From an uncultured SAR86 cluster bacterium (lineage in GTDB: Bacteria; Pseudomonadota; Gammaproteobacteria; Magnimaribacterales; AG-339-G14): a stretch of 64,000 bases of DNA. Positions 1 to 64,000 of this stretch are shown here, piece by piece. Below the pieces are notes generated by a model. It was not told the origin of the DNA, did not search any database, and saw only the letters and a list, made by a program, of their open reading frames with translations. The stretch is from positions 33,056-97,055 of the forward strand of contig CACFWO010000006.1 of the NCBI GenBank assembly GCA_902570035.1, in the 5' to 3' direction. Numbering within the stretch: the first letter of the stretch is position 1; each line of letters begins with the position of its first letter. The translations under genes were made by a program, and so were the position numbers.

Positions 1-874
1 TAAACATATTATCCTCTAGTCTGTGAAGAAATGACTTTTTAACCAAGAAATTTTGACTGAGGAACTCTTTGAATGTCTGAAGAGCGTCAAAAGATGTATT
101 TCCCTCAACGGTAATGAGAATCTTTTTATTCTTTGATCCTGATTTCACTCTGTAAGGATCCGATATATTGTCAAAAAGACCTTGGATTGCATCGAAAGGA
201 AGAAAGCTGTTATAAGGATTTAAATTAGAAAAAACATTATTTGGTTCCTCGGGCAAGTAACAAAGAAATCCTTTTTCTCTATAACAATACATCCATCCAT
301 CGGGAGAATATTTCTCATTATTGAAATAAATATTTTCAAAGCTTTCCATATTTTTCCCTTCATAGAAGGTGATTTCTGTTGAGTCTAGAATTGGATATAT
401 AGCTCTCACTCCCCTTTTTATGGCTTCAGAAGAAATGAAGTTTTTTAAATTGTTACATTCATCTAAGGCCATTTGATATGTTTTTGATTTTAATTCGCTT
501 GATAAATTACAATTTACCCAAACGACTGCTTTTAATTTTTTTTCTGTAAATAAAGAAAAATTTAAATTAAATAATTTTGATCTCAGTTCTACAGCATCGA
601 TTTTAATTTCAATAAAATTTTTATTTTGCTCTTGTAAGAACTTGTATTCCCTGACGTAAGAATTCAAGTCAAGATCCATAATTTTTTTTGAATTCCTTGT
701 GTCCTTAAAATTTCCAGTTGCTCTAACAATTGCTTCTAGAACTGCTTGATCTAAGTAAAAAGAAATATCGTTTCCAGTATCTTCAATTTTTACTGTATAA
801 ACCTCAGGAAGATCAGATTGACTGGCTAAAAAAATAGCTTGGGAAAAAAGAAAAATTAAGAATACCTTCCTCAT
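1..874 (-). CDS. DUF2066-like exported protein (3' end runs off the window)
   Basis: Not in the ORF track. Hand translation from ATG at 874 gives MRKVFLIFLFSQAIFLASQSDLPEVYTVKI...LDQAVLEAIVRATGN, a signal peptide plus a DUF2066-like N-terminus. Lies divergent to purM, as is usual in Gammaproteobacteria. Only the first part of the frame was checked by hand. Confidence 0.6.
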   Translation of the reverse strand, partial: MRKVFLIFLFSQAIFLASQSDLPEVYTVKIEDTGNDISFYLDQAVLEAIVRATGNFKDTRNSKKIMDLDLNSYVREYKFLQEQNKNFIEIKIDAVELRSKLFNLNFSLFTEKKLKAVVWVNCNLSSELKSKTYQMALDECNNLKNFISSEAIKRGVRAIYPILDSTEITFYEGKNMESFENIYFNNEKYSPDGWMYCYREKGFLCYLPEEPNNVFSNLNPYNSFLPFDAIQGLFDNISDPYRVKSGSKNKKILITVEGNTSFDALQTFKEFLSQNFLVKKSFLHRLEDNMF

Positions 875-1965
875 TGCTAAATCATTATAATGATTATTTC
901 AAAAAAAAATTCATTGAAATATTGAGCAAGCAGAAGAAGATAACCTATAAATCGTCTGGCGTTGATGTCAACTTAGGTTACAAGCTTGTCGACATTATTA
1001 AACCTTTTGCAAAAAAGACGCTTAGAAAAGAAATAGATTCAAACATAGGTTCATTTGCTGCTCTTGCTTCTATACCAAAAAATTATAAAAATCCTAAACT
1101 TGTTGCCTGCACTGATGGGGTTGGCACAAAAATTTCAATAGCAGAAAAACTTAATGATCACAGCACAGTTGGTGAAGATCTTGTTGCCATGTGCGTGAAT
1201 GATTTGATAACTGTAGGTGCTGAACCTCTTTTCTTTTTAGATTATCTTGTGACAGATAAAATTAATTTAAGAAAAAATAAACAAATCTTTAAAGGTATAT
1301 CACAAGGCTGTCTGGCAGCTGGATGCTCTCTTATCGGCGGGGAAACAGCTGAACATCCAGATGAATTTCCAAAAGGAAAATATGATTTGGCAGGTTTTTC
1401 AGTTGGAGTAGCAGAGAAAAATAAAATACTAAAAATTAGCAATGTAAAAAATAATGATCTTATTTACGGCCTCTCATCTACTGGGTTACATTCAAATGGA
1501 TTCTCATTAATAAGAAAGCTTATACAAGCGAAAAAGATAAATTTGAAAGCTCGAATGGGGAAAACAACTTTAGGCAAAGTACTTCTTAAACCAACGAAAA
1601 TTTATGTAAAAGTTATCCGTGAATTATCCAAATCTATTCCCCTGAAACAAATTTGTCATATTACCGGGGGCGGCATCGTAGAAAATTTACCAAGAGTCAT
1701 TCCAAATGGTAAATGTGCTCAAATAGATTTTTCAAGGGGATACCCTTTTCATAAAGATCTTTTTGATCTAATTTCCTCAAAAGCTGACCTAACAATTAAG
1801 GAAATGACTGAGGTCTTTAATTGTGGGGTTGGGTTGATAGTAATTATTCATCCCGCTGACAAAGCTAATTTAGAACAAAAACTGAAAAAAATAAGACAGC
1901 CGTTTATCAGACTAGGAAAAGTAGTAAACGATAAATCAAAGAAATTAGAGATACAATTTGGGTGA
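874..1965 (+). CDS. purM: Phosphoribosylformylglycinamidine cyclo-ligase (AIR synthase)
   Basis: Motifs TYKSSGVDV, TDGVGTK, DLVAMCVND, LIGGETAEHP, GLHSNGFSL, HITGGG, FNCGVG. True start is probably the TTG near 922. Confidence 0.97.
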   Translation: MLNHYNDYFKKKFIEILSKQKKITYKSSGVDVNLGYKLVDIIKPFAKKTLRKEIDSNIGSFAALASIPKNYKNPKLVACTDGVGTKISIAEKLNDHSTVGEDLVAMCVNDLITVGAEPLFFLDYLVTDKINLRKNKQIFKGISQGCLAAGCSLIGGETAEHPDEFPKGKYDLAGFSVGVAEKNKILKISNVKNNDLIYGLSSTGLHSNGFSLIRKLIQAKKINLKARMGKTTLGKVLLKPTKIYVKVIRELSKSIPLKQICHITGGGIVENLPRVIPNGKCAQIDFSRGYPFHKDLFDLISSKADLTIKEMTEVFNCGVGLIVIIHPADKANLEQKLKKIRQPFIRLGKVVNDKSKKLEIQFG

Positions 1966-2596
1966 TATCAAAAAACTCGCTGTATTAGTATCTGGAAACG
2001 GAAGTAATCTTCAATCAATCATTGATTCGATAAATATTGGTGAAATTAATGCAAACATTTCACTTGTTATATCTAATATTGAAACTGCTTATGCATTAAC
2101 AAGAGCTAAAAGGGAAAATTTGAATAGTGCCTTCCTGAATCATAAAAATTTTTCATCAAGAGAGAGTTTTGATCAAGCGCTGAGCGAACTACTGATTAAG
2201 CATGAAGTAGATTTAATTGTTTTAGCAGGTTTCATGCGGATACTGTCTAATAGTTTTATAGAAAAATTTAATAAAAAAATTATAAATATCCATCCTTCTC
2301 TTCTGCCTAAATATCCTGGTCTCAAAACTCATGAAAAGGTAATGAATAATAATGATAAGTATCACGGAGTGACAATTCATCTTGTAGACGAAGGCTTGGA
2401 TAGCGGTCCAATAATTGCTCAAGCTAGATTTAAAGCTACCAAATATAAAGATATTGAGAGTTTGATTACTAAAGTTCACTCATTAGAACATAAACTTTAC
2501 CCATTGATTATCAAGATGATAGTTGAAAGAGAAATTAACCTTAATGAGCTTAATGGAAAAGATTTTAAATGTTACGAGGATGAATTTGATTTATAA
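1958..2596 (+). CDS. purN: Phosphoribosylglycinamide formyltransferase
   Basis: Motifs LVSGNGSNLQ, LAGFMRIL, INIHPSLLP, LDSGPII; follows purM. Confidence 0.97.
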   Translation: MGDIKKLAVLVSGNGSNLQSIIDSINIGEINANISLVISNIETAYALTRAKRENLNSAFLNHKNFSSRESFDQALSELLIKHEVDLIVLAGFMRILSNSFIEKFNKKIINIHPSLLPKYPGLKTHEKVMNNNDKYHGVTIHLVDEGLDSGPIIAQARFKATKYKDIESLITKVHSLEHKLYPLIIKMIVEREINLNELNGKDFKCYEDEFDL

Positions 2597-3197
2597 AATC
2601 AGCTTAACCTTTCTTTTTGTGATAGCTAGCAACCTTTTTTCTATTAATGAAGAAAGCTATAAATTTAAATATAAGGAGTCAGAGTTTAAAGTAAATATCA
2701 CCAATCTGAACGATGATTGGAATATCACTTATGAAATCTCTCATCCTTTCTTTAAGTTAAGTCAAGATACTCAATTTAGTTATACAAATTTAATTCAGGT
2801 ATCTGAGATAAAAAGAAAATTAATCGTTATGGGAGGATTAAGGAAGATAGAGGAAAGTTACAAGATAGATCATGTAACAAAAAAAATTGAGTACATAAAA
2901 GGTCAGCTAACCGAAATTCTTCAATATGATGGAGCTATTTACGATGATTTGACTGCACATCTTTACTTAAGATTGTTAAATATTCAGACTGATGAAGAAA
3001 TTACACTTAATGTATTGGAGAGAGGAAAAATAAGACAAAAAAAGTTTGTAAAAACAATTTCTAGTCCTGACACTATTAAAATCAAGGAAAAAAAAGAAAA
3101 GGATAAATTCGAACTTTTTTTTAAGGATAACTCAAAAGAAATATTAAAAGTTATTCAGAATGTTAATGGTAGAGAGTTTATATGGGAGAGTCTTTAA
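2580..3197 (+). CDS. Exported hypothetical protein (DUF3108-like by position)
   Basis: ATG at 2580 starts a signal-peptide-like segment ([21 protein letters not shown]). Sits after purN, where DUF3108 genes are typical. The family call is positional only. Confidence 0.5.
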
Positions 3198-3763
3198 ACT
3201 TTGGGAGGAGTAACGCCCAATTGACCTTGATATTTGCCTTTCCTATCCGCATAACTTGTTTCGCATAATTCATCTGATTCAAAAAATAGCATTTGTGCTA
3301 CGCCTTCGTTTGCATAGATTTTTGCTGGCAAACTTGTTGTATTTGAAAATTCAAGAGTTACATGACCTTCCCATTCAGGTTCGAGGGGAGTTACGTTTAC
3401 AATTATGCCGCATCTTGCATATGTAGATTTTCCTAGACAAATTGTCAGCACGTTCCTAGGAATTTTAAAATATTCCACAGTCCTTGCTAGAGCAAAGGAA
3501 TTTGGAGGAATTACACACACCTCGGATTTAATATCAATGAAGCTGTCTTCATCAAAATTTTTTGGGTCCACCGTAGCAGAATTTATATTTGTAAAAATCT
3601 TAAATTCATCAGCACATCTCACATCATAACCATAGCTTGATAGTCCGTATGAAACTGCACTACCAGCCTCTTCTGTATGTTTAACTTGTTTATCAATGAA
3701 GGGGTCTATTAGACGACTCTTTAGAGCCATTCTCTTTATCCATTTATCTGATTTTATAGTCAT
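3194..3763 (-). CDS. dcd: dCTP deaminase
   Basis: Motifs [46 protein letters not shown]. Confidence 0.97.
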
Positions 3764-3788
3764 AAAAATAAGCTGTTATTATATATTA

Positions 3789-5087
3789 ATGATTACTTTC
3801 AAAAGGTATTTAAATCGCAACGTTTACTATTTATTTTTAATAATTTATGTGGTTTCACTGCCTTTAAAATCAAATGAAGATTTTTATGAAATTTATAAAT
3901 ATCTCCATCAAAATCCTGAATTATCTCTCCAAGAATTTGAGACGACTAAATACCTCGAAGATTTATTAGAAGATTACGGATATGAGATCATCACTAATAT
4001 CGGAGGAAATGGTTTTGCAGCTATCCTTAAAAATGGAGGAAATAAGACAGTCTTATTTCGAGCAGACATGGATGCTCTTCCAATAAAAGAAGAGACAGGA
4101 ATTTCTTTCGAGAGTGTCAAAACTACTAAACAGAATGGAATGAACGTGCCAATAATGCATGCTTGTGGTCATGATATTCACATGACATCTTTAATTGGAA
4201 CTGCAGAATACTTTTCAAAAAATAAAGATTCATGGAAAGGAACTATTGTTTTTATTTTGCAGCCTGCTGAAGAAATTGGTTTTGGTGCACGACAAATGAT
4301 AAACGCAGGATTGTTTAAACAAATACCTTATCCAGATATAAATTTAGCCCTTCATGTTTCAGCTCAAACTCAATCTGGGACGGTCCACATAACTCCAGGC
4401 TTCGCAATGGCGAATGTTGATTCAGTCGATGTTACTTTTTATGGAGAAGGCGGGCACGGAGCTTATCCTCATCTAACTAAAGATCCCATCGTAATGAGCT
4501 CTCAATTTATCACGAGCGTTCAAACAATCATTAGCAGAAATTTAAGCCCCATTAATGCAGGAGTTGTGACTGTTGGTTCTATTCATGGAGGAACCAAACA
4601 TAACATAATCCCAAATCATGTTGATCTTCAGATCACTGTAAGATCTTATAGTGACGAGGACAGAGAGCTTATAATCTCTAGAATTAAAAAAATCGCTGAA
4701 TCCATTGCAATTCAAAATGATTTACCAAAAAATCTCTATCCAATCGTTAAGCTCAGAGACGAGTACACTCCTGCCGTATTTAATAATCCTGACTTAGCTA
4801 TGCGCGCTAAAGAAATTCTTACAAAAGAGTTAGGAAAGGATAAGGTGTTTGATGGTCCTCAAGTCATGGGTGGAGAAGACTTTGGCCAATTTGGAAGAGT
4901 AGAGCCAAAAATACCTTCCCTGCTGTTTTGGATTGGCGCTGTATCAGAGAAGGATTACAAAGAATTTCTGAATAATTCAAAAAAATTACCATCCCTTCAT
5001 TCGAGTAAGTTTTTACCCGACTATGAAAAAACAATTGATACTGGTATTTCAAGTTCAATTGCCTTAATAAAAGCCCACCTAAAGTAA
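3789..5087 (+). CDS. M20D family amidohydrolase, probably exported
   Basis: Motifs HQNPELS, RADMDALP, MHACGHD, QPAEE, GGHGA, MGGEDF, SLHS; hydrophobic N-terminus. Start taken as ATG 3789 because the ORF-track start overlaps dcd. Confidence 0.9.
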   Translation: MITFKRYLNRNVYYLFLIIYVVSLPLKSNEDFYEIYKYLHQNPELSLQEFETTKYLEDLLEDYGYEIITNIGGNGFAAILKNGGNKTVLFRADMDALPIKEETGISFESVKTTKQNGMNVPIMHACGHDIHMTSLIGTAEYFSKNKDSWKGTIVFILQPAEEIGFGARQMINAGLFKQIPYPDINLALHVSAQTQSGTVHITPGFAMANVDSVDVTFYGEGGHGAYPHLTKDPIVMSSQFITSVQTIISRNLSPINAGVVTVGSIHGGTKHNIIPNHVDLQITVRSYSDEDRELIISRIKKIAESIAIQNDLPKNLYPIVKLRDEYTPAVFNNPDLAMRAKEILTKELGKDKVFDGPQVMGGEDFGQFGRVEPKIPSLLFWIGAVSEKDYKEFLNNSKKLPSLHSSKFLPDYEKTIDTGISSSIALIKAHLK

Positions 5088-5678
5088 TTTTTGCCTGCTA
5101 TCAAAAGCATGCCTGAGGGTATTAGAGTCCACATAGTTCAAATCTCCTCCTAGAGGCACGCCTTGAGCAAGTTTAGTAATGTTTAAAGAATTTGATGAAC
5201 ATTTCTCAAGTATGTATTGAGCTGTTGCCTCACCTTCTAAGGAAGAATTAAAAGCTAAAATAAGTTCTTTAATTTCACCGCTTAGAGCTTTTGAATTCAG
5301 CTCAGATAGACCTACTTCGTTTGGACCCCTGCCTTCAATTGGAGAAAGATATCCGCCTAATACAAAATAGATTCCATTAAATCCGCCCAGTTCTTCAATT
5401 TGAACAACTTGAGAGGTATTTTCTACAACACATACTTGTGTGTTATCTCTGCTTGAATCATTACAAATTGAACATATCTGATCTTCTGATAAAACCCTGC
5501 AGTTTTCACATGTGCCGATTAAATCTATTGCTCTGGATAGATTATTAGCAAGATTTTTAGCATCGGCTTCATCACCTCCTAATAAACTCATAGCCATTCG
5601 TTTTGCGGTTTTTGGTCCAACACCAGGCAGAACTTGCAAAGATTTAATCAAATCTGAGAGTAATGGACTAAATTTCAT
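5079..5678 (-). CDS. recR: Recombination mediator RecR
   Basis: HhH motif LPGVGPKTAKR, C4 zinc finger CENC...CSIC, Toprim domain (ICVVE-like, EGEATA). Confidence 0.96.
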   Translation of the reverse strand: MKFSPLLSDLIKSLQVLPGVGPKTAKRMAMSLLGGDEADAKNLANNLSRAIDLIGTCENCRVLSEDQICSICNDSSRDNTQVCVVENTSQVVQIEELGGFNGIYFVLGGYLSPIEGRGPNEVGLSELNSKALSGEIKELILAFNSSLEGEATAQYILEKCSSNSLNITKLAQGVPLGGDLNYVDSNTLRHAFDSRQKLL

Positions 5679-7139
5679 CTATATCTTTGAAACTTTTTTA
5701 ATTTTTCCATCAAATTTTTCAAGCATTTCGTTCAGCGAAGGGTCTTTTTTAAGGTCATCTTCTGCTTGCTTTGATTCTTTGTGAGACCTTATCTTCTCAA
5801 ATTCAAAAGGAGTTTCTGTTAAATCAGATGGTTTGAAGCTAACTTTCAGTTTCTTTTTAAGCAGAATTGATAAAGCATCCTCAACTTCTTTTATCTGATT
5901 TTCAGTAATTATGTTTAACCTCTCTTGACTGATACCAAAGTGTATCTCCAAATCATGATACTCAATCATCGATGCATGAGACATAAATTGAGCAGTTAAT
6001 CTAGTCAAATCGAGATTTGAGAATTCTTCAGGCCAGCTAAAATCAGTCTCGTCTTTGTTTGTTTTTAAAGCTTTTTTTTTTGAGCTTCCTGGAAGGAAAG
6101 CAATCATTTTCAAAAAAGTCATCGTGAGTAGACTTTCTGGTTTGGGTGATAACTTAAAATACTCTAAATTTGAGATGCCAAGATCATAAATCAATTGAAG
6201 GTTCTCGGGTTCAATAGATAAATCAGATAGATCTGCTTTTTCGTCAAATTGAGACATTGCAACTTCTTGAATAAGTGATAAAAGATCAATCAATATTTGT
6301 TCGGGATCGTAAAAATTTATCTTAATCTCCTCGATATTTTCAATAAGTTTTTTTGAATCTCTAACTATTATTGATTTAAGAATGGATTGAACAAGCTCTG
6401 ATGAAGGCAAACCCATTAATTCTTCAACTTTTTTTTCTGTAATTTTTCCCTCAGAGAATGTGATGACTTTTTCAGAAAGAGTTAATGCATCTCTCATACT
6501 TCCCCTAGCGAGACTGGAGAGTTTTATCAATGAATTTTCATCATATTTTATTCTCTCTTCATCAAAAATTAATTTGAGTTGATTCTTGATATTGTCTCCT
6601 TTCATAGCAGAAAGATTAAATTGAACACATCTTGAAAGAATAGTAGGCGGAACTTTATCTATTTCTGTGGTAGCAAAAAGAAAAACTACATGCTCAGGAG
6701 GCTCCTCTAATGTTTTTAAAAGTGAATTAAAACTTTCCTTAGAAAGCATATGTATTTCATCAAGCAAGTAAATTTTAAAAGGGGAAGATGTTGGTAAGTA
6801 AGGAACAGAATCCAATAATTCTTTAGTTTCTTCGACTCCTCTTCTAGATGCTGCATCAACTTCTTGAAAATCTATAGCACTGCCATTTTCAATGGATAAG
6901 CATGAATCGCATTTCCTGCATGGCTCAGACTTCTTTTTTGAATTAGAGCAATTTATAGCTTTTGCCAGAATTCTTGCAAGAGATGTTTTGCCAGTTCCTC
7001 TAGTTCCGGAAAATATAAAAGCATGAGGAAGTTTTTCTAAATCTAATGCCCCTTTCAAGGCTTTCACTACGTAATCTTGACCTACTACCTCATCAAAAGT
7101 GTTGGGACGCCATTTTCTTGCAAGAACCTGATAGGTCAT
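5679..7139 (-). CDS. dnaX: DNA polymerase III subunits gamma/tau
   Basis: YQVLARKWRP, Walker A GTRGTGKT, DEIHML, LLKTLEEPP, SRC, GSMRDAL. Confidence 0.97.
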   Translation of the reverse strand: MTYQVLARKWRPNTFDEVVGQDYVVKALKGALDLEKLPHAFIFSGTRGTGKTSLARILAKAINCSNSKKKSEPCRKCDSCLSIENGSAIDFQEVDAASRRGVEETKELLDSVPYLPTSSPFKIYLLDEIHMLSKESFNSLLKTLEEPPEHVVFLFATTEIDKVPPTILSRCVQFNLSAMKGDNIKNQLKLIFDEERIKYDENSLIKLSSLARGSMRDALTLSEKVITFSEGKITEKKVEELMGLPSSELVQSILKSIIVRDSKKLIENIEEIKINFYDPEQILIDLLSLIQEVAMSQFDEKADLSDLSIEPENLQLIYDLGISNLEYFKLSPKPESLLTMTFLKMIAFLPGSSKKKALKTNKDETDFSWPEEFSNLDLTRLTAQFMSHASMIEYHDLEIHFGISQERLNIITENQIKEVEDALSILLKKKLKVSFKPSDLTETPFEFEKIRSHKESKQAEDDLKKDPSLNEMLEKFDGKIKKVSKI

Positions 7140-7594
7140 TAATAACCTATCACTTGTCTGTAAGAAAGATCAAAATCAAAACCTCTTCTCTGCAAAAAGT
7201 TTATTGCCTTTGCCTTTGTTTTTTCTTCTTCAAAGTTATATTTTGTCTTGGGAAATTTTTTAAGAAGCAGGTCGTTAATTTCTTTTTCCCAGTTAATTTC
7301 AAGTTCAGAAAATTTTTTATCTAGAAAATTATTTGAAATTCCTTTTTGAGCTAGCTCCATTTTAATTTTTATGGGCCCATAACCAGCTTGAGTTTTACTT
7401 CTAATGTATGCCTCTGAAAACCTTTCATCTGATTGGAGTCCTTCGTTGGATAATCTATCAATTTCTTGATTAAGTAGTTCCAAATCATTAACTCTTTTGA
7501 AAAGCTTATTAAAAAGTTCTTTTTTTGAATGCTCTCTTCGAGATAAAAAATCCATTAATTTTTTTCTAATTAAATTGTCTTCAATATTATTCAA
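7139..7594 (-). CDS. recX: Regulatory protein RecX
   Basis: Motifs LSRREHS, LQSDERF, GYGPIKIKMELAQKG, FLQRRGF. Confidence 0.9.
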   Translation of the reverse strand: MNNIEDNLIRKKLMDFLSRREHSKKELFNKLFKRVNDLELLNQEIDRLSNEGLQSDERFSEAYIRSKTQAGYGPIKIKMELAQKGISNNFLDKKFSELEINWEKEINDLLLKKFPKTKYNFEEEKTKAKAINFLQRRGFDFDLSYRQVIGY

Positions 7595-8910
7595 TTTCTA
7601 GAGGAGTATGTAAGCCTATCAAGATCTACTCTTAAATCTACTGGATGGCCGAGAACTTGTGTCATGTGAACTAAAACAATATCTTCTACTGGGTCGGCCC
7701 AAAAAATTGTAGAAGCAGCTCCGCCCCAGCTTAAACTTCCTTCAGATTGATAAAATTGACTAAAAGCAGGGTTGGTTATTTTTGCCATACATATAGCCTG
7801 ACCCATTCCAAGACTAACAACACCCAATAAACCAAAATTTTCCATATAGCTTTTCGATAACATTGTAAAAGCTTCCTCGCTCAGAATAGTCGTTTCTCCA
7901 AAAGAACCTCTATCATTTAGCATCTGGCCGAATTTTATATAATCTTCTGCTGTTGAGATAAGACCGGAACCACCATCTTCAACTTTGTTCATTTTCAAAT
8001 AAGGACTTTCTTCGTATGAGTCCATTAAGATTAAATCGTCAGGAAAAATTTCATCGTTGAATTCTCTTTGAATATCACCAACACTGGCGCCCTTGTGTGT
8101 GTACATACTCGTGAATCTGTTAATTTCTGATTCAGGCACAGCAAATGAAGTATCTTTCATGCCTAAAGGATCAAATATGTTCTCTTTCATAAAGTTTCCA
8201 AAAGTCATGCCTGATACTTTTTCTATGATGCATCCAAGCAAATCCATACCAACACCATAAGTCCATTTTTCTCCGGGTTGATGGACTAAAGGAGCTGAAG
8301 CAAGTTCTTGTGCAAATTCACATATATTTGAAAATGGTTTTCCTGCTGGAATTGAAAAATCTGTTTGATCAGCAGTCACTTCAAGATCTAAATAATAGTA
8401 AGGATGCAGATTCTTTTCTTCGTAGATATCATTGGCAATAGTTTCAGTAGGAAGCCATGCATAAATTAGCCCTGAAGTATGAGTGGCTGCATCCAAGACT
8501 GTGACTGGCCTATCAAGATCAAAAAAGTCACCAGTCTCGTTTACTACTTTTGTATTTTTAAACTCAGGAATAAATTTAGAAATGGGATCGTTTAATTTAA
8601 TAAGGCCTCGATCAACCAAAATCATCAAAGCTACACCTGTGATTGGTTTAGACATCGAATAAATTCTGAATAAAGCATCTTCCTGCATGGGAATTTTTTT
8701 ATCGATGTCTTTGTATCCATTTACAACTTTTAATATAGGTTTTCCATCTTTAGTGATGATTGTCACAAACCCAGGAAATTGTTTCTCCTCTACAAGATCA
8801 TCCAACATCGATGTGATCCTTTGCAAACGCTCCTCACTGAAACTTGAGGCGGATAAAAAATTAATAGAAAAGATTAAGAAAAGAAAAATGTATAGTTGCT
8901 GAAAATTCAT
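7591..8910 (-). CDS. Serine hydrolase, beta-lactamase class C/esterase family, exported
   Basis: FRIYSMSK (SxxK), THTSGL, PLVHQPGEKWTY, GGSGLIST, WGGAASTIFWADP. Signal peptide follows ATG 8910. Confidence 0.88.
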   Translation of the reverse strand: MNFQQLYIFLFLIFSINFLSASSFSEERLQRITSMLDDLVEEKQFPGFVTIITKDGKPILKVVNGYKDIDKKIPMQEDALFRIYSMSKPITGVALMILVDRGLIKLNDPISKFIPEFKNTKVVNETGDFFDLDRPVTVLDAATHTSGLIYAWLPTETIANDIYEEKNLHPYYYLDLEVTADQTDFSIPAGKPFSNICEFAQELASAPLVHQPGEKWTYGVGMDLLGCIIEKVSGMTFGNFMKENIFDPLGMKDTSFAVPESEINRFTSMYTHKGASVGDIQREFNDEIFPDDLILMDSYEESPYLKMNKVEDGGSGLISTAEDYIKFGQMLNDRGSFGETTILSEEAFTMLSKSYMENFGLLGVVSLGMGQAICMAKITNPAFSQFYQSEGSLSWGGAASTIFWADPVEDIVLVHMTQVLGHPVDLRVDLDRLTYSSRN

Positions 8911-8914
8911 AAAA

Positions 8915-9562
8915 TTACCAATTATTAAAAAGATTAAATGTTTCGTATGAATAATATTCTTTAAAATTATCCAGTTCAAATAAATTACAGATTGAATATA
9001 GTTCAAATTTTTCATCGATATAATCATAAGAATGATTTTCTTTTAATTCTGTTTTAAGCAGAAAGTCATACTCATCGGAAGTAATTTTAGGTTTAAGCAA
9101 ACTTATGTCAGTTCTTGTTAAAGGTATTGAAGTATATTTACAGAAAATAAAATATGTAAAAAAAGGATTGGTTAATTTACTTTGGTCTCTTTCTTTCTCA
9201 GAACCATATTCAAGATATTCAAAACAATCAAAAGTATTAGATCCTTCAAAAATAAAAAGATCATGTAAATTGAAATCAATGTCAGTTTTGTCATTAGCCT
9301 CAATAGTTGATTCAATTAAAAAATCATAACTTCCTACATCAAACTCAGGCTTAAGATAATTTATGGTAATTTTTTGCTTATTTTTTCTTTGATTAAAAAT
9401 CAGTTCGAAATCTTTTATAAATTTAAATAAATCCAATGTATCCATTTCATCATTTAAATTGCACCATGAATATTTGTAATGAGATGAATCAATATCTAAA
9501 TTGTTTTTGTAAGAACAGGAATACCCAAAAATAAAAAAGAAGATAATTAAATACTTTTTCAT
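8915..9562 (-). CDS. Hypothetical protein, possible lipoprotein
   Basis: MKKYLIIFFFIFGYSC is lipobox-like. ATGA-type coupling to nadC. Very AT-rich; no family recognised. Confidence 0.55.
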   Translation of the reverse strand: MKKYLIIFFFIFGYSCSYKNNLDIDSSHYKYSWCNLNDEMDTLDLFKFIKDFELIFNQRKNKQKITINYLKPEFDVGSYDFLIESTIEANDKTDIDFNLHDLFIFEGSNTFDCFEYLEYGSEKERDQSKLTNPFFTYFIFCKYTSIPLTRTDISLLKPKITSDEYDFLLKTELKENHSYDYIDEKFELYSICNLFELDNFKEYYSYETFNLFNNW

Positions 9563-10392
9563 AGTTTCTTAAGTAACAAAGAAAAATCAATAGATTTGAT
9601 GTTTTTAGTTAATTCTCCAAGTGAAATAAAGTGAATATTTAATTTAGATACTTCTTTGAACTGTTGCATGTCCAAAATGCCAGATACCTCTATCTTTGAT
9701 TTATTTCCAACTATATCTATACCCTTTTTTATGTCTTCAATTGAAAAGTTATCAAACATAATAACATCTGGAGAGTGATTTAAAGCTGGCTCGATCTTAT
9801 TCAGCGTATCAACTTCGATTTCCAAAAATTTACCTCTATCGATGTCATCCAGCACTAAATCATCCAGGCTATTAAACATTGATATGTGATTTTCTTTAAT
9901 CATTACTGCATCATATAATCCAAACCTATGGTTGCGAGCTCCTCCTATTCTGGTTGCATATTTCTGAGAATATCGAAGACCAGGTATTGTTTTTCTTGTG
10001 TCTAATAAATCAATCTTTTTATTTTTCAGAAGATTAACTTTTTTTTGAGTGTTGGTTGAAATTCCAGACAAAAATTGAACAAAATTGATTGCAGTCCTTT
10101 CTGATTTTAGAATTGAATTTATATTCCCTTTAATTTCAACAATTTCGTCGCCATTCTTAAAAAAATCACCGTCGTTGAATTTCCACTTAAATTCAATTTT
10201 TTTATCTATTTGCATAAAAGACTCTTCAAACCAGTCTCGACCACAAAAGAGACCATCATCTTTTGCTTTCAGGAAAGCTTTAACTATTTGATCTCTAATA
10301 ATTCCATCAGAAAGATCTTTATCTCCTAAGTCTTCTGAAAGAGCAAGTTGAACATCGCTTTTATAAATCTTTTTGTGATTAAACAAAATCAA
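9559..10392 (-). CDS. nadC: Quinolinate phosphoribosyltransferase
   Basis: Motifs ERTAINF, LLDTRKTIPG, NHRFGLYD, IKENHI, EIEVD, IMFDN. Confidence 0.95.
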   Translation of the reverse strand: MILFNHKKIYKSDVQLALSEDLGDKDLSDGIIRDQIVKAFLKAKDDGLFCGRDWFEESFMQIDKKIEFKWKFNDGDFFKNGDEIVEIKGNINSILKSERTAINFVQFLSGISTNTQKKVNLLKNKKIDLLDTRKTIPGLRYSQKYATRIGGARNHRFGLYDAVMIKENHISMFNSLDDLVLDDIDRGKFLEIEVDTLNKIEPALNHSPDVIMFDNFSIEDIKKGIDIVGNKSKIEVSGILDMQQFKEVSKLNIHFISLGELTKNIKSIDFSLLLKKL

Positions 10393-11443
10393 TCATCCTT
10401 TTAACTGATTTTTGAGCTTTATCTAAAATATTTTCCTCTAGTGATATTTCGTTATCTTTATTTACCAAGACATCTCTTAACTTAAGTAAATCATTCATAC
10501 CCATCCAAGGACAATATGCACAGGAAATACAAGTAGCTCCTTTCCCAGATGAAGGAGCTTGAAAAAATTCTTTGTTTGGATTTTGCAATGCCAATTGATG
10601 AAAGATCCCTGCATCAGTTGCCACAATTAATTTTAGGTTATTTGTTTTTTTAGCAAAATTTAAAATTTGTGAAGTAGATCCTACAAAATCTGAAATATTC
10701 AAAACTTTATCTGGACATTCTGGATGAGCCAGAATTAACGCATCAGAATGTAAATGCTTAAGGTTCATAATGCCCTCTAGTTTAAATTCTTCATGAACTA
10801 CACAGGATCCATCCCATATGATCATGTCTGCACCTGTTTCTTTTTGTATGTAATTTCCTAAATGCTTATCCGGAGCCCATATAAATTTTTTGCCTTCAGA
10901 CATAAGCCTATCCATAACATCCAAGGCGATGCTTGAAGTAACAACCCAATCTGCAATAGATTTAACTTCTGCTGAAGTATTAGCGTAAACAATAACTTCT
11001 CTATCAGGATGCTGATCCTTAAGCAGTTGTAAATCCTCTGCTTTACAGCCCAAATCAAGCGAGCATGTTGCTTGCAGAGTCGGCATGAGAACAGTTTTAT
11101 CTGGCGATAAAATTTTTGCAGTCTCTCCCATGAATTTTACCCCGCAAACAACTAATGTATTTGATTCTGTATTGGCACCAAATTTAGCCATATCTAAAGA
11201 ATCGGCAACGCATCCATCAGTATCTAAAGCTAAATCTTGTATAGCTGGATCTGTGTAGTAATGAGCTATCAATAAAGCATTATTTTTCTTCAAAAGATTT
11301 CTAATTTCTGACTGCAACTCATACTTTTCTTCGTCTTCATATCTTAATCCAGAAATTTTTTTAAGATGCTCTTGCCTTAGCGACTTGGAAATAAAATTAC
11401 TACTGTCCATGTAATTGATTGTTTTTACTGTTCCTGCCCCCAT
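10379..11443 (-). CDS. nadA: Quinolinate synthase
   Basis: Motifs IAHYY, CGVKFMGETAKIL, TCSLD, YANTSA, CVVHEEF, AHPEC, CAYCPWM. Start may instead be ATG 11410. Confidence 0.96.
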   Translation of the reverse strand: MGAGTVKTINYMDSSNFISKSLRQEHLKKISGLRYEDEEKYELQSEIRNLLKKNNALLIAHYYTDPAIQDLALDTDGCVADSLDMAKFGANTESNTLVVCGVKFMGETAKILSPDKTVLMPTLQATCSLDLGCKAEDLQLLKDQHPDREVIVYANTSAEVKSIADWVVTSSIALDVMDRLMSEGKKFIWAPDKHLGNYIQKETGADMIIWDGSCVVHEEFKLEGIMNLKHLHSDALILAHPECPDKVLNISDFVGSTSQILNFAKKTNNLKLIVATDAGIFHQLALQNPNKEFFQAPSSGKGATCISCAYCPWMGMNDLLKLRDVLVNKDNEISLEENILDKAQKSVKRMIDFV

Positions 11444-11471
11444 TATAAATGAGTAATATGATTTTGAATAA

Positions 11472-12023
11472 ATGAATGATTCCTTGAGAAATAAGTTCCT
11501 ATATTATTCTCCTACAGAATATGAAGAAAAAGACTATTTTGCTGATTCATTAATATATGTATGTGAGAACAATGAGGGAGGATCCGTAGGTCTAATCGTC
11601 AATAGGTCAATAGATGTCAAAATAGATGATAATTTTTTAGATGTCAAAGAAAAGAAACATTTTAATCAGAAAATAGCTCTAGGTGGGCCAGTAGAGTCCA
11701 CTTCTATTTTTGTACTTCATACAATAGATAAAGTTAATAAGCCTGATGTTCGGGTAACAAATGAGATAGGTTTTTCATCAAATAAACAGGTAATAGAAAA
11801 TATCCTGAAGGGAAAGTTTCCGAATAAATTTATTGTTTCTTTTGGATATACTGGATGGGGTCCAAATCAGCTAGAAAATGAAATAGCACAGAATGCATGG
11901 GAAATAACTGATGCCCATCAAGAAATTCTTTTTGATACGCCCAATAATTTAAAAATTAATAAATTAACTGAAGTTAGTGGTTTTGATCCTAGAATAATCA
12001 ATCAAACTCAAGGTAGTTCATGA
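11472..12023 (+). CDS. yqgE: YqgE/AlgH family protein
   Basis: Motifs GSVGLIVNR, GGPVE, GYTGWGPNQLENE. Confidence 0.88.
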   Translation: MNDSLRNKFLYYSPTEYEEKDYFADSLIYVCENNEGGSVGLIVNRSIDVKIDDNFLDVKEKKHFNQKIALGGPVESTSIFVLHTIDKVNKPDVRVTNEIGFSSNKQVIENILKGKFPNKFIVSFGYTGWGPNQLENEIAQNAWEITDAHQEILFDTPNNLKINKLTEVSGFDPRIINQTQGSS

Positions 12024-14023
12024 AATTAAAATTTTTTATTCTAATTTCGCTTTTCTTTAGTTTGCTTGCTCAGGCAACACTATCCATAAATGACAGTCAT
12101 TCAAAACTAAATTTCTACTCTGAGAGTAATGAAATTAATGCCAATTCAGAAAACATTTTAACTATAGAAATTAGTATGGATAAGGGTTGGCATACTTATT
12201 GGATCAATCCAGGGGACTCAGGTGATCCTGCTGAGTTTGAATGGGAACTTCCTGAGGGATTTCAAATCAGTGGACCGATCTGGCCAAGTCCAGACAAAAT
12301 TCCTTTCCCGCCTTTAATGACCTTTGGGTTTGACGATCAAGTACTATTTCCTTTTATTCTTAAAACTCCAAAAATCATTCCCAAACAATTCGAAATAGGT
12401 CTACAAGCAAATTGGCTTGTTTGTAAAGAAATATGCATACCTCAATCCGGATCAGGGAAAATCAAATTCCCCTATCAAAATGTAAATTCTCTGAGCAACG
12501 AACAATTAAAAGAAATTAAAACGCGAACCGTCCAAAAGATAAACCTTAAAAACTTTAAAGTGATGTCTGGCAAGAACTTTGAGACATTCAATTTATCTTT
12601 TGATTTTCCATCAAATATTTATGAATCTTATTTTTTTCCTTATGAGTATGGATTTATAAATTATGCTGAACCACAAAATTTATCGAAAATTGATAATTCT
12701 TATAATTTGGAAATTCAAAAAGCTATTGATAATAAAGAACTTAATTTTTTATCCGGAGTTTTAAATATCAAGACTCAAGATGGTGTTTTTAATTATGAAA
12801 TCAAAAGCGATAGCAAAGTCCTTTTTCAAGAAAGTAACATTAATGAAATCTCTTTTTTCACAGCTCTGTTGTTTGCATTGATCGGTGGGCTTATTCTGAA
12901 TTTGATGCCTTGTGTCTTTCCTGTTCTATCTCTAAAAATATTTAACTTTATTGAAAAATCTGATTCCCCGAAAGAAGTTAAAGCTCATGGCTTAATCTTT
13001 GCTGCTGGAGCAATACTCACATTTTTATTAATTTGCAGCCTAATTTTATTATTCAAATATTTTGGAGTTCAGGTTGGCTGGGGATTTCAACTCCAATCGC
13101 CTATTTTCCTCACCTTGTTAATTTTCTTATTTATCTTTTTATCTGGTTTTTTCATTTCGTCTCTAAATCTTAATGTAGCTTTTACTGGTAATGCAGTTTC
13201 AGGTTCATCTGGATACTCAAGTAGTTTCTTTACAGGGTTCCTTGCTGTAATAGTAGCAACTCCTTGCACGGCTCCCTTCATGGGTTCGGCACTTGGTTTA
13301 GCACTGCTTCAACCTAGTTATCAAACTTATCCAATTTTTTTGTCTTTAGCATTAGGTTTTTGTCTCCCCTATCTTGTTCTTAGTTTCAATCCTAAATTAA
13401 TTTCTTTTTTGCCGAAACCAGGGCCTTGGATGGAAAATCTGAAACAATTTATGGCTTTTCCAATGGGATTGACTGCTATTTGGTTATTCTGGATATTATC
13501 AGCTCAGCTGAATAGATTTGACTTATCTCTAGTTTTAATTGGATCCCTAGTCACAATCTTCATAATTTGGCTATCTAACCTTAAAAAATCAGAAAGTCAT
13601 TTTGTTAATAGAGTAAAAACTTTACTAATCATTCTATCGATCGTTTCATTAACTTTTTTTGTTCCTATAAGTTCAAGTTCTGAGGAAAGCTCAAAAGTTG
13701 AAACAATAACTCATTCAAATGATTTTGAATTTCAGAATCCTACTTTTGTAAATTTTACAGCTGACTGGTGTATTACTTGCAAAGTGAATGAAGCCCGGGT
13801 ATTAAAATCTTCGACTATTTTAGAATATTTAGATACAAATAAAATTGATTACATTGTTTACGATTGGACTGAAAGGAATGAAAATATTTCAACTGTTCTT
13901 GAAAGTTATGGAAGAAGCGGTGTTCCTTTGTATTTATTATTTAAAGGCGATGGAACTGATGCCATAATACTTCCAGAAATACTTACAGAAACTATGGTTT
14001 TAAATGCTTTGAGAAAATTATGA
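12020..14023 (+). CDS. DsbD/ScsB-type membrane thiol:disulfide electron transporter
   Basis: N-domain GWHTYWINPGDSG and WLVCKEIC; membrane domain LNLMPCVFPVL and ATPCTAPFMG; C-terminal thioredoxin FTADWCITCK. Confidence 0.9.
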   Translation: MKLKFFILISLFFSLLAQATLSINDSHSKLNFYSESNEINANSENILTIEISMDKGWHTYWINPGDSGDPAEFEWELPEGFQISGPIWPSPDKIPFPPLMTFGFDDQVLFPFILKTPKIIPKQFEIGLQANWLVCKEICIPQSGSGKIKFPYQNVNSLSNEQLKEIKTRTVQKINLKNFKVMSGKNFETFNLSFDFPSNIYESYFFPYEYGFINYAEPQNLSKIDNSYNLEIQKAIDNKELNFLSGVLNIKTQDGVFNYEIKSDSKVLFQESNINEISFFTALLFALIGGLILNLMPCVFPVLSLKIFNFIEKSDSPKEVKAHGLIFAAGAILTFLLICSLILLFKYFGVQVGWGFQLQSPIFLTLLIFLFIFLSGFFISSLNLNVAFTGNAVSGSSGYSSSFFTGFLAVIVATPCTAPFMGSALGLALLQPSYQTYPIFLSLALGFCLPYLVLSFNPKLISFLPKPGPWMENLKQFMAFPMGLTAIWLFWILSAQLNRFDLSLVLIGSLVTIFIIWLSNLKKSESHFVNRVKTLLIILSIVSLTFFVPISSSSEESSKVETITHSNDFEFQNPTFVNFTADWCITCKVNEARVLKSSTILEYLDTNKIDYIVYDWTERNENISTVLESYGRSGVPLYLLFKGDGTDAIILPEILTETMVLNALRKL

Positions 14024-14601
14024 AAAAAATAATCATCCTACTCTTACTCTTATCTTTCAATGCTTCAGCTTTAAATATCAAAGATATAAAATTTTTAAAT
14101 TCAGAAGGAAAAGAGGTTGATATTTCTCAAATTGACTCTGAAATCATTTTTGAATGGTCAAATCTCGAATGTCCCTACGTTAAAAGGCATTACGGATCAA
14201 ATAATATGCAAACTACCCAAAAGTTTGCCAAAAGTAAAAATGTGATTTGGATTACAGTGATTTCGTCTGCTGAAGGTAAACAGGGATATATTCAACCAAA
14301 CGATGCTGTGAATACTTTTGCATCTTTTGGAAGTTTTCCTGATCATATTTTGGTTGATAAGAATGGTGACCTGGGTAAAAAATTTAATGCAAAAACCACA
14401 CCTCATATTTTTATTGCTGATAAAAATAAAGACATTGTTTATCAAGGTGCGATTGATGATGCTGGAGGTATAAGGTTTTGGACAACAGACTTAAATCAAT
14501 CTATTAATTTTGTAAAAAAAGTTGTAAATGATATTAAGTCGAACAAACCTCTATCTGTTTCAAAAACAAGACCTTACGGTTGTTCAGTCAAATACGGATA
14601 A
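14020..14601 (+). CDS. Exported peroxiredoxin-like redoxin (PRX-like/thioredoxin fold)
   Basis: Signal peptide; motifs ECPYV, AKTTPH, YQGAIDD, C-terminal PYGCSVKY; coupled to the DsbD/ScsB gene. Confidence 0.85.
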   Translation: MKKIIILLLLLSFNASALNIKDIKFLNSEGKEVDISQIDSEIIFEWSNLECPYVKRHYGSNNMQTTQKFAKSKNVIWITVISSAEGKQGYIQPNDAVNTFASFGSFPDHILVDKNGDLGKKFNAKTTPHIFIADKNKDIVYQGAIDDAGGIRFWTTDLNQSINFVKKVVNDIKSNKPLSVSKTRPYGCSVKYG

Positions 14602-14602
14602 T

Positions 14603-15115
14603 TTAGGCAACTATATAGTCTCTCCACATATCGTCTTTGTACTCGATTTGAGAGTTTTGGCCTTTTAACAATGCTTTATAACTTGGTTTTATTGCCACAG
14701 GTGAAGAGTCTAAAGATTTATCAGCTTTAGCAATATTGCAATCTTTGCATGCTGTTACGACATTCTCCCAACTCGATTCCCCTCCTTTTGATTTTGGAAT
14801 TATGTGATCTATGGTTAATTCCTTTCTTTGAAAGACTTCTTTGCAATATTGGCATGTGAACATGTCCCTGAGAAAGACGTTGGATCTTGAAAATTTTACG
14901 TGATTTGTATACTTGTAATATTTCCTCAACATAATAATGCTTGGGACTTTTAGTTTCATGCTGGGTGAATGAACGAACCAATCTGGATGCTCTCTAACGA
15001 TTATGACGTTTCTGGTAACGACTAACTTGATGGCAGTTTTCCAATCTACAACAGATAAAGGAAAGTAGCTTATTGGCTTTCCGTTTCCATTGAGTAACAA
15101 GCAATCCTGTGACAT
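14603..15115 (-). CDS. HNH endonuclease (McrA-like, stand-alone)
   Basis: FSRSNVFLRDMFTCQYC, LTIDHIIPKSKGG, WENVVTACKDCN. Confidence 0.9.
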   Translation of the reverse strand: MSQDCLLLNGNGKPISYFPLSVVDWKTAIKLVVTRNVIIVREHPDWFVHSPSMKLKVPSIIMLRKYYKYTNHVKFSRSNVFLRDMFTCQYCKEVFQRKELTIDHIIPKSKGGESSWENVVTACKDCNIAKADKSLDSSPVAIKPSYKALLKGQNSQIEYKDDMWRDYIVA

Positions 15116-15157
15116 TGATTTAATATGTCATAGTCAAAAAAATTTGCAATAGTCTCA

Positions 15158-15175
15158 TCTTTGAATATTCAAAGA
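15158..15175. promoter_or_regulatory. Perfect 18-bp palindrome TCTTTGAATATTCAAAGA, candidate operator between the divergent HNH and pyrB genes
   Basis: Dyad symmetry read directly from the sequence; function unknown. Confidence 0.45.
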
Positions 15176-15206
15176 ATTTACAATCTTTCAATGTTAGAAT
15201 GTATAG

Positions 15207-16223
15207 ATGGAGTTTCTTGGCAATCATATCCTCTCCATAGATCAGTTTGATAAAGACGATATCGTTAAAGTTTTTTCAATAGCTGAAAAAATGATCCCAT
15301 ATGCAAACCGAGAGAAAAAAACTAGAGTCCTTCAAGGAGCTATTCTCAGTAATATGTTCTTCGAAGCCAGCACAAGGACAAGAATTAGCTTTGGAAGTGC
15401 TTTTAATCTATTGGGTGGAGAAGTAAGGGAAACTACCGGCATTGAAGCTTCCTCGCTAGCAAAAGGTGAGTCTTTATACGATACTGCCAGAGTATTAAGC
15501 GGCTATAGCGATTTAATAGTCATGAGGCATCCTGAAAAAAATTCTGTCCAGGAATTTTCAGAGGCCTCAAGAGTTCCTGTAATCAATGCAGGAGATGGAG
15601 AAAATGAACACCCTAGTCAAGCTCTATTAGACTTATTCACCATCAAACTTGAACTAGAATCTAAAGGTAAGTCCATTGACGGAAGCAACATTGCTCTTGT
15701 TGGAGATTTAAAATTTGGAAGAGCTGTTCATTCTCTCTGTAAGGCATTAAATTTATTTGAAAATATATCCTTCAACTTAATATCGCCTGAACAATTAAAA
15801 CTTCCTCCTGAAATTAGACAAGATCTAGTCTATAACGGAATGAAAATAAATGAATTCAATTCAATAGAGTCCGGTATTGGTGATGTAGATATTATTTATG
15901 TCACCAGACTCCAAGAAGAAAGATTTGATTCTCCTAAAGAGGCTAATAAATACAAAGGCCTTCTTAAACTAAATCAAAATATCTATACCGAAAATTGTGA
16001 GCCAAATACAGTCATCATGCATCCGCTTCCAAGAGACTCTCGTCCTGATGCTAATGAACTTGATACTGATATGAATGAAAATCCTAACCTAGCCATATAC
16101 AGGCAAACGGATAATGGTCTTCTCGTTCGAATGGCTTTGATCTCTCTTATTCTTGGAGTTGATCAAACTCTATCGGATTATGACGAAGATATTTCGTGGG
16201 TATCGAGTAAAAAATCTAACTGA
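15207..16223 (+). CDS. pyrB: Aspartate carbamoyltransferase catalytic subunit
   Basis: [54 protein letters not shown]. Confidence 0.96.
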
Positions 16224-17478
16224 CTTTTGGAAGATCGTTCCAAGAAGTTGTATATCTAGGTGATTGGATCTCTCTCTTCATTGACCATTTTCTCTTAATC
16301 CCCTGAGCTAAGAAATAAACCGGCGGTAATCCCTTCTTATTTATTTTATCTATGGTATTCATGAGTTGATCGCTGTGTAAGGTCCTTTCTTTAGGGTAAA
16401 AAAAATCATACTGCTGAATTTGATCATCGTAAAAATCTGAAAGTAATATTCCTGCCTTTATATAATTAAAACCCGATCTATATATGGCTCTGAGGCTCTT
16501 TTTTGCATTTTGAATAATATCTCTAGTATCGCTAGTTGGAGCAATCATCCTAGTTGTTCCTGAATTTCTATATTGCCGATCTTGCGTCCTGAAAGGATTT
16601 GTTCTGATAAAAACAGAAACATAAAGGCATCTTCTATTTTCCCTTCTAAGCTTAGCTGCTGCTCGTGCTGCATAGTCGCTTACCGCCTCTTCTAAAGTCC
16701 TCAAATCATCTACCTTTTTACTAAAGGTTCGACTAACCACAATTTGTTTTTTTGCAGATGGCTGGTCTTCGAGGCCAATGCAAGGTTCCCCCCTAAGTTC
16801 TCTGACTGTTTTTGCCAGAACTATGTTGAAGTTATTTCTTACGTATTTTGTATCTATCATTGCAAGATCTAGGGCAGTCCTAATACCAATTTGGTTTAAT
16901 CTTTTGTGAATCTTTCTGCCTACTCCCCAGACTTCTTGGACAGGCACCAAATTTAATAGTTTTTTTTGTCTTTCCGGTTTAGATAAATCCACTACTCCTT
17001 GCGTGGCTGGATAATATTTGGCTCCATAACTTGCTATTTTAGATAAAGTTTTAGTTGGAGCGATGCCTACTCTTACGGGCATTCCCGTCCATTGTTTGAT
17101 TGTTTCTTTGCATTGCATTCCAAAATCCTGCAAATTTTGACAATTATTAACTCCCGTTAAATCTAGAAAGGCTTCATCAATACTGTAGATTTCTATATTA
17201 GGAGATAGTCGTTCCAGCGTTGTCATTATGCGTGCCGATATATCGGCATAAAGCTCATAATTAGAAGAAAAGGCATAACCTCCTTTTTTGGTATAAGAAG
17301 ACTCAATCTGATACCAAGGATCACACATCTTAATACCAAGATTTTTGGCCTCTTTTGAGAGAGCCACTACACAGCCGTCATTATTTGATAAAACGACCAC
17401 TGGTTTATTTTTTAGATCTGGTCTAAAAACTCTCTCGCAAGAAGCATAAAAGCTATTGCAATCTACTAAAGCAAACAT
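16216..17478 (-). CDS. umuC: Y-family DNA polymerase V subunit UmuC
   Basis: [39 protein letters not shown]-terminal WSMKR...SPRYTT. Confidence 0.96.
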
Positions 17479-17485
17479 CTCTTAA

Positions 17486-17893
17486 TCAAAATTGATTGAT
17501 GGCAGCCAACACAACGCCAATTATTTCAAAATCTTCCTTTTTATCTATTTTAATAGGCGGATACTTAATATTTTCTGCGACCAATCTAGGCTCAGGATAA
17601 AGTTGTAATCGCTTACAGGTATAAGATCCGTCGACCGAAGCGATGACTATCTTGCCGTCAGTTGGCTCGATACTTCGGTCGACTATTAAAATTGCATCGT
17701 TATGTATACCCACGTTAATCATAGAATCGCCAGCAGCTCTTAAGAAGTAGGTCGCAGCTGAATTCTTTATCAGGTACTCATTTAAATCTATTGATCTCTC
17801 TACGTAATCATCTGCAGGACTAGGCCAACCAACAGCAATTTTGTCATTGAAAAGAGGCAGATTTACCCTGCGCTTTTGATCTTCAGATATCAT
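17486..17893 (-). CDS. umuD: DNA polymerase V subunit UmuD (S24 peptidase)
   Basis: GWPSPADDY, GDSM (catalytic Ser), TCKRL (catalytic Lys); directly upstream of umuC. Confidence 0.94.
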   Translation of the reverse strand: MISEDQKRRVNLPLFNDKIAVGWPSPADDYVERSIDLNEYLIKNSAATYFLRAAGDSMINVGIHNDAILIVDRSIEPTDGKIVIASVDGSYTCKRLQLYPEPRLVAENIKYPPIKIDKKEDFEIIGVVLAAINQF

Positions 17894-17919
17894 TCGCAAA
17901 AATAAAAAAATAAATTAAG

Positions 17920-17939
17920 TACTGTATAAATATACAGTA
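17920..17939. promoter_or_regulatory. LexA (SOS) box TACTGTATAAATATACAGTA
   Basis: Near-consensus gammaproteobacterial CTGT-N8-ACAG box 26 bp upstream of the umuD ATG; overlaps a TATACT -10 on the minus strand. Confidence 0.93.
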
Positions 17940-17967
17940 TATTGCTTAATAATAAAAGTAGGCTTAT

Positions 17968-18483
17968 CTAGATTATTTTTGCTACTTTGACTGCAGATGA
18001 AGATCCCCACCCTACAATTTTCATCCAGAAGTTTAGAAGGATACCAGGAGTAGACCTTTTTTTAATTGCGGACTCATTTTTATGCTCAATCTCATCATCC
18101 TGACAAGATTGGAGGAGATTTATAAGGGCTTGATCGGGGTCATTCTGTGCCCTTAAGTATTTGAGTTGTTCTTCGTAATGATCTTCTACAAAAGACTCAA
18201 CTGCTTCGATTGTTGCAAAAACTATTCTAGGCCCAAAGAGAGAAGGAAGAAAACCCAGAAGATAGCCAGCAACTTTCCAAATGCTAACTAACTTGCTTCT
18301 TTTGCTTGCCGGAAGAACTTCTTCTATCTTTCGTAAATGTTCTTTTTCTGTCTCTAAATGTCTTTTTGAAAACTCAACCAAAGCCGGGTCTTTAGCAATG
18401 GAGAGAATCCCTTTATATATGTAAACAGCGCCTACTTCGCCAGCATGATCAGAGCGAAGAAAAGATTCAAGCAATTTATTCAT
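17968..18483 (-). CDS. coq7: Demethoxyubiquinone hydroxylase (Coq7 family di-iron protein)
   Basis: LRSDHAGEVGAVYIY, ExxH (EKEH), VESFVEDHYEEQ, DDEIEH. Start reassigned to ATG 18483 because the ORF-track extension runs into the tRNA. Confidence 0.85.
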   Translation of the reverse strand: MNKLLESFLRSDHAGEVGAVYIYKGILSIAKDPALVEFSKRHLETEKEHLRKIEEVLPASKRSKLVSIWKVAGYLLGFLPSLFGPRIVFATIEAVESFVEDHYEEQLKYLRAQNDPDQALINLLQSCQDDEIEHKNESAIKKRSTPGILLNFWMKIVGWGSSSAVKVAKII

Positions 18484-18527
18484 CGAAGAATAATATCTGT
18501 AATTTGTCTTATAAGATAATTCTAAAA

Positions 18528-18604
18528 TGGTAGACACGCCCGGACTCGAACCGGGGACCCCTACCATGTCAAGGTAGTACTCTAACCAACTGAGCTACGT
18601 GTCT
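18528..18604 (-). tRNA. tRNA-Val(GAC)
   Basis: AGACACG/CGTGTCT acceptor stem, anticodon arm CTACC-TTGACAT-GGTAG, GGTTCGAG T-loop, encoded CCA. Confidence 0.96.
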
Positions 18605-19862
18605 ATATATTTCTGGGGAGGAATTCTAGCACAGTTGCATTGATGCAATATCTAGGAAGTCCATTAGGCCCATCCTGAAAAACGTGTCCGAGATGAATTC
18701 CTGAAGATTTAGATTTAATTTCAACCCTAGTCATTCCATAACTGTAGTCCATGTGCTCTGTAACCGACCCATCTACTGGTTTAGTAAAAGATAACCATCC
18801 CGTTCTGGAATTAAATCTATCTTTTGTATCAAAAAGAGGAGCTCCACTGAGCTTATCAATAAAAACTCCCTCCGGAGTATCTTTAAATAACTCATATTCT
18901 TTGCAAAAGACTGGATCCGTTCCTTGATTAAAAGCAACGCTATAGGCTTCACTTTCTCCTAATTTAAAAATACCAAGAGCCTTATAGAAGTTTTCTCTTT
19001 GCACAAATCCTTGAAGAGAAAATTTCTCAACTCCATCTTCAATAAAAAAGATAGTTGGTGTAGCCCAAGTAGGAGATGATAATTGAAGATCATGCAATTC
19101 TGAGGAATATCTATAATGTAAAGGGATTGAACCCTCATAATCAGATAAAACTTCATTTTTAAGCTTAGTGCAGTAAGGACAAAATTCTGAATCCAAAACT
19201 AAAATGAACTTTCCAGCAAGTAAATAACTGTTATCGATCTTAGGTTTTTCAACCTCTTTAAAAACAATACCGGTTGAATGATCTGGACAGTAGCCATTAG
19301 GATTCTTAACTAAGTAATCTTGATGATATTCTTCTGCAGGATAAAACTTTTTCAACTTCTTTATATCTGTAACTATATCTCCATAACCTTCTTTTCTTAG
19401 CAGTATTTGATATTCATCTTTTAACTCAATGGATAACATTTCTTCGGATTGATCATTAAATAATATTAGAGATCGGTATTGAGTTCCTATATCGTTACCT
19501 TGTCTATTTTTTTGCGTTGGATCATGCAGTTCAAAGAAGAACTTAATTAGATCGGTTAAGGAAATTGAATTTCTATCGTATGTAACCTGGACAACCTCAG
19601 CAAAATTATCAGCATTGAATTTATTTTTAAACTTTGTAATTTCGGAGTATTTTGGCTCAAGACCGATTCCATCAGCGTAACCAGATTCAACGTTTATCAC
19701 TCCTGGTAATTCGGCAAATTTTTTTTCAACGCTCCAAAAACAACCGGCTCCAAAAACAATTCTGTCTTCATGAATAGTTATATTTTTTGAAGAAAAAGCA
19801 GTGGATGCAAAAATAGCTATCAAAAATAGTAAGGGCTTAAAGAGATTTGGCAAGCAAACCAT
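18603..19862 (-). CDS. msrAB: Exported methionine sulfoxide reductase fusion MsrA-thioredoxin-like-MsrB
   Basis: MsrA: GAGCFW, HDPTQ, DIGTQYRS, AEEYHQDY. Central CPYC...WATPT domain. MsrB: GWLSF, HLGHVF, RYCIN. N-terminal signal-like segment. Confidence 0.92.
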   Translation of the reverse strand: MVCLPNLFKPLLFLIAIFASTAFSSKNITIHEDRIVFGAGCFWSVEKKFAELPGVINVESGYADGIGLEPKYSEITKFKNKFNADNFAEVVQVTYDRNSISLTDLIKFFFELHDPTQKNRQGNDIGTQYRSLILFNDQSEEMLSIELKDEYQILLRKEGYGDIVTDIKKLKKFYPAEEYHQDYLVKNPNGYCPDHSTGIVFKEVEKPKIDNSYLLAGKFILVLDSEFCPYCTKLKNEVLSDYEGSIPLHYRYSSELHDLQLSSPTWATPTIFFIEDGVEKFSLQGFVQRENFYKALGIFKLGESEAYSVAFNQGTDPVFCKEYELFKDTPEGVFIDKLSGAPLFDTKDRFNSRTGWLSFTKPVDGSVTEHMDYSYGMTRVEIKSKSSGIHLGHVFQDGPNGLPRYCINATVLEFLPRNI

Positions 19863-19879
19863 TCGTAAGAAAAAGAGAA

Positions 19880-20293
19880 TTATCCCTGCTCTTCTGTGAT
19901 TGTGATTACAGTAGGAGAGCAGTTATCGATCTGCAAGGTTTCTATTTGTTCGAGTAATAATTGAAGTCTTCTAAACTCGTACACAGCTGGATTCACAGAT
20001 TCAGAACCAACCCCAAAATAATTTTTACCACTCAGAGGATTATTTGTCCTAAATCCAAAAAAAACAGATGACACATTTCTATCCGCTTCGTTAACTAACT
20101 TGTCAGCAAGATCTTCTACAATATTAGAAACTCTTACAGATTCTTCTGATAATTCAATACAGTTCAACAGTGTTGGATCAAAATCAAAGTGCAGATTCAA
20201 TGGTTCAGGTGTTTGATACCAGAAGATGGGTTTTGCACAACCAACAGCAAACGTTAATAATAAAAGTAAAGAAATGCGGAATGATTTTTTCAT
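19880..20293 (-). CDS. Hypothetical lipoprotein
   Basis: MKKSFRISLLLLLTFAVGC lipobox; TATAAT and a GAGGA RBS upstream. Confidence 0.7.
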   Translation of the reverse strand: MKKSFRISLLLLLTFAVGCAKPIFWYQTPEPLNLHFDFDPTLLNCIELSEESVRVSNIVEDLADKLVNEADRNVSSVFFGFRTNNPLSGKNYFGVGSESVNPAVYEFRRLQLLLEQIETLQIDNCSPTVITITEEQG

Positions 20294-20345
20294 AAATCCT
20301 CAGCTGACATTATATCTAATTTAGTAAACTTGAGAACAAAGAATA

Positions 20346-21500
20346 TTATTTTTTATCCTCAGCTTCATTATTGATTACCGCAGAAGCATGCACTTCATTT
20401 TCATCCATAATGCCATCTGAGCCACCTGATTCAACATATATTGACCTTGAAGGGAAGGCAAATTCACTTCCACTGGATCTAACTATATCAATTACTGAAT
20501 AAACAAGATCTTGCTTGATGGTTGAGAACTCAGTGAAGTTACAGGGATTAGTAAAACATAATATTTGGACGTCAATAGAGCTTGAATTAAAGGCGACAGT
20601 TTTTGCAAAGGATTCTTGCTTTACGTTTTCCACCAGTCCTTCATAGTCCATTATAAACTCATCAATTTTCGAGCATATTACTTTGAGTTGCTCGAGAGTT
20701 GTCGAATAAACAAGGTTTATTTTCCAATCTATTCTTCTGTGATACATCTCACCGTGATTGATAACTTTTACATCAGATAAATCTTTATTGGGAATGATCA
20801 TAGGAGAGGTATTGAAAAGTCTTATGACTGTTGATCTAAATCCTATTTTATCAACCATTCCGTGAAGATGACCCTCCACTTCAATTCTATCGCCTGGCTG
20901 AAATCTATTCTCAGCAATTATTAAAATTCCGGAGATTAAATTCTTGAAAAGATCTTGAGCACCTAAGGCAACTGCAACTGAGAATAACCCCAAACCTGCA
21001 ATAATGGGCCCTATTTGAATTCCAAATATATCTAAAATTATTGCAAAGCCTATGACCCAAATTAAAACTCTTATGGCTTTTTCAAGCCACATTGTCATTG
21101 CGGCGGTTAAAATGCTGGTGCCAGTTAGCATGGAAAAGAGGGGTGAAACACTGTTGGTAAAAACGCTAAAAATTGTGAAAGCTAGCGATGCTTTGACTAA
21201 ATTTTCTATGAACAAACCCAGTGATCCTGATAAAGGCAAATAAATACTTATTAAGTAAAGAGCAAGCGTTATAGGAACATAACCCACTGGTTTCCTGAGG
21301 GACTCAAATACAACATCATCAACTTCTGTTTCTGTATTGTCAGCAACTGATTCCAACCACTTAAAAAATCTACTGACGATGAATGCTCTTAGCAAAAGAG
21401 CAATAACCAAAATTCCGATGGATATAAAAAGTTCTGTTAGACCGATTCCTAAAAGACCCTCTTCCCAAACTTCTTTAAAAATATTAAAAAATCCGTCCAT
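20346..21500 (-). CDS. Small-conductance mechanosensitive channel (MscS family)
   Basis: GLGLFSVAVALGAQD, NLISG, FQPGDRI, IGFRST, IPN, FAFPSRS. Confidence 0.92.
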   Translation of the reverse strand: MDGFFNIFKEVWEEGLLGIGLTELFISIGILVIALLLRAFIVSRFFKWLESVADNTETEVDDVVFESLRKPVGYVPITLALYLISIYLPLSGSLGLFIENLVKASLAFTIFSVFTNSVSPLFSMLTGTSILTAAMTMWLEKAIRVLIWVIGFAIILDIFGIQIGPIIAGLGLFSVAVALGAQDLFKNLISGILIIAENRFQPGDRIEVEGHLHGMVDKIGFRSTVIRLFNTSPMIIPNKDLSDVKVINHGEMYHRRIDWKINLVYSTTLEQLKVICSKIDEFIMDYEGLVENVKQESFAKTVAFNSSSIDVQILCFTNPCNFTEFSTIKQDLVYSVIDIVRSSGSEFAFPSRSIYVESGGSDGIMDENEVHASAVINNEAEDKK

Positions 21501-22933
21501 TAATTCCTCAAGACTAATGCGCCGTCATCAATTTTCTTGAATTTAATATCAAAAAGATCTTGAAAATAATTTTGATTATTTCTCCAAGGAGATTTTTCAC
21601 CTTGTTTTGGAAATAAATGCATTGACCTCATCAAATAACCTGAAGAAAAACCATTTAGCCAATCATCCTCTGTAACTTGGATATCTGGATCTGGTAATGA
21701 ATGAGTTATTTTATTTTCATCCATATAATTAATTAACTTGCACATGAATTCACATGTTAGATCAGATCTTAGCGTCCAAGATGCATTAATGTATCCAAAA
21801 GAATTAATCAGGTTAGGCACGCCTGTGTACATCATTCCTTTGTAAGCAACTGTATTAGGCATATCAATATCTCGATTATCAACTTTCACATCAGCTCCAC
21901 CTAAAAATTGCATTCGTAGCCCAGTAGCAGTAACAATAATATCTGCTTGGATTTCTTCTCCTGATTCCATTTTAATACCTGTCTCTGTAAACGAGCCTAT
22001 ATGACCAGTAATAACAGATGCTCTTTTTTCGTTTATGGCATTAAATAAGTCACCCTCTGGCAGAGCACAAATTCTTTGATCCCATGGATTGTAGGTTGGA
22101 GTGAAGTGTTTATCTACGTATTCATCAGGTAAATGTTTTCTCACTTCATCTAAAAGAAGATTCTTAACTCTTTCTGGATTTTTCTTGCTGTGTTTGAAAA
22201 GTGTTTGCTGTAGCCAAACATTCCTAGTTCTCACAATTTTATATGCCAACGAATGGGGAAGAATCTTTTTTAGAAAAGCACCGAATGCATTAACTTCAGG
22301 CACAGGAAAATAATAAGTTGGCGATCTTTGAATCATGTAAACATGATTAGCTTTCTCAGCTAACGCTGGAACGACAGTTGCAGCCGTGGCGCCACTTCCA
22401 ATGACAGCAACAGTTTTATTTTCATAGTCTAAATCTTCAGGCCAATGTTGGGGATGGATTTTTATTCCTTTATACGAATCTGATCCTTTAAAATCAGGAA
22501 GATAGCCTTTTTCATAGTTGTAATATCCAGTGCCCATAAAAACAAATTTCGCTTTGATCTGCTTTTCTCCTTCAGGTGTTTCTAAATCAAGCGTCCAACA
22601 AGCTTCATTAGAATTCCATTCTAGAGACGTCAGTTTAGTGTTGAAGCTAATTTTGTCTCTGAAATGATATTCATCAATAGTCTCATCTAAATATCTTAGG
22701 ATTGACGATCCATCAGCAAGGGTTTTGTCTTCCTTCCATGGTTTGAAGGAGTAACCCATCGTATACATATCGGAATCTGATCTAATTCCTGGGTATTTGA
22801 ACAAGTCCCAAGTTCCACCAATATTTTTCCTTGATTCGATAATTTGAAAACTCTTATTTGGACATTTCATTGTCAAATAAGAAGCTGCACCTATCCCAGA
22901 GATACCTGCGCCTATAACTGCTACATCAATCAT
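21500..22933 (-). CDS. Flavin-containing monooxygenase (EthA/AlmA-like BVMO)
   Basis: GAGISG, GGTWDLFKYPGIRSDSD, HPQHWP fingerprint, VIGSGATA, QRSPTY, GYINASWTL. Confidence 0.92.
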   Translation of the reverse strand: MIDVAVIGAGISGIGAASYLTMKCPNKSFQIIESRKNIGGTWDLFKYPGIRSDSDMYTMGYSFKPWKEDKTLADGSSILRYLDETIDEYHFRDKISFNTKLTSLEWNSNEACWTLDLETPEGEKQIKAKFVFMGTGYYNYEKGYLPDFKGSDSYKGIKIHPQHWPEDLDYENKTVAVIGSGATAATVVPALAEKANHVYMIQRSPTYYFPVPEVNAFGAFLKKILPHSLAYKIVRTRNVWLQQTLFKHSKKNPERVKNLLLDEVRKHLPDEYVDKHFTPTYNPWDQRICALPEGDLFNAINEKRASVITGHIGSFTETGIKMESGEEIQADIIVTATGLRMQFLGGADVKVDNRDIDMPNTVAYKGMMYTGVPNLINSFGYINASWTLRSDLTCEFMCKLINYMDENKITHSLPDPDIQVTEDDWLNGFSSGYLMRSMHLFPKQGEKSPWRNNQNYFQDLFDIKFKKIDDGALVLRN

Positions 22934-22951
22934 AATATTCCTTATTTAGTA

Positions 22952-23314
22952 TTAATCCTCTATGGGAAAACCTGAAGACTGCCATTCAGAGATTCCGCCT
23001 TTCAAAGATGAAACTTGATTATAACCCATACGTTTTATGCTTTCGCAAGCTAAAACCGACCTAAAACCTGATTGACAATAAATAATAAGCTTGGTGTCTC
23101 GATCGGGGATGTTTGCTTCAACCATTTTTTCGATCAATCCTTTACTCATATGGACGGAATTAGGAATTCTAGAAGCATCCCATTCTTCCCTTTCTCTACT
23201 ATCGATTAGAATAAAATCCTCTTCGTTATCTTTGGCATGTTTTAGTTGAATACAATCCACCTCATCAACATTTACCAGCGCTTCTTCAACTATATCTAAA
23301 AATGATTTTTTCAT
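22952..23314 (-). CDS. Single-domain rhodanese-like protein
   Basis: LIDSRE, IIYCQSGFRS active-site loop, SLKGGISEW. ATG 23314 overlaps the upstream TGA. Confidence 0.88.
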   Translation of the reverse strand: MKKSFLDIVEEALVNVDEVDCIQLKHAKDNEEDFILIDSREREEWDASRIPNSVHMSKGLIEKMVEANIPDRDTKLIIYCQSGFRSVLACESIKRMGYNQVSSLKGGISEWQSSGFPIED

Positions 23315-23514
23315 TTGAACCAACAAATTTTTGCAGCTTGCTCTTCAGATTCTACGACACAACCATCTTCATGAGAATAAATAATCACACCGACAATAAT
23401 TCCAATGGAGATGGAGAGTGCTATAGCGATAGATTTGCCAAATTTCCTCGTTAGATAGGTAACTAACATGGAAGTGACCAACACAATTCCAATACCAAGA
23501 ATTAATCTAATCAT
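23311..23514 (-). CDS. Small membrane protein (2 TM)
   Basis: 67 aa with two hydrophobic segments; overlap-coupled to both neighbours. Confidence 0.65.
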   Translation of the reverse strand: MIRLILGIGIVLVTSMLVTYLTRKFGKSIAIALSISIGIIVGVIIYSHEDGCVVESEEQAAKICWFK

Positions 23515-23716
23515 TTATATATTTTTTTTTCAGTACTCGAACCAAATAGTAGATGGGAGAGAGGATTAAAAAGCATATAAGAAATTCCAAAGTAGCATTC
23601 AATGTCATGAAATCTCTAAAAGCTTGAATAAAAAATAAACTGCCAAAGCCCATAATTCCATAGATAAAAAAGAGAAGGTAATCTATTTTTTTTAAGAAAC
23701 TAAATAAACTCGACAT
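23507..23716 (-). CDS. Small membrane protein (2 TM)
   Basis: 69 aa with two hydrophobic segments and a basic tail; TAAAAT 7 nt upstream of the ATG. Confidence 0.6.
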   Translation of the reverse strand: MSSLFSFLKKIDYLLFFIYGIMGFGSLFFIQAFRDFMTLNATLEFLICFLILSPIYYLVRVLKKKYIND

Positions 23717-23770
23717 ATGAGTTATTTTACCTGTAAGTTACTAACTAGAATAAAAAAATACAGAATTATT

Positions 23771-24547
23771 ATGAACTTAGAAAAACTAAATGACTTGGTA
23801 TTTGAGTTAAAAGATCATACTGCCTACATAAAAATAAATAGGCCGCCAAATAATTTTTTTGATGCAGAATTGATAGGCGAAATTGCCGATGTCCTCGAAG
23901 AGATGGACAAAAATGATGAATGCAGATCAATCATACTTTATTCCGAAGGCAAACATTTTTGTGCGGGAGCAGATTTCACCAGATCATCTATGAAGGAAGA
24001 GTCAGATCCTTATGAAAAGTTATATCAACAAGCTGTCAGATTGTTCAGAACAAAGAAACCAATTATTGGAGTCATTCAAGGTGCTGCCGTTGGCGGTGGA
24101 CTTGGCGTTTCTTTGGCATGTGATTTTAGAGTTGCCTGTCATGAATCAAGATTTAGTGCAAATTTTGCAAAGTTAGCTTTTCATCAAGGCTTCGGGACGA
24201 CAATTACGTTGCCAAGAGTTGTAGGTCACCAAAAGGCTGCTCTAATGTTGTTAACTGGTAGAAGAATCACTGGCGATGAGGCTTTAGATATTGGATTAGC
24301 TGATTATTTAGTATCCAAAGAAGAGTTAATGTCTTCAGCAGAGAATTTAGCTCATGAAATTAATTCGGCTGGTCCGCTTGGAGTTCAGGCCATAAGGTCA
24401 ACAATCAAAGAAGGTTTGGCTGATGAAATTGAGAAAATTACTCAGTGGGAACTATCTGAGCAAAATAGATTAAGAGAAACTGATGATTTCAAAGAAGGAA
24501 TAAAAGCATCTCTCGACAGGAGAGAACCTATCTTTAAATCTAAATAA
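23771..24547 (+). CDS. Enoyl-CoA hydratase/isomerase family protein
   Basis: INRPP, FCAGAD, GAAVGGG, CDFR, DFKEG. ATG 23771 is the more plausible start. Confidence 0.92.
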   Translation: MNLEKLNDLVFELKDHTAYIKINRPPNNFFDAELIGEIADVLEEMDKNDECRSIILYSEGKHFCAGADFTRSSMKEESDPYEKLYQQAVRLFRTKKPIIGVIQGAAVGGGLGVSLACDFRVACHESRFSANFAKLAFHQGFGTTITLPRVVGHQKAALMLLTGRRITGDEALDIGLADYLVSKEELMSSAENLAHEINSAGPLGVQAIRSTIKEGLADEIEKITQWELSEQNRLRETDDFKEGIKASLDRREPIFKSK

Positions 24548-25016
24548 TTGACTTAATTTTTAGTTTGATATCGAAGGGATAAGGAGCACTTAAATCATGA
24601 TCCTTTTTCATGTCCGCCATAGTTTTGAAAATTTCATCTGGCATTTCAGATGATTTCCTAATCGACATATCAATGTGAATTTCAACAGTTTCCACCAAAG
24701 CAGCAACCTCATCATTCTCTTTACAGATAGCGCAGACATAATGATAAAGCTTTTTATTAACGTTCAGCATACGAAAACGAGGAGTTAGTATCTCGTCTTT
24801 GAGACATTCTTTAAGGTAACTAATATTTTGTTCGATAGTAAATGAAGAATATCCCTTGGAAATATAATCTTCTCCAAATCCAAGGCTATGATAAAAATTA
24901 CCTTCGTAGTCCATAGGAATTGTTTGATAGAACCTGACGTTCATATGACCATTCATGTCGCACATTTCATCAGTGACTGTTACCGAACCACCAGGAGTAG
25001 GAAAAATATCTCTCAT
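24540..25016 (-). CDS. Hotdog-fold thioesterase family protein
   Basis: DMNGHMNV motif; 158 aa. Confidence 0.8.
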   Translation of the reverse strand: MRDIFPTPGGSVTVTDEMCDMNGHMNVRFYQTIPMDYEGNFYHSLGFGEDYISKGYSSFTIEQNISYLKECLKDEILTPRFRMLNVNKKLYHYVCAICKENDEVAALVETVEIHIDMSIRKSSEMPDEIFKTMADMKKDHDLSAPYPFDIKLKIKSII

Positions 25017-25056
25017 AAAATTATTACGTTAGTTAAAAATGAATCGTTAATATTAT

Positions 25057-26541
25057 GTGGTGCAGAATAATCTATTAATTGTCTTAGGAAATCAATTATT
25101 TCCGTTAGAAGAACTAAAAAAATATAACTTTAATCATGTATTGATGATTGAAGACTATGATCTATGCACTTACGTTAAACATCACAAATCAAAAATTCTA
25201 ATGTTTTTGACCTCGATGCGTGAATATAGAGATTCTCTTCTTTCATTGGACAAAACCGTCCATTACATAGAGTTAACGGAGAATAAAAAAAGTTACTTAG
25301 ATAACTTCGCGGATGTAATCAGGAAAAATAAAATTGAGAAGTTATACTTTTTTGAGCCTGCAGATAAAGCATTTAAAGAACAACTCTATGCATTTTTAGA
25401 GACCAAAAATTTGGATTATGAAGAACTACATAATCCTATGTTCATTCTTCAAAAAGGTGAGTTCAGAGACCTCATGGACGGTAAAAGACTTTTTATGGCT
25501 GACTTTTATAAAAAAATGAGAAAAAAGCTAAATATTTTGATGAGTGACGATAAGCCTATTGGAGGTAAATGGTCGTTTGATGAAGAAAATCGTAAAAAGT
25601 TACCTAAAGGTCTATCTATTCCAAAAATTCCAAAAATAAAAGATTCAATTTATAAAGAAGAAATAAAAAAAATCATCATGGAAAATTTTTCTAATCATCC
25701 TGGGGGACTTGATGGTATGAAAATCCCCTGCAACAGAAACGAAGCAAAAAAATGGTTGAAATCTTTTTTGGAGGAGCGGTTTTCACTTTTTGGCGATTAC
25801 GAGGATGCAATAGATACAAACGAAACTTTTTTGTTTCATTCTCTGCTTAGCCCCATTTTAAATATCGGATTGATAACTCCTGATGAAGTTGTAGATCAGT
25901 CTTTAAATTACGCAAAGAAAAATAACATCCCATTAAATTCTCTTGAAGGATTTATCAGACAAATTATAGGTTGGAGAGAATTTATAAAAGGTGTTTACGA
26001 CCTCAAGGGTGTTGATCAAGAAAATTCTAATTTCTTTAATCACAATAAAAAATTAAAAGATTGCTGGTATGAAGGTTCAACTGGAATTGATCCCTTGGAT
26101 AAAGCAATTAAGGATTCTATCGATCATGGCTATACCCATCATATAAATAGACTCATGCTTATCGCTAACATCATGAACCTAGCAGGAGTGTCGCCCAAAG
26201 AAATTTACACCTGGTTTATGGAAATGTACTTAGATTCATCAGAATGGGTGATGGTTCCAAATGTTTTTGGAATGAGTACTTATGCAGATGCAGGGATTAT
26301 GTCGACTAAACCTTACATTTGTGGTTCGAATTATCTTTTAAAAATGAGTAATTTTAAAAGAGGAGATTGGTGTGAAATCGTAGATGGTTTATATTGGAGT
26401 TTTATTTCCAGGCACAGCGAATTCTTTAAATCTAATCCTAGGTTGTCGTTGATGACAAGATCTTTGGATAAAATGAATAAAGATAAAAAAGAAAGGATTT
26501 TTAATCTTGCTGAAGACTTTATCAGCTCAACGACATACTAG
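25057..26541 (+). CDS. Bacterial cryptochrome/(6-4) photolyase (PhrB/CryB FeS-BCP family)
   Basis: [67 protein letters not shown]. Confidence 0.92.
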
Positions 26542-26545
26542 TTTC

Positions 26546-26680
26546 TTGAAAAAACCTCTCCCAGAAAAGATATGTAAAACGTGCAATAAACCTTTTTCAT
26601 GGAGAAAAAAATGGGAACGTGAATGGGATAACGTAGTCTTCTGCAGCGAGCGCTGCAGAAGAACTAAAAAGACTAACTAG
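26546..26680 (+). CDS. DUF2256-type small Cys-rich protein (44 aa)
   Basis: Missed by the ORF track. A TTG start 4 nt after the photolyase stop gives [44 protein letters not shown], matching the LPxKxCxxCxxPFxWRKKW...CSxRCR signature. Confidence 0.88.
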
Positions 26681-27938
26681 GCCTTCCTACGTATACGTCT
26701 GGTGAACCATCTTTAGCTGCTTGTGCTTGATGTTTACCAAGTTCTAATCTGGCAACAGTTCTTCTGTGAACCTCATCAGGACCGTCAGCAAGTCTTAAGG
26801 TTCTCATGCTTGCGTACATTCTGGCTAAAGGCGTATCTTGAGAAACTCCAGCTCCGCCATGAATTTGAATTGCTTTATCGATAACTCTCAAAGCCATATT
26901 TGGAACAGCCACTTTAATTTGAGCAATTTCACTCTTGGCAATTTTGTTACCTACAGTATCCATCATATGAGCAGCGTTTAGAGTAAGTAATCTGCAGCTG
27001 TCGATTTCGATACGGCAATCTGCAATGACATCATAGTTTCCTCCTAACTCAGCAAGAGGCTTGCCAAATGCCTCTCGATTTGTAGCTCTCTCACAGAGAA
27101 TATCTAAAGCTCTTTCGGCAACACCAATTGTTCTCATGCAGTGATGAATTCTTCCTGGACCAAGTCTTCCTTGAGCTATTTCAAAACCCCTACCTTCACC
27201 TAAAAGTAGATTTTCTTTAGGAACTTTCACGTCTGTAAATCTCAAATGACCGTGTCCATGTGGGGCATCATCTGAACCAAAGACATTCATCATTCTTAAA
27301 ATTTCGATTCCAGGGGTATCCATAGGAACAAGAATTTGTGATTGTCTCTGATGTTTCGGGTTGTCTGGGTTAGTTACGCCCATGAAGACAAGAATCTTAC
27401 AGCGAGGATCCCCAGCACCAGAAGTCCACCATTTTTCACCGTTGATGACGTAATGATCTCCAGCATCAACAATTGAACTAGAAATATTAGTTGCATCAGA
27501 AGATGCAACATTTGGCTCAGTCATGGCAAACGCTGATCTGATCTCACCATTAAGCAATGGTTCTAACCATAATTTTTTGTGCTCATCATTTCCATATCTT
27601 TCTATTACTTCCATGTTTCCTGTATCAGGAGCCGAGCAATTAAATACCTCAGAAGCAATGCCGCTTCTGCCCATTAATTCAGCTAAAGGTGCATATTCAA
27701 GGTTAGTCAATCCAAACCCATAAGAACTCTCAGGTAAAAAGAAATTCCAAAGCCCTTCTGCTCTAGCTTTCTTTTTAAGTTCTTCTACAATTGGAACAAC
27801 TTGCCAAGGATTACCTTCGTCTCTAAAAGCTTGCATTTGTTCTGCATAAACAGCTTCTGCTGGATAAATATTGTCATCCATAAATTTAGATACCCTAGCT
27901 AATAAGTCTTTTACTTTGTCAGAATTTTCAAAGTTCAT
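26673..27938 (-). CDS. Acyl-CoA dehydrogenase (ACAD10/11-like bacterial group)
   Basis: [48 protein letters not shown]; GAGGAG RBS. Confidence 0.95.
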
Positions 27939-28012
27939 TTTTTTCTCCTCATAAAAAATATATCATTATTAGAGTATACGAAAATTTAAATCCTGACTAC
28001 TGCTCATAATTA

Positions 28013-28858
28013 ATGATTAAATCTATAGATCACATTTTAATAGCTGTTCAAAATCTTGAAGAATCGTCTCTTCAATATGAAAAAATTTTAGGTCTCAAAC
28101 CTACTTGGCGAGGTAAACATCCTAATCTTGGAACTGAAAATATCCTGTTCCCTCTGGAGAATCTTTATTTAGAGTTGATTGCCGGAACTTCACAAGGATT
28201 TTTAGCAGATCAAGTTAACGACCACATCAAGGAAAATGGAGAAAGTATCTTTGGTATCGCATTGGAAGTTGGGAATATTGAAGGAGTTCTTCAATCTGAG
28301 GAATACTCTAATTTTCAAAACATAGAAATCACATCTGGCGAGGGAATTAATTTAGATTCAGGCGCTAAAAGAGAATGGAAAAATATTATGCTCCCACAAG
28401 AATCTACTCGTGGAGTCTTTACTCTCCTTATAGAGCACACCTCAGGAGTTCTTCCTAAATATAAATCATTTGATAACGATCAAATTGAACGTCTCGATCA
28501 TATTGTAATTAACTCTAATGATCCAGATGGATTAATAGAGCTTTACAGAGATACTCATGGAATCAGACTCGCTTTGGATCAATATGTTGAAAAATGGGGA
28601 GGAAGAATGTTGTTTTTTAGAACGAATCAAACGACGATTGAAGCCATTGGAATTAAAAACGATGCAGATAAACCGATTGATAAAGCCTGGGGTTTAGCTT
28701 GGACAACCAAAGATATAAAAAAAACGCATGCTAGATTGGTATCGGAGGGGGTAGAAATTTCAGAAGTGAAAGATGGGAGAAAACCAAATACCCTCGTTGC
28801 TACTATAAAGTCTCACACTTGCAACATACCTACTCTACTAATTGAGCACTTGAAGTAA
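28013..28858 (+). CDS. Two-domain VOC/glyoxalase family protein
   Basis: Two VOC modules: IDHILIAV...YLELI and LDHIVIN...TIE...LLIE. Confidence 0.8.
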   Translation: MIKSIDHILIAVQNLEESSLQYEKILGLKPTWRGKHPNLGTENILFPLENLYLELIAGTSQGFLADQVNDHIKENGESIFGIALEVGNIEGVLQSEEYSNFQNIEITSGEGINLDSGAKREWKNIMLPQESTRGVFTLLIEHTSGVLPKYKSFDNDQIERLDHIVINSNDPDGLIELYRDTHGIRLALDQYVEKWGGRMLFFRTNQTTIEAIGIKNDADKPIDKAWGLAWTTKDIKKTHARLVSEGVEISEVKDGRKPNTLVATIKSHTCNIPTLLIEHLK

Positions 28859-28866
28859 ATTGACTT

Positions 28867-28951
28867 TGGTGCGGATAGAGGGAGTCGAACCCCCACACCT
28901 TTCGGCACTAGAACCTAAATCTAGCGTGTCTACCAGTTCCACCATATCCGC
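28867..28951 (-). tRNA. tRNA-Leu(TAG)
   Basis: GCGGATA/TATCCGC acceptor stem, CTAGA-TTTAGGT-TCTAG anticodon arm, long variable arm, GGTTCGAC, CCA. Confidence 0.96.
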
Positions 28952-28969
28952 GTAGAAAGTTAATATAAA

Positions 28970-29599
28970 TTATTTATCCTCTAAAGCAATCTCCAAACTG
29001 CTGAGGTCTGCTTGAATTCGAACTAATGCCTCACTTATCTGTTCTCTGAAAGCCATATTAGATTTATTTGCCTCTTCAATTTCCGTTATTTTGGATTCGA
29101 GTTGATCAAAGGAATTATCTGCACCTGATATTCTTGCCACGAGTTTTCTTGTTTTATCTAGAGATAATGCAAGCCTTTTCAAAGACTCCTCATTCAATAT
29201 AGATTTTTTGACCATGTCATCTGATTGTTCTTGGAGTGTTTCCAAAGATTTCATGGTGGTTTCTATGTTTCTTCTGTTTCTTTTATTACTTAAATCCCAG
29301 AGTTTTCTGATTTCAAAGTTTGCATCTTTTAAATTTTGCTCCAGAGATTTCAATGTTATCTGAGAAGTTTCTCCAAGGTCTGCTTGGTTTTTTTCCATAG
29401 TTGAAAGCCTTAGGTTAACGTCTGATATCTCTTTTTGGAGTTTGTTTTGGTTCAAACTTATAAAAACTGTACTTAAAATTACTACAACTATAAGTATTAG
29501 AGGGACCAAAAGATTCGATAAACTTATCGAAGAAGATGCAGAAATCTTTCTTGATGACAGATCTTTATAAGGTCTAATATTTTTAGAATTATTTTCCAT
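28970..29599 (-). CDS. Hypothetical membrane-anchored coiled-coil protein
   Basis: One TM segment (LLVPLILIVVVILSTVFI) followed by heptad-rich sequence with an EIRKLW motif. Confidence 0.7.
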   Translation of the reverse strand: MENNSKNIRPYKDLSSRKISASSSISLSNLLVPLILIVVVILSTVFISLNQNKLQKEISDVNLRLSTMEKNQADLGETSQITLKSLEQNLKDANFEIRKLWDLSNKRNRRNIETTMKSLETLQEQSDDMVKKSILNEESLKRLALSLDKTRKLVARISGADNSFDQLESKITEIEEANKSNMAFREQISEALVRIQADLSSLEIALEDK

Positions 29600-29676
29600 A
29601 TATAAGTTATATGGGATTACATTCTAATGATAGATGGTTACAATGAAATGTTTTTTTTGAGAAATATGGAGGAGAT

Positions 29677-30786
29677 ATGAATTTTGAATTTTCCGATGAC
29701 CAGTTAGTCATGAAAGAAGAAGTGAGAAAACTTTTCGAAAAAGAAGATTCCGTTAAAAGGAATAGAAGTATTTTAGAAGGCGATGAAAATTTTGATAAAG
29801 ATCTATGGAATAAAGTTGTTGAGATGGGTCTTACAGCTGTAACAATTCCTGAAGAACACGGCGGTATTGGGCTTGGATTTCTTGAGCTTTGTGTGGTCGC
29901 TGAGGAAATGGGAAGAGCAATAGCTCCAATCCCATATTCTTCCAGTGTTTATTTAGCTACCACAGCGATTATAAACTCGTCTAATGATGACGTAAAAAAA
30001 GAATACCTGCCAAAACTTGCCGCTGGTGAGATGATTGGAACATTTGCACACTCTGAAGAACTAGGAACACCCACATCTGATAATGCTAAAACAATTTTTC
30101 AAAATGGAAAGTTGAGTGGAGAAAAAATAGCGGTCCCAGACGGCGACATTGCTGATCTTTTTGTTGTTTCAGCTAAATCTGGTGATAAGGTTGGACTTTT
30201 TTTAGTAGATGCCGACAGCAAAGGTGTGGAAGTTTCAAAAGCCGAGTGTTTTGATGGTTCGCGTTCCTATGCAAACATGAGTTTTAAAGATGTAGATGCA
30301 AAAATTATTGAAGATTCTTCCTCAGAAGCAATAGATAAGCTTTTAAATCAAGCAGCTGTCTTATTTGCATTTGAACAAGTTGGGGGAGCTGAAGCATCAA
30401 TGAACATGGCAAAAGAATACGCTATGGGAAGATACGCCTTTGGTAGGCAAATAGGTTCTTTCCAAGCGATAAAACATAAGCTAGCTGATATGTATATTTC
30501 TCTTACTCTAGCTAGATCTAACTGTTACTTTGGCGCTTGGGCTTTAGGTAACGACGCACCAGAACTTCCTGTTGCTGCTGCGACTGCAAGAGTAAGTGCA
30601 ACAAAAGCTTTTTATGAGTGTTCCAAAGAAAACATCCAGACTCATGGTGGAATGGGTGCAACTTGGGAATTTGATTGTCACCTTTTTTATAGAAGAGCAA
30701 GATTGTTATCTGCTAACATAGGCGGACAAAGTTTATGGAAAGATAAGCTTGTTTCTTCGATTGAAAGAAGTAATTTACCTCAATAA
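29677..30786 (+). CDS. Acyl-CoA dehydrogenase, probable non-catalytic subunit of a heteromeric pair
   Basis: IPEEHGG, RYAFGRQIGSFQAIKH, IQTHGGMG; GGAGG RBS. Confidence 0.9.
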   Translation: MNFEFSDDQLVMKEEVRKLFEKEDSVKRNRSILEGDENFDKDLWNKVVEMGLTAVTIPEEHGGIGLGFLELCVVAEEMGRAIAPIPYSSSVYLATTAIINSSNDDVKKEYLPKLAAGEMIGTFAHSEELGTPTSDNAKTIFQNGKLSGEKIAVPDGDIADLFVVSAKSGDKVGLFLVDADSKGVEVSKAECFDGSRSYANMSFKDVDAKIIEDSSSEAIDKLLNQAAVLFAFEQVGGAEASMNMAKEYAMGRYAFGRQIGSFQAIKHKLADMYISLTLARSNCYFGAWALGNDAPELPVAAATARVSATKAFYECSKENIQTHGGMGATWEFDCHLFYRRARLLSANIGGQSLWKDKLVSSIERSNLPQ

Positions 30787-30800
30787 TTTAGGAGTACTAA

Positions 30801-32051
30801 ATGGATTTTAATGATACCGCTGAAGAAGCAAAATTTAGAAAAGAAGCCTCTGATTGGCTAAGTGCAAACGCAGAAAAGAAAGAGCATTCCCGTGACGTTT
30901 ACCGTCCCGCAGAAATGACTGGAGAAGGTGGTGAATCTAGCGCCCTTCAGGATGCTAAAGATTGGATGACCAAAAAATATGAAGCTGGATGGGCTTGTCT
31001 GCATTGGCCTAAAGAGTACGGAGGTAGAGATGCTACGGCAATCGAAAGAGTTATCTGGGCTCAAGAAGAGAGCAAGTATAAAGTTCCCGGGGGCTTCCAT
31101 GAAATTGGGCAAGGAATGGCTGGTCCTACCATGATGCTTTATGCAACCGAAGAGCAGAAAAAACAATACCTTCCGCCAATGGCAAAAGGTCAGGAAATTT
31201 GGTGTCAGCTTTTTAGTGAGCCAGGCGCAGGTTCAGACCTTGCTGGAATTAAGACCAAAGCTGAATTGGATGGTGATACTTGGACAATAAATGGTCAAAA
31301 AGTATGGACATCAGGTGCTCATTACAGTGATTATGCAATTCTTGTCACAAGAAGTGACTTCAATGCTCCTAAGCATAAAGGATTGACCTACTTCTTTTTA
31401 GATATGAAATCTCCTGGAATAGAAGTAAGACCTATAAGACAAATCACCGGAGGAGCTAACTTTAATGAAGTTTATTTCACTGATGTCAAAATTCCTGATT
31501 CACAAAGGTTAGGAGAAGTTGGAGATGGATGGAAAGTTGCTCTTACTACTCTAATGAACGAGAGATTAGCTGTTGGAGATGCGTCGGGTGTTGATTTTCA
31601 AGAGATTTTTGAATTGACTAAAGAAAGTGACTTTAACGGTGAGAATGCCATTAGTAACGGTGGAGTTCGAGAAAAACTAGCAGATTGGTACTGCGAGTAT
31701 GCTGGATTGAAATATACAAAAATGAGAAACATCTCTGCCCTTTCAAGAGGTGATACTCCTGGTCCAGATGCTTCTATAACTAAAATCGTTAGCGCGAATA
31801 AACTCCAAGATATAGCAAATTTTGGAATGGATCTCATGGATAACGCTTCTATCATCAAATCAGATGACAAAGATGATATCAGAGCTCTTTTTCAAGGCAG
31901 TCTACTTGGGGCTCCGTTAATTAGAATTGCAGGTGGTACAGATGAGATTCTCAGAAATATTATTGCTGAGCAAGTTCTAGGCATGCCTCAAGATGTAAGA
32001 GTTGATAAGACTGTACCATTCAATGAAATCCCGTCTGGTTCGAAAAACTAG
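30801..32051 (+). CDS. Acyl-CoA dehydrogenase, probable catalytic subunit of a heteromeric pair
   Basis: WPKEYGG, WCQLFSEPGAGSDLAG, NGQKVWTS, FNEVYF, LMNER, IAGGTDEI. Confidence 0.92.
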   Translation: MDFNDTAEEAKFRKEASDWLSANAEKKEHSRDVYRPAEMTGEGGESSALQDAKDWMTKKYEAGWACLHWPKEYGGRDATAIERVIWAQEESKYKVPGGFHEIGQGMAGPTMMLYATEEQKKQYLPPMAKGQEIWCQLFSEPGAGSDLAGIKTKAELDGDTWTINGQKVWTSGAHYSDYAILVTRSDFNAPKHKGLTYFFLDMKSPGIEVRPIRQITGGANFNEVYFTDVKIPDSQRLGEVGDGWKVALTTLMNERLAVGDASGVDFQEIFELTKESDFNGENAISNGGVREKLADWYCEYAGLKYTKMRNISALSRGDTPGPDASITKIVSANKLQDIANFGMDLMDNASIIKSDDKDDIRALFQGSLLGAPLIRIAGGTDEILRNIIAEQVLGMPQDVRVDKTVPFNEIPSGSKN

Positions 32052-32067
32052 ATGGTAATAGAGATAT

Positions 32068-32598
32068 TCAGCTCTTTGGATAAGAGCTGAATATTCTTTC
32101 GACTGCTTCGTCAATTACTCCCTGATCAGAAGAATAAGATTTTGGTAATCTTGTTGAACCATACCAAACAACCTCCTGAGAACTTGATTCTTTCACATAT
32201 ATAGCAAGCCTAAACTCTTTGGAAGGCACGTAATTGTAAAAAGTATCATTGTAAAAAGGATGCCTTCTATATTGAAAACCAAAAGATGCAGGTCGATATC
32301 TGTAATCATCCTTTGAACCGTAAGCAAAAGATATTTCAAGATCTGGATTTGCTTGATCTTCATCTAAAGAAAGGTTTTCTAATGACCCAAGAATGGACCT
32401 AGATATTCTAGTAAGTATTACTGGATTCTCTGAAATATCAGAGGTGTCTGAAAATGGCTCAGGCTTGATAAATCTAAAGGAATCATAAGAGCTAGGATCA
32501 AAACTCTCAAATTGATCTGAATACACAGGAACAGTCATTGAACAGCTAAGAATCATTAGAACAGTTATTAGAGCTAAAACTATTTTTTTATAAATCAT
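32068..32598 (-). CDS. DUF4136-like lipoprotein
   Basis: Lipobox ILSC; VWYG and IDEAVERIFSSYP C-terminus. Confidence 0.7.
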   Translation of the reverse strand: MIYKKIVLALITVLMILSCSMTVPVYSDQFESFDPSSYDSFRFIKPEPFSDTSDISENPVILTRISRSILGSLENLSLDEDQANPDLEISFAYGSKDDYRYRPASFGFQYRRHPFYNDTFYNYVPSKEFRLAIYVKESSSQEVVWYGSTRLPKSYSSDQGVIDEAVERIFSSYPKS

Positions 32599-32617
32599 AT
32601 GAGAATATTATCTTATT

Positions 32618-33241
32618 TCATGCTTTTTTAAATAAGTAATAAAAAGGATTTCTTAACTTATTCTTACAACTATAAAATTGCGATTTATATCTATTAGCAT
32701 TGTTTTGAACTGTCGTTGCAACATCAGTAAGCCAAGGTTTATTTCGATAGCTACCCTTTTTATAACCCCCTTGCCCCTCATGATAAGCAAGATACAGAAG
32801 CCTTGCATTATCTCTTGGGATTCCAATTTTTTTGTGACTTAAATTATTGTACCAAGCAATGAAATCAATAGAATCATCAAAATTCCTTCTGTAAGCGAAA
32901 GTTTTTTTAGCTTCTTTTTTATATCTTTCCCATGTTCCATCAAGGGCTTGGGCATACCCAAATGCAGAACTTTTTCTTTTCCATGGAATGAAGCCCAATA
33001 ATTTTGTTCTTTCGGGTCTTGCTCCCTGAATGTATGAAGATTCTTGCAAAATAAAAGCCATATTAACTTCAAGAGGAATTTTCCATCTCTTTGAAGATTT
33101 AATTGCAGCTTTATACCAAGACCGTTTTTCTAAGAATATTGAACATATATCGTTGGGTTTTTTTGGAGGAGAGACAGCACAAGAATTTAAAATAAGAATT
33201 AAAATAAAGCCAGATAACAAACTTGCTCTTTTAAAAATCAT
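32618..33241 (-). CDS. Transglycosylase SLT-like lipoprotein
   Basis: Lipobox LNSC; QESS catalytic Glu, SSAFGYAQA, LYLAYHEG. Confidence 0.85.
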   Translation of the reverse strand: MIFKRASLLSGFILILILNSCAVSPPKKPNDICSIFLEKRSWYKAAIKSSKRWKIPLEVNMAFILQESSYIQGARPERTKLLGFIPWKRKSSAFGYAQALDGTWERYKKEAKKTFAYRRNFDDSIDFIAWYNNLSHKKIGIPRDNARLLYLAYHEGQGGYKKGSYRNKPWLTDVATTVQNNANRYKSQFYSCKNKLRNPFYYLFKKA

Positions 33242-35231
33242 CTTCGGTAAGAATATCTATTTTAAGTTTTTGAGCCTTTTCTAATTTGCTGCCAGGATCC
33301 TCTCCTAAGACCAAATAGTTTGTTTTAGATGAAATAGACCCAGAAACCTTCCCTCCCTTTGACTCTATAATGCCTTTTAATTCATTTCGAGAAAATTTAG
33401 AAAATTTGCCGGTAATTACAAAACTCATCTCTTGGAATTCATTCGACGATGAAATATGCTCTTCATGAGAAATATTTACTCCTAAGTTCTGCATGGTTTT
33501 AATTTTCTTAATAACTTTCTTATCAGAAAAAAAGATGCTGATATTTTTTGCAACTACCTCTCCAATATCATTAATCTCAATGAGCCTGTCATGAGATGGG
33601 GAAAAAAGATTCTCAATTGATTTATATTCTGCAGCTAAGTTTTTTGATGTCACCTCACCAACTTCTTTTATTCCGAGCGCATAAATGAATCTACTCAAAG
33701 AGATATCCATACTGCGTTTAATAGAAGAAATTAATTTATTAGCAGATTTTTCTGCAAAACCCGGTAGGTGCTCTAAATTATTTTTATTAAGCCTAAAAAT
33801 ATCTTCATTTTGTTTTAATAGCCCTTTATCGATAAACAACTCGATATTTTTTGCCCCTAGACCATCGATATTAAAGGCAGCCTTAGAAACAAAATGATCC
33901 ATAGATTCTTGGAATTGATGTCTGGAAAAACAATTTGAATCAATTGCATCATCCATGCTAAAAATAATTTTTTCTTCGAAATAACTCACCTTTCGCTTAC
34001 AGCTCAGGCAAAATTCTGGAGATGAAACTTTTACTTTATTTGTTGATTTTTTTTCAATAACTTTTGTAATTTTAGGAATTACATCTCCAGCCCTTTTTAA
34101 ACTAATTATATCTCCTTCCTGAACCCCTAATCTCTCTATCTCATCAATATTATGCAAGGTGGCATTAGAAACTGTTACGCCTCCAACTTGAACTGGGTCT
34201 AATTTAGCAACAGGAGTTAATTTTCCTGTCCTTCCCATATTGAAAATTATTTTTTTTACCTTGGTAGTAACTTCTAAAGCCTTAAACTTTCTTGCTATCG
34301 CCCATTTTGGCGACCTTGCATTTAAGCCTACTTCTTCCTGAATTTTTAAGTCATCGATTTTGATGACCATGCCATCGATTTCATAATCCAAACTATCTCT
34401 TAGCAATGAAATCTCATTGAAATATGATTCGCAATCATTTATCGAGGCAAATTCTTTAACTAGATCATTGATAGGTAAGCCCCACTTTCTAAATTGTTGA
34501 ATCATAGATGAATGAGACTCAAAGTAAGATTCATCTGATATAAAACCTATGCCGTGGGCAATCATTTTTAGAGGTCTTCTAGCAACGATTTTAGAATCTA
34601 ATTGTCTTAAGCTTCCTGCTGCAGCGTTTCGAGGATTTGCGAATTTTTTTTCTGCAAGCTGCTTATTTAATTCATTAAAAGAGGAGAGTTCCATATAGAT
34701 TTCTCCCCTAACATCAAAGTCTTTGGGATCTTTAGCGGAAAAATTTTCAAGTTTTAGTGGAATCCCTTGGATAGTCTTTACGTTTTGAGTTACGTCTTCG
34801 CCAATGCTTCCGTCTCCTCTGGTTCCAGCAGAATGAAAAAAGCCATCCTTGTACCTTATTGAAATGGCAACGCCATCCATTTTTGGCTCACAAGAAAATT
34901 TCAGATTATTGAATTTTTCTTTCGGATTAACTCTTTTATTGAAATCAGTAAGCTCATTAATTGAAAAAGCATTATCCAAAGATAGCATTTTCTTTCTGTG
35001 AGAATATTTTTGAAATTGATCTAAAGGAGAGAAACCAATTCTTTTGGTGGGTGAATTCTCAGTATCCAGAAAATCATTATTTTTTTCAAAATCTATTAAT
35101 TCTTTGAATAAAGAATCGTATTTTTCATCGCTAACTTTTGAGATGTCATGTCGATGATATGATTCATTGAGCTCTAATATCCGATTTTTTAAATCTGTAT
35201 ATTTTTTTTGAATTTCCTCCTTGGAAACCAT
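33231..35231 (-). CDS. ligA: NAD-dependent DNA ligase
   Basis: MLSLDN, EPKMDG (KxDG), TRGDG, VRGE, NPRNAAAGSLRQLD, GRTG, BRCT domain. Confidence 0.97.
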   Translation of the reverse strand: MVSKEEIQKKYTDLKNRILELNESYHRHDISKVSDEKYDSLFKELIDFEKNNDFLDTENSPTKRIGFSPLDQFQKYSHRKKMLSLDNAFSINELTDFNKRVNPKEKFNNLKFSCEPKMDGVAISIRYKDGFFHSAGTRGDGSIGEDVTQNVKTIQGIPLKLENFSAKDPKDFDVRGEIYMELSSFNELNKQLAEKKFANPRNAAAGSLRQLDSKIVARRPLKMIAHGIGFISDESYFESHSSMIQQFRKWGLPINDLVKEFASINDCESYFNEISLLRDSLDYEIDGMVIKIDDLKIQEEVGLNARSPKWAIARKFKALEVTTKVKKIIFNMGRTGKLTPVAKLDPVQVGGVTVSNATLHNIDEIERLGVQEGDIISLKRAGDVIPKITKVIEKKSTNKVKVSSPEFCLSCKRKVSYFEEKIIFSMDDAIDSNCFSRHQFQESMDHFVSKAAFNIDGLGAKNIELFIDKGLLKQNEDIFRLNKNNLEHLPGFAEKSANKLISSIKRSMDISLSRFIYALGIKEVGEVTSKNLAAEYKSIENLFSPSHDRLIEINDIGEVVAKNISIFFSDKKVIKKIKTMQNLGVNISHEEHISSSNEFQEMSFVITGKFSKFSRNELKGIIESKGGKVSGSISSKTNYLVLGEDPGSKLEKAQKLKIDILTEDDF

Positions 35232-35863
35232 CAGGATAGCTTAATTTTTTTTAGATCTGTTTCCTCGGCCTGTTGCATATAATGATCATACATCTGCTTA
35301 GTCAGTTTATTTCTATCTGAATCGAGCACATTTGCAGATAAATAGGCTGCTAACTTATAAGACATCTCTGCCATACCCTGAAAAGCTTCAACACAATTAT
35401 TTTGCTCATCTGTAATGAGAATCATTGTAATGATGGAAGTCGAATCTATCCCCTCCTCAGGAAGAAATTTCCCTGGTTTCAATCCATTGACCAGCGAAAA
35501 ATTATTTGAATCATCTAAATATATCTTAAGCCAGCCACCTTCATCAGCTAGATTGATATCATTGTTATCAAAATAACTTAGAAGATCTTTATATTGAATA
35601 GTGTTATTTTGATCGGATTCTATATGCAAATAAATTAAGTTATCTGAGGGGGGTTCAGGTTCAGGCGGCATATCATCGTCTATGAAATCTTCTTCTGAGA
35701 AGTCTTCAAGTTCAACCTTTACTTCATTGCCATTAGCAACGGAACTCTTTTGTGATTTCCTATTTGGACTTTTTCTGTAATTTATTATTTTTCTAAAAGT
35801 CAGGATTATTGTTACGGCAAGAAAAAAGGAAATTAGGAGAACTAATATTTCTCTTAAATTCAT
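35231..35863 (-). CDS. zipA: Cell division protein ZipA (compact)
   Basis: N-terminal TM, acidic/Pro linker, C-terminal FSLVNGLKPGKF...VLDSDR; located between smc and ligA. Confidence 0.8.
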   Translation of the reverse strand: MNLREILVLLISFFLAVTIILTFRKIINYRKSPNRKSQKSSVANGNEVKVELEDFSEEDFIDDDMPPEPEPPSDNLIYLHIESDQNNTIQYKDLLSYFDNNDINLADEGGWLKIYLDDSNNFSLVNGLKPGKFLPEEGIDSTSIITMILITDEQNNCVEAFQGMAEMSYKLAAYLSANVLDSDRNKLTKQMYDHYMQQAEETDLKKIKLS

Positions 35864-38289
35864 TCGTTAACTGCAAGGCTTAAGGCTTCCTCTACATCCA
35901 CAGATACAAGTCTTGAGACCCCCGCCTCTTCCATAGTTATACCCATAAGATGTTTACTCTTCTCCATAGAAATTTTGTTGTGAGTAATGTAGATGAATTG
36001 AATCTTTTTAGACATTTCTTCAACCATGGAAATGTAACGGAAAGTATTTAAGTCATCTAATGGAGCATCAATTTCATCTAATATGCAAAATGGAGATGGA
36101 TTAAGAGAAAAGAAAGAGAATACCATTGCAATAGCGCTCATAGCTTTCTCTCCTCCAGAAAGTTGAGATACTGATACATTTTTTTTACCTGGCGGCATTG
36201 CTTTCAAAACCACTCCTGACTCCAAGACGTCTTCTCCGGTTAATTCCAGTTTTGCATGCCCTCCTCCAAAAAGTTTAGGAAATAATTTAGCAATTTCTGA
36301 ATTCACACTATCCAAGGTATCTTGGAATTTTGTTCTAGATTCTTGATCAATTTTTTTAATAGCGCTCTGAAGAGTTTCAATTGCTTTATTCAATTCGTTG
36401 AGTTGACTTTCTATTTCCTGATTTCGTTCTTCTTCAATCTTAAATTCTTCTTTTGCTACCAGATTAATTGGTCCAATTGATTCAATTTGTTTATTAAATC
36501 TTTCAATCTCATTTTCAATGAAAGCTAAATCAAATTCAGGTTCTAGTTTGTCTAGAACTGTTTGTAATTCTCCATATTCAGATTGAATCTGTTTTTGTAA
36601 TATTTCTGCTTCGGTTAGAAACTTTTGTTTTTCAACAACAGAAGAATTTGAGAGTGATTTTAATTCTTCGATCTTAACTTCTCCTATATTGAGATTTTTT
36701 TCTAACATTCTTATTTCTTCATTTGTTCTTTCAAAATTGTTTCTCAAAGCAGTTAATTCATTTTGATTTCCAGATCTTTTGTCTAAAAGGGGTTTAATTT
36801 CTTTTTTTATTTCATTTATGGGAATCATTAGTGACTCTCTGGATTCAGAGAGTTCTTTGGTCTTGCTTTGAAATGTTTCTATCTCTTTTTGTTTTGAATG
36901 AATAGCACCTTCTAGTTTGCTTATTTCTAGGTTTTTATTTGCAACTTCTTGGATAGCTTTTGTGTATTTCTCTCTCTTCTCATTTAAAGCTCCTTTCTCG
37001 GCATCGCTAATATTTTTAAATTCAGCCTTATATCTTGAAAGACCGCTTTGAATATTTGTTGAATCACTGAGAACCTCTCTGAGTTCATTGTCAAAATTAG
37101 CGCTTTCAGATAAATTTTTAATTTTTACAATCAGGTTTCCGATATCATTTAATAATTTATCCAAAAATTCTTCAGGTGAACTTGAAATCTGAAGTTTCTC
37201 AAAATCATTTTTGGCCTCTTCCAGAGCATTTGTTTCTTTTTCCAATGAAGTCCTGATTTGTTCAATTGCATTTTTTTCTGAGTTTATGTTTGAATTTAAA
37301 GCAATAATTTTTTGATTAATGGATTCTATTTCATTATTTGTTAAAACTACTTTCTCTTCTAAAGAAATTAACTCTTGCTCAGATTTTGATATCTCTGCTC
37401 CACTGCTGTAGAAAGATTCCTGCATTTTTTCAATTTGTAGAAGCAAGTTAGATTGATTATTTCTTGTTTCTTCTATTTGAGTATTTATTTTTTCTTTTTC
37501 AGAGATTTTCTTCTGTATCTCTATTTCCTGCCTTTTCTGATTAAGTTCCATTTCTTTTACTTTTTCTGAAGAAGCAAGCCAGTTTGATGCAAGTTTTAGG
37601 GATCTAAATTTTTTTAAATTTTGTTTAGCTAAATCATACTTTTCTGCTGATTTAATTTGTTGTTTGAGCTTTAAGAGGTTTCTATCAATTTCTTTTTTTA
37701 AATCATTGACACGATCCAAATTTTCCTTAGTCTTCTTGATTCTGCTTTCGGTTTCTTTTCTTCTCTCTTTATAAACTGATATCCCAGCAACTTCCTCAAT
37801 ATGTGAGCGTAATTCTTCTGGCTTTGAGCTAATCAGTTTTGTTGCCATTTCTTGCTCAATGACAGCATAACTTCTGGGACCAAGCCCAGTACCTAAGAAA
37901 ATATCGGTGATATCTTTTCTCCTGCAAGAAGAACCGTTTAAGTAGTAAGAAGATAAGCCCTCATGATCCACTTGTCTTTTCACAGAAATTTCAGAGTAGC
38001 TAGAATATTCCCCTCCGAGTCTGCCTGAAGAATTATCAAAAACTAATTCAACTGATGCTCTCGAGGAAGCCGGCCTTGCAACAGACCCGTTAAAAATAAC
38101 ATCTGACATGCTATCTCCTCTGAGATTTTTTGCTGAGCCTTCGCCTAGGACCCATCTGACCGCATCGATAATATTTGATTTACCACATCCGTTGGGACCA
38201 ACCACTGCTGACATATCTGAAGGGAAAGGTATTCTCGTGGGATCCACGAAAGACTTGAAGCCAGAAAGGCTGATGTGTTTAAGCCTCAT
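35860..38289 (-). CDS. smc: Chromosome segregation SMC protein (short, 809 aa)
   Basis: GFKSF, Walker A GPNGCGKSN, LRG..MSDVIF, Q-loop IEQ, IGPINL, LSGGEK, LDEIDAPLD, ITHN. Confidence 0.93.
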   Translation of the reverse strand: MRLKHISLSGFKSFVDPTRIPFPSDMSAVVGPNGCGKSNIIDAVRWVLGEGSAKNLRGDSMSDVIFNGSVARPASSRASVELVFDNSSGRLGGEYSSYSEISVKRQVDHEGLSSYYLNGSSCRRKDITDIFLGTGLGPRSYAVIEQEMATKLISSKPEELRSHIEEVAGISVYKERRKETESRIKKTKENLDRVNDLKKEIDRNLLKLKQQIKSAEKYDLAKQNLKKFRSLKLASNWLASSEKVKEMELNQKRQEIEIQKKISEKEKINTQIEETRNNQSNLLLQIEKMQESFYSSGAEISKSEQELISLEEKVVLTNNEIESINQKIIALNSNINSEKNAIEQIRTSLEKETNALEEAKNDFEKLQISSSPEEFLDKLLNDIGNLIVKIKNLSESANFDNELREVLSDSTNIQSGLSRYKAEFKNISDAEKGALNEKREKYTKAIQEVANKNLEISKLEGAIHSKQKEIETFQSKTKELSESRESLMIPINEIKKEIKPLLDKRSGNQNELTALRNNFERTNEEIRMLEKNLNIGEVKIEELKSLSNSSVVEKQKFLTEAEILQKQIQSEYGELQTVLDKLEPEFDLAFIENEIERFNKQIESIGPINLVAKEEFKIEEERNQEIESQLNELNKAIETLQSAIKKIDQESRTKFQDTLDSVNSEIAKLFPKLFGGGHAKLELTGEDVLESGVVLKAMPPGKKNVSVSQLSGGEKAMSAIAMVFSFFSLNPSPFCILDEIDAPLDDLNTFRYISMVEEMSKKIQFIYITHNKISMEKSKHLMGITMEEAGVSRLVSVDVEEALSLAVNE

Positions 38290-38348
38290 CTATTTAAAGA
38301 AAAGTTTCTATATTTTATCTAATTTATTGCTTTAATTGTATGTTTTAT

Positions 38349-38930
38349 TTAGTCTTCAAGGGATTTCAATTGTTTTAAGGCTTTGCTCATTCCCGCCATA
38401 ATTATTCTTTTTTGATCTGCATCATCTGAGTATTCGAATGCAATTGACCATGATTTAAGTGCATCCTTGTAATTTTCATCCAAGGTCTGTTTAAGACCGT
38501 TAAGAATTAAAGCTCTTACGTTGGCAGGATCTTTGAGTAAGGACTGTTCAATTAAACTTTCAATATCATCATTGAAAATTTGATTATTGGATAAATATTT
38601 AGTTTCTGCTGTTAAAGCAATTACTTCAGCATCAGTATCGTTAGGGAAGTTCAGAATGAAATGCTGAAGAGTCCCGTAGGCTAATGCATACTCAGATTTA
38701 TCAAATAAGTAGTTGGCTAAAAAGTAAACTTGAGCAGGATTGTTGCTAGAGAGATTGATAATGCTATTTATTTTATTTTTTTTCTCCTCAAAAGAGGCAT
38801 TGTCAATAAAATTTAGTTGTAAATCTCTCTGAAAATTTAGTTTTTGAAAATTTTCTTGGCCAAAAAGAAAAAAATAAATTACAGCAGAAAATACTAAAGA
38901 CAATCCAAAAATCTTATACTTTTTAATCAT
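38349..38930 (-). CDS. ccmI: CcmI/CycH-like TPR protein
   Basis: N-terminal TM, TPR-like helices (LLKDPANVRAL, ALKSW); last gene of the ccm cluster. Confidence 0.65.
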   Translation of the reverse strand: MIKKYKIFGLSLVFSAVIYFFLFGQENFQKLNFQRDLQLNFIDNASFEEKKNKINSIINLSSNNPAQVYFLANYLFDKSEYALAYGTLQHFILNFPNDTDAEVIALTAETKYLSNNQIFNDDIESLIEQSLLKDPANVRALILNGLKQTLDENYKDALKSWSIAFEYSDDADQKRIIMAGMSKALKQLKSLED

Positions 38931-39303
38931 TTTTTTTGAGAAAAATTCTTGCAGCAAATAATATTAATAAAAATAAAATCAATGGAAGAAGCCAAAGAAA
39001 AATATTGTTTTCAAAAGAAGGCTTATAGGTTACTTCTTCACCAAAAATATTTCTTAAGTTAGCTAAAATTTCTTCATCAGATTTTCCTAATAATATTTCC
39101 TTGTAAATTTTGTTTTTGATGTCAGATGCTATTGGAGCGTTTGATCCAGCAATACTAGATCCTTCACATAATGGACAACTAACCTCCTTTTGAAGGGAAT
39201 AAAATCTTTTTTCATCCGAATCATTTATGAAAGAAAAAGTCATAAATTCATCTTCACCATAGACTGACTGAGAAAAAAGCAGAATCAGTAAAAAAGTCTT
39301 CAT
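38923..39303 (-). CDS. ccmH: Cytochrome c biogenesis protein CcmH
   Basis: SCPLCEG, SNAPIA, C-terminal TM LWLLP. Confidence 0.9.
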   Translation of the reverse strand: MKTFLLILLFSQSVYGEDEFMTFSFINDSDEKRFYSLQKEVSCPLCEGSSIAGSNAPIASDIKNKIYKEILLGKSDEEILANLRNIFGEEVTYKPSFENNIFLWLLPLILFLLILFAARIFLKKND

Positions 39304-39806
39304 TTTTTAATCAAAGGAGCAAATTTATTTTTCCATACCTCTTTGTCTAGAACCCCAACGTGATGCATAACAATAGAATCTCCATTCTTAATTAAAAATG
39401 TCTCTGGAGCACCTGATACACCTAACAAAAATCCTACCTCTCCTTGATCATCAAATAGATTTTTTATATAAGGATCTCCAAATTGATCAAGCCATTTAAA
39501 AGCTTTTTCTTTATCGTCTTTGTAATTTATTCCAATGATAGATATTCCTTTTTTCTCTAACTCCATTAAGTATGAGTGCTCTAATCTACATCCCACGCAC
39601 CAAGTTGCCCAAATATTGAGCAGCGAAAGAGAATCATTTTTAAGTTGCTCACTTGTAAAAGAATCTCCGTTAAGTAGCTTTGACTCAAAAGGAGCTAAAC
39701 TCTTTTGATTAAACTCTTCAACATCAGAATTAAGAAATAATTGAAAAAATAAAAGCCCAAAAAGTGATATTGCTAAAAAGATCGTTAAAAGAGGATAAAT
39801 TTTCAT
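39300..39806 (-). CDS. ccmG: Thiol:disulfide interchange protein CcmG/DsbE
   Basis: NIWATWCVGC, GINYKD, GDPY, GVSGAPETF. Confidence 0.93.
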   Translation of the reverse strand: MKIYPLLTIFLAISLFGLLFFQLFLNSDVEEFNQKSLAPFESKLLNGDSFTSEQLKNDSLSLLNIWATWCVGCRLEHSYLMELEKKGISIIGINYKDDKEKAFKWLDQFGDPYIKNLFDDQGEVGFLLGVSGAPETFLIKNGDSIVMHHVGVLDKEVWKNKFAPLIKK

Positions 39807-41662
39807 TTAAATTTAAAATTAGTTCTTACTAATAGTCCTGCAAGAAACATAATTATTGCTCCAAGCCAAATAAAACGTACCAGAGGTTTGATTTGAACCT
39901 TGGCAGCCCAGGCATTTTCACCAATTTTCTGCCCCAAGGAAATATATACGTCCTTATAAACAGAAGGATAAATTCCTGCTTCTGTAGTTTCCATTCTAGA
40001 TGCCGGATAAAATCTCCTCTCTGGATAAAGTTTCAGAATTCTATCTTCCTCTTGGAAAGAAAATGTCACCCTATCACCGTAATAGTTATCTTCTTGAACT
40101 GATTGGGTATTTTCTAATGTGATTTTTGAAGAACCCACTAAAACTGATTCATTTTTTTGTAAAACGAATTCCTTTTCCACAGAATTTAAAGAGGAGATAG
40201 TAATGCCGAAAGTAAGAATTGCTAATCCCAGATGTCCTGCAATCATAGAAAAGTTAATTTTACGTTGAGAGTGAAAGCTCTTGAAAGCTAGAAAAGCTAA
40301 CGATTGAATTAACATCAAGACAATTGCATTACCGATAAATTCGTAAAAAGAAAAAGAGAAGAATAAATATGAGACAAAATAACTCAGGATAATGCTTGAA
40401 ATTATGATTATTCCAATTGAATTTAAATTATCTATTTTATTTCCTCCCCACTTAGTTAAAGGCCCGATTGCTTGAAAGAATAGTAAGATCAAGGCAAAAG
40501 GAACGGTAACCATATTGAAATATGGAGCTCCAACAGTAATTTGGTCTCCACCTGAAAAAATCTCGTAGATAATTGGGTAAATGGTGCCAAGCAGAACTAT
40601 AGCTGATAGGGTCACTAAAAAAGCATTATTTATAAAAAACATAAACTCTTTGGAATAAATTCCCATGTCAGTTTTTAAACCTCTGCTATCACTTTTCAAA
40701 AAAAATAAAGAAAATCCAAGAATAACTATCACAAAACAAATTAATAACAGAAAAATACCTCTGTCAGGATCCAGTGCAAATGAGTGAACAGAAGTAATAA
40801 TGCCCGACCTAACAAGAAACATCCCCAATAGGCTACCAGCCAGCGAGAGGATTGTTAGGGCAAGAGTCCAATTGATAAAAATTTGTCTAGCGTTGGTTGC
40901 TATCGATGAATGAATTAAAGCAGTGCACAACAACCAAGGTACTAGTGCAGAGTTTTCTACCGGATCCCAAAACCACCAGCCTCCCCATCCAAGTTCATAA
41001 TAGGCCCACCAACTGCCTAAGGAAATTCCGAGAGTGAGGAAAGACCACGAAACAACAGACCATGAGCGTATTGGTTCCAGTTGTTTAACCTTTTCCTGAT
41101 TTAAAAGAAAATTCATAGCAATTCCGAATGGAATGACTAATCCAGCGTATCCCACATAGAGCATTGGAGGATGAATTGTAAAGGCAAAATCCTGAAGCAA
41201 TGGGTTGAGATCCGAACCAGATATTGAAGAAATGGGCAGCAATCTTTCGAATGGATTGGAAAGAAAAACCGTGAAAGCAAGCAACGCAAATAAAACGATG
41301 TTCATAAAAGCAGATGAATATTTTTGATCTTCATTAAAAAAAACAAAGACTAGGATCCATCCAGCCAAGATAAGAAGAAATAATAATAATGATCCTTCAT
41401 GTCCGCCCCATAGTGCAGCAAATTTGTAATAAATTGGTAAATTAGGATTCGAGTTAGTGGCTACATAAAGCACACTAAAATCATCAGTCAAAAAAGATAC
41501 TTCAAGAGCTATGAAACTCAGAAAGATGGCTAAAAAAGTAACCAAGCTGGCTGATAAAAAAAATCTTTTGTCTTTTGGAGGATAGATAAAGGCAATACAG
41601 ATTAATAAAAGGCTATTAATCATTGAGAAAATTAAAAGAAAATTTCCAAGCTCAGGAATCAT
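39803..41662 (-). CDS. ccmF: Cytochrome c heme lyase CcmF
   Basis: MIPELG, WGGHEGSLL, LNPLLQ, HPPMLY, WAYYELGWGGWWFWDPVEN, SVHSFA. Confidence 0.97.
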   Translation of the reverse strand: MIPELGNFLLIFSMINSLLLICIAFIYPPKDKRFFLSASLVTFLAIFLSFIALEVSFLTDDFSVLYVATNSNPNLPIYYKFAALWGGHEGSLLLFLLILAGWILVFVFFNEDQKYSSAFMNIVLFALLAFTVFLSNPFERLLPISSISGSDLNPLLQDFAFTIHPPMLYVGYAGLVIPFGIAMNFLLNQEKVKQLEPIRSWSVVSWSFLTLGISLGSWWAYYELGWGGWWFWDPVENSALVPWLLCTALIHSSIATNARQIFINWTLALTILSLAGSLLGMFLVRSGIITSVHSFALDPDRGIFLLLICFVIVILGFSLFFLKSDSRGLKTDMGIYSKEFMFFINNAFLVTLSAIVLLGTIYPIIYEIFSGGDQITVGAPYFNMVTVPFALILLFFQAIGPLTKWGGNKIDNLNSIGIIIISSIILSYFVSYLFFSFSFYEFIGNAIVLMLIQSLAFLAFKSFHSQRKINFSMIAGHLGLAILTFGITISSLNSVEKEFVLQKNESVLVGSSKITLENTQSVQEDNYYGDRVTFSFQEEDRILKLYPERRFYPASRMETTEAGIYPSVYKDVYISLGQKIGENAWAAKVQIKPLVRFIWLGAIIMFLAGLLVRTNFKFK

Positions 41663-42080
41663 TTACAAGCGCCTTTTTTACTTCTTTTGGAATGTAATTT
41701 TCATCATGTTTGGCTAATATTTCTTTGGCATAAAAGATTCCATCAGAATAATCATAGAAGCCTCGAGCAATTACTCCTGAGTTTTCTTTGAATAAATTAG
41801 GAAGAATGCCCTCATAATAGACTTCTATAGAATTTTCTAAATCTGTCACAAGAAAATTCGTCTCAAGACTGTCTTTACTTATATTAATTGAGTCTTCTTG
41901 GACAAGGCCCCCAATTCTTAGACTGTCTTTATTAATAATTTTTGAGCCAGTTAGATCTGATGGAGTGTAATAGAAATCTACATTTTCATTCATTGCTAAA
42001 ACTATGAACGTAAAAGCTACAGACAAACTAGCAATCAAAGAGGATACGAAAATTACTCTATTTCTTCTTTTGGTTCTCAT
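41652..42080 (-). CDS. ccmE: Heme chaperone CcmE
   Basis: RIGGLV, GILPNLFKE, LAKHDENY heme-binding motif. Confidence 0.95.
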   Translation of the reverse strand: MRTKRRNRVIFVSSLIASLSVAFTFIVLAMNENVDFYYTPSDLTGSKIINKDSLRIGGLVQEDSINISKDSLETNFLVTDLENSIEVYYEGILPNLFKENSGVIARGFYDYSDGIFYAKEILAKHDENYIPKEVKKALVNDS

Positions 42081-42184
42081 TTTATTTTTTCTTTGAATTT
42101 GTTTAATCCGAATAATGCAATTGAAGAAGTAATCACAAAAATGATTAAACTCATCATAAGGACTATTTTTAATTCGAAAATCAT
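42077..42184 (-). CDS. ccmD: CcmD-like heme exporter subunit (35 aa)
   Basis: Missed by the ORF track. MIFELKIVLMMSLIIFVITSSIALFGLNKFKEKIK: one TM plus a basic tail, with ATGA overlaps to both ccmC and ccmE. Identity is positional. Confidence 0.75.
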   Translation of the reverse strand: MIFELKIVLMMSLIIFVITSSIALFGLNKFKEKIK

Positions 42185-42918
42185 TTCTTTTCTTGAAAAA
42201 TTCTTTTTACCCAATTATGCGAAATCTCTCTTTTCAAAATTTCTACTTGCATTCTGCGCATTCCAATTGCCGTTACATATAAATAAAAACCAAGTATAGA
42301 AATCAACAATGGAATTAACATTTCATTATCAATGCTTGAGCCCGATAAAGTTATTGATGCAGACTGATGGAGAGTATTCCACCATTCAACTGACAACTTA
42401 ATAATTGGAAGATTAATTCCTCCAATCAGTACAACAATTGACACTGCTTGATCAATCGAAGCTCTCCTGTCAAAGCTCGAAAAGAGACTGATTATTGCTA
42501 AGTATAAAATTAATAAAATTAGTGTTGAAGTTAATCTTGCATCCCAAACCCACCAGGTCCCCCAAGTAGGCTGTCCCCAAACTGCTCCAGTAAAAAGTGC
42601 TAAAAAAGTGAATATAGCCCCTAAAGGAGCCATAGAAATCATGAATACACTAGCCATTTTAATTCGCCATATAAGATATGTAACTGAAGCAATAACCATT
42701 GTGTAGTAGATGGACTGAGCTACGGAAGCTGCAGGAACATGAAGATATATGATTCTGTATACCTCACCTTGGGTAACGTCAACTGGCGAGAAGAAAACTC
42801 CCCAAAGAACTCCAAGAAGTATTACAGAAATAGATAAAAGAAATAAATAAGGAAAACTTATTTGAGCGATCTTAAAAAAATAAGGAAATGAAATTAGTTG
42901 ATTAAAAAATTGTCTCAT
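42181..42918 (-). CDS. ccmC: Heme exporter protein CcmC
   Basis: RIIYLHVP, WGQPTWGTWWVWDARLT (WWD domain), WWNTLHQ. Confidence 0.96.
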   Translation of the reverse strand: MRQFFNQLISFPYFFKIAQISFPYLFLLSISVILLGVLWGVFFSPVDVTQGEVYRIIYLHVPAASVAQSIYYTMVIASVTYLIWRIKMASVFMISMAPLGAIFTFLALFTGAVWGQPTWGTWWVWDARLTSTLILLILYLAIISLFSSFDRRASIDQAVSIVVLIGGINLPIIKLSVEWWNTLHQSASITLSGSSIDNEMLIPLLISILGFYLYVTAIGMRRMQVEILKREISHNWVKRIFQEKK

Positions 42919-42919
42919 C

Positions 42920-43579
42920 TTACTCAAAGTGAAGTCTAATGGCACCTAGGCATGAAGCGATAAGAATTGGGATGGAAAAAAATAAAAAGGCGGCAAGTAA
43001 AAAAATGTAAAAAAGTACTTCTTCATTTTTATAGGACTGTATAGCAAGTATTCCCAGAATTAATGCTGGTAAACACATCGGAATAACAATTGATGATCCC
43101 ACAATATTTCCTCTTTCAAGAGTCAATGCTCCTGCTAAGGCACCAAACATAGATAGAATTGGGGTTCCTAAAAATAACGTTAGAGCCAGAATCAATGCAG
43201 CATCGAAAGGGAGATAAAGCATAAATGAAGTTAGTAAAGATAAAAAAATTAAAGGAAGCGATGAAAAGCACCAATTTACAAAAATTTTAATGCTGGCCCA
43301 GAGAAATAGTGATTTTCCAGATGCTAGAACTAAATCAAGCGATCCGTCTTTGTAGTCCTCATTAAAAATAAATTGATGTGACAATAAGTTTGCTAATAGT
43401 ATCGATATCCAAATTATTCCTGCTGAGAGTTCTGCAAGCTTCTCTTCATCGGATCCAAAAGCTAAAGGATAAAGAGTAATCGTAATTAAAAAAAATACGA
43501 TTGGTCCAAGAAAAGATGATGATCTAGACAAATATACTTTTGAGTCCCTTTGGAAAGTTTTAAAATAAAAACTCTTCAC
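42920..43579 (-). CDS. ccmB: Heme exporter protein CcmB
   Basis: Six hydrophobic segments; FNEDYKDGSL and LGTP motifs. Confidence 0.92.
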   Translation of the reverse strand: MKSFYFKTFQRDSKVYLSRSSSFLGPIVFFLITITLYPLAFGSDEEKLAELSAGIIWISILLANLLSHQFIFNEDYKDGSLDLVLASGKSLFLWASIKIFVNWCFSSLPLIFLSLLTSFMLYLPFDAALILALTLFLGTPILSMFGALAGALTLERGNIVGSSIVIPMCLPALILGILAIQSYKNEEVLFYIFLLAAFLFFSIPILIASCLGAIRLHFE

Positions 43580-44136
43580 AGCGCTAGCTCTCTGCTTGAA
43601 ATATTATGATCCTCGTGAGAAGTAAAAATGACAGATGATCCTCTGTTTTGATGGTCTCTGATAGTATTCTCAATCAATTCAATCCCTTTTTTATCTAAGT
43701 TTGCAAATGGTTCATCCAGAAGAAAAAGATCGCATTTGGATAAGAATAGCTGCACCAAGGAGACCTTTTTTCTTTGACCTTGGGAGAGATTAAATAATTT
43801 AGTTTCATTCATTGAATTCAATTCAAATAATTTCAAAGCTTCGCTTAATGAATCAACTTCTGAATTAAAACGATAGTCTAATAAAAGGTTATCTTTAACT
43901 GATAAAGAATCTTTTAAGCCCAAGTTGTGCCCTAAAAAGAATACATTTTTATCTGTGGAAAGGACTTTTCCTTGAAAGTTGTTTAATATTCCGCTTAAGA
44001 TTTTTAAAAGTGTTGATTTTCCAGATCCATTTTCACCCTTGAGATGAATAATTTCGGAGGGATTTACTTCGAAATTAAGATTTTCAAGTAGAGGAAAATC
44101 ATTGAAAGAGTAAGATAAATTTTCAACTTTTATCAA
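43576..44136 (-). CDS. ccmA: Heme ABC exporter ATP-binding protein CcmA
   Basis: GENGSGKS, FLGH, LSQGQ, LLDEPF, TSH; first gene of the ccm operon. Confidence 0.92.
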   Translation of the reverse strand: MIKVENLSYSFNDFPLLENLNFEVNPSEIIHLKGENGSGKSTLLKILSGILNNFQGKVLSTDKNVFFLGHNLGLKDSLSVKDNLLLDYRFNSEVDSLSEALKLFELNSMNETKLFNLSQGQRKKVSLVQLFLSKCDLFLLDEPFANLDKKGIELIENTIRDHQNRGSSVIFTSHEDHNISSRELAL

Positions 44137-44199
44137 TTTTTTATAACCAAAATAGCTTAAATAGTTGATAATTATAACGATTTTGTAGATTTAGTTCAT

Positions 44200-44661
44200 A
44201 TGATGAAAAATAAATTTGGAAAGAGAATAAGTATAGAACAGGTAGAAGAAGGAAATTCTTTAATGCCTAAGTTTGATGACAACGGTTTGATACCGGTAAT
44301 AACGGTTGAAAGCGGTTCAGAATTGATACTAATGCATGGTTATATGAATGAAGAATCGCTTGATTTGAGTATCGATACAAAATTAGCTCACTATTGGTCA
44401 AGAAGCAGAAAGAAGATATGGAAAAAAGGAGAAACTAGTGGCCAATTTCAGCATATTAAAGAAATATTAATCGATGATGATCAGGACTGTTTAATAATAA
44501 AGGTTGAATTAGATGGACTTGGAGCAAGTTGCCATGTCGGTTATAAGTCTTGTTTTTACAGAAAGGTTGATAAAGATTTAAGTCTTGAATTTATTGAAAA
44601 AGAAAAGGTTTTTGATCCTGAAGAAGTGTACGAAGGAGAAGAAAACCCAACTATTTTATAG
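44200..44661 (+). CDS. hisI: Phosphoribosyl-AMP cyclohydrolase
   Basis: GLIPVI, YWSRSR..W.KGETSG, DDDQD, ASCHVGYKSCF. Confidence 0.94.
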   Translation: MMKNKFGKRISIEQVEEGNSLMPKFDDNGLIPVITVESGSELILMHGYMNEESLDLSIDTKLAHYWSRSRKKIWKKGETSGQFQHIKEILIDDDQDCLIIKVELDGLGASCHVGYKSCFYRKVDKDLSLEFIEKEKVFDPEEVYEGEENPTIL

Positions 44662-44736
44662 CCCTTGTAGTTTAATTGGATAAAACGGCCGCCTCCTAAG
44701 TGGCAGCTCTAGGTTCGATTCCTAGCAGGGGCACCA
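44661..44736 (+). tRNA. tRNA-Arg(CCT)
   Basis: GCCCTTG/CAGGGGC acceptor stem, GCCGC-CTCCTAA-GTGGC anticodon arm, GGTTCGATT, CCA. Confidence 0.94.
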
Positions 44737-44746
44737 AGTGATTTCC

Positions 44747-44788
44747 ATAAAAAATCCCCTCTTTCTTAGAAAGAAGGGATTTTTTTAT
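44747..44788. terminator. Bidirectional intrinsic terminator between tRNA-Arg and metY
   Basis: Hairpin AAAAAATCCC-C-TCTTTCT-T-AGAAAGA-A-GGGATTTTTTT with an A tract on one side and a T tract on the other. Confidence 0.85.
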
Positions 44789-44792
44789 CAGC

Positions 44793-46097
44793 TTAAGATG
44801 CTTTGTCTAAAGCTTGAGAAATGTCAGCAATGATATCGTCAACATGTTCAATACCAATTGAGAGCCTCACATATCCCGGGGTAACCCCAGCAGACAACTG
44901 CTCTTCAGGAGCTAATTGACTGTGAGTTGTTGTAGCCGGATGAATTGCTAAAGATCTAGAATCACCAATGTTAGCTACATGATATAAAAGTTCTAATGAA
45001 TCAATAAATTTACTTCCAGCTTCCTTGCCTCCAGGAAGTTCAAAGCCAATTAAAGCTCCGTAACCGCCTTTCATGTATTTGTCAGCTTTTTCTCTTTCTG
45101 CGCCCTCAAAAAGCCCAGGATAAGTAACTGATTGAACTTTGTCGTTATTTTCTAAGAATTCAGCAACGGCTTGCGCATTCTTAGCGTGTTCACGCATTCT
45201 TAGTGGAAGGGTTTCCAATCCTTGAATAAACATCCAGGCACTGAAAGGACTCATGGCTCCACCGAGATCCCTTAACAAAGTAGTTCTTAGTTTGAGAAGG
45301 TATGCAAATGGAAGTCCCATTGTTTTTGTAACTTGTTCATCCCAGACTACTCCTCCGTAACATGGGTCAGGGGTATTAAGTGCAGGCTGCCTATCAGCTC
45401 CTGCCCCACCCCAGTCAAAATTACCTCCATCAAGGATTAGGCCTCCAATAGTAGTACCGTGACCGCCAATGTATTTAGTGGTCGAATAAGTCGTTACCGC
45501 AGCACCGTGATCAAAAGGTCTGCATAAAACTGGCGCAGCAGTGTTATCAACAATTAAAGGTATGCCATGCTTTCTTCCGATATCAGCAACTTCAGCAATC
45601 GGAAAAACCTGTAATTTAGGATTGGGAAGGGTTTCAGCAAAGTAAGCTCTTGTTTTATCATCAGTAGCCGACTCAAAGTTATTGGGATCAGTCGGATCAA
45701 CAAAACGAACTTCTATCCCCATTTCCCTCATATTATTTTTGAATTGATTGTAGGTTCCGCCGTATAAGTGCGCAGATGAAACAATGTTATCCCCTGCTCT
45801 GGCAACATTTTGAATTGAGTATGCAGAAGCAGTTTGACCAGAAGCTACCGCTAAACCAGCAACCCCGCCATCCAAAGCAGCCATTCTTTGCTCAAGAACA
45901 TCGCAAGTTGGATTCATTATTCTTGTGTAGATATTTCCAAACTCCTGCAATCCAAATAAGCTTGCTGCGTGGGCAGTATCATTGAATTGATAACTAGTGG
46001 TTTGATGAATTGGAACAGCTACTGATCCAGTATTTTCATCATTTCTCCATCCAGTATGAAGAGCTATGGTTTCTAAATTTTTTCCTTCGTATGACAT
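44793..46097 (-). CDS. metY: O-acetylhomoserine aminocarboxypropyltransferase (sulfhydrylase)
   Basis: PIHQTTSY, GNIYTRIMNPT, LYGGT, IVDNT, STTKYIGGHG (PLP Lys), HVANIGD, HPATTTH; GGAGA RBS before ATG 46097. Confidence 0.94.
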   Translation of the reverse strand: MSYEGKNLETIALHTGWRNDENTGSVAVPIHQTTSYQFNDTAHAASLFGLQEFGNIYTRIMNPTCDVLEQRMAALDGGVAGLAVASGQTASAYSIQNVARAGDNIVSSAHLYGGTYNQFKNNMREMGIEVRFVDPTDPNNFESATDDKTRAYFAETLPNPKLQVFPIAEVADIGRKHGIPLIVDNTAAPVLCRPFDHGAAVTTYSTTKYIGGHGTTIGGLILDGGNFDWGGAGADRQPALNTPDPCYGGVVWDEQVTKTMGLPFAYLLKLRTTLLRDLGGAMSPFSAWMFIQGLETLPLRMREHAKNAQAVAEFLENNDKVQSVTYPGLFEGAEREKADKYMKGGYGALIGFELPGGKEAGSKFIDSLELLYHVANIGDSRSLAIHPATTTHSQLAPEEQLSAGVTPGYVRLSIGIEHVDDIIADISQALDKAS

Positions 46098-46107
46098 TTT
46101 TATCTCC

Positions 46108-46140
46108 AAAAAAAAACCTGCTTGTTTTGCTAAGCAGGTT
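46108..46140 (-). terminator. Intrinsic terminator in the metY leader
   Basis: Minus strand AACCTGCTT-AGCAAAAC-AAGCAGGTT followed by a T run, ending just before the RBS. Confidence 0.85.
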
Positions 46141-46147
46141 TAAAAAG

Positions 46148-46198
46148 TCCTGTTTAGCTAATTTTTAAAGCGTCAGCAAGTCGGTTAAATCAACGCTA
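46148..46198 (-). ncRNA. SAM-II riboswitch aptamer
   Basis: Minus strand TAGCGT-TGATTTAACCGACTTGCTG-ACGCT-TTAAAAATTAGCTAAACAGGA. It has a P1 stem, the UGAUUUAACCG...UUGC loop and the UAGCUAAA pseudoknot strand typical of SAM-II, and lies upstream of a Met biosynthesis gene. Confidence 0.88.
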
Positions 46199-46246
46199 TG
46201 GAATCGATGATACACAATTTTAATTAGAAAAGGTATATTTAAATCT

Positions 46247-47104
46247 ATGAATAAAGAAACACTCAAAACAGAAAAAATAGACAGTTCATTACTCATTACC
46301 TTCACAAGACCAGATGAAATGAATACGTTCAGTGGAAAAATGATGGTTGAGATAATGGATACTTTAGACGAAGCAGAATCTGACGATTCTGTGCGCTCTG
46401 TTATCTTCACCGGTTCAGGCAGAGCTTACTGTGCTGGCGCAGATCTTTCTCAAGGAGAGAAAACATTCGATTGGTCAAAAAGAGATGCAAAAGTTAACGG
46501 AGTAGCCAGAGATACTGGAGGAATGCTCACTTTAAAGTTATACGATTTTAAAAAACCTATCATTGCTGCAGTTAATGGATCTGCGGTTGGTGTCGGAGTC
46601 ACTATGACTCTTCCAATGGATGTTCGAATTGCTTCTGATAACGCAAAGTTCGGATTTGTCTTTGCAAAAAGAGGTATTGTGCCTGAGGCTTGTTCCTCTT
46701 GGTTTTTGCCAAGAATTGTTGGCGTCAGCCAATCACTGGAATGGATGATGTCAGGAGAAGTATTTTCTGCAGAAGAAGCTCTTAAAGGAAAATTAATTAG
46801 AGAAATTACTAGTCAGGACAATCTTGTACCAAGAGCATTAGAGATAGCACACAAATTTTCAAATAAAACTTCAGCAGTTTCTGTCAGTTTAACTAGGCAA
46901 ATGGTATGGAAAATGTTGGGAGAAAAACATCCTATGTCTGCTCATAAAATAGACTCGAGGGGAGTCTATTATTTAGGGAGAAGTAATGATGTTGCAGAAG
47001 GAATTTCTTCTTTCCTAGAAAAAAGAGATCCTGAATTCTCAGATACAGTTTCCAAAAACATGCCTGAATACTATCCATGGTGGCAGGAAGAAGAATTTGA
47101 ATAA
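46247..47104 (+). CDS. Crotonase/enoyl-CoA hydratase family protein
   Basis: RAYCAGADL, KPIIAAVNG, GVGVTMTLPMD, RGIVPEA, FLEKRDP. Confidence 0.92.
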   Translation: MNKETLKTEKIDSSLLITFTRPDEMNTFSGKMMVEIMDTLDEAESDDSVRSVIFTGSGRAYCAGADLSQGEKTFDWSKRDAKVNGVARDTGGMLTLKLYDFKKPIIAAVNGSAVGVGVTMTLPMDVRIASDNAKFGFVFAKRGIVPEACSSWFLPRIVGVSQSLEWMMSGEVFSAEEALKGKLIREITSQDNLVPRALEIAHKFSNKTSAVSVSLTRQMVWKMLGEKHPMSAHKIDSRGVYYLGRSNDVAEGISSFLEKRDPEFSDTVSKNMPEYYPWWQEEEFE

Positions 47105-47109
47105 TTGAC

Positions 47110-48642
47110 ATGAATTGGAAAAGCGATGTTGAGGAGCTTAAGCTAAGAAATAAACTGGCTAAATCTCAAGGCGGCACAGAGGCAATAAAGCTTCAGCATG
47201 CTAAAGGTAGGTTAACTTTAAGAGAGAGAATAGATCTTTTATTAGATAAAAGTTCTTTCGATGAAGTCGGCAAAATAGCTGGGGATGCAGAAAAAGACGA
47301 TAAAGGAGAAATATCAGATTTCACTCCATCAAACTTCGTTCTAGGATTTGGCAAAATTGATGGCAGGCAAGTTCTAGTAGGAGGAGAAGACTTTACCGTC
47401 AAAGGCGGCTCACCTAATCCGGTTGGACTCAGAAAAAGTGTTTATACAGAAGATTTAGCTCTTCAATATAAGGTACCTCTAATAAGACTCCATGAAGGAG
47501 GAGGAGGATCGGTAAAAGGATCGTCAGGAAAAAAATCTTACGGTGATCCGGTGTTCTCTAAGTCAAGATTCTTATCTGTAGCTAAAACATTAAAAGAAGT
47601 TCCTGTAGCTACAGCTGCCTTGGGTCCAGTCGCAGGACTGCCTGCTTCTAGATTCGTTGCATCGCATTTTAGAGTGATGACCAAAAAAACTGCTCAAGTT
47701 CTTATCGCAGGACCGAAAGTGGTCGAAAGAGCTTTTGGCACTGAGCTTACTAAAGAAGAATTAGGAGGATCTGAAGTTCATAAATCTAATGGAGTGGTTG
47801 ATAACATTGTAGATACCGAAAAGGAGGCGTTGAATCAGATAAGGAAATTTATAAGTTATTTTCCTCAAAACCGATACGAAATAGCCCGGCGCGTTTCAAA
47901 TGAGGATGATATTGAGAGAGAAGATCAAGATCTTTTGAATGCTATCCCAGAAGATAGATCCAGAACTTATGATATGAGAAAGATTCTTTCAGGAGTGGTT
48001 GATAGAGATAGCCTTTTTGAGATTACCCCCTATTTTGGAAGAGGCATGATTACAGCTTTTGCAAGACTGAATGGATTTTCTGTAGGAATTTTTGCAAATG
48101 ATCCAAATTTTTATGCTGGATCAATGACTGCTGATAATGCCAAGAAAACAACCAGATTTATTCAAAACTGTAATAATTTTAATATCCCAATAATAACTTT
48201 TGTTGATGAGCCAGGATTTTTAATAGGTCCAGAAGCAGAGAAAAATGCGGGAATACTCTACGGAACTGAGACAGTTCTTACGGCCGCAGAGACAACTGTT
48301 CCTTGGGCAACTGTAATGATAAGGAAATCCTTTGGTGTTGCTGCAGCTGCTCATTTTGGTCCAGATCCTTATGTGTTGGCATGGCCTTCTGCAGAATCAG
48401 GCGCTCTTCCATTAGAGGGGGGTGTTGCAGTCGCGTTTGCCAAAGAAATTGCTGCAGCAGAGGATCCTGAAGCCAAAAGAAAGGAAATTGAAGATTCGTT
48501 AAGAAAAGCTCGCGATCCTTTTGCAAGAGGAGAGTCCTTTTCAGTGCACGAAGTTATTGACCCCAGAGAAACAAGAAAGTATCTTTCTTTGTGGGCTGAA
48601 AGAATTCAGACCCAACTTTTAACTAGAAACTATTTAAAGTGA
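47110..48642 (+). CDS. Acyl-CoA carboxylase carboxyltransferase (beta) subunit
   Basis: GRLTLRERI, DFTVKGGS, EELGGSEVH, FVDEPGF, VIDPRETR. Confidence 0.9.
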   Translation: MNWKSDVEELKLRNKLAKSQGGTEAIKLQHAKGRLTLRERIDLLLDKSSFDEVGKIAGDAEKDDKGEISDFTPSNFVLGFGKIDGRQVLVGGEDFTVKGGSPNPVGLRKSVYTEDLALQYKVPLIRLHEGGGGSVKGSSGKKSYGDPVFSKSRFLSVAKTLKEVPVATAALGPVAGLPASRFVASHFRVMTKKTAQVLIAGPKVVERAFGTELTKEELGGSEVHKSNGVVDNIVDTEKEALNQIRKFISYFPQNRYEIARRVSNEDDIEREDQDLLNAIPEDRSRTYDMRKILSGVVDRDSLFEITPYFGRGMITAFARLNGFSVGIFANDPNFYAGSMTADNAKKTTRFIQNCNNFNIPIITFVDEPGFLIGPEAEKNAGILYGTETVLTAAETTVPWATVMIRKSFGVAAAAHFGPDPYVLAWPSAESGALPLEGGVAVAFAKEIAAAEDPEAKRKEIEDSLRKARDPFARGESFSVHEVIDPRETRKYLSLWAERIQTQLLTRNYLK

Positions 48643-48661
48643 AAACTTAAGAGAGGAAAAA

Positions 48662-50095
48662 ATGAAAGAATATCATCAGTTTTATATTAACGGGTCATGG
48701 GTTGATCCAATAAATGGACTTAATAAGCTTGATGTTTTAAGTCCAGCTACAGAAGAACCCATTGGCTCTATTGCTTTAGGATCTTCTGAAGACGTAAATG
48801 CTGCAGTAGACGCTGCCAAAAATGCTTTTGCCAGCTTTAGTTCGTCTGAAAAAGAGGAAAGAGTTGGTTATTTAGAGAAAATCATAGAAATTTACATGAA
48901 AAGAAGCTCGGAAATGGCTGAAGCTATTTCCTCTGAAATGGGTGCTCCAATGTCATTAGCTTCAAAAGCACACTCACCCTCAGGTTTAGGCCATTTCATG
49001 ACAGCTCTAGAGACTCTTAAAAATTATGACTTTGAACAACAAAAAGATGGATTGTTCATTAGAAAGGAAGCAATTGGCGTGGTCGGTATGATTACTCCTT
49101 GGAATTGGCCTATAAACCAAATTGCTTGCAAAGTTGCACCTGCTTTAGCAGCTGGCTGCACAATGATTTTAAAACCAAGTGAAATTGCTCCTTTCAATGC
49201 AATGCTCATGGCTGAAATAATTCATGAAGCTGGAATTCCTGATGGAGTGTTTAATCTTGTCAACGGTGACGGACCTATCGTTGGTGAGGCTATGTCCTCT
49301 CATCCCGACATAGACATGATGTCTTTTACAGGATCAACTAGAGCTGGAATCCAAGTTGCAAAAGGTTCTGCTGATTCAGTTAAAAGAGTTCATCAAGAAT
49401 TAGGTGGAAAATCACCAAACATTATTTTAGATGATGCAGATTTTGAAAATGCTGTTATTAGAGGAACCAGACATATGTTTAATAACAGTGGTCAATCGTG
49501 TAATGCTCCATCAAGAATGTTAGTTCCTGAGTCAAGGCAAGATGAAGCAAAAGCCGCTGCTAAAAAAGCTGCAGATGAGACCAAAGTGGGTGATCCTAAT
49601 GCTGAAGATACTGTAATTGGTCCTGTGGTAAGCGAAGTTCAGTTCAATAAAATTCAAGGTCTCATTGAAAAAGGTATTGAAGAAGGAGCAGAATTGGTCT
49701 GTGGAGGTCCAGGAAAACCTGATGGTCTTAATCAAGGCTTCTACGTTAAGCCAACTGTATTTGCTAACGTAAACAATGATATGACCATAGCCAAGGAAGA
49801 AATTTTTGGGCCTGTTCTGTGCATCATTCCTTATAAAGATGAAGATGAAGCTATTGAAATTGCGAACGATACTCCTTATGGATTAGCGGGCTATGTTTCC
49901 TCAGAGAACATAGATCATGCAGTAGAAGTAGCCAGAAAAATTAGAAGTGGAAATGTTCACATAAACAATGCTCCTTCAGGCTTAACTTCTCCGTTCGGTG
50001 GTTTTAAGCAATCCGGTAACGGAAGAGAATGGGGAGAATTTGGTTTTGAAGAATTCCTAGAGATTAAGTCTGTTTTGGGTGCTGGTGCTGCTTAA
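48662..50095 (+). CDS. Aldehyde dehydrogenase
   Basis: ITPWNWP, LKPSE, SFTGS, ELGGKS, NSGQSCNAP, EEIFGP, PFGGFKQSG. Confidence 0.95.
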   Translation: MKEYHQFYINGSWVDPINGLNKLDVLSPATEEPIGSIALGSSEDVNAAVDAAKNAFASFSSSEKEERVGYLEKIIEIYMKRSSEMAEAISSEMGAPMSLASKAHSPSGLGHFMTALETLKNYDFEQQKDGLFIRKEAIGVVGMITPWNWPINQIACKVAPALAAGCTMILKPSEIAPFNAMLMAEIIHEAGIPDGVFNLVNGDGPIVGEAMSSHPDIDMMSFTGSTRAGIQVAKGSADSVKRVHQELGGKSPNIILDDADFENAVIRGTRHMFNNSGQSCNAPSRMLVPESRQDEAKAAAKKAADETKVGDPNAEDTVIGPVVSEVQFNKIQGLIEKGIEEGAELVCGGPGKPDGLNQGFYVKPTVFANVNNDMTIAKEEIFGPVLCIIPYKDEDEAIEIANDTPYGLAGYVSSENIDHAVEVARKIRSGNVHINNAPSGLTSPFGGFKQSGNGREWGEFGFEEFLEIKSVLGAGAA

Positions 50096-50101
50096 GGCTA
50101 G

Positions 50102-51646
50102 ATGAGCACAGTCAAATACTACGATTGGTCTTATCACCAAGCTAGAACTAGACCAAACAAAGTTGCTGTAAAAGAAGTTTCTACCGGAAGAGAAACTACT
50201 TACGGTCAACTTGAGGAAAGATCTTGTCGACTCGCTTCATGGCTGCAAAATAAAGGGGTCAAAAAAGGTGACAGAGTTGCCATCTTAATTCATAACTGTA
50301 CTGAAGTTTTTGAGCTGGAGTTCGCTTGCGCAAAAATAGGTGCTATAGAATTACCTCTCAATTGGCGTCTCACTAAACCTGAACTTGAATATATTCTTAA
50401 TGATAGTTCTCCAGAAGTCTTGATTTATGGCTCTAATTTTGCAGATACAGCGAAAGCACTCACAAAAGATTGTTCCATTAAAAATTCATTGGAAATAGAT
50501 GATGAGGATCAGAATAATAAGTACGAACAAGCATTAAAAGAAAATATTGATTTTGATGTTGTTGAAACTACGCATGATGATCTGATTATGCTGATGTACA
50601 CATCCGGTACAACGGGCCATCCAAAAGGTGCGATGATCACTCATGAAATGCAGTTCTATAATATAGTTAATCTAGCCGGATCTGCCAGAGTAACCGATAA
50701 AACAGTCCAACTTATTGTTCTCCCTTTGTTCCATACGGGGGGCATGAACTGTTACGCAAATCCTATTCTTCATTACGGTGGTCAAATCGTTTTGATGAAA
50801 GAATTTGATCCCGGGAAGGCATTGGAAATCATTGATGATCCGGATTATGGCATCACACATTTTTTTGCAGTGCCCGCTCCTTTTCAATTTATGATGCAGC
50901 ATCCAAATTTTGATACAACTGATTTTTCAAGAATTGAAGGTGCAGGAGTTGGTGGAGCTCCGTGTGCAGAGATTATTTTGAAGTCATGGCAAAGTAAAGG
51001 CGTCGAACTTTGGCAAGGCTGGGGTATGACTGAGACAAGTCCAGGAGGTATCGGTCTTGCCGGTGAAGACGCTGCGAGAAAAGTTGGTTCAGCAGGTAAG
51101 CCTTTATTACATACTGAAGTAAAAATTGTGAATGAAAACGGCAAAGAAGTTGATCAAGGTGAAGTTGGAGAAATTTTGATAAAAGGTCCAAACGTCACTC
51201 CAGGGTATTGGAACAATGAAGAGGCTACAGAAAAATCATTCGTTGATGGCTGGCTCAAAACTGGAGATGCTGCCCAAATGGATGATGAAGGTTTTATTTA
51301 TATAGTCGATAGACAAAAGGATATGTATATTTCCGGTGGAGAAAATGTGTATCCTGCTGAAGTTGAAAACGTTATTTATCAACTTCCAGAAATTGCTGAA
51401 GCAGCAATCATTGGTGTACCTCATAAAAAATGGGGAGAAACAGGTAAGGCATTCATTGCCTTAAAACCAGATAGTAATTTATCGGAAGAAAGTATCATCA
51501 ATCACTGCCTTAAAAATCTTGCTAAATTTAAAATTCCAGCGACAGTTGAATTCATAGATGCTTTACCCAGAAATGCTACCGGGAAGGTTCTTAAAAGAAA
51601 TTTAAGGAAAGAAGTTGTTGGAAGCGACGCTCCTGCAATTACTTAA
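50102..51646 (+). CDS. Acyl-CoA synthetase / long-chain fatty acid-CoA ligase
   Basis: YTSGTTGHPKG, GWGMTET, KTGD, ISGGENVYPAE, PRNATGK. Confidence 0.94.
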   Translation: MSTVKYYDWSYHQARTRPNKVAVKEVSTGRETTYGQLEERSCRLASWLQNKGVKKGDRVAILIHNCTEVFELEFACAKIGAIELPLNWRLTKPELEYILNDSSPEVLIYGSNFADTAKALTKDCSIKNSLEIDDEDQNNKYEQALKENIDFDVVETTHDDLIMLMYTSGTTGHPKGAMITHEMQFYNIVNLAGSARVTDKTVQLIVLPLFHTGGMNCYANPILHYGGQIVLMKEFDPGKALEIIDDPDYGITHFFAVPAPFQFMMQHPNFDTTDFSRIEGAGVGGAPCAEIILKSWQSKGVELWQGWGMTETSPGGIGLAGEDAARKVGSAGKPLLHTEVKIVNENGKEVDQGEVGEILIKGPNVTPGYWNNEEATEKSFVDGWLKTGDAAQMDDEGFIYIVDRQKDMYISGGENVYPAEVENVIYQLPEIAEAAIIGVPHKKWGETGKAFIALKPDSNLSEESIINHCLKNLAKFKIPATVEFIDALPRNATGKVLKRNLRKEVVGSDAPAIT

Positions 51647-52788
51647 GAATATATTATCTCTTTAAATCGCTGTTCTAGAGATTCAAAGTGCTGTTCCGAA
51701 GGATTTCTCCAAGATTGCTGGATGCTATAAATTTCATTTAAATAATCAAGGTATTTTTCTATCTGACCTAAGTCTAACTCCCAGCTGTCTATTGAATTTA
51801 TGCATTCCACAAGCTGGTCTCTTGATTCAGGAAATCTTGTTATGCCTTCGATCTTAAAACAACTCTCTCCAAGAAGAATTAATTTTTTCCCAAGAATAAG
51901 GGATTCAAGCCCTACAGTAGAGTTCAAAGTTAATGTGGCTAAAGATTTTTCTATGAGATCTTTTGAATCAAAATTTCTGAAAAGAATTCTCTCGTTTACT
52001 TTATGGAGGTATTTAAATTTCGTTGAGTCGCTTGGATGTTCCTTGATTACAAAAAATAAATCTTCATCTTCAATTTTTTTAATCGAATAATCTAACCATT
52101 GAAATAATTCACCCATGGAATTTACTCTCGGAGAATTTAGCAAAACTTGACTGTCGTGATTAACTTGGAAAGGAACATAGATGAACTTTTCAGGTAATGC
52201 TTCATATAATTCTGGAGATTTGCCATAACTTTTTTTGCTTTTTATAGAGGCTCTTTGTTGGATCTCAAAATTTAAACTTTTTCCACTAGGAACATAATTT
52301 TCATAAAACTCTTTTTCGCGCGGAACGCTGTTTAAATCATTCACGCCTTTAGGGTCCACAGTTGTTGAATTAGGAAGCAAACCGTTTTCAAAAAAAGCTA
52401 ATTTAATATTATTTTTTTTGGCGATTAGTTTTATTGCATACTCTGGTAACCTGTGTCCATTCCATATACAAATCAAATCAGGCATCCTTTTTGAAATTAC
52501 ATAAATAAATCTTCTGTAATAAAAAACAAAAAGTATGTATAGAAAGGCTTCATAGAATGGCCAAAAATACTTTATGTAAAAGTATTTTCTTTTTTTTCTT
52601 GCTAACTCAAAACTTATTCCTTTTTGAATTTCAGCTTGGGTTAAATCAGTGCGGCCAAGTTTGAAAAAGATAAAAGGAAAAAAACTCATTATGGTGGAGT
52701 CAAACACGGTATTTCTTTTGATGTATTGGAAATATCTATACATAGACCCTTTATAAGAAATAAAAAGAATTTTTGAAGATTGATCCAT
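51643..52788 (-). CDS. KpsS-like capsular polysaccharide biosynthesis protein
   Basis: IWNG, FENGLLP, DPKGVN, VPFQVNHDSQ, KEHP, NSTVGLES (Capsule_synth family motifs). Confidence 0.8.
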   Translation of the reverse strand: MDQSSKILFISYKGSMYRYFQYIKRNTVFDSTIMSFFPFIFFKLGRTDLTQAEIQKGISFELARKKRKYFYIKYFWPFYEAFLYILFVFYYRRFIYVISKRMPDLICIWNGHRLPEYAIKLIAKKNNIKLAFFENGLLPNSTTVDPKGVNDLNSVPREKEFYENYVPSGKSLNFEIQQRASIKSKKSYGKSPELYEALPEKFIYVPFQVNHDSQVLLNSPRVNSMGELFQWLDYSIKKIEDEDLFFVIKEHPSDSTKFKYLHKVNERILFRNFDSKDLIEKSLATLTLNSTVGLESLILGKKLILLGESCFKIEGITRFPESRDQLVECINSIDSWELDLGQIEKYLDYLNEIYSIQQSWRNPSEQHFESLEQRFKEIIYS

Positions 52789-52848
52789 TATTCGCTAATT
52801 GTTATTGAAATATATTATCCTATGCAAAATTTTTTTTAGAGGATTGTT

Positions 52849-53115
52849 ATGTTTGAAATTAATCTTTTTAATTCAGCGCAGATATTTGATCAAATTTTTG
52901 CCTTTGTTTGTGTTTATTTACTCACAAGTTTAAGCGCAAAGGTAAGATTCTATGGATTTGTAGTTGGAACTATTGGTTTCGTGCCTGGTATTTATTTGCT
53001 CATTGAAACTGAGCTTTGGTGGTTGCTTGCAGCAATGCCGCTTTGGGTTTTCATAAACTACAAAGGGCTAGTCAATAATTGGAGAGAATTTAAAGGGGAA
53101 GAAACTACAGCTTAA
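52849..53115 (+). CDS. Small membrane protein (about 3 TM)
   Basis: 88 aa hydrophobic ORF with a GAGGA RBS. Confidence 0.7.
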   Translation: MFEINLFNSAQIFDQIFAFVCVYLLTSLSAKVRFYGFVVGTIGFVPGIYLLIETELWWLLAAMPLWVFINYKGLVNNWREFKGEETTA

Positions 53116-54343
53116 CAACTTCAAAAGCTGCCCTAGCAATATCCTCAACTTTTTTCAGATGCTCATCCTCGTGAGCCACTGATATAAAGTGATTGTGATA
53201 ATCAGTGAGATAAAGACCTTTACTCAAGCAAGCATCAACCCATCTTGAATGGAGTGTTTTGTCTTCATGCTCAATTCGAAAGTAAGGCATAGCTGGGACT
53301 CCGGAAACAATCATCTTGACATCAAAATCTTCCGCAATCTTGACTAGCCTTTCTTTTAACAAGTTACCAAGAATATTCATCTTCGTAACCGCATCCTGCT
53401 TAACTAATTCATCGATTGTTGCTTTTGCTGCAGCCATTGGAGCTGAGTTTAAAAACTGGGTACCAGTGAAATAAACATTCTCAGCTGATTCTTTTAACGA
53501 GTCTTTTCCTACCAAGGCAGATATTGGATATCCATTCGCTATGGCTTTCCCTAAACAAATTAAGTCTGGAGAAAAACCAAAAAAATTATTTGATCCTTTT
53601 AGATCAATTCTAAAGCCAGTCCTGACATCGTCGACAATTAAAATAATGTTATTTTTACGACAAACTTTCTCGATGTGTTTCCAGTATCCTTCATTTGGAT
53701 AGACATTATTTTTGAAAGTTGGATGATGATAAGGACTTGAGATAAAACATGCTATGTCATCTCCATGATCTGAGATTGCTTGGTTAAATCCATCTAGGTC
53801 GTTCCAGTCGATGGAGATTACTTCTGCGGAATCTGAATTAATAATGCCAGGGCTATTGCGTCTTTGCATCCAACTATTTGAGCCATGATATCCATCGTTT
53901 ATTTTTAATATCTTTTGCTTACCGGTCTCTTGTCTGGATACCATCACCGCAAGGGAAGTACTATCAGCTCCATTTTTACCAAACAAACTCCAATCGGCAA
54001 TTGATACTAAATCAACTAAGGTTTCAGCTAATTCAATCATCACAGGAGAGGCGATACTGACAGTATTGCCAAGATTTAATTGTTTTCTAGCTGCTTCATC
54101 TACTACGGGATTGTTATAGCCAAGAATCATAGGGCCCCAAGCACAAACTAAATCTACGTATTCATTTCCATCAACATCCCAAAAATACGCTCCGTCCGCT
54201 TGAGAGAAAAATTTGGGCCCGTCTTTCCTGACAGCATATTTATAATGCCCGAATATTCCTCCAGGAATTACTTCTTTTGCTCTATTAAGGAGTAGATCTG
54301 ACTCAGATTGAATTAAAAAATCTTTATCCTTTGGATTATGCAT
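53105..54343 (-). CDS. Class III aminotransferase (glutamate-1-semialdehyde aminomutase-like)
   Basis: WDVDGNEYVD, WGPMILG, DDVRTGFR, PDLICLGKAIANGYP (PLP Lys). Divergent from canonical HemL. Confidence 0.85.
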   Translation of the reverse strand: MHNPKDKDFLIQSESDLLLNRAKEVIPGGIFGHYKYAVRKDGPKFFSQADGAYFWDVDGNEYVDLVCAWGPMILGYNNPVVDEAARKQLNLGNTVSIASPVMIELAETLVDLVSIADWSLFGKNGADSTSLAVMVSRQETGKQKILKINDGYHGSNSWMQRRNSPGIINSDSAEVISIDWNDLDGFNQAISDHGDDIACFISSPYHHPTFKNNVYPNEGYWKHIEKVCRKNNIILIVDDVRTGFRIDLKGSNNFFGFSPDLICLGKAIANGYPISALVGKDSLKESAENVYFTGTQFLNSAPMAAAKATIDELVKQDAVTKMNILGNLLKERLVKIAEDFDVKMIVSGVPAMPYFRIEHEDKTLHSRWVDACLSKGLYLTDYHNHFISVAHEDEHLKKVEDIARAAFEVVKL

Positions 54344-54390
54344 AAATTCATTGTAAATGATTTTTGTTTGGTGGGTAATTTTCTAATCTG

Positions 54391-54481
54391 TGGCGGAGAG
54401 GGAGGGATTCGAACCCTCGATGCGGGATTACCACATACTCCCTTAGCAGGGGAGCGCTTTCAACCACTCAGCCACCTCTCC
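54391..54481 (-). tRNA. tRNA-Ser(GCT)
   Basis: GGAGAGG/CCTCTCC acceptor stem, CTCCC-CTGCTAA-GGGAG anticodon arm, long variable arm, GGTTCGAAT, CCA. Confidence 0.96.
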
Positions 54482-54502
54482 TTAGATGCAATTCTAGTTT
54501 TT

Positions 54503-56128
54503 TTAAACAGCTTGTCTAATGATATCAGAGGCTTTTTCAGCAATCATAATCGAAGGAGCGTTAGTATTACCTCCAATTAAAGTTGGCATAATGGATGCAT
54601 CAACTACCCTCAAGTTATCAACTCCTCTGACTTTGAGATTGTCATCGACCACGGCAAGATCGTCGCTACCCATTTTACAAGTTCCTACTGGGTGATAAAG
54701 AGTTTCACCAGTATTCTTAATCCAGGCATCTAGTTCATCGTCGTTATCAACATTAACATCTAAACCAGGTTTTGATCGGTCTCCTCTATATTCATCAAAA
54801 GCTGCCTGCATGAAAACTCTTATAGTCTCTCTTGTTGCGTTTCTTGTATCGATTAGGTCTTGTTCTTCAGAAAGATAATTAGGAAACATCAAAGGAGCAT
54901 CATCTGGATTTGAGCTTTTTAGTTCTAAGTGACCCCTACTTTGCGGCCTCAAAATGCAAATAACTCCACTGAATCCATGATTCAAATCCATACCATCTCT
55001 TCCATGTAAATCGGTGGATTGTAAAGAAGCGTAATGTATTTGAGTGTCTGGAATATCTTTTTCAGAACTTGATTTAAAAAATGCTCCCGCACTGGTGGGA
55101 GGAAAAGCAGCGTCTCCTGTCCCGAAAAGTAAATACTGCAAACCAGACATCTGTGTTTTTATGAAACTTGCTGATCTGTGCAAAGTTATGGGTTGAGTAC
55201 AATTAAAAGAATTAACCACTGCGTAATGATCTTGTAAGTTTTTCCCAACCCCCTTCAACTCATGCAAAACATTAATGCCATGCTTATTTAATTCTGAGGA
55301 ATCACCGATGCCGCTATTCATCAATATTTGAGGTGAATTAATAGCTCCAGCAGATAAAATTATCTCAGCATTAGCTTTTACTGAAAAAGTCTTGCCTTTT
55401 TTAGAGTACTCGACTCCAACAGCTCTTTTTCCTTCAAATAAAATTTTATTTACTTGAACATTTGTCTCGGTTGCAAGATTTTTTCTCTTTAAGGCAGGAT
55501 GCAAATATGCTCGTGCAGAACTCCATCTTCTTGGGCCTCTTTTAGTGTCTGCCATCGTATGCTCATATCTTGAAAATCCTTCCTGATTTTTTCCGTTGAA
55601 ATCATTCGTTAAAGGAAATCCTGCTTGTTCGCCGGCTTCTATGAAGACATCTAATAACTTATCATGAGTACTCTCGGATTTTTTTACACTTAAAGGACCA
55701 TCAAAACCATGATAATCGCTATCTCCCTCTCCATTGAATGATTCAGCTTTTTTAAAATAAGGCAGAACGTCTTCGTATGACCAACCTGTGTTGCCTTGTT
55801 GACGCCAAAGATCATAATCATATGCATGGCCTCTTATATAAACCATTGCATTTATTGATGAGGATCCACCCCAGCCTCTTCCTCTGGGCCAATAAAGTTT
55901 TCTATTATTTGTAATTTCTTCTGGTTCTGTTTCAAATCCATAATTGATAGCACTTTTAGTCGGCACGATTTGAGAATAGCCAGTGGGCATGTGAATAAAA
56001 AAATTAGTGTCTTTCCCACCAGCCTCTAAAATTAATACACTTTTCTTTCCGTCTTCGGATAACCGGTTTGCCATAACACAACCGGAGCTTCCAGCTCCTA
56101 CAACAACATAGTCAAAAGTATTTTCCAT
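54503..56128 (-). CDS. GMC oxidoreductase (choline dehydrogenase-like)
   Basis: [47 protein letters not shown]. Confidence 0.93.
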
Positions 56129-56181
56129 AATAAATCTCCTCTAAAGTGAGATTATCAATATGAAATCTATTGTGCAATAAA

Positions 56182-57399
56182 TTAATTCTTATCTAACTCA
56201 AATGCATCGTGAAGGGTTCTTACAGCAAGTTCCTTATACTTTTCTTCAAGAACAACTGAGATTTTGATCTCTGAGGTTGAAATCATTTCGATATTTATTG
56301 CCTCATCTGCCAAGGCTCCAAACATTTTACTTGCTACACCTGCGTGGGACTTCATTCCGTTTCCAACTACGGATACTTTGCAAATATCTAGATCAACTTC
56401 AATTTCACCGCTACCTAGCTCTTTGCGTAACTTATCTAAAATTTTTGAAGTTTCATCAGCAAAATCTTTATGCACTGTGAAAGTGAAGTCGGTTGTGTTA
56501 TCAGATGCCACATTTTGGACAATTACATCTACCTCAATTCCAGCATCGCTTATGGGAGAAAGTATTTTTGCTGCAACTCCAGGAATGTCAGGAACTTTTC
56601 TGATGGTTATTTTTGCTTCATTTGAAGTAAACGCAATTCCTGATACTACAGCCTCTTCTAAATTATCGTTATTATTTATCAAAGTTCCTCCTTTTGACCC
56701 AAAACTTGATAAGACTCTCAAAGGTAATTTGTATTTACTTGCAAATTCCACAGACCTTATTTGTAAAACTTTAGCTCCTAAAGAAGAAAGTTCCAACATT
56801 TCTTCGTATGTTAAATGATCAAGTTTCCTGGCTTTATCGTAAATATTTGGATCGGTTGTAAATACCCCATCCACATCAGTATAAATCTGACACTCCTTAG
56901 CATTCAAAGAAACTGCAATCGCTACTGCAGAGGTGTCCGAACCGCCCCTTCCTAAGGTAGTAATGTTATTTTCATCATCAAACCCTTGAAATCCTGTGAT
57001 TACAGGAACAATGTTTTTTTCTAATGCATTTTGAAGAATTTCCTCTGAGACTTTTCTAATTCTTGCTCTTCCAAAGGAGGAATCCGTTTTAAACCCCATC
57101 TGAAAAGCATTGTAAGATCTTGAGTTATAACCTTTCTTTTTAAGAGACATGGCAAGCAACGCTGCAGAAACTTGCTCTCCAGAAGAAACAACAGCATCAA
57201 ATTCTCGAGGATCAGGTTTCTTTTGAATTTTCTTAGTGAGATCAATCAGTCTATTTGTTTCGCCTGCCATGGCTGAAACAACAACAGCGACATGATTACC
57301 TGATTCAATTTCCTGACCAACAATCTTGGCAACTGCTTCAATTCTTTTAGGGCTAGCAACAGATGTCCCTCCAAATTTTTGGACAATAATGTTACTCAT
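56182..57399 (-). CDS. lysC: Aspartate kinase
   Basis: VQKFGGTSV, VVSAM, TLGRGGSD, YTDVDG, two ACT domains, ISTSEIKIS. Confidence 0.96.
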   Translation of the reverse strand: MSNIIVQKFGGTSVASPKRIEAVAKIVGQEIESGNHVAVVVSAMAGETNRLIDLTKKIQKKPDPREFDAVVSSGEQVSAALLAMSLKKKGYNSRSYNAFQMGFKTDSSFGRARIRKVSEEILQNALEKNIVPVITGFQGFDDENNITTLGRGGSDTSAVAIAVSLNAKECQIYTDVDGVFTTDPNIYDKARKLDHLTYEEMLELSSLGAKVLQIRSVEFASKYKLPLRVLSSFGSKGGTLINNNDNLEEAVVSGIAFTSNEAKITIRKVPDIPGVAAKILSPISDAGIEVDVIVQNVASDNTTDFTFTVHKDFADETSKILDKLRKELGSGEIEVDLDICKVSVVGNGMKSHAGVASKMFGALADEAINIEMISTSEIKISVVLEEKYKELAVRTLHDAFELDKN

Positions 57400-57404
57400 G
57401 CCTT

Positions 57405-59999
57405 TTAAAGATTTTGAATATATTTTGTAGCTTCAGAAAAAACTTTTTCAAAGTTTTTAACTTGACTACCGCCTGCTTGTGCATGATCTGGTTTACCTCC
57501 GCCTTTCCCGCCTATCAATGAAGCGAGGGATTGTAACAAATCATTTGAACTGAAAACATCTTTTGGAATTGATTTTGAAGATGAAACCAATAAGCTTGAT
57601 TTATCACCATCTTTCGAAGCAAGAACACAAATTAAGTTTTCATTTTTATTTTTTAGTTCATCTATGAAAGATCTTGCTGAACCTAAGTTAATTCCTTCAA
57701 GTTCCTTTAAGATAACTTTGTAAGAATTAATTTGAATAATATCCTGATCTAGGCTCTTTATTACTTCGCCTAATTCTTTTTGTTGTGATGATTTAATCGA
57801 TTTTTCTAACTCACTGTTCTTTTCCATTAACTCTTTAATTTTTGAAATAAGACCCTCTTCATTTACGTTCAAAAGTCTCATTGCTTCTTGCCCAGAATTT
57901 TGAAATTTATTTGAGAAATCTTCTGCATCTTTTCCACTGCAAGCTTCAATTCTTCTGACGCCTGATGAAATACTTGATTCACCAGTTACTTTTACAAAAC
58001 CAATATCCCCTGCTGAATCAACATGAATTCCACCACATAGTTCAACAGAAAAGTCTCCGCCTATAGAAAGTACGCGCACTTCATCTCCATATTTGTCTCC
58101 AAAAAAAGCCAGCGCTCCTTTATCTTGTGCCTTCTTAAAGCTCATAGTTTCTATTTTAGTAGAGATATTATTTCTAATTGTTTCATTAACTAAATTTTCA
58201 ATTTGTTGTACTTCTTCAATTTTTAAGGCAGCATCGTGAGTAAAATCAAATCTAAAATATTTATCTGAAACTAAGGAGCCTTTTTGCTCGACATGTTCTC
58301 CCAATACATTTCTGAGTGCAGAATGAAGAAGATGAGTAGCTGAATGATTTCTAATAATTTTATTCCTTCTATCTACGTTAATAGAACTCTCGCATTGACT
58401 TCCAACTTTAAGGGTTCCTTTTTGCAAATTACCAATGTGAATAAATTGATCTCCTACCTTCTGAGTATCTTTTACTTCAAAAATGAAGTCTTCACCTGAA
58501 ATAGAACCTTGATCGCCAACTTGACCTCCTGACTCAGCATAAAAAGGTGTTTTATTTAAGATTAATATTGCATCTGAATCGCCCTCTAATATTTCTTGCT
58601 CCTTTAGATTTACAAAAATCTTTAGCACTTTAGATTTACATTTGCTTTTGTCATATCCGATAAAGTTAGTTGGCTTATCTAAGGAAATTGATGATGGCAT
58701 CAGAGAATCGAAATTAGATGAAGCTTTCGCAAGATCTCTCTGTTGTTCCATTAGTTCCTCATACTCCTTTATGTTTACTGCAATATTTTTTTCCCTTGCA
58801 AGATCTATGGTCATGTCTAGGGGAAATCCAAAAGTATCATAAAGTTTGAAAGCGAGTTCACCGGATACTTCCTTTACATCCTTCGGTGTCTCATCCTCAA
58901 AAATGCGCATACCATTTCTTAGAGTTAGGGAGAACTGTTGTTCTTCTTTTTCTATGGTTTTTTCTATAATTTTTTTATTTTTACTTAAAAGAGCGTGCTC
59001 TTTTCCCATTTGGGATACTAACTCCTTCACAAGACCTGAAAGAGGTTTTTCATAATCAGGATTCAACTTATGTGCGTGCCTCAAAGCTCTTCTTATGATT
59101 CTTCTAAGGACGTAACCCCTGCCTTCATTAGAAATGGAAAGGCCATCGGCTATCAAATAAGAACTAGATCTTAGATGATCTGCGATAACTCTCAGAGACG
59201 GATTTTCAAGATTTAGTGCGCCCAGGTTCGAAGCTATTTTTTTTATCAAATCTTTAAACAAATCAGTTTCATAGTTGTCGTTAATGCCTTGCAACACCGC
59301 CGTGATTCTTTCAAGGCCCATGCCGGTATCAACGGATGGTTTGGGCAAGGGAGAAAGTTCCCCATCAGGGCTCCTATTGAACTGCATAAAGACCAGATTG
59401 TATATTTCAACAAATCTGTCTCCAGTATCTACGCCTTCTGCCGGCGACTCTCCTGAAAATGCCTCACCATGATCAAAAAATATCTCACTGCAAGGTCCAC
59501 AGGGTCCTGTATCCCCCATTGACCAGAAATTATCGTCATCTAGTTTTGAAATTCGATCTGGTTGGATTCCGATTTCATTTAGCCAAATCTTTTCTGATTC
59601 TTGGTCTTCTATGTGAACAGTTATCCATAATTTATCAGGAGAAATTTTGTAAATTTCAGTTAATAGTTCCCAAGCATATTTAATAGCTTCTTTTTTGAAA
59701 TAATCTCCAAAACTAAAGTTTCCTAACATTTCAAAAAAAGTATGGTGCCTTAAGGTATACCCAACATTTTCTAGATCGTTATGTTTACCACCGGCTCTAA
59801 TGCATCTTTGAGCCGAAGTCGCAGTTAAGTAGTCTCTTTTTTCTGCGCCTAGAAAGACATCTTTAAACTGGTTCATTCCAGAGTTAGTGAATAACAAGGT
59901 TTGGTCATCTAACGGTAAAACGCTAGAGCTTTCGACTATTTGATGTCCTTTAGAAGAAAAAAAATCAATAAATTTTTTTCTAACTTCTGAAGAATGCAT
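57405..59999 (-). CDS. alaS: Alanine-tRNA ligase
   Basis: LLFTNSGM, HHTFFEMLGNFSFGDYFK, DTGMGLER, NHSATH, ELCGGIH, GGKGGG. Confidence 0.98.
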   Translation of the reverse strand: MHSSEVRKKFIDFFSSKGHQIVESSSVLPLDDQTLLFTNSGMNQFKDVFLGAEKRDYLTATSAQRCIRAGGKHNDLENVGYTLRHHTFFEMLGNFSFGDYFKKEAIKYAWELLTEIYKISPDKLWITVHIEDQESEKIWLNEIGIQPDRISKLDDDNFWSMGDTGPCGPCSEIFFDHGEAFSGESPAEGVDTGDRFVEIYNLVFMQFNRSPDGELSPLPKPSVDTGMGLERITAVLQGINDNYETDLFKDLIKKIASNLGALNLENPSLRVIADHLRSSSYLIADGLSISNEGRGYVLRRIIRRALRHAHKLNPDYEKPLSGLVKELVSQMGKEHALLSKNKKIIEKTIEKEEQQFSLTLRNGMRIFEDETPKDVKEVSGELAFKLYDTFGFPLDMTIDLAREKNIAVNIKEYEELMEQQRDLAKASSNFDSLMPSSISLDKPTNFIGYDKSKCKSKVLKIFVNLKEQEILEGDSDAILILNKTPFYAESGGQVGDQGSISGEDFIFEVKDTQKVGDQFIHIGNLQKGTLKVGSQCESSINVDRRNKIIRNHSATHLLHSALRNVLGEHVEQKGSLVSDKYFRFDFTHDAALKIEEVQQIENLVNETIRNNISTKIETMSFKKAQDKGALAFFGDKYGDEVRVLSIGGDFSVELCGGIHVDSAGDIGFVKVTGESSISSGVRRIEACSGKDAEDFSNKFQNSGQEAMRLLNVNEEGLISKIKELMEKNSELEKSIKSSQQKELGEVIKSLDQDIIQINSYKVILKELEGINLGSARSFIDELKNKNENLICVLASKDGDKSSLLVSSSKSIPKDVFSSNDLLQSLASLIGGKGGGKPDHAQAGGSQVKNFEKVFSEATKYIQNL

Positions 60000-60707
60000 T
60001 TATGAGAAGACCTCCTCAAGAAAATCCATCAGCAACATCCAAGACCGTCTATCAGCCTCTTTTGAATAAACTGTTCCAAAATCTGGATTATTTGCTTCTG
60101 GATTTGTAAATGAATGCATAGAGTCGCCATATATATGCAGCTGCCAGTCAACATCTTTTTCACTCATCTCTTTATAAAAAGATTGCATTTGATCTTCTCC
60201 AACCATTGGATCCTTCATGCCATGCATAGCTAAAATTTTAGCTTTAATTGTTTCTTTGGTCGGCTCTTCAGGTCCAGCTAAGAATCCATGAAAACTTGCG
60301 CTTCCTCTCAAATCAACTCCAGTTCTGGCTAAATCAAGGGAAACTAATCCACCAAAACAATATCCAAAAACTGCAATTTTTGACTTATCTACACCTGGCA
60401 AGGAAGAAACTGTATCGTAGGCTGCCTTAACTCTTTTTGAAAGCTCTTTCCTATCATCCAAAAGTGGTTGCATGCGAGCAGCATTTTCTTCATTAGTTTC
60501 TCCAACAATACCATCACCATACATGTCGAGTGCAAATCCAAGATAGCCATTCTCTGCAAGTTTTTCTGCCTTTTCATCCACAAATTGATCTCTTCCAGAC
60601 CAGGTATGAGCAATGATTATGGCTGGAAAATTATCTCCATCTGGAAAAGCTGCATATCCTAGAAAATCTTTTCCGTCTATATCGTAATTAATAATTTCAG
60701 TTTTCAT
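60000..60707 (-). CDS. Dienelactone hydrolase family protein
   Basis: GYCFGG nucleophile elbow, SFHG, HGMKDP, HSFTNP; ATG 60707. Confidence 0.9.
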   Translation of the reverse strand: MKTEIINYDIDGKDFLGYAAFPDGDNFPAIIIAHTWSGRDQFVDEKAEKLAENGYLGFALDMYGDGIVGETNEENAARMQPLLDDRKELSKRVKAAYDTVSSLPGVDKSKIAVFGYCFGGLVSLDLARTGVDLRGSASFHGFLAGPEEPTKETIKAKILAMHGMKDPMVGEDQMQSFYKEMSEKDVDWQLHIYGDSMHSFTNPEANNPDFGTVYSKEADRRSWMLLMDFLEEVFS

Positions 60708-61224
60708 CTTTTGACATCCCTTTTTTAAATCTTTTGTAATTTTCGACGTAGTGAACAGCTGACGCAAGCAAAAAATCTTTCATTTCAGGGCCTAAAGTTT
60801 TTACAACCTTTCCAGGAGAACCTAAGAACATAGAATTATCTGGGATCACAGTATTTTCGGTCACTAACGAGTTAGCTCCAATTAAGCAGTTTTCTCCAAT
60901 CCTTGCACCGTTTAAGACCACTGCATTTATACCTATCAGTGAATTGTTTCCAATTTGGCAACCATGCAACATGACTTTATGTCCTACAGTAACATTATCC
61001 CCAATAATAGTTGGGCTGCCAGGATCTGCATGTATTACCGATAGATCTTGAACGTTTGAACCCCGACCTATGACTATGTCTTCAACATCACCTCTGACAA
61101 CTGCGCCAAACCAAACTGATGCATCTTTTTTTAAGGTTACTCTTCCAACTACTGTTGCAGTCTCTGCAACATAAAAATCATCGCCATCTGTTGTGACTTT
61201 ATGATCATCTAATTTATAAATCAT
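60697..61224 (-). CDS. Gamma carbonic anhydrase family (YrdA/PaaY-like)
   Basis: Hexapeptide repeats; VRGD, SNVQD, IH, VGH, LHGC zinc-ligand motifs. Confidence 0.9.
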   Translation of the reverse strand: MIYKLDDHKVTTDGDDFYVAETATVVGRVTLKKDASVWFGAVVRGDVEDIVIGRGSNVQDLSVIHADPGSPTIIGDNVTVGHKVMLHGCQIGNNSLIGINAVVLNGARIGENCLIGANSLVTENTVIPDNSMFLGSPGKVVKTLGPEMKDFLLASAVHYVENYKRFKKGMSKDEN

Positions 61225-61793
61225 TATTTCCTAGTTAAATCTATTTCAATATCAAGAAGCTTTAAAAACTCAACAGTCATATAAGCAGTGAGTCCCCACA
61301 CCATTTTATTTTCAAATTCAAAAAAAGGAAAAAAAACTTTTTTATTATCCCAGTTTTCAGATTTTTGTTCTTTTTGCATATTATTTTTAATAAAATTTAA
61401 GGGCACACTGAAAACTTCCGCAATTTCTTTTCCATCAGCTATTAATGAGTTATTTTTGAGTATGCCAATATAAGGAGTTACGCTTAATCCAAACCTTGAT
61501 TGTACAGAACTTATTTCTCCTAAAACTTCCACGTCTTTTAATTCCAGATTTACCTCTTCTTGCGCCTCCCTCAAAGCAGTATTTCTCAACGTTTCATCTT
61601 TTTCTTCTCTTTTCCCTCCGGGAAAAGCAACCTCACCGGCATGAGTGGGAAGATTATTAGATCTCAAACAGTAAATTAAATTGAGATCTTCACTCGTCTC
61701 ATGAAGGAGAATTAATACTGCTGCTTGTGGTAATCCTACTATTGGACCTGAGGGCTTATATGAGCTTAAGTTTTCCTTAATTTTAGGTATCAT
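61224..61793 (-). CDS. CoA pyrophosphatase (NudL-type NUDIX)
   Basis: AAVL, HAGEVAFPGGKRE, TALREAQEE, VWGLTA. Confidence 0.9.
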   Translation of the reverse strand: MIPKIKENLSSYKPSGPIVGLPQAAVLILLHETSEDLNLIYCLRSNNLPTHAGEVAFPGGKREEKDETLRNTALREAQEEVNLELKDVEVLGEISSVQSRFGLSVTPYIGILKNNSLIADGKEIAEVFSVPLNFIKNNMQKEQKSENWDNKKVFFPFFEFENKMVWGLTAYMTVEFLKLLDIEIDLTRK

Positions 61794-61843
61794 ACATATT
61801 GAGTATCTCATAAAAAATACCTTCAAAACTAAATAAACTTAAA

Positions 61844-62377
61844 TTGAAATATTGTAGTGTCTGCGGTGGAAACGTCGTTTTAAAAATCCCGGAAGATGAT
61901 AATAGGGAAAGATTTTGCTGCGATTCCTGTGGAGCTATCCATTATGAAAATCCAAAAGTGGTTGTTGGCACTCTTCCCTTTTTTGAAAATAAAGTACTCT
62001 TATGTAAAAGAGCAATTCAACCAAGATTGGGCTTATGGACTCTGCCTGCAGGTTTTTACGAGAATGGTGAAACTCTAATTCAGGGAGCTTTAAGAGAAAC
62101 AAAAGAAGAAACCAATGCTGATGTTGAAGCAGGTGAACTGTATGGTATTTTCAATATTCCTCAGATCAATCAAGTTTATATGATATACCTTGCTGAAGTA
62201 GGACCGAATGATTTCAGCGTAACTTCAGAAAGCTCAGAGATTGGATTATTTGATGAGGATGAAATTCCGTGGGATGTTCTTGCATTCCCTTGGGTAAATT
62301 CGTCTTTAAAAAATTTTTTTGCCGACCTTAAGAGCGGTAATTTTGTTTTAAGAACTGAAGATATTATTAGACGTTAA
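61844..62377 (+). CDS. NUDIX hydrolase with N-terminal zinc ribbon
   Basis: CSVC...CDSC, YENPK, WTLPAGFYENGET, ALRETKEE. Confidence 0.9.
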   Translation: MKYCSVCGGNVVLKIPEDDNRERFCCDSCGAIHYENPKVVVGTLPFFENKVLLCKRAIQPRLGLWTLPAGFYENGETLIQGALRETKEETNADVEAGELYGIFNIPQINQVYMIYLAEVGPNDFSVTSESSEIGLFDEDEIPWDVLAFPWVNSSLKNFFADLKSGNFVLRTEDIIRR

Positions 62378-64000
62378 TTAATAGCCATCCTTGCATTTAA
62401 AAAAATCGTTTTCCAAGGACTAAATTCATCTTCAGAATCTGTCCAAGAGATCTGTCTATTTAGAAACGCTCTTTCAGGATGAGGCATCATTGCAGTTATC
62501 CTTCCATCTTTTGAAGTACAGCCAGCTATTGCATCCTTTGAACCATTTGGATTGAGCGGATAATTTTGAGTAGGACTACTTTCATCATCGCAATATTTTA
62601 TAACTGCAAGCTTCTCTTCAGAAAATTTATCGAATGATTTATTGGATTCAAACTTTGCTCTCCCCTCTCCATGGGCAACAGGCACAATCAGTCTTGAGCC
62701 AGCCATGCCATCAAAAAAAACAGATGATGATTTTTGAACATTCACCTGAGTTAATCTTGCTTCAAATTGATCAGAATAATTTTTTATAAAATTTGGCCAG
62801 TTTTCTGCTCCGGGGATTATTTTTTTTAAGCTTGATAGTATTTGGCATCCATTACAGACTCCCAAAACTATCTTATTTTTATCAGAAAAGAATTCAGAAA
62901 ATTCATCGTATAAAAAAGAATTAAATAGAATTGAGTTTGCCCAACCCTTTCCTGCTCCGAGGACATCTCCGTAGGAAAATCCTCCTGGAAAAACAATCCC
63001 TGAAAAATCTTTCAGGTTTTTTTCTTTCGTTATCAAATCAGACATGTGAACGTCGTAAGGATCAAAATAAGCTTGATGAAATGCTGCAGCCATCTCAGTT
63101 TGCCCATTTATGCCTTGCTCTCTTAAAATTGCAATTTTCGGTCTGGATGAATATGAATCAGAGGATTGTCGAAATTTGATATCTTGACTTAGTTTCCTCT
63201 TTTTTGGGTTTAGAACTGATCGAAGTTCTTCTTCCGCAACTTTAGGATTATCTCTTTCTTTTTGTATTTTGTGAGATACCTTCCACCAATTTTTCATCAT
63301 TTCTTTATAAGAAAACTCTAATCTCTCTGTTTCAGTGGAAAAAATTAAATTATTCTCTTTAATAGGATTGCCTAGTTCAATGACACTAGCGCCATAAGAA
63401 GGATCTTTTAGAGTTTGTTTTATTTCTTTAGCAGTATTTTTTTCAACTTGTATTACAAGGCCTAGTTCTTCATTAAATAAAAAACTAGCAACCTTCTTTT
63501 TATCCAACAATCCAATATTTATTTCTGCTCCCATTTCGCTACACAAAACCATTTCTGAAAGACAGGCTGCTAAACCGCCATCGGATCTATCGTGTAAGGC
63601 AAAAATTTGACCTTTCTGAACCAGAGAAGTTATGTAATTGAAAAATAGAGGTAAAGTTATAATCTGCTCAACATCTGGAGTTCTTCCTAGATCCTTTTGC
63701 AATACTTCTTCAAGAATTGATCCTCCTAATCGAGACTTCTTATTACTTAAATCCAAAAGAAGTAACTCAGTATCATTTATATTTTTAATTTCAGGCGTAA
63801 TAGCTTTTGTAACATCTTTTATTTTGCAGAAAGAAGAAGCTATTAAGCTGAGGGGCGATACCACGATATCTTTTTCATTGTTCCATCTTGTCTCCATAGA
63901 CATTGAATCCTTTCCTACAGGAATTGTTATTTTCCAAATTTGGCAAATATCCTCAGATAAAGATTTAACTGAATTAAATAAATCACTATTGGATTCATTT
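62374..64000 (-). CDS. purL: Phosphoribosylformylglycinamidine synthase, large type (5' part outside the window)
   Basis: Frame is open to the window edge (IPVGKDSMSM); HDRSDGG, LREQGING, GGFSYGDVL, GVCNGCQ, MMPHPER. Confidence 0.97.
   Translation of the reverse strand, partial: NESNSDLFNSVKSLSEDICQIWKITIPVGKDSMSMETRWNNEKDIVVSPLSLIASSFCKIKDVTKAITPEIKNINDTELLLLDLSNKKSRLGGSILEEVLQKDLGRTPDVEQIITLPLFFNYITSLVQKGQIFALHDRSDGGLAACLSEMVLCSEMGAEINIGLLDKKKVASFLFNEELGLVIQVEKNTAKEIKQTLKDPSYGASVIELGNPIKENNLIFSTETERLEFSYKEMMKNWWKVSHKIQKERDNPKVAEEELRSVLNPKKRKLSQDIKFRQSSDSYSSRPKIAILREQGINGQTEMAAAFHQAYFDPYDVHMSDLITKEKNLKDFSGIVFPGGFSYGDVLGAGKGWANSILFNSFLYDEFSEFFSDKNKIVLGVCNGCQILSSLKKIIPGAENWPNFIKNYSDQFEARLTQVNVQKSSSVFFDGMAGSRLIVPVAHGEGRAKFESNKSFDKFSEEKLAVIKYCDDESSPTQNYPLNPNGSKDAIAGCTSKDGRITAMMPHPERAFLNRQISWTDSEDEFSPWKTIFLNARMAIN

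Follow-up and report, generated by a model that had tools for sequence, protein, structure and literature searches.

A hinge-less Smc orthologue retained under selection across the SAR86 order

The smc gene of the window (the whole 64,000-nucleotide stretch of SAR86 DNA that was analysed) encodes a hinge-less Smc orthologue of 809 amino acids, which falls outside the canonical family by the hinge criterion. On the bacterial Smc model TIGR02168 the protein scores 780.8 bits, well above the cut-off of 567.35, and it has the split ATPase head and the predicted long antiparallel coiled-coil arm with a head-proximal joint that characterize canonical bacterial Smc, but it lacks the central globular hinge of canonical Smc-ScpAB. 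SMC proteins are usually defined in part by their hinge, which acts as dimer interface, proposed DNA gate and DNA-binding surface. Its loss here is genuine, order-wide and selected: Smc, ScpAB and ParB persist under strong selection in an abundant ocean order whose Smc has no hinge, which offers a natural experiment on the role of this domain.

The original prediction placed an unbroken 809-residue frame with two intact ATPase half-heads at a smc-zipA-ligA locus, and the open reading frame together with the positions of the PF04354 match and of ligA bears this out. The features are as follows.

35860..38289, minus strand: smc, hinge-less, 809 residues (open reading frame, TIGR02168, hinge profile)
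37783..38289, minus strand: N-terminal ATPase half-head, residues 1–169 (Walker A GPNGCGKS at residue 31, Q-loop at 144)
37198..37782, minus strand: N-terminal arm helix, residues 170–364, without indels relative to gammaproteobacterial Smc (profile alignment, AlphaFold2)
36994..37197, minus strand: tip in place of hinge and distal arm, residues 365–432 (predicted hairpin)
36268..36993, minus strand: C-terminal arm helix, residues 433–674, with a joint-region break at ~572–611 and an IGPINL motif
35860..36267, minus strand: C-terminal ATPase half-head, residues 675–809 (LSGGE at residue 710, Walker B/D-loop ILDEIDAPLD at 736, H-switch ITH at 768)
35231..35863, minus strand: zipA, overlapping the smc stop (PF04354, E 1.8e-14); synteny marker, outside the complex
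33231..35231, minus strand: ligA; synteny marker

Along the strand smc is followed by zipA and then ligA, and the neighbours of smc comprise these two and cytochrome c maturation (ccm) genes. Of 57 other gammaproteobacterial loci compared over 14 kb, 55 likewise have ligA close to smc. A scan for promoters and terminators gave 32 sites against 47 expected and was uninformative. All the head motifs listed above are intact, and two separate stretches of the protein match the B. subtilis head structures 5xg3 and 3zgx, in agreement with the prediction of two complete half-heads. The only cysteines are C35, C122 and C735; thus there is no CxxC, as predicted.

The tests available for hinge absence proved to be of unequal value. 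SMC_hinge (PF06470) has no match at E ≤ 1 in the 809-residue Smc. However, PF06470 matches 6 of 16 full-length proteobacterial Smcs (picked from a set of 83) at E ≤ 1e-4, and the GX6GX3GG motif, whose absence had been emphasized, is present in 0/83 of the set. Pfam SMC_hinge and this motif misjudge proteobacterial Smcs, and both were dropped as insensitive tests of hinge loss. Because neither discriminates in this group, a custom hinge profile was built from 42 of the 83 proteins, the other 41 serving as held-out controls. The profile found 41/41 controls with a minimum of 27 bits and a median of 169. The 809-residue Smc scored −3.6 bits, and the 81 complete Smcs of the SAR86 order (77 distinct; three from a collection scan) all scored at or below 1.3 bits, so that the profile finds a hinge in 0/81. 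A six-frame search of the genome assembly with the same profile returned nothing better than E 1.4, and PF06470 was absent from the 41 genomes searched, a weak test given its insensitivity.

Alignment to a profile of 71 full-length Smcs delimits the loss. Residues 1–367 align without indels to columns 1–367, and residues 394–806 align to columns 753–1165, the first stretch of the latter block being of low confidence and firm from ~420. Since the aligned blocks skip the columns between them, ~358 central residues are missing, hinge columns ~500–670 among them; the hinge limits of B. subtilis Smc are given as 500–673 in PMC4785775. The AlphaFold2 model contains no strand between residues 146 and 677. 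Custom profile, deleted columns and strand-free model together uphold the original claim that no hinge can be recognized.

The full-length AlphaFold2 model, computed from 58 sequences, has a mean pLDDT of 74.6 and a pTM of 0.35, and its best fold match is 5xei, a head with coil and joint. Predicted helices span residues 170–364, 373–394, 401–571 and 612–674, with a break at 572–611. The peptide that had first drawn attention as a short amphipathic segment corresponds to residues 370–420 (nt 37182–37030). Around it the tip consists of a loop, the family-invariant S371-P372, a helix (373–394), a turn and a return helix from residue 401. A separate model of residues 290–510 reached a pLDDT of 84.9 and could be aligned, over 219–221 residues, to arm fragments of Smc and to further long hairpins; the tip is therefore read as an extended, all-helical hairpin, predicted to kink at Ser371-Pro372. 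The top matches in the fold search with this model are the linker-joined Smc arm fragments 5xg2 (Z score of 13.7, rmsd of 5.8 over 219 aligned residues) and 5nnv (Z score of 12.6), and a cohesin elbow and chemoreceptor hairpins match at similar Z scores. Such matches between long helices indicate only a common arrangement, that of a generic hairpin. RecN is not among the matches listed for this search, which excludes nothing. Within residues 370–381, 7 of 12 columns are conserved as hydrophobic, and 0 of 355 arm windows have more than six; the hydrophobic fraction of the tip overall is 0.33, compared with 0.27–0.31 in the arms. A search with the central region against 50%-cluster representatives gave 7 matches, one of them full-length (810 residues), and with only these matches no distant homologue of the tip was found among the representatives.

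The short length is the one observation that would suggest an assembly deletion or a decaying gene, a reading whose probability is negligible. The tip region is matched by 261 database proteins, and 116 of the 120 among the matches listed are 809 residues long. Head queries matched 140 times in 149 genomes of the order, with 0/140 open frames longer than 1,010 residues, whereas in a sample of the phylum 82 other genomes of 148 gave a match and 81 of these 82 have frames of at least 1,129 residues; the lone short frame stops at a contig end. The tip is bridged by gap-free contigs from three separate studies, two of which are RNA libraries; the RNA-library contigs cover smc but are no measure of whether, or how strongly, it is transcribed. 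The gene is, moreover, under strong purifying selection. Within genera, dN/dS is 0.009–0.025 for the N-terminal half-head, 0.005–0.031 for the C-terminal half-head and 0.03–0.27 for the arms. At the tip it is 0.08–0.15 in three genera, the fourth being saturated, and in this genus the tip value of 0.090 lies beside 0.062–0.125 for the neighbouring arm, with no extra constraint. Database matches, order-wide lengths, bridging contigs and purifying selection refute the artefact and decay readings, and the comparison of smc lengths among relatives that had been called for rules out an assembly deletion: the short form is order-wide and none of the 140 matches has a full-length frame.

The Smcs of the order fall into four length classes: 809–810 residues (family f1), 821–827 (f2), 727–736 (f4 and the short form of f3) and 995–996 (the long form of f3). 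Within each family the tip has a motif that is conserved: f1 and f3 share a helix capped by Ser-Pro, f2 has a conserved Trp together with Glu-Pro, and f4 has FWxxG[FY]xxG. The 995-residue form is also hinge-less and still carries the motif at its tip, and its repeats are offset by 120 residues in the N strand and 143 residues in the C strand. In these relatives, internal duplication has brought both strands of the arm back to the canonical arm length. In a quick tree the long and short f3 forms are interleaved. No internal repeats were found within the 809-residue Smc.

Compared with gammaproteobacterial Smc, the hinge is gone and each arm is ~92 residues shorter, close to a single period of the 91-residue rule known from the literature. 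PMC5344682 gives functional arm-length windows of 253–267 and 330–373 residues and a wild-type length of 344; with our head limits and the B. subtilis hinge (500–673) subtracted, the arms of a canonical Smc likewise measure (862−174)/2 = 344. By the same measure the 809-residue Smc has 252.5, f1 252.5–253.5, f2 259–261.5 and the long f3 form 346. In this post hoc comparison, with the tip counted as arm, 58 of the 81 order Smcs lie at or within the published windows; the remaining 23 complete proteins (727–736 residues) have half-lengths of 212–217, outside both windows, and if the 68-residue tip is not counted as arm the 809-residue Smc itself falls to ~218, again outside both. The description "minimised condensin with short arms" therefore fits in part: the protein is a condensin orthologue with shorter arms, but the 995-residue relatives have arms of canonical length.

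Head queries found smc as the only SMC-family gene of this genome, whose assembly is 87.5% complete. In the same assembly mukB (PF04310 head) was not found and recN (TIGR00634) had no match at E ≤ 0.001, smc included, this being the one genome searched for recN. TIGR00634 is absent among the 19 NCBIfam matches of smc, and Rad50/SbcC models score at or below 44 bits on it, far below their cut-offs. The canonical partners for which a genome check had been suggested are present. scpA and scpB are adjacent on one contig (C1), parA and parB are on another (C2), and a match to the parS consensus with one mismatch (threshold of at most one) lies ~10 kb from parA-parB. Across 41 genomes, ScpA and ScpB were each found in 39 (27/27 high-quality genomes each) and ParB in 37. 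A parS-like palindrome was found in 24 of the 41 genomes compared with 1 control match; at no more than one mismatch the consensus was found in 0/5 f3 and 0/5 f4 genomes.

In the tree the Smcs of the order form one group (100/100; 10/10 rows), nested among gammaproteobacterial Smcs and apart from four same-phylum outgroups; a quick tree places them near the Pseudomonadales type with weak support. Judging from these trees, smc is vertically inherited within SAR86, and since the order's Smcs are one group among gammaproteobacterial Smcs, the hinge was probably lost once, before the order diversified.

SAR86 Smc is an orthologue with intact ATPase motifs, it has no hinge throughout the order sample, it is under purifying selection, and scpAB, parAB and parS are retained. 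Our preferred reading, held with moderate confidence, is a working Smc-ScpAB condensin whose tip is likely closed through hairpin and arm contacts. As in Bacillus, ATP would drive engagement of the heads, ScpA would bridge them, ParB would load Smc through the retained joint (PMC9449133), and the complex would extrude DNA loops. The predicted tip hairpins, together with side-by-side arm contacts, may hold two Smc molecules in place of the hinge. Some tip closure is expected because the gene is selected and keeps its partners, while in B. subtilis an Smc with its hinge deleted does not localize (PMC4785775) and one with its hinge replaced works (PMC5344682). The hydrophobic excess at residues 370–381, above all 355 arm windows, also speaks for a clasp at the tip, and so do the half-lengths of 252.5, 259–261.5 and 346 beside the published windows. 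Against it, each of the four families does not have the same tip sequence, the tip is under no more constraint than the nearby arm and is overall about as hydrophobic as the arms, the 727–736-residue relatives fall outside both windows, and the parS consensus is missing from the f3 and f4 genomes at no more than one mismatch.

The same variability, and the generic fold that matches many coiled coils, would suit a working condensin with an open tip, where the hairpin does no more than cap the arms and the pairing of two Smc molecules relies on ScpA bridging, ATP-engaged heads and side-by-side arm contacts. Arm–arm association adds considerably to dimerization when the B. subtilis hinge is impaired (PMC4785775, PMC5526789). 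Nonetheless, we regard an open tip as unlikely: hinge-deleted B. subtilis Smc fails to localize to the chromosome in the former report, each SAR86 family conserves a tip motif of its own that persists at the tip of the duplicated 995-residue form, and residues 370–381 show a local hydrophobic excess. The family-specific residues might instead be a partner-binding surface, with a separate small protein bridging or capping both tips as an external or split hinge. This is very improbable, as the six-frame assembly holds no hinge-like ORF (best E 1.4), PF06470 is absent from 41 genomes in what is a weak test, and next to smc lie zipA, ligA and the ccm genes.

On another reading the protein has been repurposed: the complex would no longer extrude loops and would serve in tethering or repair, perhaps in place of RecN. 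RecN and Rad50 are themselves hinge-less SMC-like repair proteins, and recN was not found in the one 87.5% complete assembly searched. ScpA, ScpB and ParB are, however, kept across the order, head and joint are colinear with condensin Smc, and the Rad50/SbcC models fall far short of their cut-offs, making this reading improbable. RecN, Rad50/SbcC and SAR86 Smc have in common an SMC-like head, a coiled coil and no globular hinge. SAR86 Smc differs from Rad50/SbcC in its model scores and in having no CxxC zinc hook in 81/81 complete order Smcs, and from RecN in giving no TIGR00634 match; the RecN-like tip dimer raised by the original prediction is an analogy.

The bacterial TIGR02168 Smc that works with ScpAB, as in B. 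subtilis and as the ~1,165-residue gammaproteobacterial protein at smc-zipA-ligA, has in common with SAR86 Smc the head motifs, the arm and joint (colinear over residues 1–367 and ~420–806), the locus, the partners ScpA, ScpB and ParB and the position in the tree. SAR86 Smc differs in having no hinge, ~358 fewer residues, a predicted hairpin tip and arms shorter by ~92 residues per strand. In B. subtilis, PMC5344682 describes normal growth when an unrelated dimerization domain takes the place of the hinge (Smc(Zh)) and a functional Mini-Smc with arms shorter by one ~91-residue period; in PMC4785775, plain deletion of the hinge abolishes chromosome localization. Like those constructs, SAR86 Smc suggests that the hinge fold is dispensable given another dimerization device and has shortened arms, but it is natural and has no zinc hook. 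The survey in PMC5344682 could not include hinge-less Smcs because it was seeded with hinge alignments; hinge-seeded surveys miss such proteins.

To call this an undescribed system was too strong, since marine hinge-less, CxxC-free SMCs were published in 2025 (Sussfeld et al. 2025, PMC12153180) as an oceanic cluster assigned to Actinomycetes and branching near actinobacterial Smc. That cluster, as presented in the main text, and SAR86 Smc are both marine, consist of heads and coiled coil, and have neither hinge, CxxC nor a canonical Smc paralogue. The passages on the cluster describe no partner genes, tip anatomy or arm lengths. The main text of PMC12153180 contains neither "SAR86" nor "Gammaproteo" (0 occurrences each), and an overlap of the cluster with SAR86 sequences is, to the extent of that text, unlikely. 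The cluster lies near actinobacterial Smc whereas SAR86 Smc lies among gammaproteobacterial Smcs in our tree, from which the cluster sequences are absent; because of this nesting the SAR86 loss is likely separate. No account of a hinge-less SAR86 Smc was found in a literature search that left subscription journals largely outside.

A bolder version of our preferred reading, which we put forward tentatively as possible rather than probable, is a fully active, loop-extruding SAR86 condensin in which a ~60-residue hairpin or arm–arm contact alone replaces the hinge, the 91-residue rule is kept and arm length is reset stepwise. Hinge and one period would have been lost here, and canonical length restored in relatives by paired internal duplications. 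If true, and taken together with hinge losses that recur among other streamlined lineages, this would make the hinge a replaceable clasp and mean that SMC translocation in nature can do without a gate at the hinge and without DNA binding by it. The natural proteins, in four length classes (~730, 810, 825 and 995 residues) with three tip types, allow direct tests of whether loop extrusion needs a closed tip and of whether hinge-less proteins still obey the arm-length rule.

Hinge-less Smcs also occur outside SAR86. In a second gammaproteobacterial family with ~1-Mb genomes (f190), Smc frames are 927–956 residues long in 26 of 28 matches, and the hinge is missing in 7/7 tested proteins. The family is placed apart from SAR86 in the tree, with a joint clade not rejected (p-AU 0.051), and from this placement its hinge loss is likely independent. 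The ESM Atlas contains clusters of 736–905 residues without PF06470 under the labels Pseudomonadota, Actinomycetota, Spirochaetota and Nomurabacteria, which are leads only because PF06470 is a weak hinge test. A short Smc may also exist in Borrelia.

Family f3 of the SAR86 order encodes hinge-less Smc proteins of two lengths.

L034:3005-5989, hinge-less Smc of 995–996 aa (family f3; also at smc loci L120, L127, L168-L171, L176 and L184)

The 995–996-aa proteins contain paired internal duplications, offset by 120 aa in the N strand and by 143 aa in the C strand, where the joint motif is duplicated as well. These proteins are interleaved in the tree with Smcs of 727–733 aa, which suggests that length was gained or collapsed more than once.

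L045:3820-6651, Smc without a hinge, 926–944 aa (family f190; also L185-L190)
L046:3372-6470, Smc of 1,033 aa (genome G292)

The hinge is also absent from all seven Smcs tested (L045, L185-L190) in f190, a family of the same class as the SAR86 order with genomes of about 1 Mb, possibly reflecting a second, independent loss. At L045, ligA directly follows smc and no zipA ORF of at least 120 aa was found between them. The G292 Smc retains the hinge (149.7 bits), and each of its arm strands is about 65 residues shorter.

ParB was found in 9 of 10 f3 and f4 genomes (G026-G039); the parS consensus, allowing at most one mismatch, was found in none of the ten. The parS site may have diverged in these families, which possess the shortest Smcs. 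Searches of the whole source assembly (87.5% complete) returned no recN or mukB match, and head queries yielded no SMC-like gene besides smc; at this completeness such genes may have gone undetected.

window 38349-44136, (-), cytochrome c maturation gene cluster (CcmH-type matches for two genes, others assigned by eye)
window 32068-33241, (-), transglycosylase (PF19489) and DUF4136 lipoprotein genes

A gap of 59 bases separates smc from the cytochrome c maturation cluster, which lies immediately upstream and shares its strand. The transglycosylase and lipoprotein genes follow ligA, also on that strand.
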